NCBI GenBank assembly: GCA_037388705.1
Contig: JARRJY010000002.1
Location: 164 to 64,163 of the forward strand
DNA from: Gammaproteobacteria bacterium
GTDB lineage: Bacteria > Pseudomonadota > Gammaproteobacteria > UBA6429 > Thiohalophilaceae
DNA: 64,000 bases
Reading direction: 5' to 3'
Numbering within the stretch: the first letter of the stretch is position 1; every line of letters starts with the position of its first letter. Positions 1-64,000 of this stretch are shown in pieces. A program made the position numbers and the translations under genes. A model generated the notes under the pieces. That model was given only the letters and a program-made list of their open reading frames with translations, made no database searches and had not been told where the DNA came from.

Positions 1-354
1 GTCACGCATGGTGGCCTGATGGTCGCTGCACCGTTATACCTGTTAACGTGGTTTAGCTACGATGGGGTATTGCCGGAACACATCACAACGCGTGCCCTGA
101 TGGCGATACTGTACCTGGCGGTATTTGGTTCCGTGCTGGGATTTATGATGTATTACTACATCCTGAAACACATGGAAGCAAGTCGTGTTGCACTGGCAAC
201 ATTAATCACGCCAGTAACAGCGCTGATGTTAGGACAGTTACTCAATAACGAATCATTGAATCCGGTTGTCTGGATCGGTACAGCGATGATTCTTGTTGGC
301 ATGTCTTTTTATCAGTGGGGCAGCAAACTGGTAGAGATATTTATCAAGGAGTAA
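1..354 (+). CDS. EamA/DMT-family transporter, C-terminal part (5' end lies outside the window)
   Basis: The frame is open from base 1. The translation is hydrophobic with multiple TM segments (LYLAVFGSVLGFMMYYYILKH...ATLITPVTALMLGQLL), typical of the second EamA repeat. Confidence 0.7.
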   Translation, partial: VTHGGLMVAAPLYLLTWFSYDGVLPEHITTRALMAILYLAVFGSVLGFMMYYYILKHMEASRVALATLITPVTALMLGQLLNNESLNPVVWIGTAMILVGMSFYQWGSKLVEIFIKE

Positions 355-359
355 AAGAA

Positions 360-1151
360 ATGGAACTTCAATATTACCAGGTTAATGCTTTTACCACTAA
401 ATTCTCGGGAGGCAACCCCGCAGGGGTTTGCCCCCTGCCGGATTGGTTGCCAGATAAACTGATGCAGGCGGTAGCAAGGGAAAATGACCTGTCAGAAACC
501 GCTTTTTTTGTGAAAAATGGAAACGAGTTTGACTTACGCTGGTTTACACCCAGTGTTGAAGTTGATCTTTGCGGTCATGCTACGCTGGCATCAGCACACG
601 TGTTATTCCATGAAATGAATCATGCCGCGGAAGAAATCGTTTTCAATACAAGAAGCGGAGCACTAATTGTTGGCAAACACGGTAACGACTATGTCATGGA
701 GATGCCGGTTATCAAGGCAAACACAACTTCAGTGCCTGATAACCTGATAAACGGCCTGGGGCGCAGACCAGGAGAAGCCTACCAGGCGGATGATTACCTG
801 CTGGTTTATGATGACGAGGTTTTTATTGCTGAACTTGAGCCTGATTTTTCTCTTATTCAGGATATCGAACGACGTGGAACAATCGTTACAGCACCATCCA
901 GTGAAGAAGGCGTGGATTTTGTCTCACGTTTTTTCGGCAGCGCGGCAGTGGGAATCGATGAGGATCCGGCCACAGGTTCAGCGCATTGCATGTTGACGCC
1001 TTACTGGAGTAAACGCTTATCAAAGGCAGAACTTGTGGCAAAGCAATTATCATCACGTGGTGCAGATTTCAAATGCCAGCTAGCCGATAACAAGGTATTT
1101 ATTTCAGGGCAGGCGGTTACTTATATAAAGGGTAACCTGTATATAGACTAA
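360..1151 (+). CDS. PhzF-family (phenazine biosynthesis-like) isomerase
   Basis: MELQYYQVNAFT...GNPAGV...ETAFF...RWFTP..EVDLCGHATLA...DPATGSAHC are hallmark PhzF/YddE motifs. The start is taken at the internal ATG at 360; the ORF-track start at 315 overlaps the upstream gene. Confidence 0.8.
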   Translation: MELQYYQVNAFTTKFSGGNPAGVCPLPDWLPDKLMQAVARENDLSETAFFVKNGNEFDLRWFTPSVEVDLCGHATLASAHVLFHEMNHAAEEIVFNTRSGALIVGKHGNDYVMEMPVIKANTTSVPDNLINGLGRRPGEAYQADDYLLVYDDEVFIAELEPDFSLIQDIERRGTIVTAPSSEEGVDFVSRFFGSAAVGIDEDPATGSAHCMLTPYWSKRLSKAELVAKQLSSRGADFKCQLADNKVFISGQAVTYIKGNLYID

Positions 1152-1275
1152 AAATTTTGTGTATAAGGCAGGTATTACTTGTCTTTGTTGCTGTGCTTTT
1201 GCTATTAATAGGTCATTAGGATATTTACCGGGGTCATGATAACCCGGCAAGTAGGGCGTTATTAATTTCAGAAGT

Positions 1276-2619
1276 ATGCATTACTCTAAACTACTCTCTC
1301 TCGTTCTAGTCGGGTTAATTCTTGTCTCCAGCCTGTCCTGTACGGATAACGTTGATAAAATCAAGCAACGTGGTGAACTCATTGTTGTAACCAGGAATGC
1401 ACCTACAACTTATTACGAAGCCCGTGATGGTTTAGCCGGTGTTGAATATGAACTGGCCAGCAGCTTTGCCGAGGCAATGAAAGTAAAATTAAGATTTATT
1501 GTTAAGGACAGCCTGGAAGATATATTTCGTGCGATTGAAAAAAACGAGGCTGATTTTGCGGCTGCGGGCCTGACGAAAACAGCACAGCGCACCAATGGTT
1601 TTCTTTTCAGTGATTCCTATCAAGAGGTGCAACAACAACTGGTATGTCGACGTGGAGGTGCCAGGCCCAAGAAGGTATCAGATTTAACGGACATAAACCT
1701 GGTGATTCCGGCTAAAAGCAGTTACTCGGAGCAGCTTGCAAAATTAAAAAAGAAGCACCCGGAACTTAGCTGGCGTGAGGATTCAGAAAAGGATACTGAA
1801 GAACTGCTTGACATGGTGTGGCAGCGTAAACTGGACTGCACGGTTGCTGATTCCAATATTGTTGCGATTAATCGTCGTTATTTCCCGGAACTGGTTGTAC
1901 GGTTTAATCTTACTGAACCGGAACCACTTGGCTGGCTATTGCATAAAGATAATACTGATTTAAAACACAGAATAAATGCCTGGCTAACAGCACATAAGTT
2001 TTCGGGTAAACTGTCACAGGTTATTGAGAAATATTACGGGTTTATCGAGGTTTTTGATTACGTTGATAACCGCCATTATCAACGCGCTATAAAAAAGAGA
2101 TTACCGGCCTTCAAAAAACTGTTCCAGAAACATGCCAAGAAACATGACTTGCCATGGACATTACTGGCAGCACAGTCTTACCAGGAGTCTCACTGGAGAG
2201 CGAGGGCGAAAAGTCCTACCGGCGTCCGCGGTATCATGATGTTAACGCAAGCAACTGCAAGGGAATTAAACATTAGCAACCGGCTTGATCCTGTGCAGAG
2301 TATTAAAGGTGGTGCAAAATATTTATCTCGCCTGATCCATCGCATCCCTGAGGATGTTAAGCAACCGGACAGGACCTGGTTTGCATTGGCTGCCTATAAT
2401 ATTGGCATGGGTCATTTGTATGATGCGCGCAAACTGGCACGAAACCTGGGCAAGAATCCCTCGCTGTGGTCTGACCTGGAACAGGTTTTCCCCCTGTTGA
2501 CACAAAAGAAATATTATCGGCACCTAAAACACGGATATGCGCGCGGCAGTGAACCAGTCAGGTATGTTCAGCGTATCCGGGATTACCAGGATATCCTGGA
2601 AAGAAATAGCTCTTTTTAA
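1276..2619 (+). CDS. mltF: membrane-bound lytic murein transglycosylase F (solute-binding-like domain + SLT domain)
   Basis: Lipoprotein-like N-terminus (LVSSLSC), an N-terminal type-3 PBP-like domain, and a C-terminal SLT catalytic region (AAQSYQESHW...GVRGIMMLT...AYNIG). Confidence 0.8.
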   Translation: MHYSKLLSLVLVGLILVSSLSCTDNVDKIKQRGELIVVTRNAPTTYYEARDGLAGVEYELASSFAEAMKVKLRFIVKDSLEDIFRAIEKNEADFAAAGLTKTAQRTNGFLFSDSYQEVQQQLVCRRGGARPKKVSDLTDINLVIPAKSSYSEQLAKLKKKHPELSWREDSEKDTEELLDMVWQRKLDCTVADSNIVAINRRYFPELVVRFNLTEPEPLGWLLHKDNTDLKHRINAWLTAHKFSGKLSQVIEKYYGFIEVFDYVDNRHYQRAIKKRLPAFKKLFQKHAKKHDLPWTLLAAQSYQESHWRARAKSPTGVRGIMMLTQATARELNISNRLDPVQSIKGGAKYLSRLIHRIPEDVKQPDRTWFALAAYNIGMGHLYDARKLARNLGKNPSLWSDLEQVFPLLTQKKYYRHLKHGYARGSEPVRYVQRIRDYQDILERNSSF

Positions 2620-2637
2620 GTCACTCCCGGGAGTGAC
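2620..2637 (+). terminator. perfect palindrome/hairpin immediately after the mltF stop codon
   Basis: GTCACTCCCGGGAGTGAC is an 18-nt perfect palindrome starting 1 nt after the TAA. There is no clear U-tract, so terminator function is tentative. Confidence 0.35.
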
Positions 2638-2763
2638 TGTCAATACTTAAATCCTGCTCAAAATCTCCTTTACGCTGTTCTTTATTAAATGTAAACCATT
2701 TACAATTAATGCCGATAAATAAAGTCAATTAGTAATACATCTCGCGAGCAACTGGTACAGACA

Positions 2764-3608
2764 ATGAAACCACTGAAAAAGAATATGGATATTCGTCTGC
2801 TGGTTATGGTTTTAATTTTTGCACTAACGAGCCGGGTGGGTTACCCACAGAGCAAGGAAAAGCAGGCTTACCTGGTTGGTTATGCGCAGGATACCATGGC
2901 CAATGACTGGCGTTCTGCACAGGTCAGGGAAATCCAAAAAGAATTCAGAAAATATCCCTACATTCGATTTATCTATACCGATGCGAAAGGGCAAAGCACA
3001 AAACAGATTAAGGATATGGAGGATCTGGTTTATCAGAAAGTTGATGTGCTGATGACCAGCCCGAGGGATGCCATACTCAGCACACCTGTTATCAGCAGGA
3101 TCTATAAATCCGGTATCCCGGTTGTGTTGATCACGCGCGACATTAAGTCAAAAGATTACACCTCGTTAGTTGCACCGGATGATCTTGCGATAGCCAAAAG
3201 AGCGGCATCAAAAAATTTCCAAAAATTAATATTGTTGCCATAAAGGATGCCAACTATCTGAGGGCAGATGCGATCAAGGCAATTGACTCAGTTCTTGCTG
3301 AAGGCAAAAAGTTTGATGCCATATATGCGCAAAGTGACAGCATGGCCAGTGGTGCCAGGATTGCCCTGAAAAAGGCGGGTATCAGGCCGGAAAGCAAAAT
3401 CATCGTCGGGATTGATTATATCAACGAAGCACGCGAAGCGATCCGAAACGGCCAGCAAGCTGCTTCCTTTCTCTACCCCACTTCGGCAAAGGAGGCCGTC
3501 GAAACGGTAGTGAAAATTCTGCAGGGAAAAAAGGTTGCCAGGAGAGTCGTGGTTAAGTCTGATATGGTCACCAGGAAAAACGTAGAGAAAATCGATCCGA
3601 TTTTCTAG
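2764..3608 (+). pseudogene. periplasmic sugar-binding protein (type I PBP, RbsB/TorT-like), disrupted by a frameshift and an apparent internal deletion
   Basis: ORFs 2764-3243 and 3342-3608 are the N- and C-halves of one PBP. Reading the second frame back to 3183 gives ...KKFPKINIVAIKDANYLRADAIKAIDSVLAEGKKFDAIYAQSDSMASGA. The frame switch must lie between 3183 and 3240, and an A6 run sits at 3210-3215. Confidence 0.6.
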
Positions 3609-3617
3609 TTAGCCTAT

Positions 3618-6044
3618 ATGTTAAAACGCATCCCATCAATCAAATCAAAGCTGGTTGCACTCTTATTGTTGTCTGTTGGCGGTAGTATCATATTTGCCGG
3701 TATTGCGATTAGTTATTTTTTAATAAGTGAGTATGAAGAAAAAACACACCATGATTTTGATGAGTTTTACAAACAAGTACGGTCTCGCCTGAATGAAACT
3801 ACGAAGGAAATTACAACTTCAGCAACAAATATTGCCGGGCATGAAAATATTGTCTCGGCAAGCAGCTTTATTTCAGAATACATGGACCGGGAAAATTACC
3901 AGCCACTGGTGTTTGATGGGGAAAAACAAAAAATTGCCGGTCAATTAGCCAAGTACAGTATATCTGCCAACATGGATCATGTGCAATTGTATGATAACAA
4001 TGGCTGGCTGGTTAGCTTTACAGATAAAGAATCAGGTCATGCTAACCAGGGTTACCTGTCATTTTTTAACGGTAGGCCTGTTATGTATGTTAATACAATT
4101 AACAATAGTGAAAAATGGAAACGGCTTGATGGTGACTACCCTGATATCGCGATTAAAATAAGACAGACAGACTTTAAATATGAGTCGCCTTATGTTTTCA
4201 ATGAAGATCGTATTGGTATTGAAATATCACGTCCTGTTATCAGGCAATTTCCAGATAAAACTAAAAAACGGGTAGGTACCCTGGTTGCTACAATTTACCT
4301 GAACCGGGAATTTATCGACAAACTCAGGCAATCCCCAAATTATAATCATGCTTTTATTCTAAATAATAAATTCATCGTCGGCGTAGAAAACAGGGATATT
4401 GCTTTAATTGATTTTTCATCAGCTCCTGATCTGTTGTCAGGTAAATTAAGCGATAATGCAGGTGTGTTTGAAAATGATGATTATCATATTCATGCATACT
4501 CTGTTGCAATGAAAGATGGCAACAAGTTCAGCATTGTTTCATACATGAGTGAAGACGTTATTTACAGGGATGTTAGTAATAAATTAAAGATAATTTTCTT
4601 TGTGTTCTTGATTTCTACTTTAATAGTTCTTACAGCTGGACTGATCTTTGCTAAAAAGACAGTTGTTGAACCAGTCGAAAAGCTGATTGAAGTAGCCAGG
4701 CAAATTAAGTTAGGTAACTACAGGCTTGAAATATCCCCACAGAATATTAGTGAGTTTAGCTTATTAAGCAAGACAATGAGCAAGATGGCATCGACTATTG
4801 AAGACAGGGAAAAAGAACTGCGTAAGGCACATGATTTTCTTGAGGAGAGGGTTCGCGACAGGACAAAAGAACTGGAGTTGTCAAATGAACGCCTTATGGA
4901 TGAAATTCACCAGAGAAAATCAATTGAGGTAAAATTAAAAGAATCTAAAGATGTACTGCAGTCAGTACTGGATAATATCCCTCAATTTGTGTTCTGGAAA
5001 GATAGCGATTCAAGGTACCTTGGCTGTAACCGTAATTTTCTTGAAGCCACAGGGTTAGACAACCTGTCAGAGTTAATTGGTAAAACTGATTATGATATGC
5101 CATGGAGTGATACGGAAGCAGAAGACTATCGCAAGGATGATAAAGATGTCATGGATAACGGAGTGGCAAAATTACATATCCAGGAAACTCAGCATACTGC
5201 TGATGGAAAAACCATATACGTTGACACAAACAAGATCCCGCTTTTTGATGAAAATGATAACGTTGTGGGTATCCTGGGTACGTATGAAGATATCACTGAA
5301 AGAAAACTGATAGAACAGGAATTGATTAGTGCCAAGGAACAAGCCGAAGGGTCCAGCAGGGCCAAGTCAGAGTTTCTTTCAAAAATGAGTCACGAATTAC
5401 GCACGCCGTTAAATGCTATACTGGGTTTTTCCCAGTTGCTGGAACAGGACCCCGTTGAACCCTTATCTGAAACACAACAAGACAGTGTCAGTGAAATTAT
5501 TGTTGCCGGTAATCATTTACTTAGCCTTATAAACGAAATTCTGGATCTTGCCCGCATTGAATCAGGTCGCATGGTTATAAACCTGGAACCGGTAAACCTT
5601 GCCGATTGTATAAAAGAATGTATGCAACTGGTTTCCGGGAATGCCAATGAACAGGGTGTCAGGCTTCAAACGAATATTAATAACGATGATATTACTGTCA
5701 ATGCAGATGCATTGCGCCTTAAGCAGATTATGCTGAACCTGTTAAGTAATGCCATAAAATATAACAAAAAGGATGGTGAAGTTATTATCGGTACGGATAT
5801 CGATGAACTGGGTATGGCCCGAGTAAAAATCACAGACACTGGTATTGGTATTTTAGAACAACATATGGAGAATTTATTTACACCGTTTGACAGGCTGACA
5901 CAGGATAAAGATGGTCGCCAGGGAACTGGTATCGGGCTGGTGATCTCCCGTGACCTTGTTCGGTTAATGGGTGGCGATATGTATGTTGAAAGCAAGGAAG
6001 GACAGGGATCGACTTTTAGCTTTACCCTTCCTTTGGCAAAATAA
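3618..6044 (+). CDS. sensor histidine kinase (TM, ~300-aa periplasmic domain, TM, HAMP, coiled coil, PAS, HisKA, HATPase_c); no receiver domain
   Basis: Two TM segments, PAS signature (LQSVLDNIPQFVFWKDSDSRYLGCNRNFLEATG), H-box (SHELRTPLNAILGF), N-box (LLSNAIKYN) and G-boxes (DTGIGI, GTGIGL). Confidence 0.85.
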   Translation: MLKRIPSIKSKLVALLLLSVGGSIIFAGIAISYFLISEYEEKTHHDFDEFYKQVRSRLNETTKEITTSATNIAGHENIVSASSFISEYMDRENYQPLVFDGEKQKIAGQLAKYSISANMDHVQLYDNNGWLVSFTDKESGHANQGYLSFFNGRPVMYVNTINNSEKWKRLDGDYPDIAIKIRQTDFKYESPYVFNEDRIGIEISRPVIRQFPDKTKKRVGTLVATIYLNREFIDKLRQSPNYNHAFILNNKFIVGVENRDIALIDFSSAPDLLSGKLSDNAGVFENDDYHIHAYSVAMKDGNKFSIVSYMSEDVIYRDVSNKLKIIFFVFLISTLIVLTAGLIFAKKTVVEPVEKLIEVARQIKLGNYRLEISPQNISEFSLLSKTMSKMASTIEDREKELRKAHDFLEERVRDRTKELELSNERLMDEIHQRKSIEVKLKESKDVLQSVLDNIPQFVFWKDSDSRYLGCNRNFLEATGLDNLSELIGKTDYDMPWSDTEAEDYRKDDKDVMDNGVAKLHIQETQHTADGKTIYVDTNKIPLFDENDNVVGILGTYEDITERKLIEQELISAKEQAEGSSRAKSEFLSKMSHELRTPLNAILGFSQLLEQDPVEPLSETQQDSVSEIIVAGNHLLSLINEILDLARIESGRMVINLEPVNLADCIKECMQLVSGNANEQGVRLQTNINNDDITVNADALRLKQIMLNLLSNAIKYNKKDGEVIIGTDIDELGMARVKITDTGIGILEQHMENLFTPFDRLTQDKDGRQGTGIGLVISRDLVRLMGGDMYVESKEGQGSTFSFTLPLAK

Positions 6045-6050
6045 ACTGCT

Positions 6051-7265
6051 TTATTTACTGTAATGGGTTTCCACGTAGTGCTGAACAATTTTCTGGAACT
6101 CTGACGCGATATTATCTCCCTTGAGGGTGACATCTTTTTGTCCATCTACATAAACGGGAGCCACAGGTTTTTCGCCTGTACCCGGTAAACTAATGCCAAT
6201 GTTGGCATGCTTGCTTTCACCCGGGCCATTTACCACGCAACCCATTACTGCAACGATCATGTTTTCTACGCCGGGATGGGTTTTACTCCAAACGGGCATT
6301 TGCTGGCGCAAGTAATTTTCGATGTCCCTGGCCAGCTGCTGGAAGTAGGTTGAAGAGGTGCGGCCACATCCGGGACACGCGACAACGCTGGGTGTAAAAG
6401 AACGTAACCCGATGGCCTGTAAAATTTCCTGAGCAACGATGACTTCTTTTTCACGTTTACCATGGGGTTCTGGTGTTAATGAAATGCGAATGGTATCGCC
6501 GATACCCTGTTGTAACAGGACAGATAAAGCTGCAGTCGAGGCCACGATACCTTTGCTCCCCATACCGGCTTCGGTTAAACCGAGGTGCAAGGGATAGTCG
6601 CATTGACCTGAAAGATCTTCATAGACACTAATTAAATCCTGTACCCCGCTCATTTTGCATGACAGGATAATCTTGTCATGGGCCAGCCCGTATTCTTCTG
6701 CCTGTTGGGCACTTTCCAGCGCGGAGGTTACCATCGCTTCGTGCATAACGGCTTTTGGATCTTTAGGTTCAGCGCGTTTGGCATTGTCATCCATGATACG
6801 CGCAAGTAGTGCCTGGTCCAGGCTGCCCCAGTTCACACCAATACGCACCGGCTTGTCGTACTTGCAGGCAACTTCAATCATGCTGGCATATTGTTCATCA
6901 CGCTTTTTGCCTTTACCTACGTTGCCGGGATTAATGCGGTACTTTGCGAGTGCCTCGGCACACTCTGGGTACTGGGCCAGTAACTTGTGACCGTTAAAAT
7001 GAAAGTCACCGATTAATGGTACATCACAGTTAGCCTTATCCAGCCCTTCACGGATGCCGGCAACTGCGGCAGCAGCTTCCGCACTGTTTACAGTAATACG
7101 CACCAGTTCAGATCCAGCCTGCGCCAGTTGCAGGACCTGTTCAATGGTCGCTTTTGCATCAACAGTATCCGTATTGGTCATGGATTGCACAACAACCGGA
7201 GCATTACCACCTACAGTGATTTGTCCGATTTTGACAGCAACAGTTTGTTTACGCTGGATATTCAT
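6051..7265 (-). CDS. ispG: 4-hydroxy-3-methylbut-2-en-1-yl diphosphate synthase (flavodoxin)
   Basis: Full-length match to the GcpE/IspG family ([38 protein letters not shown]). The start is taken at MNIQRKQT; the longer ORF-track start is probably spurious. Confidence 0.93.
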
Positions 7266-7425
7266 TTTGACCTTGCAGTGCTTACCTGAAAGAAACGCGA
7301 TCATAGCACATCGCTATGCTTTGTCAGGCGTGATGTGGTCCGCGCATTTGCTGAAAAAAGTGGATATAATCAGCGCAGTCATCACAAATTCTAACCATAA
7401 GTATATCAAAATCAGGGGTGGGGAA

Positions 7426-8262
7426 ATGAGTTCACAGCAAGACAAATTAACACAAGCCGAACAAGCCGATCGTCATGTGTTATACCAGGAGTCGGTACAG
7501 TGTCCCGAGGCTGAAGTGGACTTTATCAGTAAAACCTATGAAGCCCTGAAAGGCCGTAAAGCCATCAGTATGAAAGAAGATTTTGGCGGCACCGGTTACC
7601 TGTCAGTAGAATGGGCCAAAAGTGATCCTGAACGTACTGCGATCGTGGTGGATATTGATAAGCCGACTCTGGACTGGGGACAGAAAAATAATGCTGAAGA
7701 AGCTGGTAGTGATGTTGCCAGACGTGTTGAATATATCGAAGCGGATGTACGTGATATTACCGAACCAAAAGTCGATGTTATTAATGCTTTCAACTTCAGT
7801 TACTGCATTTTTGAAACGCGTGATGAAATGCGCAAATACTTCGAGGTCACGCGTGAAGGTCTGAAAGATGACGGTATCCTGGTTCTGGATCTGTTCGGTG
7901 GCACAGAAGCCATGGATGTGCTGGAAGAGGAAACTGAGCTGGACGACTTTGATGCCACTTACCGCTGGGAACATGTTTCTTTCAACCCGATTAACAATCA
8001 TATGGAATGCGCCATTCATTTTGATTTTGACGATGGCTCTTCCTTGGAAAATGCCTTTACCTATGCCTGGCGTTTATGGTCAATCCCGGAAATTCGCGAA
8101 CTACTGGAAGAAGCGGGTTATAGCAAGATCCGCATTTACTGGGAGGAATATGTCGACAGTGATGATGATGACGATGAACTTGAAGGTACCGGTGAATACT
8201 ACGAGACTGAAGAAGTGGAAAATCAGGAATCGTGGATGATTTACATTGTTGCTGAAAAGTAA
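7426..8262 (+). CDS. class I SAM-dependent methyltransferase with an acidic C-terminal tail
   Basis: Begins at MSSQQDKL after GGGGAA. Has a SAM motif I-like segment (EDFGGTGYLS) and VVDID. The upstream part of the 402-aa ORF is antisense to ispG and was rejected. Confidence 0.7.
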   Translation: MSSQQDKLTQAEQADRHVLYQESVQCPEAEVDFISKTYEALKGRKAISMKEDFGGTGYLSVEWAKSDPERTAIVVDIDKPTLDWGQKNNAEEAGSDVARRVEYIEADVRDITEPKVDVINAFNFSYCIFETRDEMRKYFEVTREGLKDDGILVLDLFGGTEAMDVLEEETELDDFDATYRWEHVSFNPINNHMECAIHFDFDDGSSLENAFTYAWRLWSIPEIRELLEEAGYSKIRIYWEEYVDSDDDDDELEGTGEYYETEEVENQESWMIYIVAEK

Positions 8263-8284
8263 CCTGCACTATTTGTCGAGTTAA

Positions 8285-8312
8285 CAACGGGCTCATTTGA
8301 GCCCGTTTTTTT
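8285..8312 (+). terminator. rho-independent terminator (9-bp GC-rich stem + T-run)
   Basis: AACGGGCTC-ATTT-GAGCCCGTT followed by TTTTTTT. It lies between the convergent methyltransferase and MBL genes. Confidence 0.65.
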
Positions 8313-9018
8313 ATTGTTTCTTTATCAACTCGGCATGGTAGGGGCTATGTCGAATCTTGTCATGTTGATGCATGCGGTAATCAACAAACTTGTCCTTATC
8401 ATGAAAATGCATGAACGGATTTCCTTCGCATTGTTCATGTATAGTCGCGGTAGATTGATCGGAATAGTTATGTCCTGGCAGGGTAACCGTATCACCCGGT
8501 AGATTTGCCAGCTTGTTCAGGGTATCAAACATCTGGTTTGGATCACCGCCGCTTAAATCACAACGACCGCAACCCCAGACAAACATAGTGTCGCCGGTAA
8601 TCAATTGTTCGTCGATGTGGTAACAGGCCGAACCGGGGGTGTGGCCTGGTGTATGTAAAATTTCAATTTCACTTTTCCCCAGCTGGATACGATCACCACC
8701 ATGATGCAAGGTGGGTAAATCCAGGTGTTGTCCCCAGAACTGGGCTTCCGCCTTTAACAGGTGGAGCTGGGCATCATATTTATTCAGTATGGCTTCGATA
8801 CCATTGATGTGATCATGGTGACTATGAGTAAGCAGAATATCAGTGATTGTGACGCCTTTTTGTTCTGCCAGACGGATAATTTCCGGGACTTCCCAGGCCG
8901 GGTCAACCACCGCGGCGCGCCGGGTCTGTTTATCGGTAATGAGATAAATTAAGTTTTCCATGGGACCCAGCTCAAGGGCGTCAATGGAAAATTGTTCGTT
9001 GTCGGCAACTGTCGTCAT
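8311..9018 (-). CDS. MBL-fold metallo-hydrolase (glyoxalase II-like)
   Basis: THSHHDH metal-binding motif, plus HTPGHTPGS and downstream D/H ligands. Confidence 0.8.
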   Translation of the reverse strand: MTTVADNEQFSIDALELGPMENLIYLITDKQTRRAAVVDPAWEVPEIIRLAEQKGVTITDILLTHSHHDHINGIEAILNKYDAQLHLLKAEAQFWGQHLDLPTLHHGGDRIQLGKSEIEILHTPGHTPGSACYHIDEQLITGDTMFVWGCGRCDLSGGDPNQMFDTLNKLANLPGDTVTLPGHNYSDQSTATIHEQCEGNPFMHFHDKDKFVDYRMHQHDKIRHSPYHAELIKKQ

Positions 9019-9033
9019 TCAGGGTTTGTCCAG

Positions 9034-9059
9034 AAATAGTTGATCAATATCAACTATTT
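9034..9059. promoter_or_regulatory. 26-bp perfect inverted repeat (11-bp arms, 4-bp spacer) in the MBL/tpm divergent intergenic region
   Basis: AAATAGTTGAT-CAAT-ATCAACTATTT lies 16-41 nt upstream of the MBL hydrolase start codon. It may be an operator or a 5'-UTR hairpin. Confidence 0.35.
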
Positions 9060-9144
9060 TACCCGTAAATAGCATGTACGTCAGAACTGAGTCCATGTAA
9101 AATGCGCGCTTTTTGTAACGCCCGAAGAAGTTTAGAGGTGAAAA

Positions 9145-9807
9145 ATGGAAGCAGCCTATTGGCATAGCCGCTGGGACAATGGCCTGGTCGGATTTCACAT
9201 GGATGATGTGAACCCATATCTCCAGAAATACTGGCCGGTGCTGGATATTCAGCCTGGCAAGAAAGTACTGGTGCCTTTGTGTGGTAAGAGTGTCGATATG
9301 CTCTGGCTGGCTGGCCAGGGCTACGAGGTCATGGGCGTGGAAATCAGTCCCGTTGCCATTGAGACCTTCTTCAATGATAGCGGTTTGGCACCGGAAGTTT
9401 TCCACCAGGGCAATTTTGAAGTATTCAGATCAGGCAATATCACCCTGTACTGTGGCGATTTTTTCGACCTGACAGCAGAAATGCTGGCTGATGTGGATGC
9501 CATCTATGATCGGGCATCACTGGTAGCCTTGCCGGAAGATATGCGCCAGCAATATGCCTCACACCTGCAGACTTTGTTTGACCACAATCCGGCGCAGGTT
9601 TTATTGGTTAGCCTCTCTTATGATCAGCAGCTGATGCAGGGACCACCATTTTCTGTGTGCGAACAGGAAATTCACGATCTGTATCAATTCCGCTATCAGC
9701 ACCGCAAATTATGCTCGTGTGAGGTTATCGAGGATAATTCCCGCTTTAAAGATAAGGGTTTAGAGTCCCTGGTTGAGTCTGTATACCTGCTAAGCAGCAA
9801 AAAATAG
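9145..9807 (+). CDS. tpm: thiopurine S-methyltransferase
   Basis: N-terminal WHSRWDNGLVGFH and VLVPLCGKSVDMLWLAGQGYEVMGVEIS are the characteristic TPMT motifs. Confidence 0.8.
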   Translation: MEAAYWHSRWDNGLVGFHMDDVNPYLQKYWPVLDIQPGKKVLVPLCGKSVDMLWLAGQGYEVMGVEISPVAIETFFNDSGLAPEVFHQGNFEVFRSGNITLYCGDFFDLTAEMLADVDAIYDRASLVALPEDMRQQYASHLQTLFDHNPAQVLLVSLSYDQQLMQGPPFSVCEQEIHDLYQFRYQHRKLCSCEVIEDNSRFKDKGLESLVESVYLLSSKK

Positions 9808-9865
9808 CTAAAAAACTAAAAAAATCAGGACGATGTTCGATATCCTAGCTTATAGAGGATAAATT

Positions 9866-10486
9866 GTGACGAAGTTCAAATTTTTAGTATTTTTTCCTGT
9901 AGCTTTTATGTGTGGATGGATGCCGGCACAGGCTGCTTATTACCTGTACCAGCTGCCAGATGGCTCGCGGATGGTGTCCGATCGGAAATTTGACAGTAAA
10001 AAGTACAAACTGGTTACCCGCAGCCGCCATCTGGATAGACTGGGCAAACTGGCGGCCAAGAAAAATGAAAACTTCCAGGCCCCGGTCATCAACTACCTGC
10101 GCTTTGAGTCTTTGATTCACCAGGCAGCCAATCGGCACAACGTTGATGCCGCCCTGGTCAAGGCAGTAATCCATACCGAGTCATACTTCAATCCTCGTGC
10201 AACATCCCGCAAAGGAGCATCAGGATTAATGCAGTTGATGCCTCAAACTGCCGAGAAGCTTGGGGTAACTGATCTGTACAATCCTCGTCAGAATATTAAC
10301 GGTGGTACCAAGTACCTCAGCCAGTTGATGAAGCGCTATAGCAACAGTTTATCGCTGGTACTGGCAGCCTATAACGCCGGTGAAAACGCTGTCGCCAGGT
10401 ATCGTGGTATTCCTCCCTACAAAGAAACCCAGAATTACGTCAAGAAAGTCCTGAGCTATCGCAATTTCTACAGTGAGTGGCCATAA
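9866..10486 (+). CDS. lytic transglycosylase domain-containing protein (SLT family), secreted
   Basis: GTG start preceded by GAGGA. Signal peptide, plus the SLT catalytic region IHTESYFNPRATSRKGASGLMQLMP...AYNAGENAV. Confidence 0.8.
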   Translation: MTKFKFLVFFPVAFMCGWMPAQAAYYLYQLPDGSRMVSDRKFDSKKYKLVTRSRHLDRLGKLAAKKNENFQAPVINYLRFESLIHQAANRHNVDAALVKAVIHTESYFNPRATSRKGASGLMQLMPQTAEKLGVTDLYNPRQNINGGTKYLSQLMKRYSNSLSLVLAAYNAGENAVARYRGIPPYKETQNYVKKVLSYRNFYSEWP

Positions 10487-10581
10487 GGGCGATAACACTC
10501 TTAACTATATTGATACGGATAGTTCATTCTTTTTACTCCCTGATTTAAGATAAATCTCCTGTTTTTTTCTTTGGTAGTGTC

Positions 10582-11757
10582 ATGATCCTGCATGTGGATA
10601 TGGACGCATTTTTTGCCTCGGTGGAAGTGCGAGAGCAGCCAGCCCTGAAAGGCCTGCCGGTAGTGGTGGGGGGCACCCCGCAAGGGCGTGGCGTGGTGGC
10701 GGCTGCCAGTTATGAGGCACGTCGCTTCGGTGTGAAAAGTGCCATGCCTATGAGTAGGGCGTTACACTTGTGTCCGGATATAGTGCGTTTACCGGTTAAC
10801 ATGTCTCTGTATGCGGACGTTTCTGCAAGTATCCATGAGATATTTGCACGATACACTCCTGAAATAGAACCCTTGTCTCTGGACGAGGCTTTTCTGGATG
10901 TTTCTTCAAGTCTCCGTTTATTTGGTTCAGAAGAGGCAATTGGAAAACAGATCAAGCAGGCAATTCTGGATGAGCAAAAACTGGTCGCTTCAGTGGGTAT
11001 TGCACCCAACAAGTATCTCGCCAAGCTGGCCTCGGATATTCAAAAGCCTGATGGCTTTGTAATCATTCAACAGCATGAGGTGCAGACGTTCCTGGATCCA
11101 TTACCAGTGAGTCGCCTGTGGGGAGTGGGTAAGGCCACCAACGCCGTGTTTGAACGTTTTGGTATCAAGACTATCCGGCAGGTACGTGAACAGTCACCAG
11201 AGTTTTTAGCCGACAAGTTCGGCAAGTACGGTATCCAGTTATGGGAACTGGCACAGGGTATTGATCATCGCAAGGTAGTTAACGAACGCCAGGCAAAATC
11301 GATGTCTAATGAAACGACTTTTTCTGAAGATATTACAGATGTAACGGTTTTACATGCCTGGATCATGCAGCTCAGTGAACAGGTTGCTTTCCGGTTGCGA
11401 CGTAAGAAAATCAAGGGACGCACTATACAGATAAAAATACGCTATAACGATTTCAGTACCTATACAAGGGCTGAAACTCTGGATAAACTCACCAACTCGA
11501 CTCGAGTGATCAGTAATGGTGCCAGAAGTTTACTGGACTTATGTATAAAGAAAAACAATAAACCTGTAAGGCTAATTGGCGTTGGTGTCACAAACCTGGC
11601 AGGTAAAGATGGAAAAGTTCAGGAACAAAATGATTTATTTGCGTCAGTAAACCAGGAAAAAGAAAATGAAATTGATCAGGTAACCGATCAAATAAACCAA
11701 AGATTTGGCAAGCGAAGTATTCATCGTGGTACAGGCGATCAAATAAAACAGAAATGA
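10582..11757 (+). CDS. dinB: DNA polymerase IV
   Basis: MILHVDMDAFFASVE...SLDEAFLDV...IAPNKYLAKLASD are Y-family DinB motifs. Confidence 0.9.
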   Translation: MILHVDMDAFFASVEVREQPALKGLPVVVGGTPQGRGVVAAASYEARRFGVKSAMPMSRALHLCPDIVRLPVNMSLYADVSASIHEIFARYTPEIEPLSLDEAFLDVSSSLRLFGSEEAIGKQIKQAILDEQKLVASVGIAPNKYLAKLASDIQKPDGFVIIQQHEVQTFLDPLPVSRLWGVGKATNAVFERFGIKTIRQVREQSPEFLADKFGKYGIQLWELAQGIDHRKVVNERQAKSMSNETTFSEDITDVTVLHAWIMQLSEQVAFRLRRKKIKGRTIQIKIRYNDFSTYTRAETLDKLTNSTRVISNGARSLLDLCIKKNNKPVRLIGVGVTNLAGKDGKVQEQNDLFASVNQEKENEIDQVTDQINQRFGKRSIHRGTGDQIKQK

Positions 11758-11775
11758 GTGAGAGTATAAAAGCTT

Positions 11776-14442
11776 ATGTTGGATTCAGTCCGCAGCGAAG
11801 GTACAACACCTAAAACTATTTACCTGGAAGATTACCAGGTACCGGATTTCCTGATTAGTGAAGTTGAATTATGGTTTGAACTTGACGAGCAGGACACAAG
11901 AGTGCGTTCCCGTTTACAGGTGCAACGCAATGATGAATCTGAAAATTCCAATGCCCCGCTAGTACTGGACGGAGATGAACTTGAACTGCTAAGCATAAAA
12001 ATTGATAGCAAGGCATTAAAGGCTGGCGACTATCAACTCACTGATGAAACATTAGTGATCAAAAACGTTGGGGATAGTTTCATCCTGGAAATTGAAACCC
12101 TGATACATCCGGCAGCCAACACTGCGCTGGAAGGGTTATATCATTCAGGTAACCTGCTATGTACCCAGTGCGAGGCACAGGGTTTTCGTCGTATCACGTA
12201 TTTTTTAGATCGCCCTGATGTGATGTCACGTTATACCGTGACATTAACAGCGGACAAAGAAAAATACCCGGTATTACTGGCCAACGGAAACCCGGTTGAG
12301 ACAGGAGAGCAGGATGATGGGCGTCACTGGGCGAAATGGCATGATCCCAGTCTTAAACCCAGCTACCTGTTTGCCGTTGTCGGTGGTCAATTGCATTGCC
12401 ACAGGGACTCCTTCAAAACGATGAGTGGTCGTAACGTCGAGTTGCGCGTATACGTGGATCCGGAAAATTCACATAAAACTGACCATGCCATGACGTGTCT
12501 GAAACAATCTATGAAATGGGATGAAGAACGTTTTGGACGAGAATATGATCTGGATATCTTTATGATTGTTGCGGTCAATGACTTCAACATGGGCGCCATG
12601 GAGAACAAGGGGCTGAATATATTTAATGCTTCCTGTGTGCTGGCCAGTCCGGATACTGCTAATGATGCTGACTATTACAATATCCAGAGCATTATTGGAC
12701 ATGAGTATTTTCATAACTGGTCGGGTAACCGCGTGACATGTCGTGACTGGTTCCAGTTAAGTCTGAAAGAAGGTTTTACCGTGTTTCGTGATGAAGAATT
12801 TTCTTCTGATTTAAACTCGCGTGCCGTCAAACGTATTGATGATGTCAATGTATTGCGTACCCACCAGTTTGCACAGGATGCCGGGCCCATGGCACACCCT
12901 GTCCGCCCCGATCATTACATGGAGATCAGTAATTTCTATACTGTAACTGTGTATAACAAAGGTGCTGAAGTCGTACGTATGTTGCAGACTCTTGTCGGCA
13001 AGGAAGGTTTCAGGAAAGGCACAGATCTTTATTTCGGACGTCATGATGGAAAGGCAGTAACAACGGAAGATTTTGTAAAAGCAATTGAAGATGCTAATGG
13101 TATTGACCTGGGCCAGTTCCAGAACTGGTACAACCAGGCTGGAACACCAGAGATTGAATTTTCGGGTAACTATGATGCCAATAAGAAAACATACGTTCTT
13201 ACACTGAAGCAGACATGCCCTGATACACCGGGGCAAAAAGACAAGAAGCCATTTTATATCCCCATTGCCATCGGCCTGGTTAATGAAAGTGGCAGGGATA
13301 TACCATTATGTATGGAAGGAGAGTCTGAAGATTCTTCTACTACACGTGTACTGTCACTAACTGAACCAGTACAAACTTTTAAATTCATCAATGTCGATAG
13401 CGAACCACACCTTTCTATTGGCCGTGGTTTTTCTGCGCCGGTTAAGTTCACCACTCCACGCAGTGATGATGAACTGGCATTTATGTTTGCCAATGACAGT
13501 GATCCTTTTAACCGCTGGGATGCCGGGCAACAGCTGGCAATGAATATTCTTTTACGCCTGGTGAAGGACGTGCAGCAGGGTAATCAACTGCAACTTGAAC
13601 CGGCTTTCGTGGATGCCTGTAAAGCAACACTACTGGACAATTCACTGGACAAACAATTCAGATCGCTGGCATTGAGGCTACCTTCAGAAAGTTATATTGC
13701 CGATCAATGCAGTATCGTTGACGTAGATGCAATACATGAGGCGCGAGAATATATTGCCAATACCCTGGCCAGGGAACTCTACTCGGACTGGCTTAATACC
13801 TACCAGGAAAATATGACGGATGCAGAATATATGTTTACTGCTGATGAAATGGCACAACGCTCATTAAAAAACCTTTGCATGGCATATTTAATGCGTACCG
13901 AGACTGAAGAAGCTATTGATTTATGTGCCAAACAGTTTGCGCAGGCCAATAACATGACAGACCAGTTTTCTGCCCTGGCGATACTGAGTAATCATGATAT
14001 CAGTGAAAGACAGCACGCGCTGGATACGTTCTATGGTCAATGGAAACATGACAACCAGGTGGTGGAAAAATGGTTAAATATCCAGGCTACATCAGCTATC
14101 CCCAACACCCTGGATAAGGTTAAAGAACTTACGCAACATGAGACCTTCTCTATGAGTAACCCAAACAAAGTACGTTCTCTTATTGGCCGCTTCTGCATGG
14201 GAAATACTGTCCAGTTTCATGCGGCTGATGGTAGCGGTTACCAGTTCCTTGCCGATAATGTCATTGAGCTGGATAAAAAGAATCCGCAAATTGCCGCACG
14301 CCTGGTACAAGCTATGATGCAGTGGCGCAGGTATGATGAGGTACGTCAGGCATTGATGAAATCCCAGCTGGAAAGAATCAAGGAACAGGCAACTTTATCG
14401 AAAGATGTATTTGAAGTGGTAAACAGAAGCCTGGAAGGGTAA
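11776..14442 (+). CDS. pepN: aminopeptidase N
   Basis: GAMENKGLNIF and HEYFHNWSGNRVT...LKEGFTVF (GxMEN and HExxH-E zinc motifs). Length is 888 aa. Confidence 0.95.
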   Translation: MLDSVRSEGTTPKTIYLEDYQVPDFLISEVELWFELDEQDTRVRSRLQVQRNDESENSNAPLVLDGDELELLSIKIDSKALKAGDYQLTDETLVIKNVGDSFILEIETLIHPAANTALEGLYHSGNLLCTQCEAQGFRRITYFLDRPDVMSRYTVTLTADKEKYPVLLANGNPVETGEQDDGRHWAKWHDPSLKPSYLFAVVGGQLHCHRDSFKTMSGRNVELRVYVDPENSHKTDHAMTCLKQSMKWDEERFGREYDLDIFMIVAVNDFNMGAMENKGLNIFNASCVLASPDTANDADYYNIQSIIGHEYFHNWSGNRVTCRDWFQLSLKEGFTVFRDEEFSSDLNSRAVKRIDDVNVLRTHQFAQDAGPMAHPVRPDHYMEISNFYTVTVYNKGAEVVRMLQTLVGKEGFRKGTDLYFGRHDGKAVTTEDFVKAIEDANGIDLGQFQNWYNQAGTPEIEFSGNYDANKKTYVLTLKQTCPDTPGQKDKKPFYIPIAIGLVNESGRDIPLCMEGESEDSSTTRVLSLTEPVQTFKFINVDSEPHLSIGRGFSAPVKFTTPRSDDELAFMFANDSDPFNRWDAGQQLAMNILLRLVKDVQQGNQLQLEPAFVDACKATLLDNSLDKQFRSLALRLPSESYIADQCSIVDVDAIHEAREYIANTLARELYSDWLNTYQENMTDAEYMFTADEMAQRSLKNLCMAYLMRTETEEAIDLCAKQFAQANNMTDQFSALAILSNHDISERQHALDTFYGQWKHDNQVVEKWLNIQATSAIPNTLDKVKELTQHETFSMSNPNKVRSLIGRFCMGNTVQFHAADGSGYQFLADNVIELDKKNPQIAARLVQAMMQWRRYDEVRQALMKSQLERIKEQATLSKDVFEVVNRSLEG

Positions 14443-14469
14443 GTTCTTTTGATAATTCCCTGGAAAAAA

Positions 14470-15699
14470 TTATTTTACCACCTGGTTCCTGCCTTTCTTC
14501 TTTGCCTTGTATAGGTTTTCATCCGCGAGTTTGATAACTTCTTCAGTTGTCAGTAATAACTCTGAACGTTGAGCAATTCCAATACTGACAGTTACGTCAA
14601 TTTCTTTTAACGGGGAACTCCTGATGGGTTTATCCGGTTTTTGTTTTGGCCGTTTCCTGTTTCTCACGGTAAAGGGGTTATCGGCAATCATTTCGCGTAA
14701 ATGATCAGTATAGATGTATGCCTCGTCGATATCCTTGCCAGAAAAAACAATGGTGAATTCCTCACCACCGTATCGGAATGCGCGTCCACCTCCCTGTACT
14801 TTTCGCAAAAATGAAGAAAGTCTTCTTAGTACCTGGTCACCAATATCATGGCCATACTTATCATTAATCTTTTTAAAGTGGTCAATATCGACCATAGCGA
14901 TGGAATAATTTCTTCCCAGTGTGCCCAGGTATTGTTTTAGAGCACGGCGGGACGGCAGGTTAGTCAATTCATCCAGGAAAGCAAGTTGCTTGGAGTTCAG
15001 TATCATGGAAGCTAGTAGCACGATACCGATTACCGAGTACCAGAGTATCGCCGTGTAGGATTCGTTATACACATTGAGTGAGTACCATACACTAATGATT
15101 ACCGAGGTGTTGGCAGCAAGTAACAGGTTAGGATTTAACAAATTCCGGATTAACAGATATACGAAACAGAGCAGGAAAACAACCTGGGCAACATGAGGAA
15201 TCGTATTGTATTTAATAAAATCGGCATGAATGAATTTATACTCAAATAATAACGTGAGGTAATGGCTGTCGGCCTGGCTTACCCAGTAGATAAACATGGC
15301 CTGCAAAATAAGTATGACTAATCGCTTTATCCCGTAAAAGTTAATAATACCTCGTTCGCTTAACATACTGATAACAGTAATGTTAAGCGGTAATAAGAGG
15401 CATATCAGGCTATAGAGAAGAAAAACATTGAAGCTGTCACCATTTTCAATAAGACCAGTATTTTGCATTACCCAGTATGTGGAACCGCACAAGATGAGAA
15501 TGTGAAACTCCCGGCTATGATGGAACACCCATGCAAAAATCAGGCTGGCAAAAATAAACAGGTAAGGTAAAAACCTGGCAACTGTTCTCAGGCTTTCAGG
15601 AAGAGAAAAAGAAGAGTATTGCATCACCAGGGCTATAGCGATGATAGCGAAAGGCATACTTATTGAAAAAAAGAACTTGCGTATATCCAGCACAGCCAT
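14470..15699 (-). CDS. membrane-bound diguanylate cyclase (multi-TM N-terminus + GGDEF domain)
   Basis: About 7 hydrophobic segments, then DELTNLPSRR...DIDHFKKINDKYGHDIGD...RYGGEEF. The A-site is intact and no RxxD I-site is seen. Confidence 0.85.
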   Translation of the reverse strand: MAVLDIRKFFFSISMPFAIIAIALVMQYSSFSLPESLRTVARFLPYLFIFASLIFAWVFHHSREFHILILCGSTYWVMQNTGLIENGDSFNVFLLYSLICLLLPLNITVISMLSERGIINFYGIKRLVILILQAMFIYWVSQADSHYLTLLFEYKFIHADFIKYNTIPHVAQVVFLLCFVYLLIRNLLNPNLLLAANTSVIISVWYSLNVYNESYTAILWYSVIGIVLLASMILNSKQLAFLDELTNLPSRRALKQYLGTLGRNYSIAMVDIDHFKKINDKYGHDIGDQVLRRLSSFLRKVQGGGRAFRYGGEEFTIVFSGKDIDEAYIYTDHLREMIADNPFTVRNRKRPKQKPDKPIRSSPLKEIDVTVSIGIAQRSELLLTTEEVIKLADENLYKAKKKGRNQVVK

Positions 15700-15767
15700 C
15701 CTTACCTTTTTCTGGTTTTTATTGCAGGTACTATCCTGGTACCGCCAAGGGTATTGTTTTCGTACAC

Positions 15768-16829
15768 CTATTTTGTTTTCAAGGTCTTCGCAAAGTCCAG
15801 CATCCTCGTCACAGAAACCAATGCCTGTTTTCCAATGTCCGGATCAACGTGAATTTCATTTTCACCAGTTTCCAGTGTTTCGGCCAGGTTCTTCAGACCG
15901 TTCATTGCCATCCAGCGACAATGTGCGCAACTGCTACAGGTTGCCCCAATACCTCCAGTAGGTGCTTCTATAAATGTCTTAGCAGGAGCAGCCTGTTTCA
16001 TTTTGTAGAAAATACCGCGGTCCGTGGCGACGATGAATTCATCATTGGACATTTCTTGTGTTGCTTTAATCAGGCCGGTTGTGGAACCAACCACGTCGGC
16101 CTGTGCAATTACGTCAGCAGGCGACTCCGGATGTACCAGCACAGCTGCACCAGGATGCTTGTCTTTTAGCTTATGTAGCTCATTAGCTCGAAATTCATCA
16201 TGAACTACGCAGAAGCCTTGCCACATGAGCATATCTGCACCGGTGACTTTCTGAATGTAATCACCCAGGTAGCGATCCGGTGCCCAGAGGATTTTTTCTC
16301 CTTTGTCATGCAGGTGTTGCACGACTTTTGTAGCAATACTGGAGGTGACGACCCAGTCAGCGCGAGCCTTTACTTCTGCGCTGGTATTGGCGTATACCAC
16401 CACGGTTCTGTCCGGGTGTTCATCGCAGAAGGCATTAAATTCATCTGCCGGGCAGCTGAGATCCAGTGAGCACTCGGCTTCCAGGGTGGGCATGAGTACC
16501 CGTTTTTCCGGGTTGAGAATTTTAGCCGTTTCGCCCATAAATCGTACACCTGCTACTACCAGGGTGGAGGCAGGGTGTTCATGTCCGAAACGGGCCATAT
16601 CAAGTGAGTCCGAAACATAGCCACCAGTTTCATCTGCCAGCATTTGCAGGTCATCATCAGTGTAATAATGGGCTACCAGCACGGCATCCTGTTCCTTGAG
16701 TAGCCTTTTAATTTTCTCAATAAGGATCTGACGTTCTTCGCCAACGACCGCGGCAGCGGGCTGGGCCTGAAGATTTTGTTGACGGATATCTGCTTCATCA
16801 ACAACGGGAATAGTGACAGTCATACTCAT
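15768..16829 (-). CDS. nadA: quinolinate synthase
   Basis: Full-length NadA-like translation ([33 protein letters not shown]). Confidence 0.93.
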
Positions 16830-17061
16830 AGTTCAATTATGTGGGTTCACAAATATCCAATTCAATACCTAAAAAGTTTAGCTTTCCTGGTGAACCAGTC
16901 TTGCCAAAGAAGTGTAAAGCATGAAGTGGTTCCGGAAATTTTTCTTTTTCGCATGTTGAAATACTAGTGTTACCCAGGAGATGGTTAAAAAATAACCATA
17001 CTTAAAGTAATTTCCACAAAAATATTGTAACAGTTTGATTTTATAGTATATTAAGGACATA

Positions 17062-17802
17062 TTGTTTAACAACAAGAATTCAGTAATTCGAATGGATAGC
17101 GAAGCGGCTATGGATCAACAAAAAATTATCGACAAAATCTGCAAGTGTTTGCGTTTATCGGAGTCATGTAATCCCAACGAGGCAGCATCAGCGCTGCGTC
17201 AGGCCCACGGTCTGATGAAAAAATACGGTGTTACCGCTGACCAGATTCTTGCCAAAGATGTCAGTGAAGCCGCAGTAGAAAGTATCAGTCGCTATAACCC
17301 GCCTTACTGGGTGCTGGCATTATCCAATATTGTTGCCCAGGCCTTTGAGTGCCGGGTTTTTGTTTCCCGCCGATATGGGCGTCGTCCTGAGTTTCGATTT
17401 ATCGGTATGGCGATATCGCCTGAAATAGCCAGTTATACTTTTAATGTCCTGTATCGCCAGCTCAAACAGGCAAGACGTGACTTTAGCTATGATCTGAATA
17501 TTGAGGATCGCGCCGAGAAAGACCGCCGCACAGATGTATTTGCTCAGGCCTGGTTATTCAGGGTAGCCCACCTGGTTTCGGAATTTGCCAGTACGCCTGT
17601 AGCGAAAGAGAAAATCGATAGTTATATCAAGGAGAATTACGGCGATATCCCGGAACTGGCCGAAAAACCAGCTAATGCAGAAGCAAAAGACTACGAGGAC
17701 ATACTTTCAGGAATGAAAGCCGCCAATGGTGTTGCCCTGTATCGAGCCATGAACAGTGCTTTTCCTACTCAATACCTGGCGCGTAAGACGGCTCAGGCAT
17801 AA
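17062..17802 (+). CDS. DUF2786-like protein (family common in phage/plasmid/island contexts)
   Basis: IIDKICKCLRLSESCNPNEAASALRQAHGLMKKYGV matches my memory of the DUF2786 N-terminal motif. Both flanks are AT-rich intergenic DNA. The start is uncertain (17062 or 17092). Confidence 0.5.
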   Translation: MFNNKNSVIRMDSEAAMDQQKIIDKICKCLRLSESCNPNEAASALRQAHGLMKKYGVTADQILAKDVSEAAVESISRYNPPYWVLALSNIVAQAFECRVFVSRRYGRRPEFRFIGMAISPEIASYTFNVLYRQLKQARRDFSYDLNIEDRAEKDRRTDVFAQAWLFRVAHLVSEFASTPVAKEKIDSYIKENYGDIPELAEKPANAEAKDYEDILSGMKAANGVALYRAMNSAFPTQYLARKTAQA

Positions 17803-17890
17803 AAAGCACATAAATTTCTCTATTTTCGCTATGCTTAGTGAAAAGATATACTAATATAGTATACATATCTTAATTAGGGTTAAGGGGACA

Positions 17891-18823
17891 ATGTCTGCCG
17901 TATTGAGGGTCAAGACAGGGGGTGGTGTTCGAAAAATTCCCTGTAAAGCCGTTTTGACTTTGGGGCGCGATAAAAATAGCGATATCGTGCTCAAGGATCT
18001 GATGGCATCGCGCAACCACGCCATGATCAGGCGCCTTGGTAAGAACGATTATTATCTTATTGACTCAGGCAGCTCCAATGGCAGCTACGTTAACAAGCAA
18101 CGTGTTTCTGCCCCCAAACTTCTGAAAGCCGGCGATGTCATCAGCATTGGTAACATCGAGTTAACATTCGAACAAATCAAACAAAACGACGATACCATGG
18201 ATACCTGGTCCATGCAGGAGACCATGATTTCCGATACCCCGGTGATCAAACAAATTACTGTTCTGGTAGCCGATATTCGTGGATTTACCACGTTATCCGA
18301 ACAGGTCAATATCCGTATTCTTACCAAAATGATGAACAGCTGGTTTCACCAGGTGAGTAATATTATTTTTGAAAACCAGGGCGTGGTGGACAAGTTCATC
18401 GGTGATTGTGTTTTTGCGCGCTGGGAAACAGATATCGGTGAAAATGTGACTGCTAAACAGGCATTGAATGCCGCTGTGCTGATTCATAAAGTTACCGAAG
18501 ATATCAATAAAGCTTTTCCCGAAGTAGATAATATTAGTATCGGTGTTGGCATTAACACTGGTGCAGCCTCAATGGGTATTGGTATTGATAATACTGCATT
18601 GGGTGATGCCGTAAATACGGCATTCCGCCTTGAAAATGCTACCAAGGTTCTGAAAAAAGACATTGTCATGAGTGAATCCACTTACAAACATTTGCCGGAA
18701 TATATCTGGCAGAACTGTAAGCAACATATTCGTGTCAAAGGCAAGCGTGACACTTTGCGTATCTGTGGCCTGAGCTTTAAACAGGCTGAGGACCTGGTAC
18801 AGGAATTATGTCAGGCCAGCTAG
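17891..18823 (+). CDS. FHA domain-containing class III adenylate/guanylate cyclase
   Basis: FHA: LGRDKNSDIVL...SRNHAMI...YYLIDSGSSNGSYVN. Cyclase: VLVADIRGFTTLSE, KFIGDCVFA, GDAVNTAFRLE. Both metal-binding Asp residues and the Asn/Arg pair are present. Confidence 0.85.
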   Translation: MSAVLRVKTGGGVRKIPCKAVLTLGRDKNSDIVLKDLMASRNHAMIRRLGKNDYYLIDSGSSNGSYVNKQRVSAPKLLKAGDVISIGNIELTFEQIKQNDDTMDTWSMQETMISDTPVIKQITVLVADIRGFTTLSEQVNIRILTKMMNSWFHQVSNIIFENQGVVDKFIGDCVFARWETDIGENVTAKQALNAAVLIHKVTEDINKAFPEVDNISIGVGINTGAASMGIGIDNTALGDAVNTAFRLENATKVLKKDIVMSESTYKHLPEYIWQNCKQHIRVKGKRDTLRICGLSFKQAEDLVQELCQAS

Positions 18824-18826
18824 TAA

Positions 18827-19222
18827 TTACGAGATAAAAGGTTTCACATCTTTTAACAGTTCTTCCATTTCGAGTTTAATGTCATTTATCAGACGTGTTG
18901 CTGTTTCAACATGATTCCAGTCATCATGCCCCATGTCACTGGATTTCATAATAGCTTGTGACCTGGCAACCAGCTCAGCATCATCATCATCAATAAACTG
19001 TGCAAGGAAGGTATAGGCATGTACCAGACTTTCGCAAATGCTTTTATCCTGTTCACCAATTTCCCATAGTAATAATTGCAACGATGATTTAAGTTGATCT
19101 TTATCACAGGGGAGTAATGACTGAGGATGTGCATAGGATGTGGCATCCAGATGGGATAAAATTTGACCATATTGCTGCACAAGATGTTGTGCTTCTGCTA
19201 GCTCTTTTTGCTTATCAGTCAT
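18827..19222 (-). CDS. hypothetical acidic protein (131 aa)
   Basis: ORF with plausible coding character, convergent with the cyclase gene and 3 nt from it. I recognise no family. Confidence 0.45.
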   Translation of the reverse strand: MTDKQKELAEAQHLVQQYGQILSHLDATSYAHPQSLLPCDKDQLKSSLQLLLWEIGEQDKSICESLVHAYTFLAQFIDDDDAELVARSQAIMKSSDMGHDDWNHVETATRLINDIKLEMEELLKDVKPFIS

Positions 19223-19289
19223 AAAATGATAATAACACCAACAAATAATCCGGCAACACTATATTTAATAAGAAAGTATCATCCAGAAC

Positions 19290-19982
19290 ATGAACAATAA
19301 TACATCAGCTGATTTTTTTATCGACCTTATTGTAATAGCGGGCGTGCCCTTGTTATTTCTTCTGGTCGCATTTGTATTACAGTGGCCAGTCATAAAACTT
19401 AACCTGTCTGAATATCGTCTTGCCAGGACCATAAAAAAATTTGGCAAGGAAACTATGCATGATGTGATGTTACCAGATAGCCTTGGAGGTTATACATATA
19501 TCGATTACCTTGCACTGACGGCAAATGCAATTGTGATTTTGTACCTGAAACGTTACCAGGGTGTCATCTTTGCCGGTGAAAAAATTGATGAGTGGACACA
19601 GGTTATCAATAACCATAGTTATCGTTTCCCAAATCCGCTGCAAAAAATGGAACTGGATATCATGGCCATAAATGTACTGGTAAAAGATGTAAAGGTCGAT
19701 GGTAAGGTGGTTTTTACCAGGGGAAGTGAATTCCCCAAGGGAAAGCCTGACAAGGTAGTATTGATCAGTGAACTGGAAAATAATTTAAAAAATTATAAGG
19801 CAGAAGAAATTTCACCATTATTACAAACAGCATGGAAACGCTTACAGGAAAAGACCGAACCATGTAGCAAGGAATTCATACGGACAATGAGTGATAATAC
19901 GACGGTATCAAGTCACGGTTGGCTGGCATCAATACTCGTTGTGTCTGCAGCCGCCTGGATTGGATGGTATTTAGCCATGTAA
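19290..19982 (+). CDS. NERD (nuclease-related) domain protein with N- and C-terminal TM segments
   Basis: GGYTYIDYLALTANAIVILYLKRYQGVIFAGEKIDEWTQV...FPNPLQK resembles the NERD core. Both termini are hydrophobic. Confidence 0.6.
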   Translation: MNNNTSADFFIDLIVIAGVPLLFLLVAFVLQWPVIKLNLSEYRLARTIKKFGKETMHDVMLPDSLGGYTYIDYLALTANAIVILYLKRYQGVIFAGEKIDEWTQVINNHSYRFPNPLQKMELDIMAINVLVKDVKVDGKVVFTRGSEFPKGKPDKVVLISELENNLKNYKAEEISPLLQTAWKRLQEKTEPCSKEFIRTMSDNTTVSSHGWLASILVVSAAAWIGWYLAM

Positions 19983-20100
19983 ATTCAGATAGTCACTTGT
20001 GGATAACTCGCTAATTATCAGGCAAATGTGAACTATGCCCATGTTACTACAATAAAAAGAGGCTATTTTTTATTTTTCGTCTCCAGATGGTTATACAGGC

Positions 20101-20550
20101 ATGCCAGCAATTTATCTTAAGTTATATACCAGCCTTCTAATTGCTGTACTGACTTTGTTGGTTCACTCTCATGCCAACGCCCAGTTAAGTAAACGTGCCA
20201 ACGTGTCACGAGCTATTTTTACTACGGCCATTGAAAACCGTGAACCTGTTGACCAGGTGTTGATACTCTCTAATAAATTTAACGTCATTTATTTTTTTAC
20301 TGATCTTCGCCACCTTGAGAACCAGAAAATTATTCATCGCTGGGAGTATGAAGGTAAGGTTGTTTCCTCGAAAATATTCAATGTAGGGGGGCCACGCTGG
20401 CGTGTTTATTCAAAAACCAGGCTGCCAAGAAACAAGACAGGAACATGGAGTGTGGTGGTTACAACAGAACAGGGTTTACCACTGAAAGCGGCAATTTTTA
20501 AATATGTTGAAGGTAATGAAAATCTGAATGCAATTTTACCATTAAAATAA
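20101..20550 (+). CDS. secreted DUF2914-like protein
   Basis: Signal peptide (ends HANA-Q). HRWEYEGKVV...GGPRWRVYS...GTWSVVV resembles DUF2914, from memory. Confidence 0.45.
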   Translation: MPAIYLKLYTSLLIAVLTLLVHSHANAQLSKRANVSRAIFTTAIENREPVDQVLILSNKFNVIYFFTDLRHLENQKIIHRWEYEGKVVSSKIFNVGGPRWRVYSKTRLPRNKTGTWSVVVTTEQGLPLKAAIFKYVEGNENLNAILPLK

Positions 20551-20554
20551 AATG

Positions 20555-23365
20555 TTATTGTTCATTATCCTGTATAGAACGCTTCCACTTGTTAAGCAAA
20601 GCTTCAAATTCACCTACGGCGTCTTTCTTTACCTTCTTTTCTGCGGCAGCAATCTGTGATTTACTTGCCTTGTGTTGTTTTAGAAGGCTTGCTGCGGTCT
20701 TATTGGATTTTTGTTGTAACGCGGTTTGGCCAGGCACATCGATACTGGTCATTTTAAGATAGGCAAACCCACCCAGGCCAATGGCCAGTACCAGGGCGGC
20801 AGCAATGGCAAAATAGTTCTTGTTTTTTTCTTTATGGTAACCAATACCATCATCCAGGTTAGCGTCAAATGTAGCTGTGCCAGTGAACTGTGGTTCTGTT
20901 TTTGGAAAGACGGGTTCATCTAAGTCTTCTTCAAATGATGGCAGTTCTTCTTTCTTTAAGTGTCGAGCTTCCCCTGCCTCCTTCAATAATTTTTCTTTAT
21001 CGATACGGGTAATTGATGGCAGTTTAAAAATGAAGCTGTCTTCTTCACTATCGAGAAGAATACGATCTTTGCTTTCCTTAACGGTGAAGTTGCCGACAGA
21101 TAATCCACCTGATGGGATATGGGCTTGTTGCTGTTCGAATTTCTCCTTGGCAGTAGCTTCCAGTTTTGCCTTGATAGCTTCAGCATGCTGGCGAGCTTTT
21201 TCCTGTTTTGCCTTATCTGCTTTTGCAACTGCGGCTTGTTGTTGGCGAGTTTTCACCTGCTGGGCTTGTTTTTTACGTATTTGTTCAGCACGTTTTTGTT
21301 CAGCCAGCTTTTGTTGTCTTGATCTTTCAGCTAGTACTGCCTTTTGCTGGCTCTGAAGTTCCTGTTGCTGTTGCATGCGAACTCGCTGTGCTTCCTGTTC
21401 AACCAGATGCTTGGCAGATTCCATTTCAGCGCGAAGTCGTTCTGCTTCTTCCAGGGCCTTCAGGCGAATTTTCTCGGCTTCTATTTCAGCCTGTCGGGTT
21501 GTGTTCAGGGCAACGCGCTCAGCTTCACGTTGTGCTTCCTCGAGTAACATCTGGCGCTGGAGCTCACCTTTTTGCTGGGCATCAGAAATACTTTTTTCCA
21601 GTTCACCGCGAGTATGTTCAATTTCTGCACGCAAGGCAGATGCTTCCTGTACTGCCTGCTGACGAATAGAATCAGCTTCAGCCTTGGCCTCTGCAGCTGT
21701 GTGTTTAACCGCTTCACGAGCTTTTTGACGAGCCTCCTCAATCGCGCGTTGCTTCTGACGGGCTTCTTCTTGCCGGGCCTTTTCAATGGCTTTTTCATGC
21801 TGGCGGCGTTCCGCTTCCATTTCAGCACGTAAACGTTTGGCTTCCTGTTCAGCCTGTTTGCGGATTTTTGCAGCTTCAAGTTCGGCCTGTTTATGGACTT
21901 CCTGGGCAATTCGTGCCTGTTCCTGGGCTTGTTTCTCTGCCTGTTGTAGTGATGCGTTTAATGAACTCTGGTGCTCAGCATTTTTATTTTGTGCGGCAAC
22001 CAGTGTTTTTAATTCTTCTTCAGCTTTCTTGGCTCTCTCCATTTCACGCTGGATCTGCTGCTGGGCAGACTGTAGGGCAGAATCTTTTTGTGCCTGTACT
22101 TTGTCTTTCAGACGTTTAAGCTGACTTTCTGCTGATGTCTTGGCCTGCTCTGCGGCCCTTGCTTGATCAGCAAGTTGGTCGGCCTGTTGTTTAGCGCGAA
22201 GTCTTTCCGCTTTCAGGCGTTTTGCCTTGGCCAGTGCAATATGCTTATTCTCATCAGCCTGGCGAGTTTTCTGAGTTTCCACTTTTGTTGCAGTAGTTTC
22301 TGCTACAGCAGCCGGGGAGGCTGTCTTGATATTTGCGGCGCCAAGACCATTCTTCAGAACATGGCAGTTCAAACCATGTTGAATCAGCAGGAAGGCAGCA
22401 GCTTCACTTTGTATGCCATCGTCACAGACCAGGATGTAGTCACGCTCTGGATTCAGCCCGGGGATTTTAGCCCTTAACATGGATAATGGAATGTTGATGG
22501 AACCTTCAATGTGATTTTCATTAAAGGCATCATGATTTCGAACGTCGATGACCAGGCTACCCTGGGCAAGATGTTTAATTACTTCCTGTTCATCATAGAA
22601 ATGAATAAGTGGCCTGATGAGCAACTCGAGGAAATCATCCTTACCAAGCCGCATCAGGCTGCCATCTTCAAGCATACTGATCGTGGCATTTCGTTTGCCA
22701 CTGGTGATCAGGGCTTCTTCACCAAAACCATCACCAACACCGAGCTGGGCCAGCTTGATGTCCTGGGTATTGGGCGCGGGCTTGCGGGATACCTGGCAAC
22801 GACCCTCCTGAACTATATAATAATAATCACTTTCATCGCCTTGCCTGACTATCACATCCCCTTTTTGAAAGGATACCTCTTCCAGGCTGACTAATAATTT
22901 CTGGATATTTTCAGTCGGCAAATGCAGGAACGCGGGTGACTGCAGGAAGCGTAACATCCAGCCAGCATCATGTTCGCCGGATAGATCGGTAACCTCTATT
23001 GCGTCTTGCGTAATATCACCAACCAGGATTTCCAGCAGGTCCTGATCGACGTTTAAAACGGTAACTTCAGTTTTTGTTCGTGCGGTAGACGGACGGGGTG
23101 ATTCTTCTGCGATCGGGTAGCGGGCCTTGTCAGTTTTACCCTTGATGATTTGTTTTCTCTTTTGTCCATTGATGCTCAGTTCAACCTGGCCAGCGAGGAC
23201 ATAGTACAGGCGCTTATTACGATCTCCCTGGCGAAAAAGAATGCGATCGGCAGGCATTTTTTCAATGCGAGACTTTTGTGCCAACTCGTCCAGTTTGTCT
23301 GGAGTCAGGCTGCCAAGTGGCTCCAGTGATTTAAGGAGCTTTTTGTCAATGGGTTGTGAAGACAT
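20555..23365 (-). CDS. 936-aa protein: two cyclic-nucleotide-binding domains, rhodanese-like domain, ~380-aa charged coiled coil, C-terminal TM anchor
   Basis: cNMP motifs (ILFRQGD...; VIVRQGDESDYYYIVQEG...FGEEALITSGKRNAT). Rhodanese-like segment (LVIDVRNHDAFNENHIEGSINIP...ILVCDDGIQS). An E/A/K/Q/R-rich repeat region. TM segment YFAIAAALVLAIGLGGFAYL about 66 aa from the C-terminus. Confidence 0.85.
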   Translation of the reverse strand: MSSQPIDKKLLKSLEPLGSLTPDKLDELAQKSRIEKMPADRILFRQGDRNKRLYYVLAGQVELSINGQKRKQIIKGKTDKARYPIAEESPRPSTARTKTEVTVLNVDQDLLEILVGDITQDAIEVTDLSGEHDAGWMLRFLQSPAFLHLPTENIQKLLVSLEEVSFQKGDVIVRQGDESDYYYIVQEGRCQVSRKPAPNTQDIKLAQLGVGDGFGEEALITSGKRNATISMLEDGSLMRLGKDDFLELLIRPLIHFYDEQEVIKHLAQGSLVIDVRNHDAFNENHIEGSINIPLSMLRAKIPGLNPERDYILVCDDGIQSEAAAFLLIQHGLNCHVLKNGLGAANIKTASPAAVAETTATKVETQKTRQADENKHIALAKAKRLKAERLRAKQQADQLADQARAAEQAKTSAESQLKRLKDKVQAQKDSALQSAQQQIQREMERAKKAEEELKTLVAAQNKNAEHQSSLNASLQQAEKQAQEQARIAQEVHKQAELEAAKIRKQAEQEAKRLRAEMEAERRQHEKAIEKARQEEARQKQRAIEEARQKAREAVKHTAAEAKAEADSIRQQAVQEASALRAEIEHTRGELEKSISDAQQKGELQRQMLLEEAQREAERVALNTTRQAEIEAEKIRLKALEEAERLRAEMESAKHLVEQEAQRVRMQQQQELQSQQKAVLAERSRQQKLAEQKRAEQIRKKQAQQVKTRQQQAAVAKADKAKQEKARQHAEAIKAKLEATAKEKFEQQQAHIPSGGLSVGNFTVKESKDRILLDSEEDSFIFKLPSITRIDKEKLLKEAGEARHLKKEELPSFEEDLDEPVFPKTEPQFTGTATFDANLDDGIGYHKEKNKNYFAIAAALVLAIGLGGFAYLKMTSIDVPGQTALQQKSNKTAASLLKQHKASKSQIAAAEKKVKKDAVGEFEALLNKWKRSIQDNEQ

Positions 23366-23464
23366 TATTTACTGCCGAATTACTCTAGTTGCACTACTTT
23401 AGCGGATACTGATAATTATAATTTAGCTGATTAGGTGACTTTATAGGATGTTATTTATATAAGT

Positions 23465-23480
23465 TGTGACAAGACTCACA
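23465..23480. promoter_or_regulatory. perfect CRP (cAMP receptor protein) consensus box TGTGA-N6-TCACA
   Basis: TGTGACAAGACTCACA. Its centre is ~107 nt upstream of the ATG of the cNMP-binding protein gene (- strand) and ~195 nt upstream of the DUF4389 gene (+ strand). Confidence 0.55.
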
Positions 23481-23666
23481 AAGCATTGTGGAATCTGTTA
23501 ACAGTTTGAGAAAACGAGCATTTACGTATAGATGCCTATAAAAACCATAATAATTATATGGTTTGGCTGCTCAACTGATTAGAAATATTGAATAGCCGAT
23601 TCCACTGTCATAGTATTGATATAAGTCCAAGGTCAGGCGACTTGTTAAATAGGGTGTAAAAACATC

Positions 23667-24038
23667 ATGACAGACAAGGATATAAAGGAAAATTCATCAC
23701 GTGGCGATATCTGGCTGCGGGGGGGCTTCATATTAATTTTTGCCCTGATCTATGGCATCAGTAAAATTGTTATCTGGTCAATCGTATTATTCCAGTTTCT
23801 TTCCTCGTTGATTACGGGCAAAACAAACCCCCAGCTGGGTGGTTTTGCACAAACCCTATCAATTTTTGTGTACCAGTTGCTGCAATTCATAATGTTTAAT
23901 AGCGATGAAAAGCCGTTCCCGTTTTCAGAGTGGCCAGATAAAGATCTCGAGTTAAAGATACAAAAAACAGCAGCTAAAAAGAAAACCGCCAAGAAAACGA
24001 CACGCAAAAAGAAGACGGTCGCGAAAAATAAAGAATAA
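23667..24038 (+). CDS. DUF4389-like small membrane protein with a Lys-rich tail
   Basis: Two TM segments, the FPFSEWP motif, and a C-terminal KKTAKKTTRKKKTVAKNK tail. Confidence 0.45.
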   Translation: MTDKDIKENSSRGDIWLRGGFILIFALIYGISKIVIWSIVLFQFLSSLITGKTNPQLGGFAQTLSIFVYQLLQFIMFNSDEKPFPFSEWPDKDLELKIQKTAAKKKTAKKTTRKKKTVAKNKE

Positions 24039-24071
24039 TGTTCAATTGGAAGCTCGTACCCGGAGGTAGAC

Positions 24072-25418
24072 ATGCAGGCGAAGGAAAACGTTGCAAAGGA
24101 AATTGAAGGTGAGCTGGATACACAAGCAACGACTGCAAAGCAGCACGCACATTCAGTAGACGAACTTGAAAAAGCACTAATTAAAACCCACAAGGCGCAA
24201 GAGTATATGGTGTCAGGGAAAGCTGGTTCGTTAGACAGGTGGCTGGTAAAGACCATGCTGGAATTTGCCGGTAACCCTCCCCTTAGTGTCAGGATATGGG
24301 ATGGGTCCATCATTGAGATTAATTCTGAGCAACATAAGTCGCTATTAACGATTAATGATCGTGCTGCGATGATTAAACTGATACTCGAGCCGGAATTATT
24401 TTTTGGTGATCTATATAGTAGCGGGCGAATTGAATACGATGGTGACTTGGTAAAACTTTGTGAATCCATTTATACCAGCATAGATGAACCCCGTGAAAAT
24501 CATTTATGGTCAAAAATAACCAGGTGGTTAAGTAACCGAAGAATAGTTAATTCGTTATCAGCATCACGCGATAATATTTATCATCATTATGATATCAGCA
24601 ATGACTTTTACAAGTTATGGCTTGATACAGAAGCCATGCAGTATACCTGTGCCTATTTTCCGGATCCTGAATTGACTATTGAACAGGCCCAGGTTGCCAA
24701 GCTACATCACGTTTGCCGAAAATTACAATTGCAACCAGGCGACAAAGTCGTTGAAGCCGGCTGTGGCTGGGGTGGCCTGGCTCGCTTCATGGCAAAACAT
24801 TACGGTGTAACTGTCAAGGCTTATAATATTTCACATGCCCAGGTCCAATATGCCCGTCAGCAGGCTGAAAAAGAAGGTTTAAGCGATAAGGTTGAATACA
24901 TCGAGGATGACTACCGGAATATCAAGGGTAAATTTGATGTATTTGTCTCGGTAGGTATGCTGGAGCATGTCGGAGACAAGCACTACATGGTTCTGGGTGA
25001 TGTTATCCAGCGCTGTTTGAAAAAAGATGGCCGAGGCCTGATCCATAGCATTGGTCGTGTTTCACCTAAACCTATGAATGCCTGGATTGAGCGTCGAATA
25101 TTCCCGGGTGCCTATCCTCCCTCCCTCCAGGAAATGATGAATATTTTTGAGCCTCATAATCTTGAAGAACAGGATGTAGAAAACCTGCGTTTACATTATG
25201 CAAAGACCCTGGAACACTGGCTATCACGTTTTGAATATAACATCGATACCATTAAGGAAATGCTGGGTGAAGAGTTTATAAGGACCTGGCGTTTATACCT
25301 GGCTGGTTCCATCGCGGCTTTTACGACCGGTGAACTGCAGCTGTTCCAGATACTGTTTAACCGGCAGGGGTATAACAAGCTACCTTGGTCGCGTGCATAC
25401 ATGTACGCCGGTAACTAA
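24072..25418 (+). CDS. cyclopropane-fatty-acyl-phospholipid synthase family methyltransferase (N-terminally extended ORF; start uncertain)
   Basis: HYDISNDFYKLWLD..MQYTCAYF, VVEAGCGWGGLARFMA, MLEHVG and IFPGAYPPS are Cfa/mycolic-acid-MT family motifs. Confidence 0.8.
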   Translation: MQAKENVAKEIEGELDTQATTAKQHAHSVDELEKALIKTHKAQEYMVSGKAGSLDRWLVKTMLEFAGNPPLSVRIWDGSIIEINSEQHKSLLTINDRAAMIKLILEPELFFGDLYSSGRIEYDGDLVKLCESIYTSIDEPRENHLWSKITRWLSNRRIVNSLSASRDNIYHHYDISNDFYKLWLDTEAMQYTCAYFPDPELTIEQAQVAKLHHVCRKLQLQPGDKVVEAGCGWGGLARFMAKHYGVTVKAYNISHAQVQYARQQAEKEGLSDKVEYIEDDYRNIKGKFDVFVSVGMLEHVGDKHYMVLGDVIQRCLKKDGRGLIHSIGRVSPKPMNAWIERRIFPGAYPPSLQEMMNIFEPHNLEEQDVENLRLHYAKTLEHWLSRFEYNIDTIKEMLGEEFIRTWRLYLAGSIAAFTTGELQLFQILFNRQGYNKLPWSRAYMYAGN

Positions 25419-25420
25419 TC

Positions 25421-26555
25421 GTGCAAGAAGTAGATATCCTGATAATAGGGTGGGCCGGCAGGTTCCACCCTGGCGTGGGCATTACGTGATAGTTCCTATA
25501 AGATCATGATCATGGATAAAGCTCCGTTTCCGCGCAACAAAGTTTGTGCAGGCTGGATTACGCCAGCCGTGGTGAATGAATTACAGATTGATTTACATGA
25601 CTACCAGAGAGAGCGAGAACTACAGGCTATAAAAGGATTTCGTATCGGTTATCTCGATAACGAGACCGGTGGCCAGGAAACTGAAACCTGTTATGACGAA
25701 ACTGTCAGTTACGGGATAAGACGAGTCGAGTTTGATGAATACCTGTTAAAACGGTGCGGTGCAGAACTTTTGTTGAACAACAAGGTAAAAACAATTGAAA
25801 AGTTCAGCGATTACTGGCTAGTTAATAATGAAATCAAGGCGGGGGTATTGATTGGCGCGGGAGGACACTTTTGCCCGGTAGCCAGGGAACTGGGACATAA
25901 AACAGGTAAAAATGAAGTTGCCGTTGCAGCCCAGGAAGTTGAGTTCGAAATGGATAGCCAGCAACAGGCTTCATGTAATGTTTCTGAAACAACCCCGGTA
26001 CTGTATTTTTGTCATGACCTGCAGGGTTATGGCTGGGTGTTTCGTAAAGGTAATTACCTGAACATCGGCCTTGGACGAGAAGATAATTATCAACTTGGGG
26101 AACAGGTCAAAACCTTTTGTCAGTTCCTGAAACAACAAAAGATTATTGAATTCGACATCGAGCACCGATTCCAGGGGCATGCATACCTGTTATATAACCA
26201 CGCGCAACGTGAGCTGGTTGCCGAACGGGCATTACTGATTGGTGATGCTGCAGGCCTGGCTTATCCGCAGAGTGGTGAAGGCATCCGACCGGCAGTTGAA
26301 TCAGCATTGTTTGCGGCGCAAACTTTAAAAGATGCCCGGTATGATTTCAGTAAATCAAAATTAATGACATACCAGGATAAAATGGAACAACATTTTGGTA
26401 AACGGCAACCTTTAGCAGGAATCATGGAACGTATGCCAGAAAATATTCGCATAAAGTTAGCCTGCCAGTTAATTACACGTACATGGTTTGCCAGGCATGT
26501 CGTAATGGATCGCTGGTTCCTGCATCAGCACCAGGCACCTGTCAGTATTCAATGA
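25421..26555 (+). pseudogene. geranylgeranyl-reductase-family FAD-dependent oxidoreductase, frameshifted inside the GxGxxG motif
   Basis: GTG 25421 gives VQEVDILIIG and then stops at 25487. The frame of ORF 25506-26555, read back to 25449, gives GGPAGSTLAWALRDSSYKIMIMDKAPFPRNKVCAGWIT. The two pieces join at the GGG-T-GGG tract at 25448-25454. Confidence 0.6.
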
Positions 26556-26989
26556 AAAAAACTGTAAAGATACTGCTTCTGCTTATTAGCAGTAGTATTG
26601 TTGCATGTTCTGTACCTGATGAAGAAAGCCGTTTGCGAAAGGCGCTGGATGAACTTGTGCAGGCAGTGGAAGAACGTAGTGTTCGCCAGGTACAAAAATT
26701 TTTAGCCGATGATTTCAGAACAGCACGCCATAGTAATAGCCAGCAGTTACGGTCATTCATGTTACTTCATTTTCGACAAAATAAAGTCATTAAAGTTTTT
26801 ACGTCGAATATACAAATTGTATTACAAAAAGAAAAAGCAGATATGGTGTTCAATGTACTTGTAACTGGCTCCAGTAACTGGCTGCCTGAGCGAGGTCGAC
26901 GTTTTGAGGTAAAGTCACGCTGGATAAAACAGGATGGTGACTGGAAAATCAGTCGTGTAAACTGGCAGGAACTTACTGATTTTCACTAG
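26552..26989 (+). CDS. lipoprotein, NTF2/SnoaL-like fold suspected
   Basis: ATGA overlap with the preceding stop codon. Lipobox in MKKTVKILLLLISSSIVAC. The C-terminal ...WIKQDGDWKISRVNW is typical of NTF2-like domains. Confidence 0.45.
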   Translation: MKKTVKILLLLISSSIVACSVPDEESRLRKALDELVQAVEERSVRQVQKFLADDFRTARHSNSQQLRSFMLLHFRQNKVIKVFTSNIQIVLQKEKADMVFNVLVTGSSNWLPERGRRFEVKSRWIKQDGDWKISRVNWQELTDFH

Positions 26990-26994
26990 CTTGA

Positions 26995-27552
26995 TTATTC
27001 GGAATTTACTGCTTCACGATTATTCTTGTGAATATCCATTGTGTGGACAGGGAAGTGTCCGGATTTACGATCTTCCAGGAAATATTTCAATGTATGGTGA
27101 ATAGTACGAAAGGAAATTTCATTCCAGGGAATATCTTTTTCTTCAAACAAGTCGACTTCAAGACTTTCCGTACCAGGATAAAAATCCAGGTCCAGTAGTC
27201 GAGCCCGGTACATGATATAAACCTGGTTTACATGTGTCAGGCTAAATACGGTATACAAGCCTTCAAGCTTAAGGTTTGCATTGGCTTCTTCCCGTGATTC
27301 ACGCAGTGCCCCCTGTTCAAGGGTTTCCGCATTTTCCATAAAACCGGCAGGCAGTGTCCATTTTCCATAACGCGGCTCAATGGCGCGTTTGCATAACAGG
27401 ATTTTATCTTCCCAGACGGGAAGGGCACCGACAATGATTTTTGGGTTTTGATAGTGAATGGCATCACAATGATCGCAGACATGGCGAGGCATATTATCAC
27501 CATCAGGTACCCGGACGGTGACTGGTTTGCCGCAAGTACTACAGAATTTCAT
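26995..27552 (-). CDS. NUDIX hydrolase with an N-terminal zinc ribbon
   Basis: CSTCG...CDHCD zinc ribbon, plus the Nudix box GFMENAETLEQGALRESREEANA. Confidence 0.85.
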   Translation of the reverse strand: MKFCSTCGKPVTVRVPDGDNMPRHVCDHCDAIHYQNPKIIVGALPVWEDKILLCKRAIEPRYGKWTLPAGFMENAETLEQGALRESREEANANLKLEGLYTVFSLTHVNQVYIMYRARLLDLDFYPGTESLEVDLFEEKDIPWNEISFRTIHHTLKYFLEDRKSGHFPVHTMDIHKNNREAVNSE

Positions 27553-27557
27553 GGGCG

Positions 27558-27842
27558 TTATTTTTTTGCAGCTTGCGGAACAAAACCATTGGGTAACTGG
27601 CCGAATTCACCTTCATTGAACAGGAAACCCACCATGTGTTGCTCAATAACCTCGACACTGGCAGGATCTGCAGTACTCAGGCGGTTTTCATTGATGATCA
27701 TCGTCAGACGTTCTAACCATTTGTTCCAGCCTTCGATGGAAATATTTTCAAGAATACGCTCTCCCAGTTCACCAGGATAAGGCGCGATATCCATTCCAGG
27801 GGCTTCTTTTTTCAGAACCTGACAAAAAACGACACGTGACAT
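27558..27842 (-). CDS. yggX: oxidative damage protection / Fe(2+)-trafficking protein YggX
   Basis: MSRVVFCQVLKKEAPGMD..PYPGELGERI...EGWNKWL...TMIINENRL matches the YggX family. Confidence 0.85.
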   Translation of the reverse strand: MSRVVFCQVLKKEAPGMDIAPYPGELGERILENISIEGWNKWLERLTMIINENRLSTADPASVEVIEQHMVGFLFNEGEFGQLPNGFVPQAAKK

Positions 27843-28001
27843 GTTGAGTACTCCATGTGACGACACTACTATATAACTATAGCTGCTCGTCAGCTTACAA
27901 ATGTGTTACAATTAACCAAGTAAAACACTTGGATTTAGCCGGTGTATTATCCGGAATTAACCAGGTAGGTTCAAGCCAGATATTTCAGGAGTTATGAGAC
28001 C

Positions 28002-28394
28002 ATGACACAGGCACAAACTGCAAGCTATAACCCGGCAATTGTTGAGGAAGAAATTAAACTCAGTGATACCGCGACACAGCAAATGGCTGTGTTAATGCAA
28101 AGCGCGGATGATGGTATTGAAGGTGTGCGAGTTTTTGTCACCGGTGGTGGTTGTGGCGGCATGAGTTACGGCATGACATTTACTGACACGATTACTGATA
28201 AAGACAAGGTAATGGAAGGGGACGGGTACAAGCTCATTGTCGATGCATTTGCATTAAGTTACCTGAAAGGTTGTGATATTGATTTCGTGGAACAGGGTTT
28301 GAACGCGTCCTTCGTATTTAACAATGTATTCCAGGCCGTTGGTGGTAGTGGCGGTTGTAGTGCATGTGGTGCCTCCGGTGGCGGGTGTGCCTGA
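28002..28394 (+). CDS. HesB/IscA-family Fe-S cluster insertion-like protein with an atypical Cys/Gly-rich C-terminal tail
   Basis: VFVTGGGCGGMSYGMTF and LIVD...YL.G..IDF are the IscA/ErpA fold motifs. The usual C-terminal CGCG is replaced by GGSGGCSACGASGGGCA. Confidence 0.8.
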   Translation: MTQAQTASYNPAIVEEEIKLSDTATQQMAVLMQSADDGIEGVRVFVTGGGCGGMSYGMTFTDTITDKDKVMEGDGYKLIVDAFALSYLKGCDIDFVEQGLNASFVFNNVFQAVGGSGGCSACGASGGGCA

Positions 28395-29678
28395 TTGCCC
28401 AGGGCCCCATTTACATCAGAACAGGCGACTAAAACACGTCGCGTTTTAGTTATTGCGCCTCACAGTAGTTATCGAACCGCGGCCTATATCCAGGCCGCGC
28501 AATCTCTTAAAAGCGAAGTCCTGATTGCCTCTGAAGGCGAATACTCGATAGTTAGTGATTTTGCCAGGGGGTTGCATATCCACTTTGCCGAACCTGATAT
28601 CGCGTTTCAAACCATTATCGAGGCAGCGAAAGATAAACCTTTTAGTGGAGTGATTGGCACGGATGACAGTAGCCTTGAACTGGCAGCACGCGTCGCACGT
28701 TATTTTAATCTTCCGCATAACACACCGTTATCAGTCCGGCTGGCTGGGCGTAAAGACCTGGCAAGAAAGTGTTTGCAGCAAGCCCGGGTTGCAATACCTG
28801 AATTTCGGGAAATGGATTTAACCAAAGACGTAAAGGTACAAGTAAATGGTCTTGAGTATCCAGTTGTAGTGAAACCGGTTGCGCTGTCAGGTAGCCGGGG
28901 CGTTATTCGTGCAAATGACTATCAAGAATTATTAGCTGCCACTACAAGAATAAAGAAATTACTGGATAAGGAACAACAACTGGATATTGAGTTGCAGCAA
29001 AAGATATTGGTTGAACAATATATCCCCGGTGATGAAGTTGCGGTTGAAGGTATGTTACGCCAGGGGCAGTTAGATATTCTGACAATATTCGATAAGCCTG
29101 ATCCACTTGAAGGGCCGTTTTTTGAAGAGTCTTATTACATTACACCTTCAAGACATTCGGCAAAAATTCAGCAGCAGTTACGTGCAGTCGTTCAGCAAGC
29201 ATGCAAAGCCTACAGTTTAAAGGAAGGTCCGGTTCATGCTGAATGTCGCATAAATAATCAGGGTGTATGGATACTTGAGGTAGCAGCACGAACCATTGGC
29301 GGTTTGTGTGCGCGGTTGTTAACGTTTGGCACAGGACATACCCTGGAACAGTTAGTGCTGGCCCAGGCGATGGGAGAACCTTTAATAACCGAAGAGCAAC
29401 GTCCTGCCAGTGGCGTCTTGATGATCCCAATTACACAAGCAGGAATATTTAAACGAGTAGAGGGTTTGCTGGAAGCACAACGCGTTCCTGGTATTATCGA
29501 TATTGATATCCAGATTCGAGAAGGTTATGAACTGGTTCCATTGCCTGAAGGAGCCAGTTATTTAGGTTTTATATTTGCCTCGGCTGATACAGCCGAAAAA
29601 GTGGAAGCGGCGTTAAGAAAAGCACACGCCTGTTTAAAGATTGTCGTGGCGCCCATGTTTAAAGTTAATATTGCCTGA
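28395..29678 (+). CDS. ATP-grasp domain protein (amino-acid/carboxylate-amine ligase-like)
   Basis: TTG start directly abuts the hesB-like TGA. YPVVVKPVALSGSRGVIRAN, VEQYIPGDEVAVEG and GPVHAECRI...VWILEVAAR are ATP-grasp motifs. Confidence 0.75.
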   Translation: MPRAPFTSEQATKTRRVLVIAPHSSYRTAAYIQAAQSLKSEVLIASEGEYSIVSDFARGLHIHFAEPDIAFQTIIEAAKDKPFSGVIGTDDSSLELAARVARYFNLPHNTPLSVRLAGRKDLARKCLQQARVAIPEFREMDLTKDVKVQVNGLEYPVVVKPVALSGSRGVIRANDYQELLAATTRIKKLLDKEQQLDIELQQKILVEQYIPGDEVAVEGMLRQGQLDILTIFDKPDPLEGPFFEESYYITPSRHSAKIQQQLRAVVQQACKAYSLKEGPVHAECRINNQGVWILEVAARTIGGLCARLLTFGTGHTLEQLVLAQAMGEPLITEEQRPASGVLMIPITQAGIFKRVEGLLEAQRVPGIIDIDIQIREGYELVPLPEGASYLGFIFASADTAEKVEAALRKAHACLKIVVAPMFKVNIA

Positions 29679-29698
29679 GAAAATTTATTGAGTAAGTT

Positions 29699-30766
29699 AT
29701 GACTGAACAAGTAATTCCACAAAACCAGCAATACCAGTTACATGAAACCTGTTTGCAGGAGAAACTGGAGGATGGTACCACCCGCTGTAATCTCTGTTTA
29801 TGGCGATGTCGTTTGGTTCATGGGCAGCGTGGTTTTTGCCAGGCGCATGTGAATCGCCACGGTACTTTGTATAACCTTTCTTACGGTATTATTTCGGCCA
29901 TTGATATTGGTCCAATTGAAGATAAACCTGTTAAGCATTTCCAGCCCGGTACTAAAGCTATGTCCATTGGCAGTTACGGTTGTAATTTCCGTTGCCAGGG
30001 ATGTCATAACCTTGAAATTTCATGGGGTGTGGAAGCACTGGATGAGCTGGCTAAAGGCGAGTCCACTTCAGCCTACGTATCTCCTGAAGAAATGGTTGAA
30101 GCCGCTTTACGTCATAAGGTACAGGGGATTGCGTTTACCTATTCAGAACCGGCAGTCTGGCTGGAGTACGTACTGGATGTATCAAGATTGGCCAGGGAAA
30201 AGGGACTATATACGGTTTATGTATCCAACAGTTTTGTTACGGATGAAGCACTGGAGTTAATGGCACCCTACGTTGATGTTTTATGTTCAGATATAAAAAG
30301 CCTCGATGATGAGTTTTATCATGCTATTTGTCCCAAGGCGGATGTGAAACAGGTACTAAGCTCTATCAAAAAGGCCCAGCAGCTGGGGATCCATGTGGAA
30401 ACCCGTACCAATATCATCCCGGGGAAAAATGATGACATCAACATGATAAGCGATATCGCTGAATGGATTAAAGATAACCTGGGTGAAGAGAGTCCATGGC
30501 ATATCACCAAATTTTTTCCCGCCTTCCAGCTGTCTCATATTCCGGCAACACCTTCAGAAGTTTTGAGAGAAGCGTTTCTGGTTGCACAGTCAGTCGGACT
30601 TAAGAATGTTTACATGTATGATGATAAAGGTTGTGATTGTGCAACAGAGAACCTTCCGGTTGATGCCTACCTGGAAGGTAATCCCGACGATATACACCAG
30701 GTAAAGAAATGCTCGGCCAGTTGCTGTGGTGATGAAGGTATTCTGCTTAAAAAATATGAAAAGTAG
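29699..30766 (+). CDS. radical SAM enzyme, PflA-like / AmmeMemoRadiSam-type
   Basis: N-terminal CNLCLWRCRLVHGQRGFC, PIEDKPVKHFQPG, and CX3CX2C (GCNFRCQGC, nt 29981-30004). The C-terminus is Cys-rich (CDC...CSASCC). Confidence 0.8.
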   Translation: MTEQVIPQNQQYQLHETCLQEKLEDGTTRCNLCLWRCRLVHGQRGFCQAHVNRHGTLYNLSYGIISAIDIGPIEDKPVKHFQPGTKAMSIGSYGCNFRCQGCHNLEISWGVEALDELAKGESTSAYVSPEEMVEAALRHKVQGIAFTYSEPAVWLEYVLDVSRLAREKGLYTVYVSNSFVTDEALELMAPYVDVLCSDIKSLDDEFYHAICPKADVKQVLSSIKKAQQLGIHVETRTNIIPGKNDDINMISDIAEWIKDNLGEESPWHITKFFPAFQLSHIPATPSEVLREAFLVAQSVGLKNVYMYDDKGCDCATENLPVDAYLEGNPDDIHQVKKCSASCCGDEGILLKKYEK

Positions 30767-30806
30767 TGATAGGCTAGACCTTTCATAACAATAAGCGTAT
30801 TTAAAC

Positions 30807-31595
30807 GTGAGCAATTCAATCCATCCAACAGCCATTGTGTCACCCCAAGCAGAGTTAGGTGAGGGGAATACGATTGGCCCTTTCGTTCATATTCACGATA
30901 ACGTACGTATTGGTAACAATAACCGGTTTATGACCGGAAGTGTCCTGAAACAAGGGGTAACCCTGGCAGATCACAATACAATACATGAATACGCAGTACT
31001 CGGTGGTGAGCCACAGGACCTGGGCTTTAATGGCCATGTTTCATTTGTTGAGATTGGCTCGGGAAATGTATTCCGGGAAAGTGTCACGGTGCATCGTTCG
31101 AAAAGCGTGGATGAAACCACGCGTGTGGGTAATGAAAATTTTCTGATGGCCAATGTACATATTGGTCATGATTGCCAGCTGGCGAATAATGTTGTTATCG
31201 CCCCCAGTTCTGGCCTGGGTGGTTTTGTCACAGTGGATGACAAGGCATTTATTTCCGGTGGGGTGATGGTGCACCAGTTTGTGAATATTGGCCGCCTGGC
31301 GATGGTTGGAGGAAACAGCAAGATTACCCAGGATGTATTACCTTTCATGACAACGGATGGCAACCCGGCACAGGTTCATGGACTGAATGTGGTTGGCTTA
31401 AGAAGAGCAGGTTTTAACAAGGCAGCGTTATCTGAGCTAAAACAGGCCTATCGCATCTTATTTAGCAGCAATGAAAGACTGGACAACAAGCTTGAGGAGT
31501 TACGTCAACTTCCGGGTGATGCAGTCGCATACCTGGTTGATTTTATTGCTACTGCCAAACGCGGTTTTCACCGTGGGAAATCAGAAACTGACTGA
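30807..31595 (+). CDS. lpxA: acyl-ACP--UDP-N-acetylglucosamine O-acyltransferase (LpxA family), outside the canonical lpxD-fabZ-lpxA-lpxB context
   Basis: IHPTAIV plus hexapeptide repeats, HIGHDC, VHQF and GLNVVGLRRAGF...AYRILF align well with E. coli LpxA as I recall it. GTG start. Confidence 0.75.
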   Translation: MSNSIHPTAIVSPQAELGEGNTIGPFVHIHDNVRIGNNNRFMTGSVLKQGVTLADHNTIHEYAVLGGEPQDLGFNGHVSFVEIGSGNVFRESVTVHRSKSVDETTRVGNENFLMANVHIGHDCQLANNVVIAPSSGLGGFVTVDDKAFISGGVMVHQFVNIGRLAMVGGNSKITQDVLPFMTTDGNPAQVHGLNVVGLRRAGFNKAALSELKQAYRILFSSNERLDNKLEELRQLPGDAVAYLVDFIATAKRGFHRGKSETD

Positions 31596-31751
31596 TTTAC
31601 CTGTGATTTTTCATCTTATGTGAACTTTATTTGCGCTGTTTCAAAGGGTACAATGCCCGCAACAAAGTGACAGAAACTGATATTCAGACCCCTTTACCCA
31701 CAATTCAAAATAACCAAGTATTTGATTTTGCTATTTTAAAACGAGATATCC

Positions 31752-32267
31752 ATGTCGAAACAATCCAGCTTTACACGAGAAGAATTATTAAAATGTGGCC
31801 ACGGTGAATTATTTGGTCCTGGTAATGCACAATTACCTTTACCTCCAATGTTAATGTTCGATCGCATTACCAATATCTCAGAAGAAGGTGGGGTTCATGG
31901 TAAAGGGCAAATTATCGCCGAACTGGATATTAATCCGGACTTGTGGTTTTTCGAGTGCCACTTTGAAGGTGATCCGGTCATGCCGGGTTGTCTGGGACTG
32001 GATGCCATGTGGCAGCTGGTAGGTTTTTATCTCGGCTGGATGGGTGGTCCCGGACATGGTCGTGCGTTGGGTTCAGGTGAAGTAAAGTTTTCTGGCCAGG
32101 TAACACCGGATGTCAAAAAGATCACCTATTATATAGATCTGAAACGCCTCATTATGCGCAAATTATTTATGGGTATCGCCGACGCACGCATGGAGGCGGA
32201 TGGTAAGGAAATTTATGTCGCCAAGGATCTGAGAGTAGGTTTGTTTACATCAACAGAAGGTTTCTAA
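31752..32267 (+). CDS. fabA: 3-hydroxydecanoyl-ACP dehydratase/isomerase
   Basis: 171 aa. [13 protein letters not shown]...[24 protein letters not shown] is the FabA active-site region. Confidence 0.93.
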
Positions 32268-32272
32268 CAATC

Positions 32273-33493
32273 ATGACAAGACGAGTGGTAGTCACAGGCT
32301 TGGGGATTGTTTCAAGCATCGGTAACAATAAGCAGGAAGTTAAAGACTCCCTGTATGAAGGCCGTTCAGGAATTGAGTTTTGCCAGGAATATGCCGATCT
32401 GGGTTTTCGCTCCCAGATACACGGTTCCTTGCATATTGATCTGGATAGTTTGATTGATCGCAAGTTAAAACGTTTCATGGGTGATGGTGCTGCCTATAAT
32501 TATGTTGCCATGCAGCAGGCTGTCGAAGATTCTGGTCTTGAAGAATCTGATATTTCAAATCCGCGAGCCGGGATTGTTATGGGCTCTGGTGGCCCTTCCA
32601 CGCAAAACATTGTGCAAGCAGCAGATGTATTGCGTGAAAAAGGTATTAAACGAGTTGGTCCTTACATGGTAACCCGTGGCATGTCGAGTACTAATTCTGC
32701 ATGTCTCGCTACACCTTTCAAAATCAAGGGTGTGAATTATTCAATAAGTTCAGCCTGTTCCACCAGTGCGCACTGTATTGGTAATGGTGCGGAGTTAATC
32801 CAGTTTGGTAAGCAAGACATTGTTTTTGCTGGTGGCGGAGAGGAGCTACACTGGACCTTATCGGTATTATTTGACGGTATGGGTGCCATGTCATCCAAGT
32901 ACAATGAGGCACCAGAGACAGCTTCAAGAACGTATGATGCTAACCGTGACGGTTTTGTAATCTCAGGTGGTGCAGGTGTACTGGTTCTGGAGGAACTGGA
33001 ACATGCGAAAGCACGTGGCGCGAAAATTTATGGGGAATTAACCGGATACGGGGCAACCTCAGACGGTTTTGATATGGTGGCACCTTCTGGTGAAGGAGCA
33101 GTTCGTTGCATGCAGCAAGCCATGGCAACGGTAAGCAAACCGATTGATTACATTAACTCACATGGCACCAGTACCCCGGTCGGTGATATCCGTGAGCTGG
33201 AAGCCATCAGTGAAGTATTTACAGATAAAGTACCTTATATTTCCGCAACCAAGTCATTAACTGGCCATGCTTTAGGTGCAGCAGGTGTTAATGAAGCCAT
33301 CTATTCTTTGATCATGATGGAATCCGGTTTTGTTTCAGCTTCGGCTAATATTGTCGACCTGGATGAAGGGGCAGAAGGTTTCCCGATTGCACGTGAACGA
33401 ATAGATACTGAGCTAAACTGTGTAATGTCCAATAGTTTCGGCTTTGGTGGTACTAATGCCACCCTGGTATTCGAACGTTACAATGATAAATAA
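32273..33493 (+). CDS. fabB: beta-ketoacyl-ACP synthase I
   Basis: 406 aa. KAS I motifs ([33 protein letters not shown]), located directly downstream of fabA. Confidence 0.93.
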
Positions 33494-33516
33494 ATGAATG
33501 TGGACGATTCATAAGT

Positions 33517-34629
33517 ATGATGAATCGTAAACTCTTTATATGCCATTTTATAACTGCAGTATTTTTTCTGTGTTTATCTGCAGCCGCATCCGCTGTCAGC
33601 AAGTTACCTTTACATAAAATAAAACTGCCTTCGGGGTTCAACATCGAGCTATATGCCGATAATGTTCCGAATGCCCGGTCCCTGGTACTAGGTAAAATGG
33701 GAACGGTGTTTGTCAGTACGCGTACTGAAGGCAAGGTTTATGCACTCGTCGATAGTGATAATGATTTCCGTGCGGATAAAAAATATATTATTGCTGAAGA
33801 TCTGTTGATGCCCAACGGCGTAGCCTTCCGTAACGGATCATTATTCGTAGCTGCAGTAAACCGGGTTCTCCGCTTTGATAACATTGAACAACGGCTCGCA
33901 GATCCGCCGAGGCCAGTTATCGTGAATGATGATTTTCCTTCAGAGCGCGCTCATGGATGGCGTTTTATTCGCATCGGCCCGGACAATAAACTTTATATTC
34001 CAGTTGGTGCACCCTGTAATGTTTGTGACAAAGAAGGTTATGCATTAATTGCACGCATGAACCTGAATGGAAGTAACAAAGAAATCTACGCGAGGGGTAT
34101 TAGAAATACCGTGGGCTTTGACTGGCACCCGCTAACAGGTGAATTGTGGTTTACCGATAATGGCCGTGACATGCTGGGTGATGATGTTCCTCCCGATGAA
34201 CTCAACCATGCACCACGACAGGGTATGCATTTTGGATATCCCTATTGTCATGGCAAATCTGTTATTGATCCGGAATTTGGTACGGGAGATTCATGTAAAC
34301 AACATACTCCACCGGCTCAGGAACTTGGGCCACATGTAGCGGCATTGGGTATGCGGTTTTATATCGGGAAAATGTTTCCTGCAGAGTACCGCAATCAAAT
34401 TTTCATTGCAGAGCACGGTTCCTGGAACCGGAGTAAAAAAATCGGTTATCGAATAAGCCTGGTTAAACTACAAAATAACAGGGCTGTCAGTTATACACCG
34501 TTTGCTACAGGCTGGCTGGAAGGGCAATCTGCCTGGGGCAGGCCTGTCGATATTATGCATTTACTGGATGGTTCCTTGCTGGTATCTGATGACAAGGCAG
34601 GGGTAATTTATCGTATCTCTTATAAATAA
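33517..34629 (+). CDS. PQQ-dependent sugar (sorbosone-type) dehydrogenase family protein, secreted
   Basis: Signal peptide. PNGVAF, GIRNTVGFDWHPLTGELWFTDNGRDMLGDDVPPDELN and EHGSWNR are beta-propeller GDH-B/SNDH motifs. Confidence 0.75.
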   Translation: MMNRKLFICHFITAVFFLCLSAAASAVSKLPLHKIKLPSGFNIELYADNVPNARSLVLGKMGTVFVSTRTEGKVYALVDSDNDFRADKKYIIAEDLLMPNGVAFRNGSLFVAAVNRVLRFDNIEQRLADPPRPVIVNDDFPSERAHGWRFIRIGPDNKLYIPVGAPCNVCDKEGYALIARMNLNGSNKEIYARGIRNTVGFDWHPLTGELWFTDNGRDMLGDDVPPDELNHAPRQGMHFGYPYCHGKSVIDPEFGTGDSCKQHTPPAQELGPHVAALGMRFYIGKMFPAEYRNQIFIAEHGSWNRSKKIGYRISLVKLQNNRAVSYTPFATGWLEGQSAWGRPVDIMHLLDGSLLVSDDKAGVIYRISYK

Positions 34630-35388
34630 TTACTTTAACCTGCGCAGGTTAAGGTTGATTGTATCGATTATTTGATAACTTGCCGGATTAAATACCGCGA
34701 TCTTTTCCCCGTATCGGCAACTAACGGGGAAAAACATTAGCCTGTTACTGTATTTCTGGTAAGCAATGAGCCTGTCCTGTACATCAAGCGGGATTTTTCT
34801 GGTTAGTACATCCTTGATAAGTACAGATGCCAGGTCGATATTCTTATTCTTTATGCTGTTAATACTTTCCGGCGAAAACTGCCTGAAATATTCACCAAAC
34901 ATGTGTAATGGCGTAGCTGTTTGCAGCGCTTTTAAGAGAACTTTATTCAGGGAATCAGCTTCTTTTGGTAAGTCACTGTAGATTAAACATGGCGTGGAGC
35001 TACAACTTTTATCAAGTAGTTCAGCCGGAGCTTTTGACATTTTATACTGGTATTTCGTCAAAGGCTTAAAATAATAGTCTGCAAACACGATCACATAAGG
35101 CCTGTCCGTGTAAATAATCCATGTTCCCCAGCAAAGTGCCGCCGCCTGGATAATAGCGATAAGCCATAAATCAAATTTCAAACCCGCTTTGCCTGGTTTA
35201 AAGAGAACGAGTGTAAGCAGGGGGCCAAGGACAAGCATAACGCCTGCCATTAACTGTATTCCTTGCCAGCCACCATCATCTGTAAACAGGAAACCTGGAT
35301 ACCAGTGATAATAAGTTACATACAGAAGGATCAAAAAGATCAGAAAACTTATACCAAGATGTAATAAAAAAGCTTTGCTGCGAGTCAT
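34630..35388 (-). CDS. membrane protein resembling type IV pilin accessory protein (FimB-like)
   Basis: N-terminal AFLLHLGISFLIFLIL...WYPGFLF..DGGWQG...VLGPLLTLVLFKPGK..LKFDL resembles that family from memory. No pilin gene is adjacent. Confidence 0.45.
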   Translation of the reverse strand: MTRSKAFLLHLGISFLIFLILLYVTYYHWYPGFLFTDDGGWQGIQLMAGVMLVLGPLLTLVLFKPGKAGLKFDLWLIAIIQAAALCWGTWIIYTDRPYVIVFADYYFKPLTKYQYKMSKAPAELLDKSCSSTPCLIYSDLPKEADSLNKVLLKALQTATPLHMFGEYFRQFSPESINSIKNKNIDLASVLIKDVLTRKIPLDVQDRLIAYQKYSNRLMFFPVSCRYGEKIAVFNPASYQIIDTINLNLRRLK

Positions 35389-35412
35389 CTGGAATTCCGA
35401 AGAAATACTTAA

Positions 35413-36486
35413 TCAGATATTGATGCCTAAAAATTCGAGTAGGGGTTTGATTTGTTTCTTGATGCTTTCTTTATACTGTTCAAGGTTTGCAGTTTGACCT
35501 TTGTTCAGCCAGTCCATGGCAGTATTAAGATCAATGGCAGCTTCTTTTTCTTTTGCGACATCAGAATGGGCAATAACACGATTGCCCCCGGTCTGGATGG
35601 CCTGTTTTAAATAAACCTCTGTTTGTTCAAGCTGTTTCTCAACCTCGGCGGCTTCATCGATACCTGGTTCCAGAAGACCAATACTGACCGTAATCCTTAA
35701 CGAGGTATCGCCACTTTTGAACTTGAGGCCGGACACTTCTTTACATATACGCTCTGACATATTGATAGCTTCATCCATGCTGGTTGAGCGTAACAACATG
35801 GCAAATTTTGCCAGTCCTATACGTGCCAGCATGTCTTCCTGGCGGACTGCCTTTCTTAGTCGATTGCCAACTTCTTTCAGTATACCGTCAGCAAATGCTT
35901 TCCCGGCCTTGATAAAGATTGAATCAAAATTATCAATATCCATTCGTAACAACAGATGCTGACCACCATGACGTTTAAGATAAGCAAGTGTCTCATTGGC
36001 AGCCTTGCAGAAATACCGTTGTCCACCAAGGCCGGTGGTTTCATCAACGGCTGACTGGCGTTCCAGTTTGTTTTCAACTTCAGTAAGTTTCTTGGAGGTA
36101 TTAACATGGGTTTTGGCGCGGGCCTGTAATTGAATCGAGTCAAACGGCTTGGTAATAAAGTCGGTGGCACCCCTGGACAAGGCGTCCTGCTTGGTTTCAT
36201 CATCATCTTCCTTGCCGGTGATGATAATTACCGGCATATCCTTGAATCTTGGGTCATCCGAGGTACGGATTCTTTCCAGCAAGCCGAATCCATCAAGGTA
36301 TGGCATGGACAAATCGGTAAATACGACCTGGATCTGATCATCGTTGGTCAGGAAAGTCCAGGCGTCTTCTCCATGTTCCGCCTCAATCACGTCATACTCT
36401 TTGCCTAGTACCTTGGAAATGGCGCGGCGCATTACACGGGAATCATCAACAGCAAGAATGCGAGGTTTGTTGTTATTGTCAGTCAC
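35413..36486 (-). CDS. response regulator: REC domain + degenerate GGDEF domain (A-site GLAKF, RxxD I-site retained)
   Basis: REC: ILAVDDS...VVFTDLSMP...ITKP. GGDEF fold: DETTGLGGQRYF...MDIDNFDSI. RQED-MLARI-GLAKF (nt 35803-35844) replaces RxxD-x5-GG(D/E)EF. Confidence 0.8.
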   Translation of the reverse strand: MTDNNNKPRILAVDDSRVMRRAISKVLGKEYDVIEAEHGEDAWTFLTNDDQIQVVFTDLSMPYLDGFGLLERIRTSDDPRFKDMPVIIITGKEDDDETKQDALSRGATDFITKPFDSIQLQARAKTHVNTSKKLTEVENKLERQSAVDETTGLGGQRYFCKAANETLAYLKRHGGQHLLLRMDIDNFDSIFIKAGKAFADGILKEVGNRLRKAVRQEDMLARIGLAKFAMLLRSTSMDEAINMSERICKEVSGLKFKSGDTSLRITVSIGLLEPGIDEAAEVEKQLEQTEVYLKQAIQTGGNRVIAHSDVAKEKEAAIDLNTAMDWLNKGQTANLEQYKESIKKQIKPLLEFLGINI

Positions 36487-36732
36487 TAAGATCTCTTCAG
36501 GTATGCAGCTTAGGTCATGCAGCTGTTTGCATCAGTAAGTTATCCTTCTACTGACCCTATATTCATAGAAAAACTGTCAGATTTCAATAGCTTGAATTAA
36601 AATGGTGCGGTGTCAGGAGCTTTGCTGTTATTGGAGTAGGGAAGCTGGGTTTTATAAAGGAAAAAATTACACCAAGAACTGACGACTCGCAAAATTTGCA
36701 AATAACCACCTGTTTTAAAAAGGAAAAATAAC

Positions 36733-37239
36733 ATGAAACTGGTTGTAAAAATTATTATTGGATCCCTATTTATATTTCAGTTTTCCTCGGGGCTGGCCGA
36801 TACAGTAACTAATGACAAGCGGCTGGCCGGCCATCCTGCAACACCATTAGAAAAATTGTGGGAATTGTCTGATAGCCCGGATTGGGAAGTTCGCGAAACG
36901 CTAGGCAGAAACCGGAAAGCTCCTGAGGACTTACTGGGTAAACTGGCCAGCGATAAAAATATACATGTGCGGATTGCGGTTGCGACTAACTTAAGTACCA
37001 CAGAAGCAATCTATAAAAAACTGGCACAGGACAGAGAAATAGCCGTACGGAGTGTCGTGGCACGGTTCGAATACATTCCAGAGAAAATTCTGGAGGTCCT
37101 GGCCAATGATGAAGAAGTAGATATAAGAGTAGAGGTTGCGAGAAACCTGAACGCTTCTAAGGCAACCTTGATGAAATTAAGTAAAGATAGTCATGTTGAA
37201 GTGAGTCATATAGCAAATCAAAGACTGCAACAACAGTAA
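36733..37239 (+). CDS. secreted HEAT/leucine-rich-variant (LRV) repeat protein
   Basis: Signal peptide, then tandem ~23-aa repeats of the type D..VR..VA.NL....L.KLA.D. Confidence 0.5.
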   Translation: MKLVVKIIIGSLFIFQFSSGLADTVTNDKRLAGHPATPLEKLWELSDSPDWEVRETLGRNRKAPEDLLGKLASDKNIHVRIAVATNLSTTEAIYKKLAQDREIAVRSVVARFEYIPEKILEVLANDEEVDIRVEVARNLNASKATLMKLSKDSHVEVSHIANQRLQQQ

Positions 37240-37271
37240 CCAGGCATAGAGTGATAGGAAGTAGTTAAGAA

Positions 37272-38171
37272 ATGAGTGATCAGTATCAGGAGTTTAGAAA
37301 TTATTCAGCAACACCCGATGAACTTGTTTCTGGGATTGTCAGCCTGGTTTCATTACCGGAAGTTTATCTCCGTGTAAATGAAATGCTGGACGACCCCAAT
37401 ACAACTGCAAAAGCAATTGGCAAGGTATTGAGCCAGGATACCGGTCTTACTGCCAGGTTATTACGAGTCGCAAATAATCCACTATATGGATATACAGCTA
37501 AAGTGGATACAGTTTCTCGTGCCGTTTCAGTTGTCGGATTACGTGAATTGCGGAAACTGGTTTTGTCTGCTTCTGCGATGGAAAACTTCTCAAAAATTCC
37601 AAGTGATGTTCTCAATATGGTGCGTTATTGGCGGCATAGTGTTTACTGTGGTGTCGTTGCGCAGTTGCTGGCAGAACGTTGTAATGTCTTACATAGTGAA
37701 CGTTTATTCATAGCAGGCCTGCTACACGACATTGGTAAACTAGTGATCGCTGAACGTACTCCCAACCAGGCCAGGGAGTCTATCGAGGTATCAGCAGAAA
37801 AAAGTATTCTCGATTTTGAAGCAGAAAAATTAGTAATGGGGTACAACCACTCAGAAATTGGCGGAAAGTTATTACGCGCATGGAGAATGCCGTCTACTTT
37901 ATGTGATGCAGTTGAATTCCATCACGAACCACTGAAGGCAAAAAATGCACTGATAGAAACCTGCCTGGTGCATATCGCCAACGCAATGACCGGTATGGCT
38001 GAGAGAGGTCTGGATGCTGATAACGATATGATGATAGAACCTGTCGTTGATGAAGCCTGGAAAATTACCGGCCTGGATGAATCTATTATTGAATCCGTAC
38101 TACTGGAGGCGGGGCCTTTATTTACTGAATCTCTGGAATCGATTTTGCCTCGCTCCTACCAATCTTATTAA
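37272..38171 (+). CDS. HDOD domain-containing signalling protein
   Basis: LPEVYLRVNEMLDDPNTTAKAIGKVLSQDTGLTARLLRVANNPLYG...VSVVGLRELRKLVL...LLHDIGKLV. Confidence 0.85.
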   Translation: MSDQYQEFRNYSATPDELVSGIVSLVSLPEVYLRVNEMLDDPNTTAKAIGKVLSQDTGLTARLLRVANNPLYGYTAKVDTVSRAVSVVGLRELRKLVLSASAMENFSKIPSDVLNMVRYWRHSVYCGVVAQLLAERCNVLHSERLFIAGLLHDIGKLVIAERTPNQARESIEVSAEKSILDFEAEKLVMGYNHSEIGGKLLRAWRMPSTLCDAVEFHHEPLKAKNALIETCLVHIANAMTGMAERGLDADNDMMIEPVVDEAWKITGLDESIIESVLLEAGPLFTESLESILPRSYQSY

Positions 38172-38204
38172 ACTTTACCTATCATGCTGCATGATAGGTA
38201 AAGT
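38172..38204 (+). promoter_or_regulatory. perfect 15-bp-stem hairpin (3-nt loop) between HDOD and mazG, covering the mazG Shine-Dalgarno region
   Basis: ACTTTACCTATCATG-CTG-CATGATAGGTAAAGT. The right arm contains AGGTAAAG and ends 2 nt before the mazG ATG (38207). Confidence 0.5.
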
Positions 38205-38206
38205 TA

Positions 38207-38992
38207 ATGTCTCATAACATCGATAATCTTCTTTCCATAATGGCCCAACTCAGGGATCCTGAGACAGGTTGTCCGTGGGACCAGGAGCAGGACTACAAAT
38301 CCTTAACGCGCTATACACTTGAAGAAGCCTACGAAGTCATTGATGTCATTGAAAATGACCAGTTAAACGAGCTTCCCGATGAGCTGGGTGATTTATTATT
38401 CCAGATTGTTTTTTATTCTCAGCTGGGACGGGAACAGGGTAAGTTTGACTTCACTGACGTGGTTGATGCGATTAGTGACAAATTGATCCGCAGACATCCA
38501 CATGTCTTTGCTGATGAACAGGTTAACGACGCTGAAGATCAAACCAGGGCCTGGGAAAAGCATAAAGCCGCCGAGCGTAAAGAAAAAGCAGCCGAACATA
38601 AACACAATTTACTGGATGGCATCAGCAGGGCATTACCGGCGAGCACGCGGGCCATCAAGTTACAAAAGCGTGCTGCACAGGTAAATTTTGACTGGCCAGA
38701 TACAAAAGGCGTGGTTGAAAAGCTTCATGAAGAGATTGCTGAACTTGAACAGGCCCAGCAGGCTGGTGACAAGCCACATATCGCTGAAGAACTGGGGGAT
38801 CTTTTATTTACCTGTATTAACCTGGTTCGTCACTTTGGAGAAGACCCGGAAAGTGTACTGCGTGCCTGTAATACCCGGTTTGAACAGCGCTTTAAACACA
38901 TGGAAGATCTGCTTGCACAACAAGGTGGCATAAAGAATGTTGAGCGTGCTAAGTTAGAATGGGCATGGCAACAGGCAAAGAAATCAAAATAA
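38207..38992 (+). CDS. mazG: nucleoside triphosphate pyrophosphohydrolase
   Basis: LRDPETGCPWDQEQDYKSL..YTLEEAYEV...ELGDLLF appears twice, consistent with tandem MazG domains. Confidence 0.9.
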   Translation: MSHNIDNLLSIMAQLRDPETGCPWDQEQDYKSLTRYTLEEAYEVIDVIENDQLNELPDELGDLLFQIVFYSQLGREQGKFDFTDVVDAISDKLIRRHPHVFADEQVNDAEDQTRAWEKHKAAERKEKAAEHKHNLLDGISRALPASTRAIKLQKRAAQVNFDWPDTKGVVEKLHEEIAELEQAQQAGDKPHIAEELGDLLFTCINLVRHFGEDPESVLRACNTRFEQRFKHMEDLLAQQGGIKNVERAKLEWAWQQAKKSK

Positions 38993-38997
38993 AAAAT

Positions 38998-39044
38998 TGC
39001 ACTAACAAAGCGCAATAAAATTATAAACGCACAATAAAAGTGCA
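38998..39044 (+). promoter_or_regulatory. two NtrC-type enhancer sites (TGCACC-N5-GGTGCA-like), centres 30 bp apart
   Basis: TGCACT-AACAA-AGCGCA (38998-39014) and CGCACA-ATAAA-AGTGCA (39028-39044), lying 65-110 bp upstream of the sigma54 element. Confidence 0.5.
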
Positions 39045-39106
39045 TTTTATTCTTTAATTTATTATTACCGAAAACTTAACTCTTTGATTTGTAATAAATT
39101 TCATTT

Positions 39107-39122
39107 TGGTGCAATTCTTGCA
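39107..39122 (+). promoter_or_regulatory. sigma54 (-24/-12) promoter
   Basis: TGGTGC-AATTC-TTGCA against consensus TGGCAC-N5-TTGCA. The GG and GC dinucleotides have exact spacing. Confidence 0.6.
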
Positions 39123-39218
39123 CCATTGTCGGGCAAATAAAATTTTGAGTGTAAGAAGGTATTATCTACCATTGCCTATTTTTTCATTGGTTATGGCATT
39201 GCCTATGGACTGGGCTTT

Positions 39219-40202
39219 ATGGATACCGCTACCGTTCTGACAGAAAAAAGCGGCTATGAGCTGGTGAAATTTTTCTTCCTGTTAACGTTTGCCGCGGCTA
39301 TTCCAGCAATTATTTCCGGTGGTATTGCCGAACGCGCCAGGTTTTACCCGCAACTGGTCGCAACGTTTCTTATCGTGGCCCTTATTTACCCATTTTTTGA
39401 AGGCATGGCCTGGAAGGGCAATTTCGGCATGCAGGCCTGGATTGAAGCCAGTTTTGGTGCGCAGTTCCATGATTTTGCTGGGTCTGTTGTAGTCCATGCC
39501 ATGGGCGGCTGGCTGGCACTGGGGGCCGTCGTGTTACTGGGTGCGAGGCATGGTCGATATACCAAGGAGGGTAAAATCAGTGCAGCACACCCTCCTTCAA
39601 GTATTCCTTTCCTCGCGCTGGGTGCCTGGATCCTGACGGTAGGCTGGTTTGGTTTTAACGTCATGTCTGCACAGACTATTGATGCTATTAGCGGACTGGT
39701 TGCTGTTAATTCATTGATGGCCATGGTCGGTGGCATCCTCGCTGCCCTGCTGGTAGGTAAAAACGACCCGGGCTTTGTCCACAATGGTCCACTGGCCGGT
39801 CTGGTCGCCGTGTGTGCCGGTTCTGACATTATGCATCCCGCGGGTGCACTGGTGACCGGCGCGGTGGCTGGTGGCCTGTTTGTCTGGACCTTCACCCTCT
39901 GCCAGAACAAATGGAAAATTGACGATGTACTGGGCGTCTGGCCATTGCATGGTCTGTGCGGTGCCTGGGGGGGTGTTGCCGCGGGTATCTTCGGCAGCAC
40001 AGCGCTTGGTGGCCTGGGTGGCGTTACCTTCATGGCACAGCTGGCCGGTACTGTCATCGGCGTTAGTATTGCCCTGGCAGGCGGTTTTATTGTTTACGGT
40101 ATCATCAAGAAGCTGGTAGGTATTCGGCTCAGTCAGGAAGAGGAATACCAGGGTGCTGATCTTAGTATCCATAAAATCGCTTCTGAATCGGCGATTGATT
40201 AA
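39219..40202 (+). CDS. ammonium transporter (Amt family), lacking the N-terminal ~50-65 residues (TM1 region)
   Basis: DFAGSVVVHAMGGW, GWFGFN and VWPLHGLCGAWGG are Amt motifs. The frame is open only from 39141 (NFECKKVLSTIAYFFIGYGIAYGLGF-M...), which aligns with the KNVLS...GYSLAFG region after TM1 of E. coli AmtB. Confidence 0.7.
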   Translation: MDTATVLTEKSGYELVKFFFLLTFAAAIPAIISGGIAERARFYPQLVATFLIVALIYPFFEGMAWKGNFGMQAWIEASFGAQFHDFAGSVVVHAMGGWLALGAVVLLGARHGRYTKEGKISAAHPPSSIPFLALGAWILTVGWFGFNVMSAQTIDAISGLVAVNSLMAMVGGILAALLVGKNDPGFVHNGPLAGLVAVCAGSDIMHPAGALVTGAVAGGLFVWTFTLCQNKWKIDDVLGVWPLHGLCGAWGGVAAGIFGSTALGGLGGVTFMAQLAGTVIGVSIALAGGFIVYGIIKKLVGIRLSQEEEYQGADLSIHKIASESAID

Positions 40203-40223
40203 TCTACGCAAATGTTCCAGCTC

Positions 40224-40253
40224 AAAGGCGGCCTGCGTGCCGCCTTTTGTTTT
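40224..40253 (+). terminator. rho-independent terminator downstream of amt
   Basis: AAAGGCGGC-CTGCGT-GCCGCCTTT followed by TGTTTT. Confidence 0.7.
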
Positions 40254-40320
40254 CAGGAGAAAAGGTTTACGGAATGGAGCATATGAGGGATCTGGGCCAG
40301 TTATCTGGCCTGGAATTACA

Positions 40321-41376
40321 TTACACGCTGGTTTTATCCACGAACAGTGTCTGGGTTGGATAGGCGAATTCGATTTCTTCCTGTTCGAAACGTTCATGTA
40401 TATGCAGGTTGATGGCCTGTTGAACATCCATATAAAGGTTGTAGTCAGGGCCTGATACGTAATAGACCGACTCAAAGATCAGGGCAAAATCGCCGTACTC
40501 CTTGAAATGTGAACGATCGAAGCGGGTAGACTCCTGCGCTTCGATTGCCTCGCGAATGATCCGTGGTATGAGCACCAGCTTGTCTCGGGGAGTCTGGTAG
40601 GTAACGCCAAGGTTGAAAGAGACTCGGCGTTCATACATGCGACCAAAATTTCGTATCCGACTGTTAAGTAAATCTGAATTAGAGAAAACCAGTTGTTCGC
40701 CGGACAGGCTGCGTAGCCGGGTCGTCTTCAGGCCGACATATTCCACCGAACCCAGCAGATCACCAACAATGAGAAAATCACCGACCACAAAAGGCTTGTC
40801 GAGTACTATCGACAACGAGGCAAACAAATCACCCAGTATGGTCTGCAGCGCAAGCGCCACCGCCACACCACCGACACCCAGGCCGGCAACCAGTGCCGTG
40901 ACATTGACGCCCAGGTTCTCCAGCACCAGCAGTAGCACCAGTGTCCAGATAACCAGCCGACCAACAAAATTGATGACACTCAGGGTGGTAAGACTGGCAG
41001 GATCCTTTTCCTGTTGCTGTTTGCGATAACTTTCGATGCTGGCCTGTAATGCTGCCCCGGCCCAGATCCCGGACTGGATCAACAGCGCCATAATGGTTAC
41101 CAGGTGAATAATCTTACGGGTTTGATCCGGAATGCTCAGTGCCAATGAGCTAAAAAACAGTGCAAGGATAACAAGAAACAGTACCTGTCCTTTTTTAACA
41201 ATTGCCAGCAATGCATGCCAAAAAGGGGTATCGTTTTTCTCTACACGTTTCTTCAACTGGCGACATAACAACCAACGGGTAACAATGACAACGAGCAGAA
41301 AGGCGATACTGATTGCGGCTGCAATCAGCCAGCTCAGCAGGGAGTTGCCAAAGAGGCTGGTTTTCAACAATTCCAT
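40321..41376 (-). CDS. mechanosensitive ion channel family protein (MscS-like)
   Basis: Four N-terminal TM segments, then ILGDLFASLSIVLDKPFVVGDFLIVGD..GSVEYVGLKTTRLRS. The start is taken at MELLKTSLF. Confidence 0.85.
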   Translation of the reverse strand: MELLKTSLFGNSLLSWLIAAAISIAFLLVVIVTRWLLCRQLKKRVEKNDTPFWHALLAIVKKGQVLFLVILALFFSSLALSIPDQTRKIIHLVTIMALLIQSGIWAGAALQASIESYRKQQQEKDPASLTTLSVINFVGRLVIWTLVLLLVLENLGVNVTALVAGLGVGGVAVALALQTILGDLFASLSIVLDKPFVVGDFLIVGDLLGSVEYVGLKTTRLRSLSGEQLVFSNSDLLNSRIRNFGRMYERRVSFNLGVTYQTPRDKLVLIPRIIREAIEAQESTRFDRSHFKEYGDFALIFESVYYVSGPDYNLYMDVQQAINLHIHERFEQEEIEFAYPTQTLFVDKTSV

Positions 41377-41552
41377 GACAATATCTTGCCACAGATAAAA
41401 ATAGCTGTCAGAGACCAATTGTTTCTAAACGAGTGACAGTTAAGCTGTCCTTTAAAATTAACGAACTTTGCAGGTGTTCTGCATGGCGGGACTGGATAAA
41501 AACTGGTCAAAATGCTACCTTTCGCCTCCTTTATTTATTGGAACAGGGCTTA

Positions 41553-42896
41553 ATGGCAGGCAAATTACATATCCGCACCTTCGGTTGCCAGATGAATGAG
41601 TACGATACAGCCAAGATGGCTGATGTACTCAAGGCTTCACACGGCCTGGAATTGACTGACAACGCGGAACAAGCTGATGTGTTGTTGCTGAACACCTGCT
41701 CGGTGCGTGAAAAAGCCCAGGAAAAAGTCTTCTCCCAGCTGGGCATGTGGCGTCCATTAAAGGAAGCTAATCCCGAGGTAGTCATTGGGGTAGGTGGTTG
41801 CGTGGCCAGCCAGGAAGGTGAGGCGATTATATCGCGTGCTCCTTTTGTTGACCTGGTATTTGGTCCACAAACCCTGCACCGCCTGCCGGAAATGCTCAAT
41901 GACGCACGAGCTGAGCATAAGTCAGTCGTTGATACCAGTTTCCCGGAAATTGAAAAATTTGATCATCTGCCTGAGCCTAAGGTGGATGGCGTCAGTGCCT
42001 ATGTCTCTATCATGGAAGGTTGCAGCAAGTACTGTACCTTCTGTGTAGTACCTTACACGCGTGGTGAAGAATTCAGCCGACCATTTGATGATGTAATTGC
42101 CGAAGTGGCGCAACTGGCTGAGCAGGGCGTGCGGGAAATCAATTTGCTGGGGCAGAATGTAAACGCTTATCGCGGGCAGATGCATGACAATGAGGTGGCC
42201 GACCTGGCGCTGCTGATAAATTACGTGGCAGCTATCGAGGGCATTGATCGTATTCGCTATACCACATCCCACCCGATGGAAATGACCGACAGTCTGATCC
42301 AGGCCTATGCCGAAGTGCCGGAACTAGTCAGTCATTTGCACCTGCCAGTGCAAAGTGGCTCGGATCGTATCCTGGCATTGATGAAACGCAAGCACATGGC
42401 TATCGAATACAAGGCAATTATTCGCAAGTTGCGTGAGGTACGTCCGGACATCAGTATCTCCTCGGATTTCATTGTCGGCTTTCCGGGTGAAACCGATGAG
42501 GATTTCAAGGCGACCATGGAGCTGGTGGCTGAAATCGGCTTTGACCACTCATTCAGCTTTATTTACAGTGAGCGTCCTGGTACCCCGGCAGCAGCCCTGC
42601 CGGATGATGTGCCGATGGAAACCAAGAAGCAGCGCCTGGCCATCTTGCAACAACGGCTGACCCAGCAGGCTATTGAAATCAGTGAAAATATGGTGGGAAC
42701 GGAACAAAAAATCCTGGTTTCCGGGCCCTCGAAAAAAGATCCACATGAACTGTCAGGACGCACGGAGAACAATCGTGTGGTAAACTTTAAAGGTGAGCCA
42801 TCGTTGATTGGTGAATTTGTAAACGTGAAAATTACTGACGCTTACCCCAATTCATTACGCGGAGAACTGATTGATACATCGGTTCGGTGCGCCTGA
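41553..42896 (+). CDS. miaB: tRNA-2-methylthio-N6-dimethylallyladenosine synthase
   Basis: [32 protein letters not shown] and a TRAM-like C-terminus. The start is taken at the internal ATG 41553 (MAGKLHI). Confidence 0.92.
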
Positions 42897-42916
42897 TCTG
42901 ACCTTATTGCCCCGTC

Positions 42917-43918
42917 TTGAGTACCACAGCCTATTCTACCGATGTTGTTCTGGAACCCGCTGATAACCAGCGGTTGGCCAACCTGTGCGGTCAGTTTGAC
43001 GAGCATCTGCGACAGATCGAACGCCGCCTGGGAGTTGAAGTAAACAACCGCGGCAATTCGTTTCGCGTCATTGGTGATAGCTCTTCTGTCCAGGCCGCCG
43101 AAGAAGTATTACGCGATCTTTATGAAGATACTGAAACCGAGGCACTGGATCCTGCCAAGGTTAATTTATACTTACAGCAGTCCGGGGTTGAGGCAAAAGT
43201 CACGCAAATACCTGGTATCGAGGACGAGGTTTTTATCCAGACACAGCGCGGTTCTATCCGTGGTCGTGGCCCGAACCAGAAACAGTATCTCTCGGCAATC
43301 ACCAGTCACGATGTGAATTTTGGCATTGGCCCCGCCGGAACCGGTAAAACCTTTTTAGCCGTAGCCTGCGCGGTAGATGCCATGGAACGGGATAAAGCCC
43401 GTCGCATTATCCTGACGCGACCAGCGGTTGAATCGGGTGAACGCCTGGGGTTTTTGCCAGGTGACCTGGCTCAGAAAATTGATCCGTACTTAAGACCATT
43501 GTATGACGCCCTGTACGAAATGCTGGGTTTTGAAAAAGTGGCCAAGTTAATCGAACGTAATGTAATCGAGGTAGCGCCGCTGGCCTATATGCGCGGTCGT
43601 TCACTGAATGAATCGTTTATAATTCTGGATGAGGCGCAGAACACCACGGTGGAACAAATGAAAATGTTCCTGACGCGCATTGGTTTTGGCTCAACGGTCG
43701 TGGTAACCGGTGATGTGACACAGATTGATTTACCACGAGGCCAGAAATCAGGATTAAGACACGTGGTTGATGTATTAAAAGATGTTGAAGGTATCAGCTT
43801 TACCTTTTTCAATCCAAAAGATGTGGTGCGTCATCCCCTGGTGCAACGTATCGTTACGGCTTACGATGCGTATGAAGGGCAAAACAGTCCTGAGCAAAAG
43901 GGAAAATCTGATTCGTGA
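42917..43918 (+). CDS. ybeZ: PhoH-family ATPase (YbeZ)
   Basis: LEPADNQRLANLCG and Walker A GPAGTGKTFLAV...ILDEAQN. The TTG start is uncertain. Confidence 0.88.
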   Translation: MSTTAYSTDVVLEPADNQRLANLCGQFDEHLRQIERRLGVEVNNRGNSFRVIGDSSSVQAAEEVLRDLYEDTETEALDPAKVNLYLQQSGVEAKVTQIPGIEDEVFIQTQRGSIRGRGPNQKQYLSAITSHDVNFGIGPAGTGKTFLAVACAVDAMERDKARRIILTRPAVESGERLGFLPGDLAQKIDPYLRPLYDALYEMLGFEKVAKLIERNVIEVAPLAYMRGRSLNESFIILDEAQNTTVEQMKMFLTRIGFGSTVVVTGDVTQIDLPRGQKSGLRHVVDVLKDVEGISFTFFNPKDVVRHPLVQRIVTAYDAYEGQNSPEQKGKSDS

Positions 43919-44358
43919 GTGTCACGGTTGATGTACAGCGAGTCATAGCAGGTGGTCCCGGGGATGAAACAATTCAGCAATGGGTCGAACAGATACTGTC
44001 AGCAGAAAACAAAGATGATGCGGAACTGACAGTACGCATTGTTGACGAGAGTGAAAGCGCGGCTTTAAATGAAGAGTACCGCCAGAAAAGCAATTCAACC
44101 AATGTCTTATCATTTCCGTTTGAATGTCCGGAAGAGGTTGAGCTGAATTTGTTAGGTGATCTGGTAATCTGCGCTCCGGTTGTTGAACGCGAAGCAAAGC
44201 AGCAACATAAAAACAGCCGGGCGCACTGGGCGCATATGTTAGTACATGGTGTATTGCATTTGTTAGGCTATGATCATATTGAAGAAGCCGATGCTGAAAA
44301 GATGGAAGTGCGGGAAGTTAAAATACTGGAGAGTATGGGCTTTCCAAACCCTTATTAA
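43915..44358 (+). CDS. ybeY: rRNA maturation RNase YbeY
   Basis: HGVLHLLGYDH zinc motif. 4-nt overlap with the ybeZ stop codon. Confidence 0.9.
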   Translation: MSVTVDVQRVIAGGPGDETIQQWVEQILSAENKDDAELTVRIVDESESAALNEEYRQKSNSTNVLSFPFECPEEVELNLLGDLVICAPVVEREAKQQHKNSRAHWAHMLVHGVLHLLGYDHIEEADAEKMEVREVKILESMGFPNPY

Positions 44359-44387
44359 TCACAACAGGATAGAAAAAAAGATTCATT

Positions 44388-45293
44388 ATGAATGACGGAC
44401 GACCGAGCAGCACTACCGACAAATCAGCACGAAACTGGTTTGAAAAGGTAGTGCAATTTTTTCAGGCCAAACCTGAAGATCGTGAAGAGTTAATCCAGAC
44501 TTTACAGGATGCCCAGCAGAACAATCTGTTTGATGCTGATGCCATGGTAATGATGGAAGGTGTGCTGCAGGTTTCAGAAATGCAGGTACGCGATATCATG
44601 ATCCCCCGTTCACAAATGGTGGTTGTAGAAACAGATGCGACACCCGATGAAATCCTTTCAACAGTAGTCAGTTCTGCTCACTCACGTTTCCCCGCGGTTG
44701 GTGATAGCAAGGATGAGGTTGTTGGTCTTTTGCTGGCCAAGGACCTGTTGCCGTTTTTTCTGAAAGGGGATAAAGAACAGATCAACCTGCGCGATCTGTT
44801 GCGCCCGGTTGTTTTTATTCCTGAAAGCAAGCGTCTGAACGTGTTATTAAAAGAATTCCGTTCTAATCGTAATCATATGGCGATCGTTGTCGATGAGTAT
44901 GGTGGTGCTGCTGGCCTGGTAACGATAGAAGACGTACTGGAACAGATCGTTGGAGAAATAGAGGACGAGCATGACTTTGCCGATGATATTTATATTCTTG
45001 CCCATTCAGATATAAGGGCAACGATAAAGGCCATTACACCTATCGAAGACTTCAACGAGCATTTTGGAAGTAATTTCAGCGATGAAGAGTTTGATACCAT
45101 TGGTGGACTGGTAATGAATGCGCTGGGGCATATGCCCAAACGTGATGAAACAGTAACTATGGATGGTTTCCATTTTAAGGTACTGCGCGCCAGTAGTCGC
45201 CGCATTCACCTGTTGGAAGTCAATAAACTGGACCAGGAAAAAATCGACAAAAATAATAATGATGAACCTATGGAAAAGGTGGATGAAGCATGA
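44388..45293 (+). CDS. corC: CBS-pair + CorC_HlyC domain protein (magnesium/cobalt efflux-associated)
   Basis: [11 protein letters not shown]...[33 protein letters not shown]. Confidence 0.88.
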
Positions 45294-46748
45294 AGTTGCT
45301 TCATCCAGAAAACTAAAATACCTGCTAGCATTTATTTCCGGTGGGTTATTCCCTCTTGCTTTTGCCCCGGTTAATTTCTTTCCTTTAGCTTTTTTTCTTC
45401 CTGCCATTTTGTTTTATCTGTGGCGAAATACCACGGCCAGGCAGGCGGCAAAGATTGGTTTTTTCTTTGGGCTGGGTGAATTTGCTGTTGGTGTCTCGTG
45501 GGTATATGTTGCTATTCATGAATTTGGTCTGAGTTCAGTTGCTGTTGCGACATTATTAACTGGTCTTTTTGTGACCTTCCTGGCCTTGTTCATTGCCTTA
45601 CAGGGTTATATCAGCCAGTCACTGGTTAATCGTTATAGTAGTGGCCAATGGATGAGTTACCTTTTGATTTATCCGGCATGCTGGGTATTCATGGAGTGGG
45701 TCAGGGGCTGGTTCCTGACCGGTTTCCCCTGGTTAAACCTTGGATATAGCCAGATTGATACACCTATGGTGGGTTATGCTTCTGTGCTGGGGGTCTATGG
45801 TATCTCCTGGATTGTCGTGTTTATATCCGGCCTGATCCTGTTTTTATTTGAGCGGCCCAACAGCAAGATCCCTGTCATCATTTGCATTTTCCTGCTTTTT
45901 AGCCGTTAAAAGTAGCCCTGATACAGGGTAATATGCCGCAATATACCAAGTGGGATCCTGACGCGGTTGGGCAACGTATCGAACAGTATTCCCGCCTGAC
46001 AAGAATGCACTGGGATAATGATCTTATCATCTGGCCGGAAAACAGTATGACGGCATATTTTCATCAGCTGGATGAAAGCTTTTTACAACCATTTAAACAG
46101 GAAGCGATTGCCAATAACAGTGAATTGATAATCGGCATACCGTTTCTTAACCAGGAGACCTATCAGTATTACAGCAGTTTTATGACGATAGGCGCACAAC
46201 AGACGTTTTATCACAAAACGCACCTGGTACCTTTCGGTGAATACCTGCCACTGGATTTTCTGTTACGTGATCTGATCAACTTTTTTTCCATGCCGATGTC
46301 TGATTTTAGCCGTGGTGACTGGATACAACCGTTATTGCAGGTGAAAGGTCAGAAAGTTGCAGCAACGATTTGTTACGAGGATGCGTTTGGTGAGGAGCTG
46401 ATTCGTTATTTACCTGAAGCCAGTTTACTGGTGAATGGTAGCAACAATGCATGGTATGGAAATTCATTCGCGCCACATCAGCATTTACAGATTTCAAGAA
46501 TGCGTGCAGTAGAAACCGGTCGCGATTTAATGCGCGCTACAACAAATGGTATATCTGCACTGGTCAATCATAAAGGTAAAATCCAGGTGCGTTCCCGGCA
46601 GTTTGAAAGTGACGTGGTTACTGGCATAGTACAACCACGAAGCGGGGCCACCCCGTATGTTAACTGGGGTAATTACCCTGTGTTAGCCGGTCTTCTCTTG
46701 TGTTTGCTATTCGTGATTGTTCGCAACAGGTCACAACAAAACGATTAA
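45283..46748 (+). pseudogene. lnt: apolipoprotein N-acyltransferase, split by a single-nt frameshift near 45903
   Basis: The N-terminal TM half (45283-45909, ...GFPWLNLGYSQ...) and the CN-hydrolase half (frame open from 45903: PLKVALIQGNMPQYTKWDP...) lie in different frames. The permissible switch window is only about 45901-45907 (AGCCGTT). Confidence 0.75.
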
Positions 46749-47263
46749 CCAATCCGGTAATGCTTTTTAAATTTTGTATGTTTGCACTTGGGACAGGGTG
46801 GGATACGCCCCGGCTTTTTAAACTGCAATTCTTCACCGCATTCCTGGCAAAACAGGATACCAACACCGGTAATTTCACCAGTATGCCATTCGGCTTCTTC
46901 ACGGATAGTTTCTTTAAACTCACTGAGTTCGATGCGGGTTTTATCGACGGCCTCGGCAAACATTTCGGCAAACTGCTGTTCGGCAAATTCAAGGTCAAAT
47001 TTTAACCAGTCCGCCACCCTGGTTTCGCTTTCTTCCAGGAAGTCTGCCGCCTGTTCCAGATCTTTTTTCAGGTATGTTGCCGTTACTTCGAGCTCTTCCT
47101 TGCTAAGCTCTCCCAGTTCAGATGCCTTTTCCATTGCCTTATCCAGGTTATTTTTCAGCTGGGGTAATGCATGTTCTTCAGTTTCATGCCAGAGGTGTTT
47201 CAGCTCTTCGAGCATGGTGTGGTAGGCATCAACAAGTTTGTCGCGAACAGGATGGTCAGTCAT
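46745..47263 (-). CDS. zinc-ribbon-containing protein (DUF1451-like)
   Basis: The start is taken at MTDHPVRDKLV. The C-terminal CQECG...CPKCKHTKF is a zinc ribbon. The longer 242-aa ORF start was rejected. Confidence 0.6.
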   Translation of the reverse strand: MTDHPVRDKLVDAYHTMLEELKHLWHETEEHALPQLKNNLDKAMEKASELGELSKEELEVTATYLKKDLEQAADFLEESETRVADWLKFDLEFAEQQFAEMFAEAVDKTRIELSEFKETIREEAEWHTGEITGVGILFCQECGEELQFKKPGRIPPCPKCKHTKFKKHYRIG

Positions 47264-47426
47264 CAGGTTTCCCTCAGGTTTAAGTCGAACACATAATAAT
47301 AATAATGGTCCATGATAAGCAAAAATACATTGATCTTGATCAGAGGTTTGTTGGTACGAGGCGGGTGTGTGAGGTATCCTAACGGTTTGGAACGGCGTAC
47401 CCCGCCAGCTGGATAACCATTGGTAA

Positions 47427-50390
<2,964 letters not shown>

Positions 50391-50394
<4 letters not shown>

Positions 50395-51422
50395 AGCTTC
50401 GCGTTGATCAACTTGCAGTTAACCTGGAAAACGCGCTGGCTCCGGTTTATTTTGTCAGCGGCGATGAACCTTTTCAGGTCGATGAAGCCTGTCAGCAAAT
50501 ACGCCAGCAATGCCAATCAAAGGGTTATAACGAACGCGAACTATTTCATGTAGACAGAAGTTTTGACTGGCAGCAACTGCAATCGGCAGCCGGTGCGCTG
50601 TCGTTATTTTCCCAACAGCGAATGATCGAGTTGCGTTTGCCTTCTGCCAAGCCGGGTAGCGAGGGAGCCAGGGCGCTGGTCGAATATTGTGAACATATTC
50701 CCGATGACACCATCCTTTTAATTGTTGCCGGTAAAATGGAGTCCAGCCAGACACGTAGTAAATGGTTCAAATCCCTGGAGCAGATAGGGATTGTCATACA
50801 GGTATGGCCCATTGAAAAAAATCAGTTACCACAATGGATCAGGCAGCGTATGCAAGTGCGTGGTATGCAGCCCAATGACGGGGCGCTGAATATGCTGGTG
50901 GACAGGGTCGAAGGTAATTTACTGGCGGCTGATCAGGAACTGGAGAAACTGCGCCTGTTGTATGGAGAAGTCATCATTGATGAACAACAGGTGGCTGCCG
51001 CGGTTTCAGATAGTGCCCGGTTTGATGTTTTTGGCCTGGTCGATGCTGCCCTGGCAGGTAATGCCCAACGTGCCAGCCGGATATTGCATGGCCTGATGGC
51101 AGAGGGGGTTGAGTCCATCGTGGTGTTATGGGCCCTGGCCAGGGAAATTCGCAGTATTAACGCCATGTCCCTGGCTATCCAGGCAGGTCAATCGGTGGAT
51201 TCCGTCATGGGGCAATACCGTGTTTGGGAAAAACGTAAGCCACAGGTACGGGCCGCGCTGCAAAGATATCCGGCCAGGCGCTGGCAGGGCTTATTATGGC
51301 AGGCCGGTGAAATTGACAGGATGATTAAGGGTTTATCAGCAGGCAAAGCCTGGGATGAGTTGTTACAATTAACATTGAAGGTTGCTGGCACAACGCTGTT
51401 TCGCCGTCAGCCTGTTAAATAG
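50391..51422 (+). CDS. holA: DNA polymerase III subunit delta
   Basis: 343 aa. [12 protein letters not shown]... The conserved position after lptE and an ATGA overlap support the call. Confidence 0.85.
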
Positions 51423-51439
51423 ATCAAGCTTATAGAATT

Positions 51440-52708
51440 ATGGATGCCAAAGTAGATATTAAAGAGTACATGACTGTACTGGGTCAGCAGGCGCGGGCTG
51501 CCTCACGCGTGCTGGCACGAGCAAATACCGGTGCCAAGAATACGGCATTACTGGCAATGGCTGATGCTATTGAAGCCAGGCGTGATGAACTGATCAAAGA
51601 AAACCAGAAAGATCTGGATGCCGGAAAAACCAATGGTCTGGATGATGCCTTGCTGGATCGCCTGGCGTTAAATGAGGAACGTATTTCAGGTATGGCTGAA
51701 GGGCTTCGCCAGATCGTTTCGCTGCCTGATCCGGTTGGTGAAATTACCGATATGAGTTATATGCCTAGCGGTATCCAGGTTGGCAAGATGCGCGTCCCGC
51801 TTGGCGTCATTGGTATTATTTACGAGTCACGTCCAAATGTTACAGCGGATGCGGCAGCACTTTGCCTGAAATCTGGAAATGCCGCTATCTTGCGTGGTGG
51901 ATCTGAAGCGGCACATTCCAACCAGGCCATTGCCACCTGTATTCAGCAAGGCTTACGTGATGCCGGTTTACCTGAAGAAGTCGTTCAGGTGATAGAAACC
52001 ACGGACCGGGCTGCGGTTGGTGAATTGATCACCATGCCCGAGTATGTGGATGTGATCGTGCCACGTGGTGGTAAAGGCCTGATTGAACGTATTACTGCCG
52101 AAGCGCGTGTGCCCGTGATTAAACACTTGCACGGTGTATGTCATGTATATATTGATGATGCGGCAAATGTGGACAAGGCAGTCAAGGTGGCTTTCAATGC
52201 CAAGACACAACGTTACGGTACCTGCAATACCATGGAAACATTACTGGTAAGCCAGGCTATTGCCGCTGATGTGTTACCGGTACTTGGTGAAATGTATGAA
52301 AAAGAAGGAGTCGAGCTAAGAGGCTGTCTTGCAACCCAGGCTATTCTTTCTACTGCCAAAGCGGCAACAGATGCAGACTGGGATGAGGAATACCTCGCTC
52401 CTATTCTTTCTATCCGTGTAGTTGAAGATATTAATCAGGCCATTGAGCATATTCATCAACATAGTTCAGGCCATACCGAGTCCATCATTACGGAAAATAT
52501 TTCACAAGCACGGAGGTTTATTACCGAGGTGGATTCCAGCTCGGTAATGATCAATGCTTCCACCCGTTTTGCAGATGGTTTTGAGTATGGTCTGGGAGCG
52601 GAAATTGGTATAAGCACAGACAAGATTCATGCGCGCGGCCCGGTAGGTCTGGAAGGCCTTACTTCACAGAAATACATTGTCATTGGCGATGGCCATATCA
52701 GAACTTGA
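51440..52708 (+). CDS. proA: glutamate-5-semialdehyde dehydrogenase
   Basis: [16 protein letters not shown] and [10 protein letters not shown] are ProA motifs. Confidence 0.93.
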
Positions 52709-52730
52709 TTTTTCTTTGCAATAACGAATC

Positions 52731-52764
52731 AAAGTGAAAGGTTTGTTCAGGTCTTTCACTTTTT
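52731..52764 (+). terminator. rho-independent terminator after proA
   Basis: AAAGTGAAAG-(12-nt loop)-CTTTCACTTT followed by TT. Confidence 0.55.
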
Positions 52765-52797
52765 GTGCTTATCCATACAAGAGCGTAAAGGTTTTCA

Positions 52798-53430
52798 ATG
52801 ATAGGAATTTTAGGCGGAACATTTGATCCGGTGCATTTTGGCCATTTACGTCCGGCCCTGGAAGTAGCAGAAGTTCTTAAACTTGATGAGGTACGTTTTA
52901 TTCCCTGTGGCCAGCCGCCACACCGCGAACAACCTGTGGCAAGTGCTTTACAACGTTTATCCCTGCTACGCGCAGCAATAACAGGTTATCCCGGATTTAA
53001 AGTAGATGACCGGGAACTGAAACGTGAAGGGCCCTCTTATATGGTGGATACACTGGCATCGTTGCAAAAAGATTTACCCGGGCAGGCACTATGTTTAATT
53101 TTGGGATGGGATGCATTTATTCATTTAGAGACATGGCATCAGTGGCAAAGAATATTTGAGATGGCCAACGTGGTAGTAACACATCGCCCCGGCTGGTCTC
53201 GTGAGCAGCTAGCAAAGCATAGTGAACTGGCAAGGCTGGTTGAAGAAAAAACCCTGGATGCAGATAAACTATCAGGCAAACAGGCAGGTAATATTACGTT
53301 TATCGCTGTTACACAGCTTGATATTTCTTCCACGCAAATTCGTCGTCAACTGCAGACAGGAAACAGCGTGAGTTTCTTGTTACCCGAAAAAGTGGAACAA
53401 CTAATACTGAATCAAAATATATACAGGTAA
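52798..53430 (+). CDS. nadD: nicotinate-nucleotide adenylyltransferase
   Basis: [15 protein letters not shown]...ISST.IR. Confidence 0.9.
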
Positions 53431-53438
53431 TTCATAAG

Positions 53439-53792
53439 ATGTTAAATAGCGAACAGTTGCGCGACCTGGTTATTGACGCACTTGAAGACATTAAGGCGAT
53501 TGATATTCGTGTCCTTGATGTGCGGGGCAAGTCCAGCGTAACAGATATCATGATCGTTGCTTCAGGTAACACCGCACGCCAGGTTAAGGCCTTGTCTGAT
53601 AACGTGGTGGTAAAATCAAAACAGGCGGGTGTAAAACCGCTGGGTGTCGAGGGTGAAATGCAGGGTGAATGGGCCCTGGTTGACCTGGGTGACGTGGTCG
53701 TACACATTATGCAACCGTCTATTCGTGACTTTTACAACCTGGAAAAACTCTGGGGTGATGAAAGTCCGAGGGTGGAACAGCAACAAAATTAG
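53439..53792 (+). CDS. rsfS: ribosome silencing factor
   Basis: DYMIIASG-like segment ([18 protein letters not shown]), [16 protein letters not shown] and R.FY.LE.LW. Confidence 0.9.
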
Positions 53793-53835
53793 TTGACCTA
53801 TAGACCTAAAAAAATAAAACAGGACAGGGTAAGGC

Positions 53836-54303
53836 ATGCAAATTCATTTGATCGCAATGGGACAACGCATGCCTGGCTGGGTCAACGAGGGTGTGGATGA
53901 ATTCAGCAAGCGTATGCCACCTGAGTGCAAATTACGCTGGGTGGAAATTCCTGCCGGCAAGCGCAGCAAAACATCAGATATCGTGCGACTCATGCAACAG
54001 GAAGGCGAAAAAATGATTGCCGCTATTCCCAAGGGTGCGATGGTAGTGGCACTGGATGTCAAAGGAAAAGCCTGGTCCACGGAAGAACTCTCACAACAAC
54101 TTACTGGCTGGTTACAGGGTGGTCGAGATGTGGCCATGTTAATCGGTGGCCCGGAAGGACTGGCACCCGCTTGTCTAGAATTGGCAGAACTGAAGCTCTC
54201 GCTTTCAAAAATGACTTTGCCGCATCCACTGGTTCGGGTGATGCTCAGTGAGCAGCTTTACCGCGCCATGAGTATTCTCAAGCACCATCCTTATCATAAA
54301 TAG
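53836..54303 (+). CDS. rlmH: 23S rRNA (pseudouridine1915-N3)-methyltransferase
   Basis: 155 aa. SPOUT motifs (IGGPEGL..., LPHPLVRVML.EQLYRA). Confidence 0.9.
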   Translation: MQIHLIAMGQRMPGWVNEGVDEFSKRMPPECKLRWVEIPAGKRSKTSDIVRLMQQEGEKMIAAIPKGAMVVALDVKGKAWSTEELSQQLTGWLQGGRDVAMLIGGPEGLAPACLELAELKLSLSKMTLPHPLVRVMLSEQLYRAMSILKHHPYHK

Positions 54304-54307
54304 TCAC

Positions 54308-54889
54308 GTGGCTGATTTATTTGATATTTACCTGGCTTCAGCGTCACCCCGACGACGGGAGTTGCTGGAACAAATTGGCGTGCAATACCGGCTGCTTTCT
54401 GTTGATGTGGATGAAACCCCGTTGGAGTCTGAATCACCAGCTGAATATGTCTCCCGGCTGGCCTTGGAAAAAGCTTGCTCTGGATGGCAACTTGTTGAAA
54501 GTACAGATAAAAAACCGGTTCTGGGGGCGGATACGGCGGTGGTTGTCAATGGTGAAATCCTCGGCAAACCGGATAACAAGGTGCAGGCAATCAAAATGCT
54601 GATGAAGCTGTCCAGCCAAACCCACCAGGTACTCAGTGGCATTGCACTGGTTACAGAAAAGCAGCAAAAAGTCAGCGTAAACACCAGTTTAGTCACATTT
54701 CGTGGCCTGAGTGAGGCAGAGTGCGAGGCTTATTGGCATACTGGTGAACCGGCCGATAAAGCCGGTTCATACGCTATTCAGGGTAGGGCTGCTATGTTTA
54801 TCAGTAAGCTGTCCGGAAGTTATTCAGGGGTAATGGGCTTGCCTCTTTATGAAACCGCTGAATTATTACAGAATACTGGTGGTAGGTAA
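54308..54889 (+). CDS. maf: Maf-family nucleoside triphosphate pyrophosphatase
   Basis: LASASPRRRELL, GADT.V, AGSYAIQG and VMGLPL. GTG start. Confidence 0.88.
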   Translation: MADLFDIYLASASPRRRELLEQIGVQYRLLSVDVDETPLESESPAEYVSRLALEKACSGWQLVESTDKKPVLGADTAVVVNGEILGKPDNKVQAIKMLMKLSSQTHQVLSGIALVTEKQQKVSVNTSLVTFRGLSEAECEAYWHTGEPADKAGSYAIQGRAAMFISKLSGSYSGVMGLPLYETAELLQNTGGR

Positions 54890-56240
54890 TGTATATAAAG
54901 GAAAAGTAGTCAGAGTATTGCCTGGCATGCAGGCGGCTTTTCTTGATGTTGGACTTGAGCGCACCGCGTTCCTCCACGTATCGGATATTGCTACTGCTCA
55001 GGAGCAGCGCAACGGGGATAGCGAGTCATCCCCTGACACCATTATGGACCTGCTTAGTGAAGGGCAGCAGCTTATCGTACAGGTAGTAAAAGATCCCATG
55101 GGTACCAAGGGAGCCAGGCTTACAACCCAGATCTCCATTCCGTCGCGCTACCTGGTCTATATGCCGGGCGCTGATTGTGTTGGTGTCTCTCAAAAAATTG
55201 AAGAGGAAGAAGAGCGCCAGCGCTTAAAAGATATTATCGCCGGCCATGCCGATGAATTTGATCTCGGTGGCTATATCATTCGTACCGTTGCCGACGGAGT
55301 AAGTGAAGAGGCAATTTATAAAGACATGCAGTTTCTGCAAAAAATGTGGGGTGCGTTAAATGAGCGGGCAAACAAGGAAAAAGCTGGAGCCCTGATTCAT
55401 GAAGACTTTCCGTTAGTAATGCGCACCATGCGCGATATGCGCGGCACTGATTTGGAAAAAATTCGCATCGATTCCAACGAGACCTATAAAAAAGTCCAGA
55501 AGTTTGCTAGAAAATTTATTCCCGAGCTCTCGGATCGCATTGAATATTATCCAGGTGAACGTCCTATCTTTGACATTTACGGTGTTGAAGATGAAATACG
55601 AAAAGCCCTCGACAAAAAAGTTCAGCTTAAATCCGGTGGCTACCTGATCATTGATCAAACCGAGGCGATGACAACGATTGATGTAAATACCGGTGCCTTT
55701 GTTGGTCATCGCAACCTGGAAGAAACTATCTTTAAAACCAATCTTGAAGCGACCCAGGCTATTGTGCGTCAACTTCGCCTGCGCAATCTTGGTGGCATAA
55801 TCATTATCGACTTTATCGATATGGAAGACATGGAACATCGTCGCCAGGTATTACGAGCACTGGAAAAGAACTTGGAAAAAGATCATGCCAAAACCTATAT
55901 CAGTGATGTTTCGCCACTGGGCCTGGTTGAAATGACACGCAAACGTACCCGTGAAAGTCTGGAGCATATTTTATGTGAACCCTGTCCGTGTTGCAGTGGC
56001 AGGGGATCATTGCTTACTGCCGAGACTGTTTGCTATGAAATTTTCCGTGAGCTTATCAGGGAAGCAAGACAGTTTGATGCACAGAAGTTACTGGTGCTTG
56101 CCTCGCAACCGGTTGTCGATTTATTACTGGATGAAGAGTCAACCAGCGTTGTAGAACTGGAAGATTTTATTGGCAAAACCATCAAGTTCCAGGTGGAGGC
56201 AGATTATACCCAGGAACAATTTGATGTAGTGTTGATGTAA
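54849..56240 (+). CDS. rng: ribonuclease G, N-terminally ~26 aa shorter than E. coli Rng and overlapping maf by 41 nt
   Basis: VGNVYKGKVVRVLPGMQAAFLDVG...LIIDQTEAMTTIDVNTGAFVGHRN...GGIIIIDFIDM align closely with E. coli Rng as I recall it. The frame is open only from 54834. Confidence 0.88.
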   Translation: MKPLNYYRILVVGNVYKGKVVRVLPGMQAAFLDVGLERTAFLHVSDIATAQEQRNGDSESSPDTIMDLLSEGQQLIVQVVKDPMGTKGARLTTQISIPSRYLVYMPGADCVGVSQKIEEEEERQRLKDIIAGHADEFDLGGYIIRTVADGVSEEAIYKDMQFLQKMWGALNERANKEKAGALIHEDFPLVMRTMRDMRGTDLEKIRIDSNETYKKVQKFARKFIPELSDRIEYYPGERPIFDIYGVEDEIRKALDKKVQLKSGGYLIIDQTEAMTTIDVNTGAFVGHRNLEETIFKTNLEATQAIVRQLRLRNLGGIIIIDFIDMEDMEHRRQVLRALEKNLEKDHAKTYISDVSPLGLVEMTRKRTRESLEHILCEPCPCCSGRGSLLTAETVCYEIFRELIREARQFDAQKLLVLASQPVVDLLLDEESTSVVELEDFIGKTIKFQVEADYTQEQFDVVLM

Positions 56241-56250
56241 TAAAGATTTA

Positions 56251-59200
56251 ATGACTAAGCAGTATAAACACATCGATAAACTGATTAAATGGTTGTGGTA
56301 CTTACTCGCGGCCAGTATCCTTTTTTCTGCTGTTATTATTTCCCTGATTCGTTTTGCGTTAACTGAGGTCGAGAGTTATCGCGAAAGAGTTGAGGAACTG
56401 GTAAGTGGTGCTATTAAACACCAGGTTTATATCGAATCTCTGGATGCGAGGCTGGTAGGGCTAATGCCAACCCTGGTACTTGAAGGAGTACGGGTACTGG
56501 ATGCAAAAGGGCAAAAGGAGATACTGAGAGTAAACAAAGCCAACGTTGGCGTTTCCCTTTACCAGTCAATAAAGCATCAAAAACTTATTCCCAGTGACAT
56601 TTTGATATCCGGCACCAAGCTGGCGTTAATCCGTTTGACGAATGGTCAGATTACCCTGCGCGGGTTTGACTTATCAACAGTTAGCAGTAAAGAAGTTAAA
56701 GGGAACAAAGAACTGACATCCTGGTTTTTTACCCAGTCATCGCTGGCCTTAAAGGAAAGTACTGTTATCTGGAAAGATTACAAGCGTCAACAAAAATCAA
56801 TCATTCTTAAAGATATTAACCTTGAAATAAATAATCGCGGTAAAACTCACGTTTTACATGGTTTCTTTTCTCCGGGTTCCCTGGGTAAAAACGTTGAACT
56901 GGCGATGGATATCAGTGGAGACCTGAGAGTGCCATCGCAATGGCAGGGTGATTTTTTTGTACAGGGAGATGAAATATACCTGGCTGAATGGGGGCAAAGA
57001 ATTCAGCATGAAAAAATTGAACTGACGGATGGTATCGCAGATTTCCAGTTGTGGGGCAGCCTCAATGAAAACGGGTTTAACAAAATTTACGGTGATGTTT
57101 CCGCGTACCAGTTAAATATCAAACATACAGAGAAGAAGCAATTAAAAGTAGGTTTGCTGGGTGGCTTATTTGAATTTGCTAAAAAAGATCAGGAATGGTA
57201 TCTGAATGTTGATCGTTTCCAGTATACCGGGACCGGGGGTATTTTGCCGGAGACAAACTTCAGTATTATTTCAAAAAACATTCCTGGTAAAGACAGGTCA
57301 AGCTATGATATCAGGGTTGGGAAGCTGGATCTGAAAGCAGCCAGTGAAATCTTAGTAAATAGTGGCCTGATAACTGGTGACCATGAATCCATGATCAGAG
57401 GCCTGGCACCATCAGGAAAAATTAACGCATTACGTGTTGCATCATCAGTTGATAATAATAACCAGAACAAGTTACTGGTACATGGTCAGTTAAGAAATAT
57501 TTACACGAAACAATATAAGAAAATTCCCGGTGTATCAAATATTTCGGGTGATCTATGGCTTGACCATAATCATGGCAAACTTGAATTATTTACAGAAGCA
57601 GGCAGTATTGATTTTGGTAAACTGTTCAGGGCACCAATCAAACTTGAAAAGGTAAACGGTGTTGTTAACTGGTGGAAATACCAGGATGGCTGGCAAGTTA
57701 CATCAACAGAATTACAGGCAGAAAATAATGAAGTGACGACATTAAATAATTTGTCACTTTATTTCCCGGCTAATGGTCCGACGTACATGGACCTGTATTC
57801 ATCATTTGCAGGCAGTGCACAATACAAGTCAAATTATTTACCTGTCGCAATTATGAAAAAGCCGCTGATCAACTGGCTGGATCAAAGCATTGTCTCCGGA
57901 GTTATTTCTCATGGCGGGCTGGTCTACCGGGGACGTTTTGCTGACTTTCCGTTCCGCAAACCACGGGGGCAGTTCCTGGTACAGCTTTATACTAATAACC
58001 TGGAGTTGAGTTATCAGAAAGGCTGGCCCGTTATCAGGGATGCCGACTTTGATGCCAGCTTTGATAGTAAAAGTATAGAAGTAGATTTGCACCTGGCTCG
58101 TCTTTTCACCAGTGCCGTAACAGATACGAAAGTTAGAATTAATGACTATCGGAACCCCATCGTTGATGTCACCGGCAAAGTTACCGGAAACATGGCGGAT
58201 GTCGTCAGCTTTGTTGTTAACAGCCCGTTAAAGATATCAAAGGAATTACTCGATGTTCGTTATGAAGGAAGAGCAAAAACAGATGTTGACCTGCATATCC
58301 CTTTACGTAAAGGGCAGAGTATCGGGTATACGGGTAATGTCTCCATAGACAAAGGGAACATCCAGTTAATAGGTGATTCAGTCAGCCTGGCAAATATCAA
58401 GGGAAACGTAGCGTTTTCAAATACTGGTTTTGCCAGCAAGAACCTGACAGCAGATATTTTTGATAGAACATCAGCTCTTAATATATATAGCCAGCAAACC
58501 AGCACCGGCAACAAGACTTACCTTGCGACAAGTGGCCAAACTGATATTCAGAAACTGCTTAAGAGTTTTTCCATTCCCGCTTATAAGCATAGTAGCGGAA
58601 ACCTGAACTGGCAGGCATTAGTGGATTTCTCGGATGACAGGGAAAAAGTGCCTGTGCTGGTTGTTCATAGTGACATGTCAGGCGTGTCACTTGATATGCC
58701 TTACCCGCTTAAAAAGAATGCTTCCGAAGAAAAAAATATGAGTCTGAAGGCATTCTTCAAAGGTAAAGGGAATACCGATCTATATATTGAGTATGCGGAT
58801 GCAGTTTCATTATCTACGCGCCTGGTAAAAAACAAGACAGCTCTTCATATAGAACGTGGACATGTTCATTTTGCCGGTGGTGAGGCAGTACTCCCTAAGC
58901 GCAAGCGATTATACGTATCTGGCAGCCTGGACCAGTTTTATCCCAGCCGCTGGGTTAAACATATCAATCAGTATAGCGATACCGGCAACCACAAGAATTT
59001 TAGCCTTCCAGTTCAGTTAGATATGAATCGACTCAGTATTGGTATTGATGTAGAGAAGGAGAAAAAAGACGTTGCTATAAAGCCCCGTGATTTTCCAGTC
59101 ATAAAAGGGGTAATCAAAGACCTGAAATTTGATGGGATGCCTTTAGGAAAGTTGAGTATTGATATGATTCATCATAAAGGTGATATGCAGCTGAACAGGT

Positions 59201-59942
59201 TGAATATTCACTCACCTGATATGGAGTTTAATTCGTCTGGCCGCTGGGAATATTCCAATAGAAAGCACAGCTCAAGAATGAATGTAAGTCTGAAAAGTGA
59301 TGACTATACCTGGGTAAACTGTTTAAACGACTCGGTCTGTCAGCGATCATTAATAATGGTAAATCGGATATAAAAGGCTCAATACACTGGGAAGGTACAC
59401 CTTTTGCATTCTCACTGGCCAGGTTGAATGGCAACCTCAAGATATATATTCAGGATGGTTCGATTGCTGATGTTGATCCCGGTGCCGGTCGGGTGGTGGG
59501 ATTACTAAGTTTGTCAGAACTCCCGCGCCGGTTAATGCTTGATTTCAGTGACATGTTTAAAAAAGGCATGGTGTTTGATGAAATCAAAGGGGATGTCTCA
59601 CTGGTTAATGGTGATGCCTTTACGAAAGCTATACACGTTGAAAGCTCTTTGGCCGATGTCAAACTTGAAGGCCGCACAGGGCTGGTGAAACGAGACTATG
59701 ATCAGCTGGTATCCGTAGTGCCCAAGGTTGGCGATACCTTGCCAGTTGCCAGTGGTGTGTTATTTGGTTCTCAAATTGGTGCAATAGTACTGTTGTTCGA
59801 GAAACTGATGGGTAAGGAAATTGAAAAAGCCACGGAAAGGAAATATAAAGTTACTGGTAGCTGGGAAAAACCAATAATCAAGCGAATTGATATTCCAGCT
59901 GAAGAAGCCAGGCCTGTAGATAGTGGTCTTGGTGATGAGTAA
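56251..59942 (+). pseudogene. yhdP: YhdP-family (AsmA-like, TIGR02099-type) large envelope protein, frameshifted near 59304-59313
   Basis: ORFs 56251-59373 and 59424-59942 belong to one protein. The second frame reads back to 59304 as LYLGKLFKRLGLSAIINNGKSDIKGSIHWEGTPFAFSLARLNGNLKIYIQDGSIADVDPGAGRVVGLLSL... Confidence 0.75.
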
Positions 59943-60020
59943 GAGCATGGAATTATAAAGTGTCTTGTACGCTACCGGTATACTTCAAGATGTCCATGCT
60001 ATCGAAAAATGGTATGATCA

Positions 60021-60386
60021 ATGTATATGAAAATCTCCAAGATTGTTTTCCTCGGTTATATTTTTTTGGCAGCAGTCTGCCAGGCCGCTGACAATATCCG
60101 TATTATTACTGCAGAACAGTGGGCTGTTCCTCGTAGTGCCGAAACCGTGATTAACATGCCTCCCATACGGGAAACCATTAACCAGATGCAGGCGTTTCCC
60201 GGTAACCGGTTATTAATAAGATATCCAGGTGGTGAAGAAGGTGTTTTGTGGGTGAGTGAATTACGCAGCTGGCTGGTTTCATTGGGTATTTCTTCGCAAG
60301 CTATGGAACTGGTACCAGGCAGTGAGATAAACCAGATTGAACTTTCAGTTATCCAGAAATCTTTTGATAAAAACGGTGGTAGGTAA
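60021..60386 (+). CDS. hypothetical secreted protein
   Basis: Signal peptide (IFLAAVCQA-AD). I recognise no family. Its stop codon overlaps the next gene's start. Confidence 0.45.
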   Translation: MYMKISKIVFLGYIFLAAVCQAADNIRIITAEQWAVPRSAETVINMPPIRETINQMQAFPGNRLLIRYPGGEEGVLWVSELRSWLVSLGISSQAMELVPGSEINQIELSVIQKSFDKNGGR

Positions 60387-61216
60387 TGACACGTGTAGCA
60401 GCAATCCAAATGGCTTCAGGCCCGAATGTAAGCGCAAACCTGACAGAAGCAGAACGCTGGATAAACCAGGCTGTTGATGCGGGTGCCGAGTTAATCGTGT
60501 TACCCGAGAACTTCGCTATCATCGGGATAAAAGAAGATGATAAGCTCAAGGTTAAAGAACAGGAAGGCAGCGGACCTATCCAGGACTTCCTGAAGACACA
60601 GGCAGAAAAAAACAAGGTATGGATTGTCGGTGGCACTATTCCATTAGCTGCCAGTGATAATCATCGTATTCGTGCGGCATGCCTGGTATATAACGATAAA
60701 GGCGAACAGGTTGCACGGTATGACAAGGTACATTTATTTGATGTAAAAGTGCCAAACACGGATGAAACCTACAACGAGTCTGAGACAATTGAGCCTGGTA
60801 CCGAAGCGGTTGTCATAAATACGCCGTTTGGCAAGCTTGGCCTGGCGGTGTGTTATGATTTGCGTTTTCCTGAACTGTTTCGCCGCATGGCCGATGATGG
60901 CGTAGAAATCATCGCCCTGCCTGCAGCATTTACAGCCATTACCGGTGCAGCTCACTGGGAATCACTGGTACGTGCCCGCGCTATTGAGAATCTCAGCTAC
61001 CTGATCGCTTCAGCACAGGGTGGCTATCATGTAAATGGTCGCGAAACTTATGGTGACAGTATGGTTGTTGATCCCTGGGGTAATGTACTGGATCGACTGT
61101 CGCGGGGTTCCGGTTTTGTTATTGCCGAAATCGACAGGAATAAAGTTACCAATACCCGTAAAAACTTTCCGGCACTTGAGCATCGCAAGATCCCCTGCAA
61201 GATTGCCGAGGTGTAA
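60386..61216 (+). CDS. carbon-nitrogen hydrolase family protein (Nit/omega-amidase-like)
   Basis: Glu-Lys-Cys triad contexts: VLPENF, YDKVHLFD and LAVCYDLRFPE. Confidence 0.85.
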   Translation: MTRVAAIQMASGPNVSANLTEAERWINQAVDAGAELIVLPENFAIIGIKEDDKLKVKEQEGSGPIQDFLKTQAEKNKVWIVGGTIPLAASDNHRIRAACLVYNDKGEQVARYDKVHLFDVKVPNTDETYNESETIEPGTEAVVINTPFGKLGLAVCYDLRFPELFRRMADDGVEIIALPAAFTAITGAAHWESLVRARAIENLSYLIASAQGGYHVNGRETYGDSMVVDPWGNVLDRLSRGSGFVIAEIDRNKVTNTRKNFPALEHRKIPCKIAEV

Positions 61217-61219
61217 TAA

Positions 61220-62656
61220 ATGAGTAATATCGAATTAGCACGATCAGCCTTGTTGGCGCCTTCCGGCCTGGGTGACCAGGAACTGGAAAAGGTACTTGAT
61301 AGCCTGATGCATCATAACGTGGATTATGCGGATCTTTATTTCCAGGCAACACGTCATGAATCATGGGTGCTGGAAGATGGTATCGTAAAAGAAGGTAGCC
61401 ACAATATCGAACAGGGTGTCGGTGTCCGCGCTGTCAGTGGTGAAAAATCCGGGTTTGCCTATTCAGATGAAATTGTTTTGCCAGCGTTAACCCAGGCAGC
61501 ACAGTCTGCCCGTGCCATTGCCCGCAGCGGTCAGAATCATAAGGTAAAAGCATGGCAACCAGTTGATATACATCAACTCTATTTACCTTCTGATCCACTA
61601 GACTCCATGAAAGCTGAAGACAAGATTAACCTGTTACGCATGCTGGATGCCGAAGCACGTAAACAGGATCCACGTATAAAGCAGGTTATTGTCAGCCTGT
61701 CAGGGGTACAGGATATCGTCATGGTAGCCGCCAGTGACGGGACACTGAATGCAGATGTGCGCCCGCTGGTAAGAATGAACGTCAGCGTGATAGCCGAGGA
61801 CGGTTCGCGTCGTGAACAGGGCAGTACCGGTGGTGGTGGCCGTGTCGGTTATGAATATTTTCTTGAAGAAGAACGTGGTCTGAACTTTGCGCGTGAAGCA
61901 GTTCGCCAGGCACTGGTTAACCTGGAGGCAGTGGATGCACCGGCAGGTAGTATGCCCGTAGTGTTAGGTCCAGGCTGGCCCGGCGTGTTATTACATGAAG
62001 CAATCGGGCATGGACTTGAGGGTGATTTTAACCGTAAGGGTAGTTCAGCCTTCAGTGGCAGAATTGGCCAGAAGGTCGCCTCACCTCTTTGCACCGTTGT
62101 TGATGACGGCACCATGGCCAACCGACGTGGGTCATTAAACATGGATGATGAAGGTGTAGCCAGCCAGCAAACCGTGCTGATAGAAAAGGGTATATTAAAA
62201 GGTTACATGCAGGATAAGCTCAATGCACGATTAATGGGTGTAGCCTCAACCGGTAATGGTCGACGTGAATCCTATGCGCATTTACCCATGCCGCGCATGA
62301 CCAATACTTACATGTTGCCCGGTGTACATGACCCGCAGGAGATCATTGCCTCGGTAGATAAAGGTATTTATGCCGTTAACTTTGGCGGAGGCCAGGTGGA
62401 TATTACTTCTGGTAAGTTCGTATTCTCGGCTAACGAAGCCTACCTGATTGAGAAGGGTAAAGTGACCCGCCCGGTTAAAGGTGCAACATTAATCGGTAAC
62501 GGCCCGGAAGTACTGAATGAAGTATCGATGGTCGGTAATGATCTGCAACTGGATAACGGTGTTGGTGTGTGTGGTAAAGAAGGCCAGAGTGTTCCAGTCG
62601 GTGTCGGTCAGCCAACATTAAAAATCGATTCACTAACCGTAGGCGGCACCAGCTAA
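61220..62656 (+). CDS. tldD: metalloprotease TldD
   Basis: 478 aa. [12 protein letters not shown] and the conserved C-terminal GxC region. Confidence 0.92.
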
Positions 62657-62894
62657 TATATATGCTGGCCAGCGATTACGTGGCCAGGTGCTAAGCCAGG
62701 GACACAGTAATGGTTTTCCCGAATATCGTCTGGGTGGTGGCAAGATGACACCATTGCATGGACGTTTCGAAGAATGTTTCCGTTCGTTCCGTGCCAAGCC
62801 GTTTGACCGGGGTTCGCCTGAATATATCAGTCTTGAAGTCTTTTTTATATGCCAGGGGTAATGGCCTGGCTATCGAAACGCCAGCGGTCAGGTA

Positions 62895-63422
62895 CTAACT
62901 TTCCCCGGAAAGTTCCCTCAGGTATTTAAAAATTTCCCGGCTGGATTTGGGGGGCTTATTATTCTGTTTTTCCTTGCTGGCCTGTCTGATCAGCTGGCGT
63001 AAATGTTGCCGATCAACCTGCGGCATTTCTTCCAGTAACTCACCCAGCGCCTTGTCACCTTCTTCAACCAGGCGATCACGCCAGTTCTCCAGCTTATGGA
63101 ATTGTTTTACATCTTCACGGTAATGGTCAACGACCTTGTCGTAGGCTTCACGGATGGGCTCATGATCGGTGTTACGTAACAACTTGCCAACGTACTGGAT
63201 CTGGCGTTTTAAAGCGCCACCTTTTTTCATTTTGCGGATAGTGATAACCGCTTCGCGGATCTTGTCATCCATGGGGATCTTGTCCAGCGCGGCAGGCTCC
63301 AGCTTGCTCATGGCTTCGCCAAGCTCCTGCAGGTCATGACACTCTCGTTTTACCTGGGTTTTCGAAACCCGGTTTTCATCAGTATCATCGTATTCTGGAA
63401 AGTCATCAACTTCGTTATTCAT
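62895..63422 (-). CDS. yjgA: ribosome-associated protein YjgA (DUF615)
   Basis: VSKTQVKRECHDLQELGEAM..L. Divergent from pmbA as in E. coli. The start is taken at MNNEVDD. Confidence 0.8.
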   Translation of the reverse strand: MNNEVDDFPEYDDTDENRVSKTQVKRECHDLQELGEAMSKLEPAALDKIPMDDKIREAVITIRKMKKGGALKRQIQYVGKLLRNTDHEPIREAYDKVVDHYREDVKQFHKLENWRDRLVEEGDKALGELLEEMPQVDRQHLRQLIRQASKEKQNNKPPKSSREIFKYLRELSGES

Positions 63423-63500
63423 GGGTGTATTATCGCATTTGTTCTCGTGCCCGTGCACCAGTAGAATGGCATGATTAACCATTAATTAGTGAATTTGAGT

Positions 63501-64000
63501 ATGCCCAACCTTTTTACAAAAACCAGCCAGGATGCTTCTGACGCTTTTGACCAGGAGTTGTATAACAAGACCGTTGAAATGATGCTGGACGAAGCCAGCA
63601 AGCAGGGTGCCAGCTCTGCCGAGGCAGGTCTCAGCGTTGAGTCCGGTTTATCGGTCAACGTTCGACTGGGTGAAGTGGAAACCATTGAGCATAACCGCGA
63701 CAAGGTCCTCGGCGCCACCGTTTACTTTGGGCAACGTAAAGGATCCGCAAGTACTACCGACTTTACCCCGGAAGCCATCAGGGAAACCGTGAAAGCTGCC
63801 TGTGATATTGCCAGGTATACCGAAGAAGACCCATACGCTGGCCTTGCGGATGCCGAGCTCATGGCCAGAGATATTCCTGACCTGGGCCTGTATTGTCACT
63901 GGAACATCAGTGCTGAAGCCGCCATTGAAATGGCCAGGGAATGTGAAGATACAGCACGGAACTTTGACAAGCGCATAACCAACTCAGAAGGTTCAGCAGT
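63501..64000 (+). CDS. pmbA: metalloprotease PmbA (TldE), 5' part; continues beyond the window
   Basis: MPNLFTKTSQ...GLSVNVRLGEVETIEHNRDKVLGATVYFGQRKGSASTTDF...ARYTEEDPYAGLAD, translated by hand from ATG 63501. The frame is open to the window end. Confidence 0.85.
   Translation, partial: MPNLFTKTSQDASDAFDQELYNKTVEMMLDEASKQGASSAEAGLSVESGLSVNVRLGEVETIEHNRDKVLGATVYFGQRKGSASTTDFTPEAIRETVKAACDIARYTEEDPYAGLADAELMARDIPDLGLYCHWNISAEAAIEMARECEDTARNFDKRITNSEGSA

Follow-up and report, generated by a model that had tools for sequence, protein, structure and literature searches.

A HesB/IscA-like protein with a conserved Cys/Gly-rich tail is paired with an ATP-grasp ligase next to yggX in Gammaproteobacteria

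Many marine Gammaproteobacteria keep an extra A-type carrier with a conserved Cys/Gly-rich tail, together with an adjoining ligase gene and yggX. We analyzed this arrangement starting from a stretch of 64,000 nucleotides of gammaproteobacterial DNA (hereafter, the window). The best reading of the data is that the tailed protein represents a fourth kind of A-type carrier, placed in a module for iron–sulfur (Fe-S) homeostasis in Gammaproteobacteria from marine and sediment settings. The module would be induced when clusters are short, the ligase would act on the carrier, and a multi-cluster radical SAM enzyme would be a likely client; we assign this complete reading a probability of roughly 0.4. 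That the module serves Fe-S trafficking, whatever its details, is probable. A-type carriers are central to the maturation of Fe-S proteins, and the division of work among their paralogues is still debated; the present data define one more class of them, which is widespread, has its own cluster-binding signature, is partnered by an enzyme that consumes ATP and is linked to YggX, whose own mechanism is unsettled. The partners are small soluble proteins, and therefore the system should be easy to test.

Gene layout and conservation of the hesB–ligase pair

In the window, the gene of the tailed HesB/IscA-like protein, a paralogue within the A-type Fe-S carriers (positions 28002–28394, plus strand; 130 aa), precedes an ATP-grasp gene of the L-amino-acid-ligase type (28395–29678, plus strand; 427 aa) and a radical SAM gene (29699–30766, plus strand; 355 aa). 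The hesB TGA (28392–28394) directly abuts the TTG start codon of the ATP-grasp gene, and 20 nt separate the stop codon of the latter from the radical SAM start. Divergently from hesB lies yggX (27558–27866, minus strand), which encodes an Fe(2+)-trafficking/oxidative-damage protection protein (PF04362, 103.6 bits; NF003817, 104.5 bits against a cutoff of 74). The gene of a Zn-ribbon Nudix hydrolase (26995–27552, minus strand; PF14803 and PF00293) is located 5 nt downstream of yggX and is probably co-transcribed with it; the same order was seen again in loci L019–L030, L102, L104, L109, L111 and L116. An earlier sequence-only reading had described the three head-to-tail reading frames, their motifs and their spacings, all of which were exact when the sequence was read again. 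A search of the window against Rfam gave no matches.

With the ligase as the anchor, 74 of 81 testable loci (91%) carried the tailed hesB gene immediately before the ATP-grasp gene, and the ligase gene followed tailed hesB in all four lookups anchored on HesB. Its recurrence in so many independent loci makes the pairing more than a chance association. Little sequence separates the two genes, and in several lineages the stop codon of the first directly meets the start codon of the second. In 49 of 59 loci (83%), no more than 1 kb lies between yggX and the ATP-grasp gene, and the linkage of yggX to the pair was observed in four or more distinct gene orders. The radical SAM gene, in contrast, comes within 1 kb of the ligase gene in 20 of 60 loci (33%), and is found anywhere nearby in 11 of the 25 loci that extend at least 5 kb on both flanks (44%). 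The conserved core is the pair formed by the tailed HesB and a BL00235-like ligase, not the trio; of the co-conserved cassette initially proposed, the HesB/ATP-grasp part stood and the radical SAM part did not. None of the papers found links the genes of the tailed carrier, the ligase, YggX and the radical SAM enzyme, and none mentions an ATP-grasp protein together with HesB, or YggX together with an ATP-grasp protein.

These genes could be neighbors without a shared function, through synteny inherited around yggX in a single gammaproteobacterial radiation. In favor of this explanation, all the loci come from related Gammaproteobacteria and, in the clade of the window, the genes are embedded in long syntenic blocks that extend from cfa to fabB. 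However, the hesB–ligase adjacency survives four or more rearrangements that change the side and strand of yggX, the radical SAM gene and the flanking genes, and ligases with identities down to 43–50% are found among completely different flanking genes (HemJ, TlpA-like, PtsP, argC). We consider synteny alone a very unlikely explanation. Separately, genes for HemJ, a TlpA-like thioredoxin, DUF4126 and PtsP, as well as argC, recur near the pair; they were considered as members of the system and discarded, given that they look like ordinary synteny.

A single in-frame TGA parts hesB from the ATP-grasp gene in the window, and both genes share a reading frame. Read-through, decoding as selenocysteine or a gene fusion were evaluated and rejected, since the frame is shared in 33 of 89 pairs elsewhere, which is close to chance, and the stop codons are mixed (TGA 38, TAA 35, TAG 16). 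The common frame in the window is a coincidence.

The tailed HesB/IscA-like carrier

The HesB-like protein matches PF01521 (44.8 bits against 26.3) and TIGR00049 (79.7 against a cutoff of 58.8), and falls below the equivalog cutoffs of ErpA (77.5 against 117), IscA (72.7 against 150.6) and SufA (68 against 136.2). It carries the GGGCGGMSYGMTF motif, and the solved structures nearest to it are Aquifex IscA, HI1723, E. coli IscA and E. coli SufA. The loop with the first cysteine (GGC.G) is present in 205 of 209 sequences. The protein thus resembles ErpA (ATC-I) and IscA/SufA (ATC-II) in its fold family, in the GGC[SGA]G motif and in having a cysteine pair after the last beta-strand; its membership of the A-type family is the reason for considering it an Fe-S carrier. 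In contrast to those proteins, its C-terminal pair is CxxC instead of CGC (122 of 123 tails) and is set four residues further out, and a Gly-rich extension with an additional cysteine follows. A text search of two phylogenomic papers on A-type carriers (PMC2682760, PMC7144353) gave no mention of a CxxC variant.

The C-terminal arm of the protein in the window, GGSGGCSACGASGGGCA (28341–28391, plus strand), is conserved in the tails of its homologues. A third cysteine is present in 111 of the 123 unique tails (90%) and is the second-to-last residue in 94 of those. Glycine accounts for 45% of the tail residues, alanine for 16%, cysteine for 14% and serine for 11%, so that 86% are one of these four; neither Asp nor Glu is among the eight commonest residues (97% of the composition), and Lys represents about 1%. 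The final position differs among tails (A, G, S, Y or H). The tails are alike whether or not a radical SAM gene is adjacent. The flexible tail noticed in the first reading of the sequence is therefore a conserved trait, given its presence in the 123 unique tails, and it marks out a subfamily.

A canonical ErpA is encoded about 6 kb away from the tailed protein in three loci (L006, L008 and L017), and thus the tailed protein is a paralogue. The idea that it is just ErpA was discarded on the basis of these loci, which belong to Cycloclasticus and Piscirickettsiaceae. The coexisting ErpA also speaks against its being the ordinary ErpA/IscA orthologue, an outcome that would have refuted the initial proposal.

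As described in PMC2682760, ATC-III/NifIscA, the HesB of nif clusters, is a paralogous A-type carrier dedicated to one client and encoded in the neighborhood of that client, and is the only target-dedicated class recognized there. It offers a precedent for a carrier paralogue with a dedicated target; the tailed carrier differs from it in its non-nif context, in its tail and in having a ligase as partner. Cyanobacterial hesB adjoins hesA, which encodes an E1-like ATP-dependent enzyme that activates carboxylates, and this arrangement may be analogous to the carrier–ligase pair. DsrC, of the DsrC/TusE family, holds sulfur on a flexible C-terminal arm whose second-to-last residue is a cysteine, and Nfu uses a G-x-C-x-x-C motif to bind a cluster that it can transfer. 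The tail would combine both features and has no sequence homology to either protein; in addition, many host lineages of the tailed carrier, such as Cycloclasticus and Methylococcaceae, are not sulfur oxidizers of the dsr type.

The ATP-grasp ligase and the radical SAM neighbor

The ligase contains ATP-grasp_4 (PF13535, 114.9 bits) and LAL_C2 (PF18603, 56.4 bits) domains. The profile of its family matches BL00235 (3VOT) with E = 7.6e-62, and a Foldseek search returned 3VOT (TM 0.77), followed by BacD and RizA. Judged by its domains, profile and predicted fold, it is a ligase of the BL00235 type, within the L-amino-acid ligases (Lals). It shares with BL00235, BacD/YwfE and RizA the domain architecture and the E-x-A-A-R variant of the Mg-binding motif (EVAARTIGG), a variant that we take to be typical of Lals from the sequence of BacD. 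In the alignment, an invariant D90–D91 pair stands where BL00235 has F83–E84, beside the specificity residue P85. The Lals listed in Table 2 of PMC6920838 make dipeptides from free amino acids. In contrast to the known Lals, this subfamily appears housekeeping-like and is paired with an Fe-S carrier.

A ligase of the RimK/LysX or RiPP type had been envisaged for this gene. This assignment was not sustained: the closest match, BL00235, ligates free amino acids, and the tail lacks the Asp, Glu, Lys and Thr on which those systems rely. Membership of the RimK family was rejected because the score against TIGR00768 is far below the cutoff (23.3 against 143.4 bits) and the tails have no terminal Glu or Asp; the microviridin or omega-ester peptide type was rejected because the Asp or Glu it needs is not among the eight commonest tail residues, Lys is scarce, and no such model appeared among the hits shown. 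In RimK–S6 and LysX–LysW, too, an ATP-grasp ligase is encoded beside a small protein whose C-terminal tail is flexible, and by analogy they might serve as a working model for the function of the pair. However, the ligase described here belongs to another ATP-grasp subfamily, and the tail ends in a variable residue such as Ala or Gly, whereas theirs ends in an acidic one.

The ligase may act directly on the carrier, a tentative proposal on the doubtful side whose one basis is the hesB–ligase adjacency with frequent stop–start abutment. If true, Fe-S trafficking would for the first time include an ATP-grasp step. Several observations count against it: the nearest characterized relatives join free amino acids, tails end in different residues, and the 10% of tails that lack the third cysteine keep the ligase. 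In addition, more distant relatives (39–44% identity) carry a fused sulfotransferase, methyltransferase or GNAT domain; natural fusions to HesB, YggX or a radical SAM protein were sought among the longer relatives and none appeared. Structural modeling gave no support either. In an AlphaFold model of HesB and the ligase fused as a single chain, residues 110–141 had a pLDDT of about 30, leaving the tail disordered and giving no docking signal; this is a weak negative, obtained with an unpaired alignment and monomer weights and with no contact or PAE output.

Alternatively, the enzyme could be an ordinary L-amino-acid ligase that makes a small molecule, such as a dipeptide or related amide, possibly a thiol or metal binder, and the tail would not be its substrate. 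Such a product would assist YggX and the carrier, perhaps by serving as a ligand of the cluster or as a protectant. Its sequence and fold matches among ligases of free amino acids, the relatives fused to tailoring domains, the undocked tail and the variable C-terminal residue are all in line with this alternative. In contrast, 91% adjacency to one carrier paralogue with frequent stop–start abutment is unusual for a small-molecule enzyme, exporter, tailoring and resistance genes are not present in the neighborhood, and the products of several known Lals, antibiotic dipeptides, are ill-suited to a housekeeping locus between yggX and lpxA. We regard the small-molecule alternative as rather unlikely.

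The radical SAM protein matches Radical_SAM and exceeds the TIGR04337 threshold (227.6 against 220 bits) over profile positions 5–284 of 349 only; its best Foldseek match is PflA (3CB8, TM 0.72). It has an N-terminal C30xxC33xxxC37…C47 motif, a C95x3C99x2C102 motif and a C-terminal CSASCCG. Fourteen cysteines are invariant in 120 homologues (C30, C33, C37, C47, C95, C99, C102, C196, C211, C312, C314, C338, C342 and C343), and the protein is 74–78% identical among its top matches. The N-terminal four-Cys motif, the CX3CX2C and the PflA-like core fold are shared with the AmmeMemoRadiSam radical SAM enzymes (TIGR04337) and the PflA-type activases; it differs from both in its own invariant Cys-rich C-terminal extension, YDDKGCDC…KKCxxxCCG…LLKKYE. 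A role as glycyl-radical activase was rejected, given the low scores against TIGR02493 (58.7 against 231.75 bits) and TIGR02494 (48.9 against 174.35 bits) and that no PFL-like gene was found among the window ORFs scanned. The observation that no AMMECR1 or MEMO1 partner accompanies it remained valid in the 46 window ORFs scanned and in the Pfam calls of the syntenic loci; the 40 scanned ORFs beyond this locus also lack a second Fe-S_biosyn domain. Whereas the AmmeMemoRadiSam system has those partners, the conserved neighbor here is yggX, adjacent in four of four contigs anchored on the radical SAM gene. In two of these four contigs the gene lies beside mutY–yggX, and neither hesB nor the ligase gene occurs in the surrounding 6 kb. 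The radical SAM gene is a facultative neighbor of the pair and not an obligate third member. In the papers found, AmmeMemoRadiSam is only listed among annotated genes; this orphan AmmeMemoRadiSam-like subfamily of Gammaproteobacteria gains a concrete context, yggX and Fe-S stress.

That the radical SAM enzyme is a client of the module, and not a modifier of the tail, is possible at slightly less than even odds. The sequence-only reading had suggested a different role, with the Cys/Gly tail as substrate or carrier arm of both the ATP-grasp and the radical SAM enzymes, whose joint product would be a modified protein or peptide or else a thio-cofactor or Fe-S cofactor. The three genes are contiguous in the window and in its nearer relatives, the radical SAM protein is highly conserved, and its core resembles that of PflA, whose target is a glycine located in a protein loop (3CB8 is a complex with a peptide substrate), while almost half of the tail is glycine. 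Nevertheless, the gene is near the pair in a minority of loci and dispenses with it in two of the four anchored contigs, the tails are the same with or without it, the tail has no side chains of the kind used by RimK/LysX or RiPP ATP-grasps, and the RimK family score is only 23 bits against a cutoff of 143. This proposal seems improbable. A specific form of it has similarly little likelihood: the ligase would charge or extend the arm through a C-terminal acyl-phosphate and an amino acid or thiol, and the PflA-like enzyme, where present, would act on Gly or Cys of the arm, giving a new ATP-driven modified Fe-S/sulfur carrier.

The yggX–hesB intergenic region and the proposed module

According to the preferred reading, that of an Fe-S carrier module, an IscR-type repressor would leave a palindrome located between back-to-back promoters when clusters are scarce or oxidized, as its motif suggests, and yggX(–nudix) and hesB–ligase(–radical SAM) would both be induced. 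YggX would then protect or supply iron, which is the established role of its family. The tailed carrier would hold a cluster via Cys51 and the CxxC pair, perhaps helped by the last cysteine on its flexible arm, and would hand it to oxygen-sensitive clients; the neighboring radical SAM enzyme, whose 14 invariant cysteines could bind several clusters, would be the most likely client in this lineage. The ligase would most likely form an acyl-phosphate and add an amino acid to the arm or the C-terminus, tuning or resetting the carrier.

The intergenic region of the window contains an extended −10-like box, TGTTACAAT (27904–27912, plus strand), assigned by eye to the hesB operon and not called by a simple promoter scan. 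On the other side, a sigma-70 promoter of yggX is predicted, TTGAAC-17-GATAAT (27946–27974, minus strand), whose −10 is the reverse complement of a conserved ATTATC; TATTATC is conserved across loci. Between the two −10 boxes lies a candidate IscR type 1-like operator, TTAACCAAGTAAAACACTTGGATTT (27912–27936), which includes a perfect palindrome, CCAAGT-N5-ACTTGG (27916–27932). The layout TGnTAnAAT–palindrome–TATTAT is present in 14 of the 34 loci with divergent yggX and hesB. In the clade of the window, the palindrome between the back-to-back promoters resembles an IscR type 1 operator. The iron–sulfur theme anticipated from the divergent yggX gains strength from this site and from the 83% yggX adjacency.

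The published IscR type 1 consensus was taken from PMC6599224 and PMC6084964. The site in the window agrees with ATASYYGACTRWWWYAGTCRRSTAT at 17 of 25 positions. By the same count, known or experimentally studied IscR sites reach 14–20. Three observations count against the proposed regulation: the operator is clear only in the clade of the window, the window site reaches only 17/25, and an iscR gene was not found in the window. Outside this clade, 12 of 70 regions exceeded the 95th percentile of the controls with no fixed position, as scored with a matrix built from the clade; an operator common to every gene arrangement was discarded on this weak enrichment. The regions upstream of canonical erpA in L006, L008 and L017 scored only 16–17/25 and are uninformative as a positive control.

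In favor of the module, the operator-like site occupies a fixed slot between the divergent −10 boxes and is enriched over controls. Of 88 upstream regions, 8 scored at least 19, a level reached by 1.2% of shuffled sequences and by 0.5% of random windows, and related loci reach up to 22/25 in the same slot. The site in the window lies 65 nt before the hesB ATG; in this clade the promoter resembles that of E. coli erpA, where the best upstream match scores 20 at 64 nt. By our own comparison, the consensus of 15 sites, AAAACCGAGTAAATTACTCGGGTAT, equals the published one at 21 of 25 positions.

Gene layout and conservation of the neighbourhood

Inspection of the sequence bore out the positions of the three ORFs and all the motifs described in the sequence-only reading. 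The hesB-like gene (28002–28394, + strand) ends in a TGA with no gap before the ATP-grasp gene (28395–29678, + strand), which starts with TTG; the radical SAM (rSAM) gene (29699–30766, + strand) begins after a further 20 nt. yggX (27558–27866) is divergent from hesB and is closely followed by the gene of a Zn-ribbon Nudix protein. In the family scan, HesB matched PF01521 as well as TIGR00049 (79.7 bits; cutoff, 58.8) and scored below the equivalog cutoffs of ErpA, IscA and SufA. The ligase is composed of ATP-grasp_4 and LAL_C2 domains, and the rSAM protein matched Radical_SAM and TIGR04337 (227.6 bits against 220), the latter only over profile positions 5–284 of 349. Scanning 40 further ORFs of the window revealed neither AMMECR1 nor Memo, as had been noted from the sequence, nor a second A-type carrier.

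To describe the conservation of this neighbourhood, we took homologues of the ATP-grasp protein as anchors, which gave 98 loci, 80 of them on metagenome contigs and 18 on contigs of genomes; only those with sufficient flanking sequence were taken into each neighbour count. A tailed hesB lies directly upstream of the ATP-grasp gene in 74/81 loci (91%), and yggX is found at most 1 kb from it in 49/59 (83%). The three-gene cassette proposed earlier thus holds for hesB and the ligase gene, but not for the rSAM gene, which occurs within 1 kb in only 20/60 loci (33%) and at any position in 11 of the 25 loci (44%) whose flanks both extend for 5 kb or more. In the arrangement of the window (A), yggX diverges from the series hesB, ATP-grasp and rSAM; in arrangement B, hesB and the ATP-grasp gene face yggX and then rSAM on the opposite strand; and in arrangements C and D the pair is accompanied by yggX on either side, without an rSAM gene. 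Since the ligases of these loci are only 43–76% identical to that of the window and the outer flanking genes are completely different among loci, inherited synteny alone is inadequate to explain the persistence of the pair.

Lookups anchored on the other proteins gave a matching picture. The ligase gene adjoins the tailed hesB on all four long contigs reached from HesB anchors; in one of these HesB proteins (P0223), the tail lacks the third Cys. When four rSAM proteins (~75–77% identical to that of the window) were used as anchors, two were within the full block, and the other two were beside an ordinary mutY–yggX pair, where neither hesB nor the ligase gene was present up to 6 kb away. From the locus counts and both sets of lookups, we conclude that the conserved unit is the tailed hesB plus the ligase gene, with yggX as a common anchor, and that rSAM, itself associated with yggX, is a distinct gene, included in the operon in the lineage of the window.

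A few loci depart from the usual pairing. A 105-aa ORF that is not hesB precedes the ligase gene in two loci of Acidithiobacillales SM1_46 (L002 and L039), and in a third (L087) the position of hesB is occupied by the gene of an unknown 191-aa protein, with yggX and the rSAM gene still downstream. A typical gammaproteobacterial hesB–grasp–yggX block was also found on a contig assigned to a Salibacteraceae (Bacteroidota) MAG (L010, CAXMNG010000190.1), which is probably mis-binned. Where rSAM is absent, a membrane protein of ~140 aa, HemJ-like by eye, adjoins yggX in 22 arrangement-C loci, such as L049 (6626–7048); other recurrent neighbours are a TlpA-like thioredoxin, in 16 loci, and a membrane protein resembling DUF4126, in 11.

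The tailed carrier and its partner ligase

The C-terminal arm was characterized from 123 unique tails, obtained from homologues and loci. Its CxxC is essentially invariant (122/123), and a third Cys is present in 111 tails, as the second-to-last residue in 94 of them and following the CxxC by 6 residues in 76. The tails are rich in G (45%), A (16%), C (14%) and S (11%), and the last residue is variable (A, G, S, Y, H and others). A-type carriers have a canonical CGC pair, whereas the tailed HesB has the CxxC instead, located 4 residues further from the last strand. By the terms of the sequence-only reading, its proposal would fail if the tail variant were the ordinary ErpA/IscA orthologue found without the two enzymes; however, in three loci (L006, L008 and L017) a canonical ErpA ending in CGCGSSFAA is encoded ~6 kb away, and the tailed HesB is therefore a distinct paralogue. 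A text search of two phylogenomic studies, which define three classes of A-type carriers, ATC-I to -III (PMC2682760), and seven subfamilies (PMC7144353), found no mention of a CxxC variant.

Regarding the ligase, its family profile matched the dipeptide ligase BL00235 (3VOT) over the full length (E = 7.6e-62), followed by BacD and RizA, and its AlphaFold model superimposed on 3VOT with a TM of 0.77. Membership of the RimK family was rejected (23 bits against a cutoff of 143). There are two main readings of what the ligase does. The one we favour, to which we assign a probability of roughly one in three, is that the ligase would act directly on the carrier, since the obligate pairing and frequent translational coupling resemble those of protein-tail-modifying ligases and their substrates; LysW–LysX serves here as an analogy, with no claim of family membership. 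That the ligase makes a small molecule is nearly as good an explanation, and it is the direction in which its relatives point. Only the gene pairing and the short or zero intergenic gaps suggest direct action on the tail. In a single-chain HesB–ligase model no docking of the tail was obtained, the tail and linker (residues 110–141) having a pLDDT of ~30. Read-through or fusion of the two genes was excluded, because they share a frame in 33/89 pairs and all three stop codons are used. An exhaustive search for ligase relatives yielded 588 cluster representatives at E ≤ 1e-30; the longer ones (39–44% identity) are fusions with sulfotransferase, methyltransferase or GNAT domains, and none is fused to HesB, YggX or rSAM.

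The earlier proposal that the ligase and rSAM both modify the carrier tail becomes less likely, though still conceivable, given the distribution of the rSAM gene, which is facultative and separable. Taken together, the data support a module for stress-responsive Fe-S trafficking, with at its core an A-type carrier of a new kind, always partnered by a Lal-type ligase. Each protein is a member of a known superfamily, and our literature search found no papers linking the hesB, ligase, yggX and rSAM genes; the new elements are the tail signature, the carrier–ligase pairing, the yggX anchoring and the extension of the rSAM subfamily.

The radical SAM enzyme

The rSAM protein is the most conserved of the three, with top matches 74–78% identical compared with roughly 60% for the ligase. 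Its core fold is PflA-like (TM 0.72 to 3CB8), and 14 cysteines are invariant across 120 homologues: C30/33/37/47, C95/99/102, C196, C211 and C312/314/338/342/343. The last five belong to a conserved extension (YDDKGCDC...KKCxxxCCG...LLKKYE) that the TIGR04337 match does not cover. Given so many invariant cysteines, it is plausible that rSAM is a heavy user of Fe-S delivery.

DNA glycosylase genes, encoding MutY (HhH-GPD + NUDIX_4) and a UDG-family protein, adjoin the rSAM gene where it is separated from the pair or is the last gene of the operon (L106, 7679–9027; L107, 7078–8398; L109, 7101–7733; L111, 7106–7741). MutY contains a [4Fe-4S] cluster. In both arrangements yggX is flanked by a Nudix-fold protein, this being the C-terminal domain of MutY or a free-standing Zn-ribbon Nudix. 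In some lineages the rSAM gene is directly followed by that of SelO, a protein-AMPylating pseudokinase linked to redox homeostasis (L021, 10346–11821; L102, 8742–9855, split into two ORFs; L103, 6070–6693). In one lineage (L111, 9730–11105), the rSAM gene is followed at ~3 kb by a gene of the PqqD family, a 63-aa ORF and a faint ScmC-like gene, which may represent an unrelated RiPP-type cluster.

Putative regulation and other features of the window

In the clade of the window, the yggX–hesB intergenic region includes an extended −10 (TGnTAnAAT, + strand), followed by a ~17-bp palindrome and by ATTATC, which corresponds to the −10 of the yggX promoter predicted on the minus strand. Of 34 loci in which yggX and hesB are divergent, 14 have this layout. 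The palindrome is similar to the type 1 operator of IscR, ATASYYGACTRWWWYAGTCRRSTAT, a consensus confirmed in PMC6599224 and PMC6084964. Scores of at least 19/25 were obtained in 8/88 hesB upstream regions, compared with 21/1760 shuffles and 7/1414 random windows from the same loci, and the top-scoring sites lie on the same strand in a common slot 43–70 nt upstream of the ATG. The site of the window (27912–27936) scores 17/25 and is 65 nt before the ATG. By the same count, experimentally studied IscR sites of P. aeruginosa score 14 (nfuA) and 17 and 20 (iscR sites A and B), and the best upstream match of E. coli erpA scores 20, at 64 nt. The signal is weak beyond this clade; within the clade, yggX and the hesB operon are likely to be co-regulated by an IscR-type regulator.

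Upstream of the nudix–yggX block, a cyclopropane-fatty-acid-synthase-like methyltransferase (CMAS) gene followed by that of an FAD-dependent oxidoreductase (24072–26555) is conserved across the clade (also in L020, L021, L102, L104 and L116). Between nadA and the gene of a 936-aa cNMP-binding/rhodanese protein, DUF2786/DUF7168, FHA-cyclase and NERD-domain ORFs (17062–19982) may constitute a small mobile or defence-like insertion. The apolipoprotein N-acyltransferase gene lnt is split in different frames into an LNT_N part (45163–45909) and a CN_hydrolase part (45933–46748), which reflects either a frameshift, making it a pseudogene, or an indel of the assembly. yhdP also appears to be split, since a 1040-aa ORF (56251–59373) is followed in a different frame by a 172-aa ORF (59424–59942) that aligns with no more than the final 150 positions of the YhdP profile; together, the two splits suggest indel errors in the source assembly. 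The ammonium transporter ORF (39219–40202) begins at profile position 77 of 399, its N-terminus being missing or in another frame.
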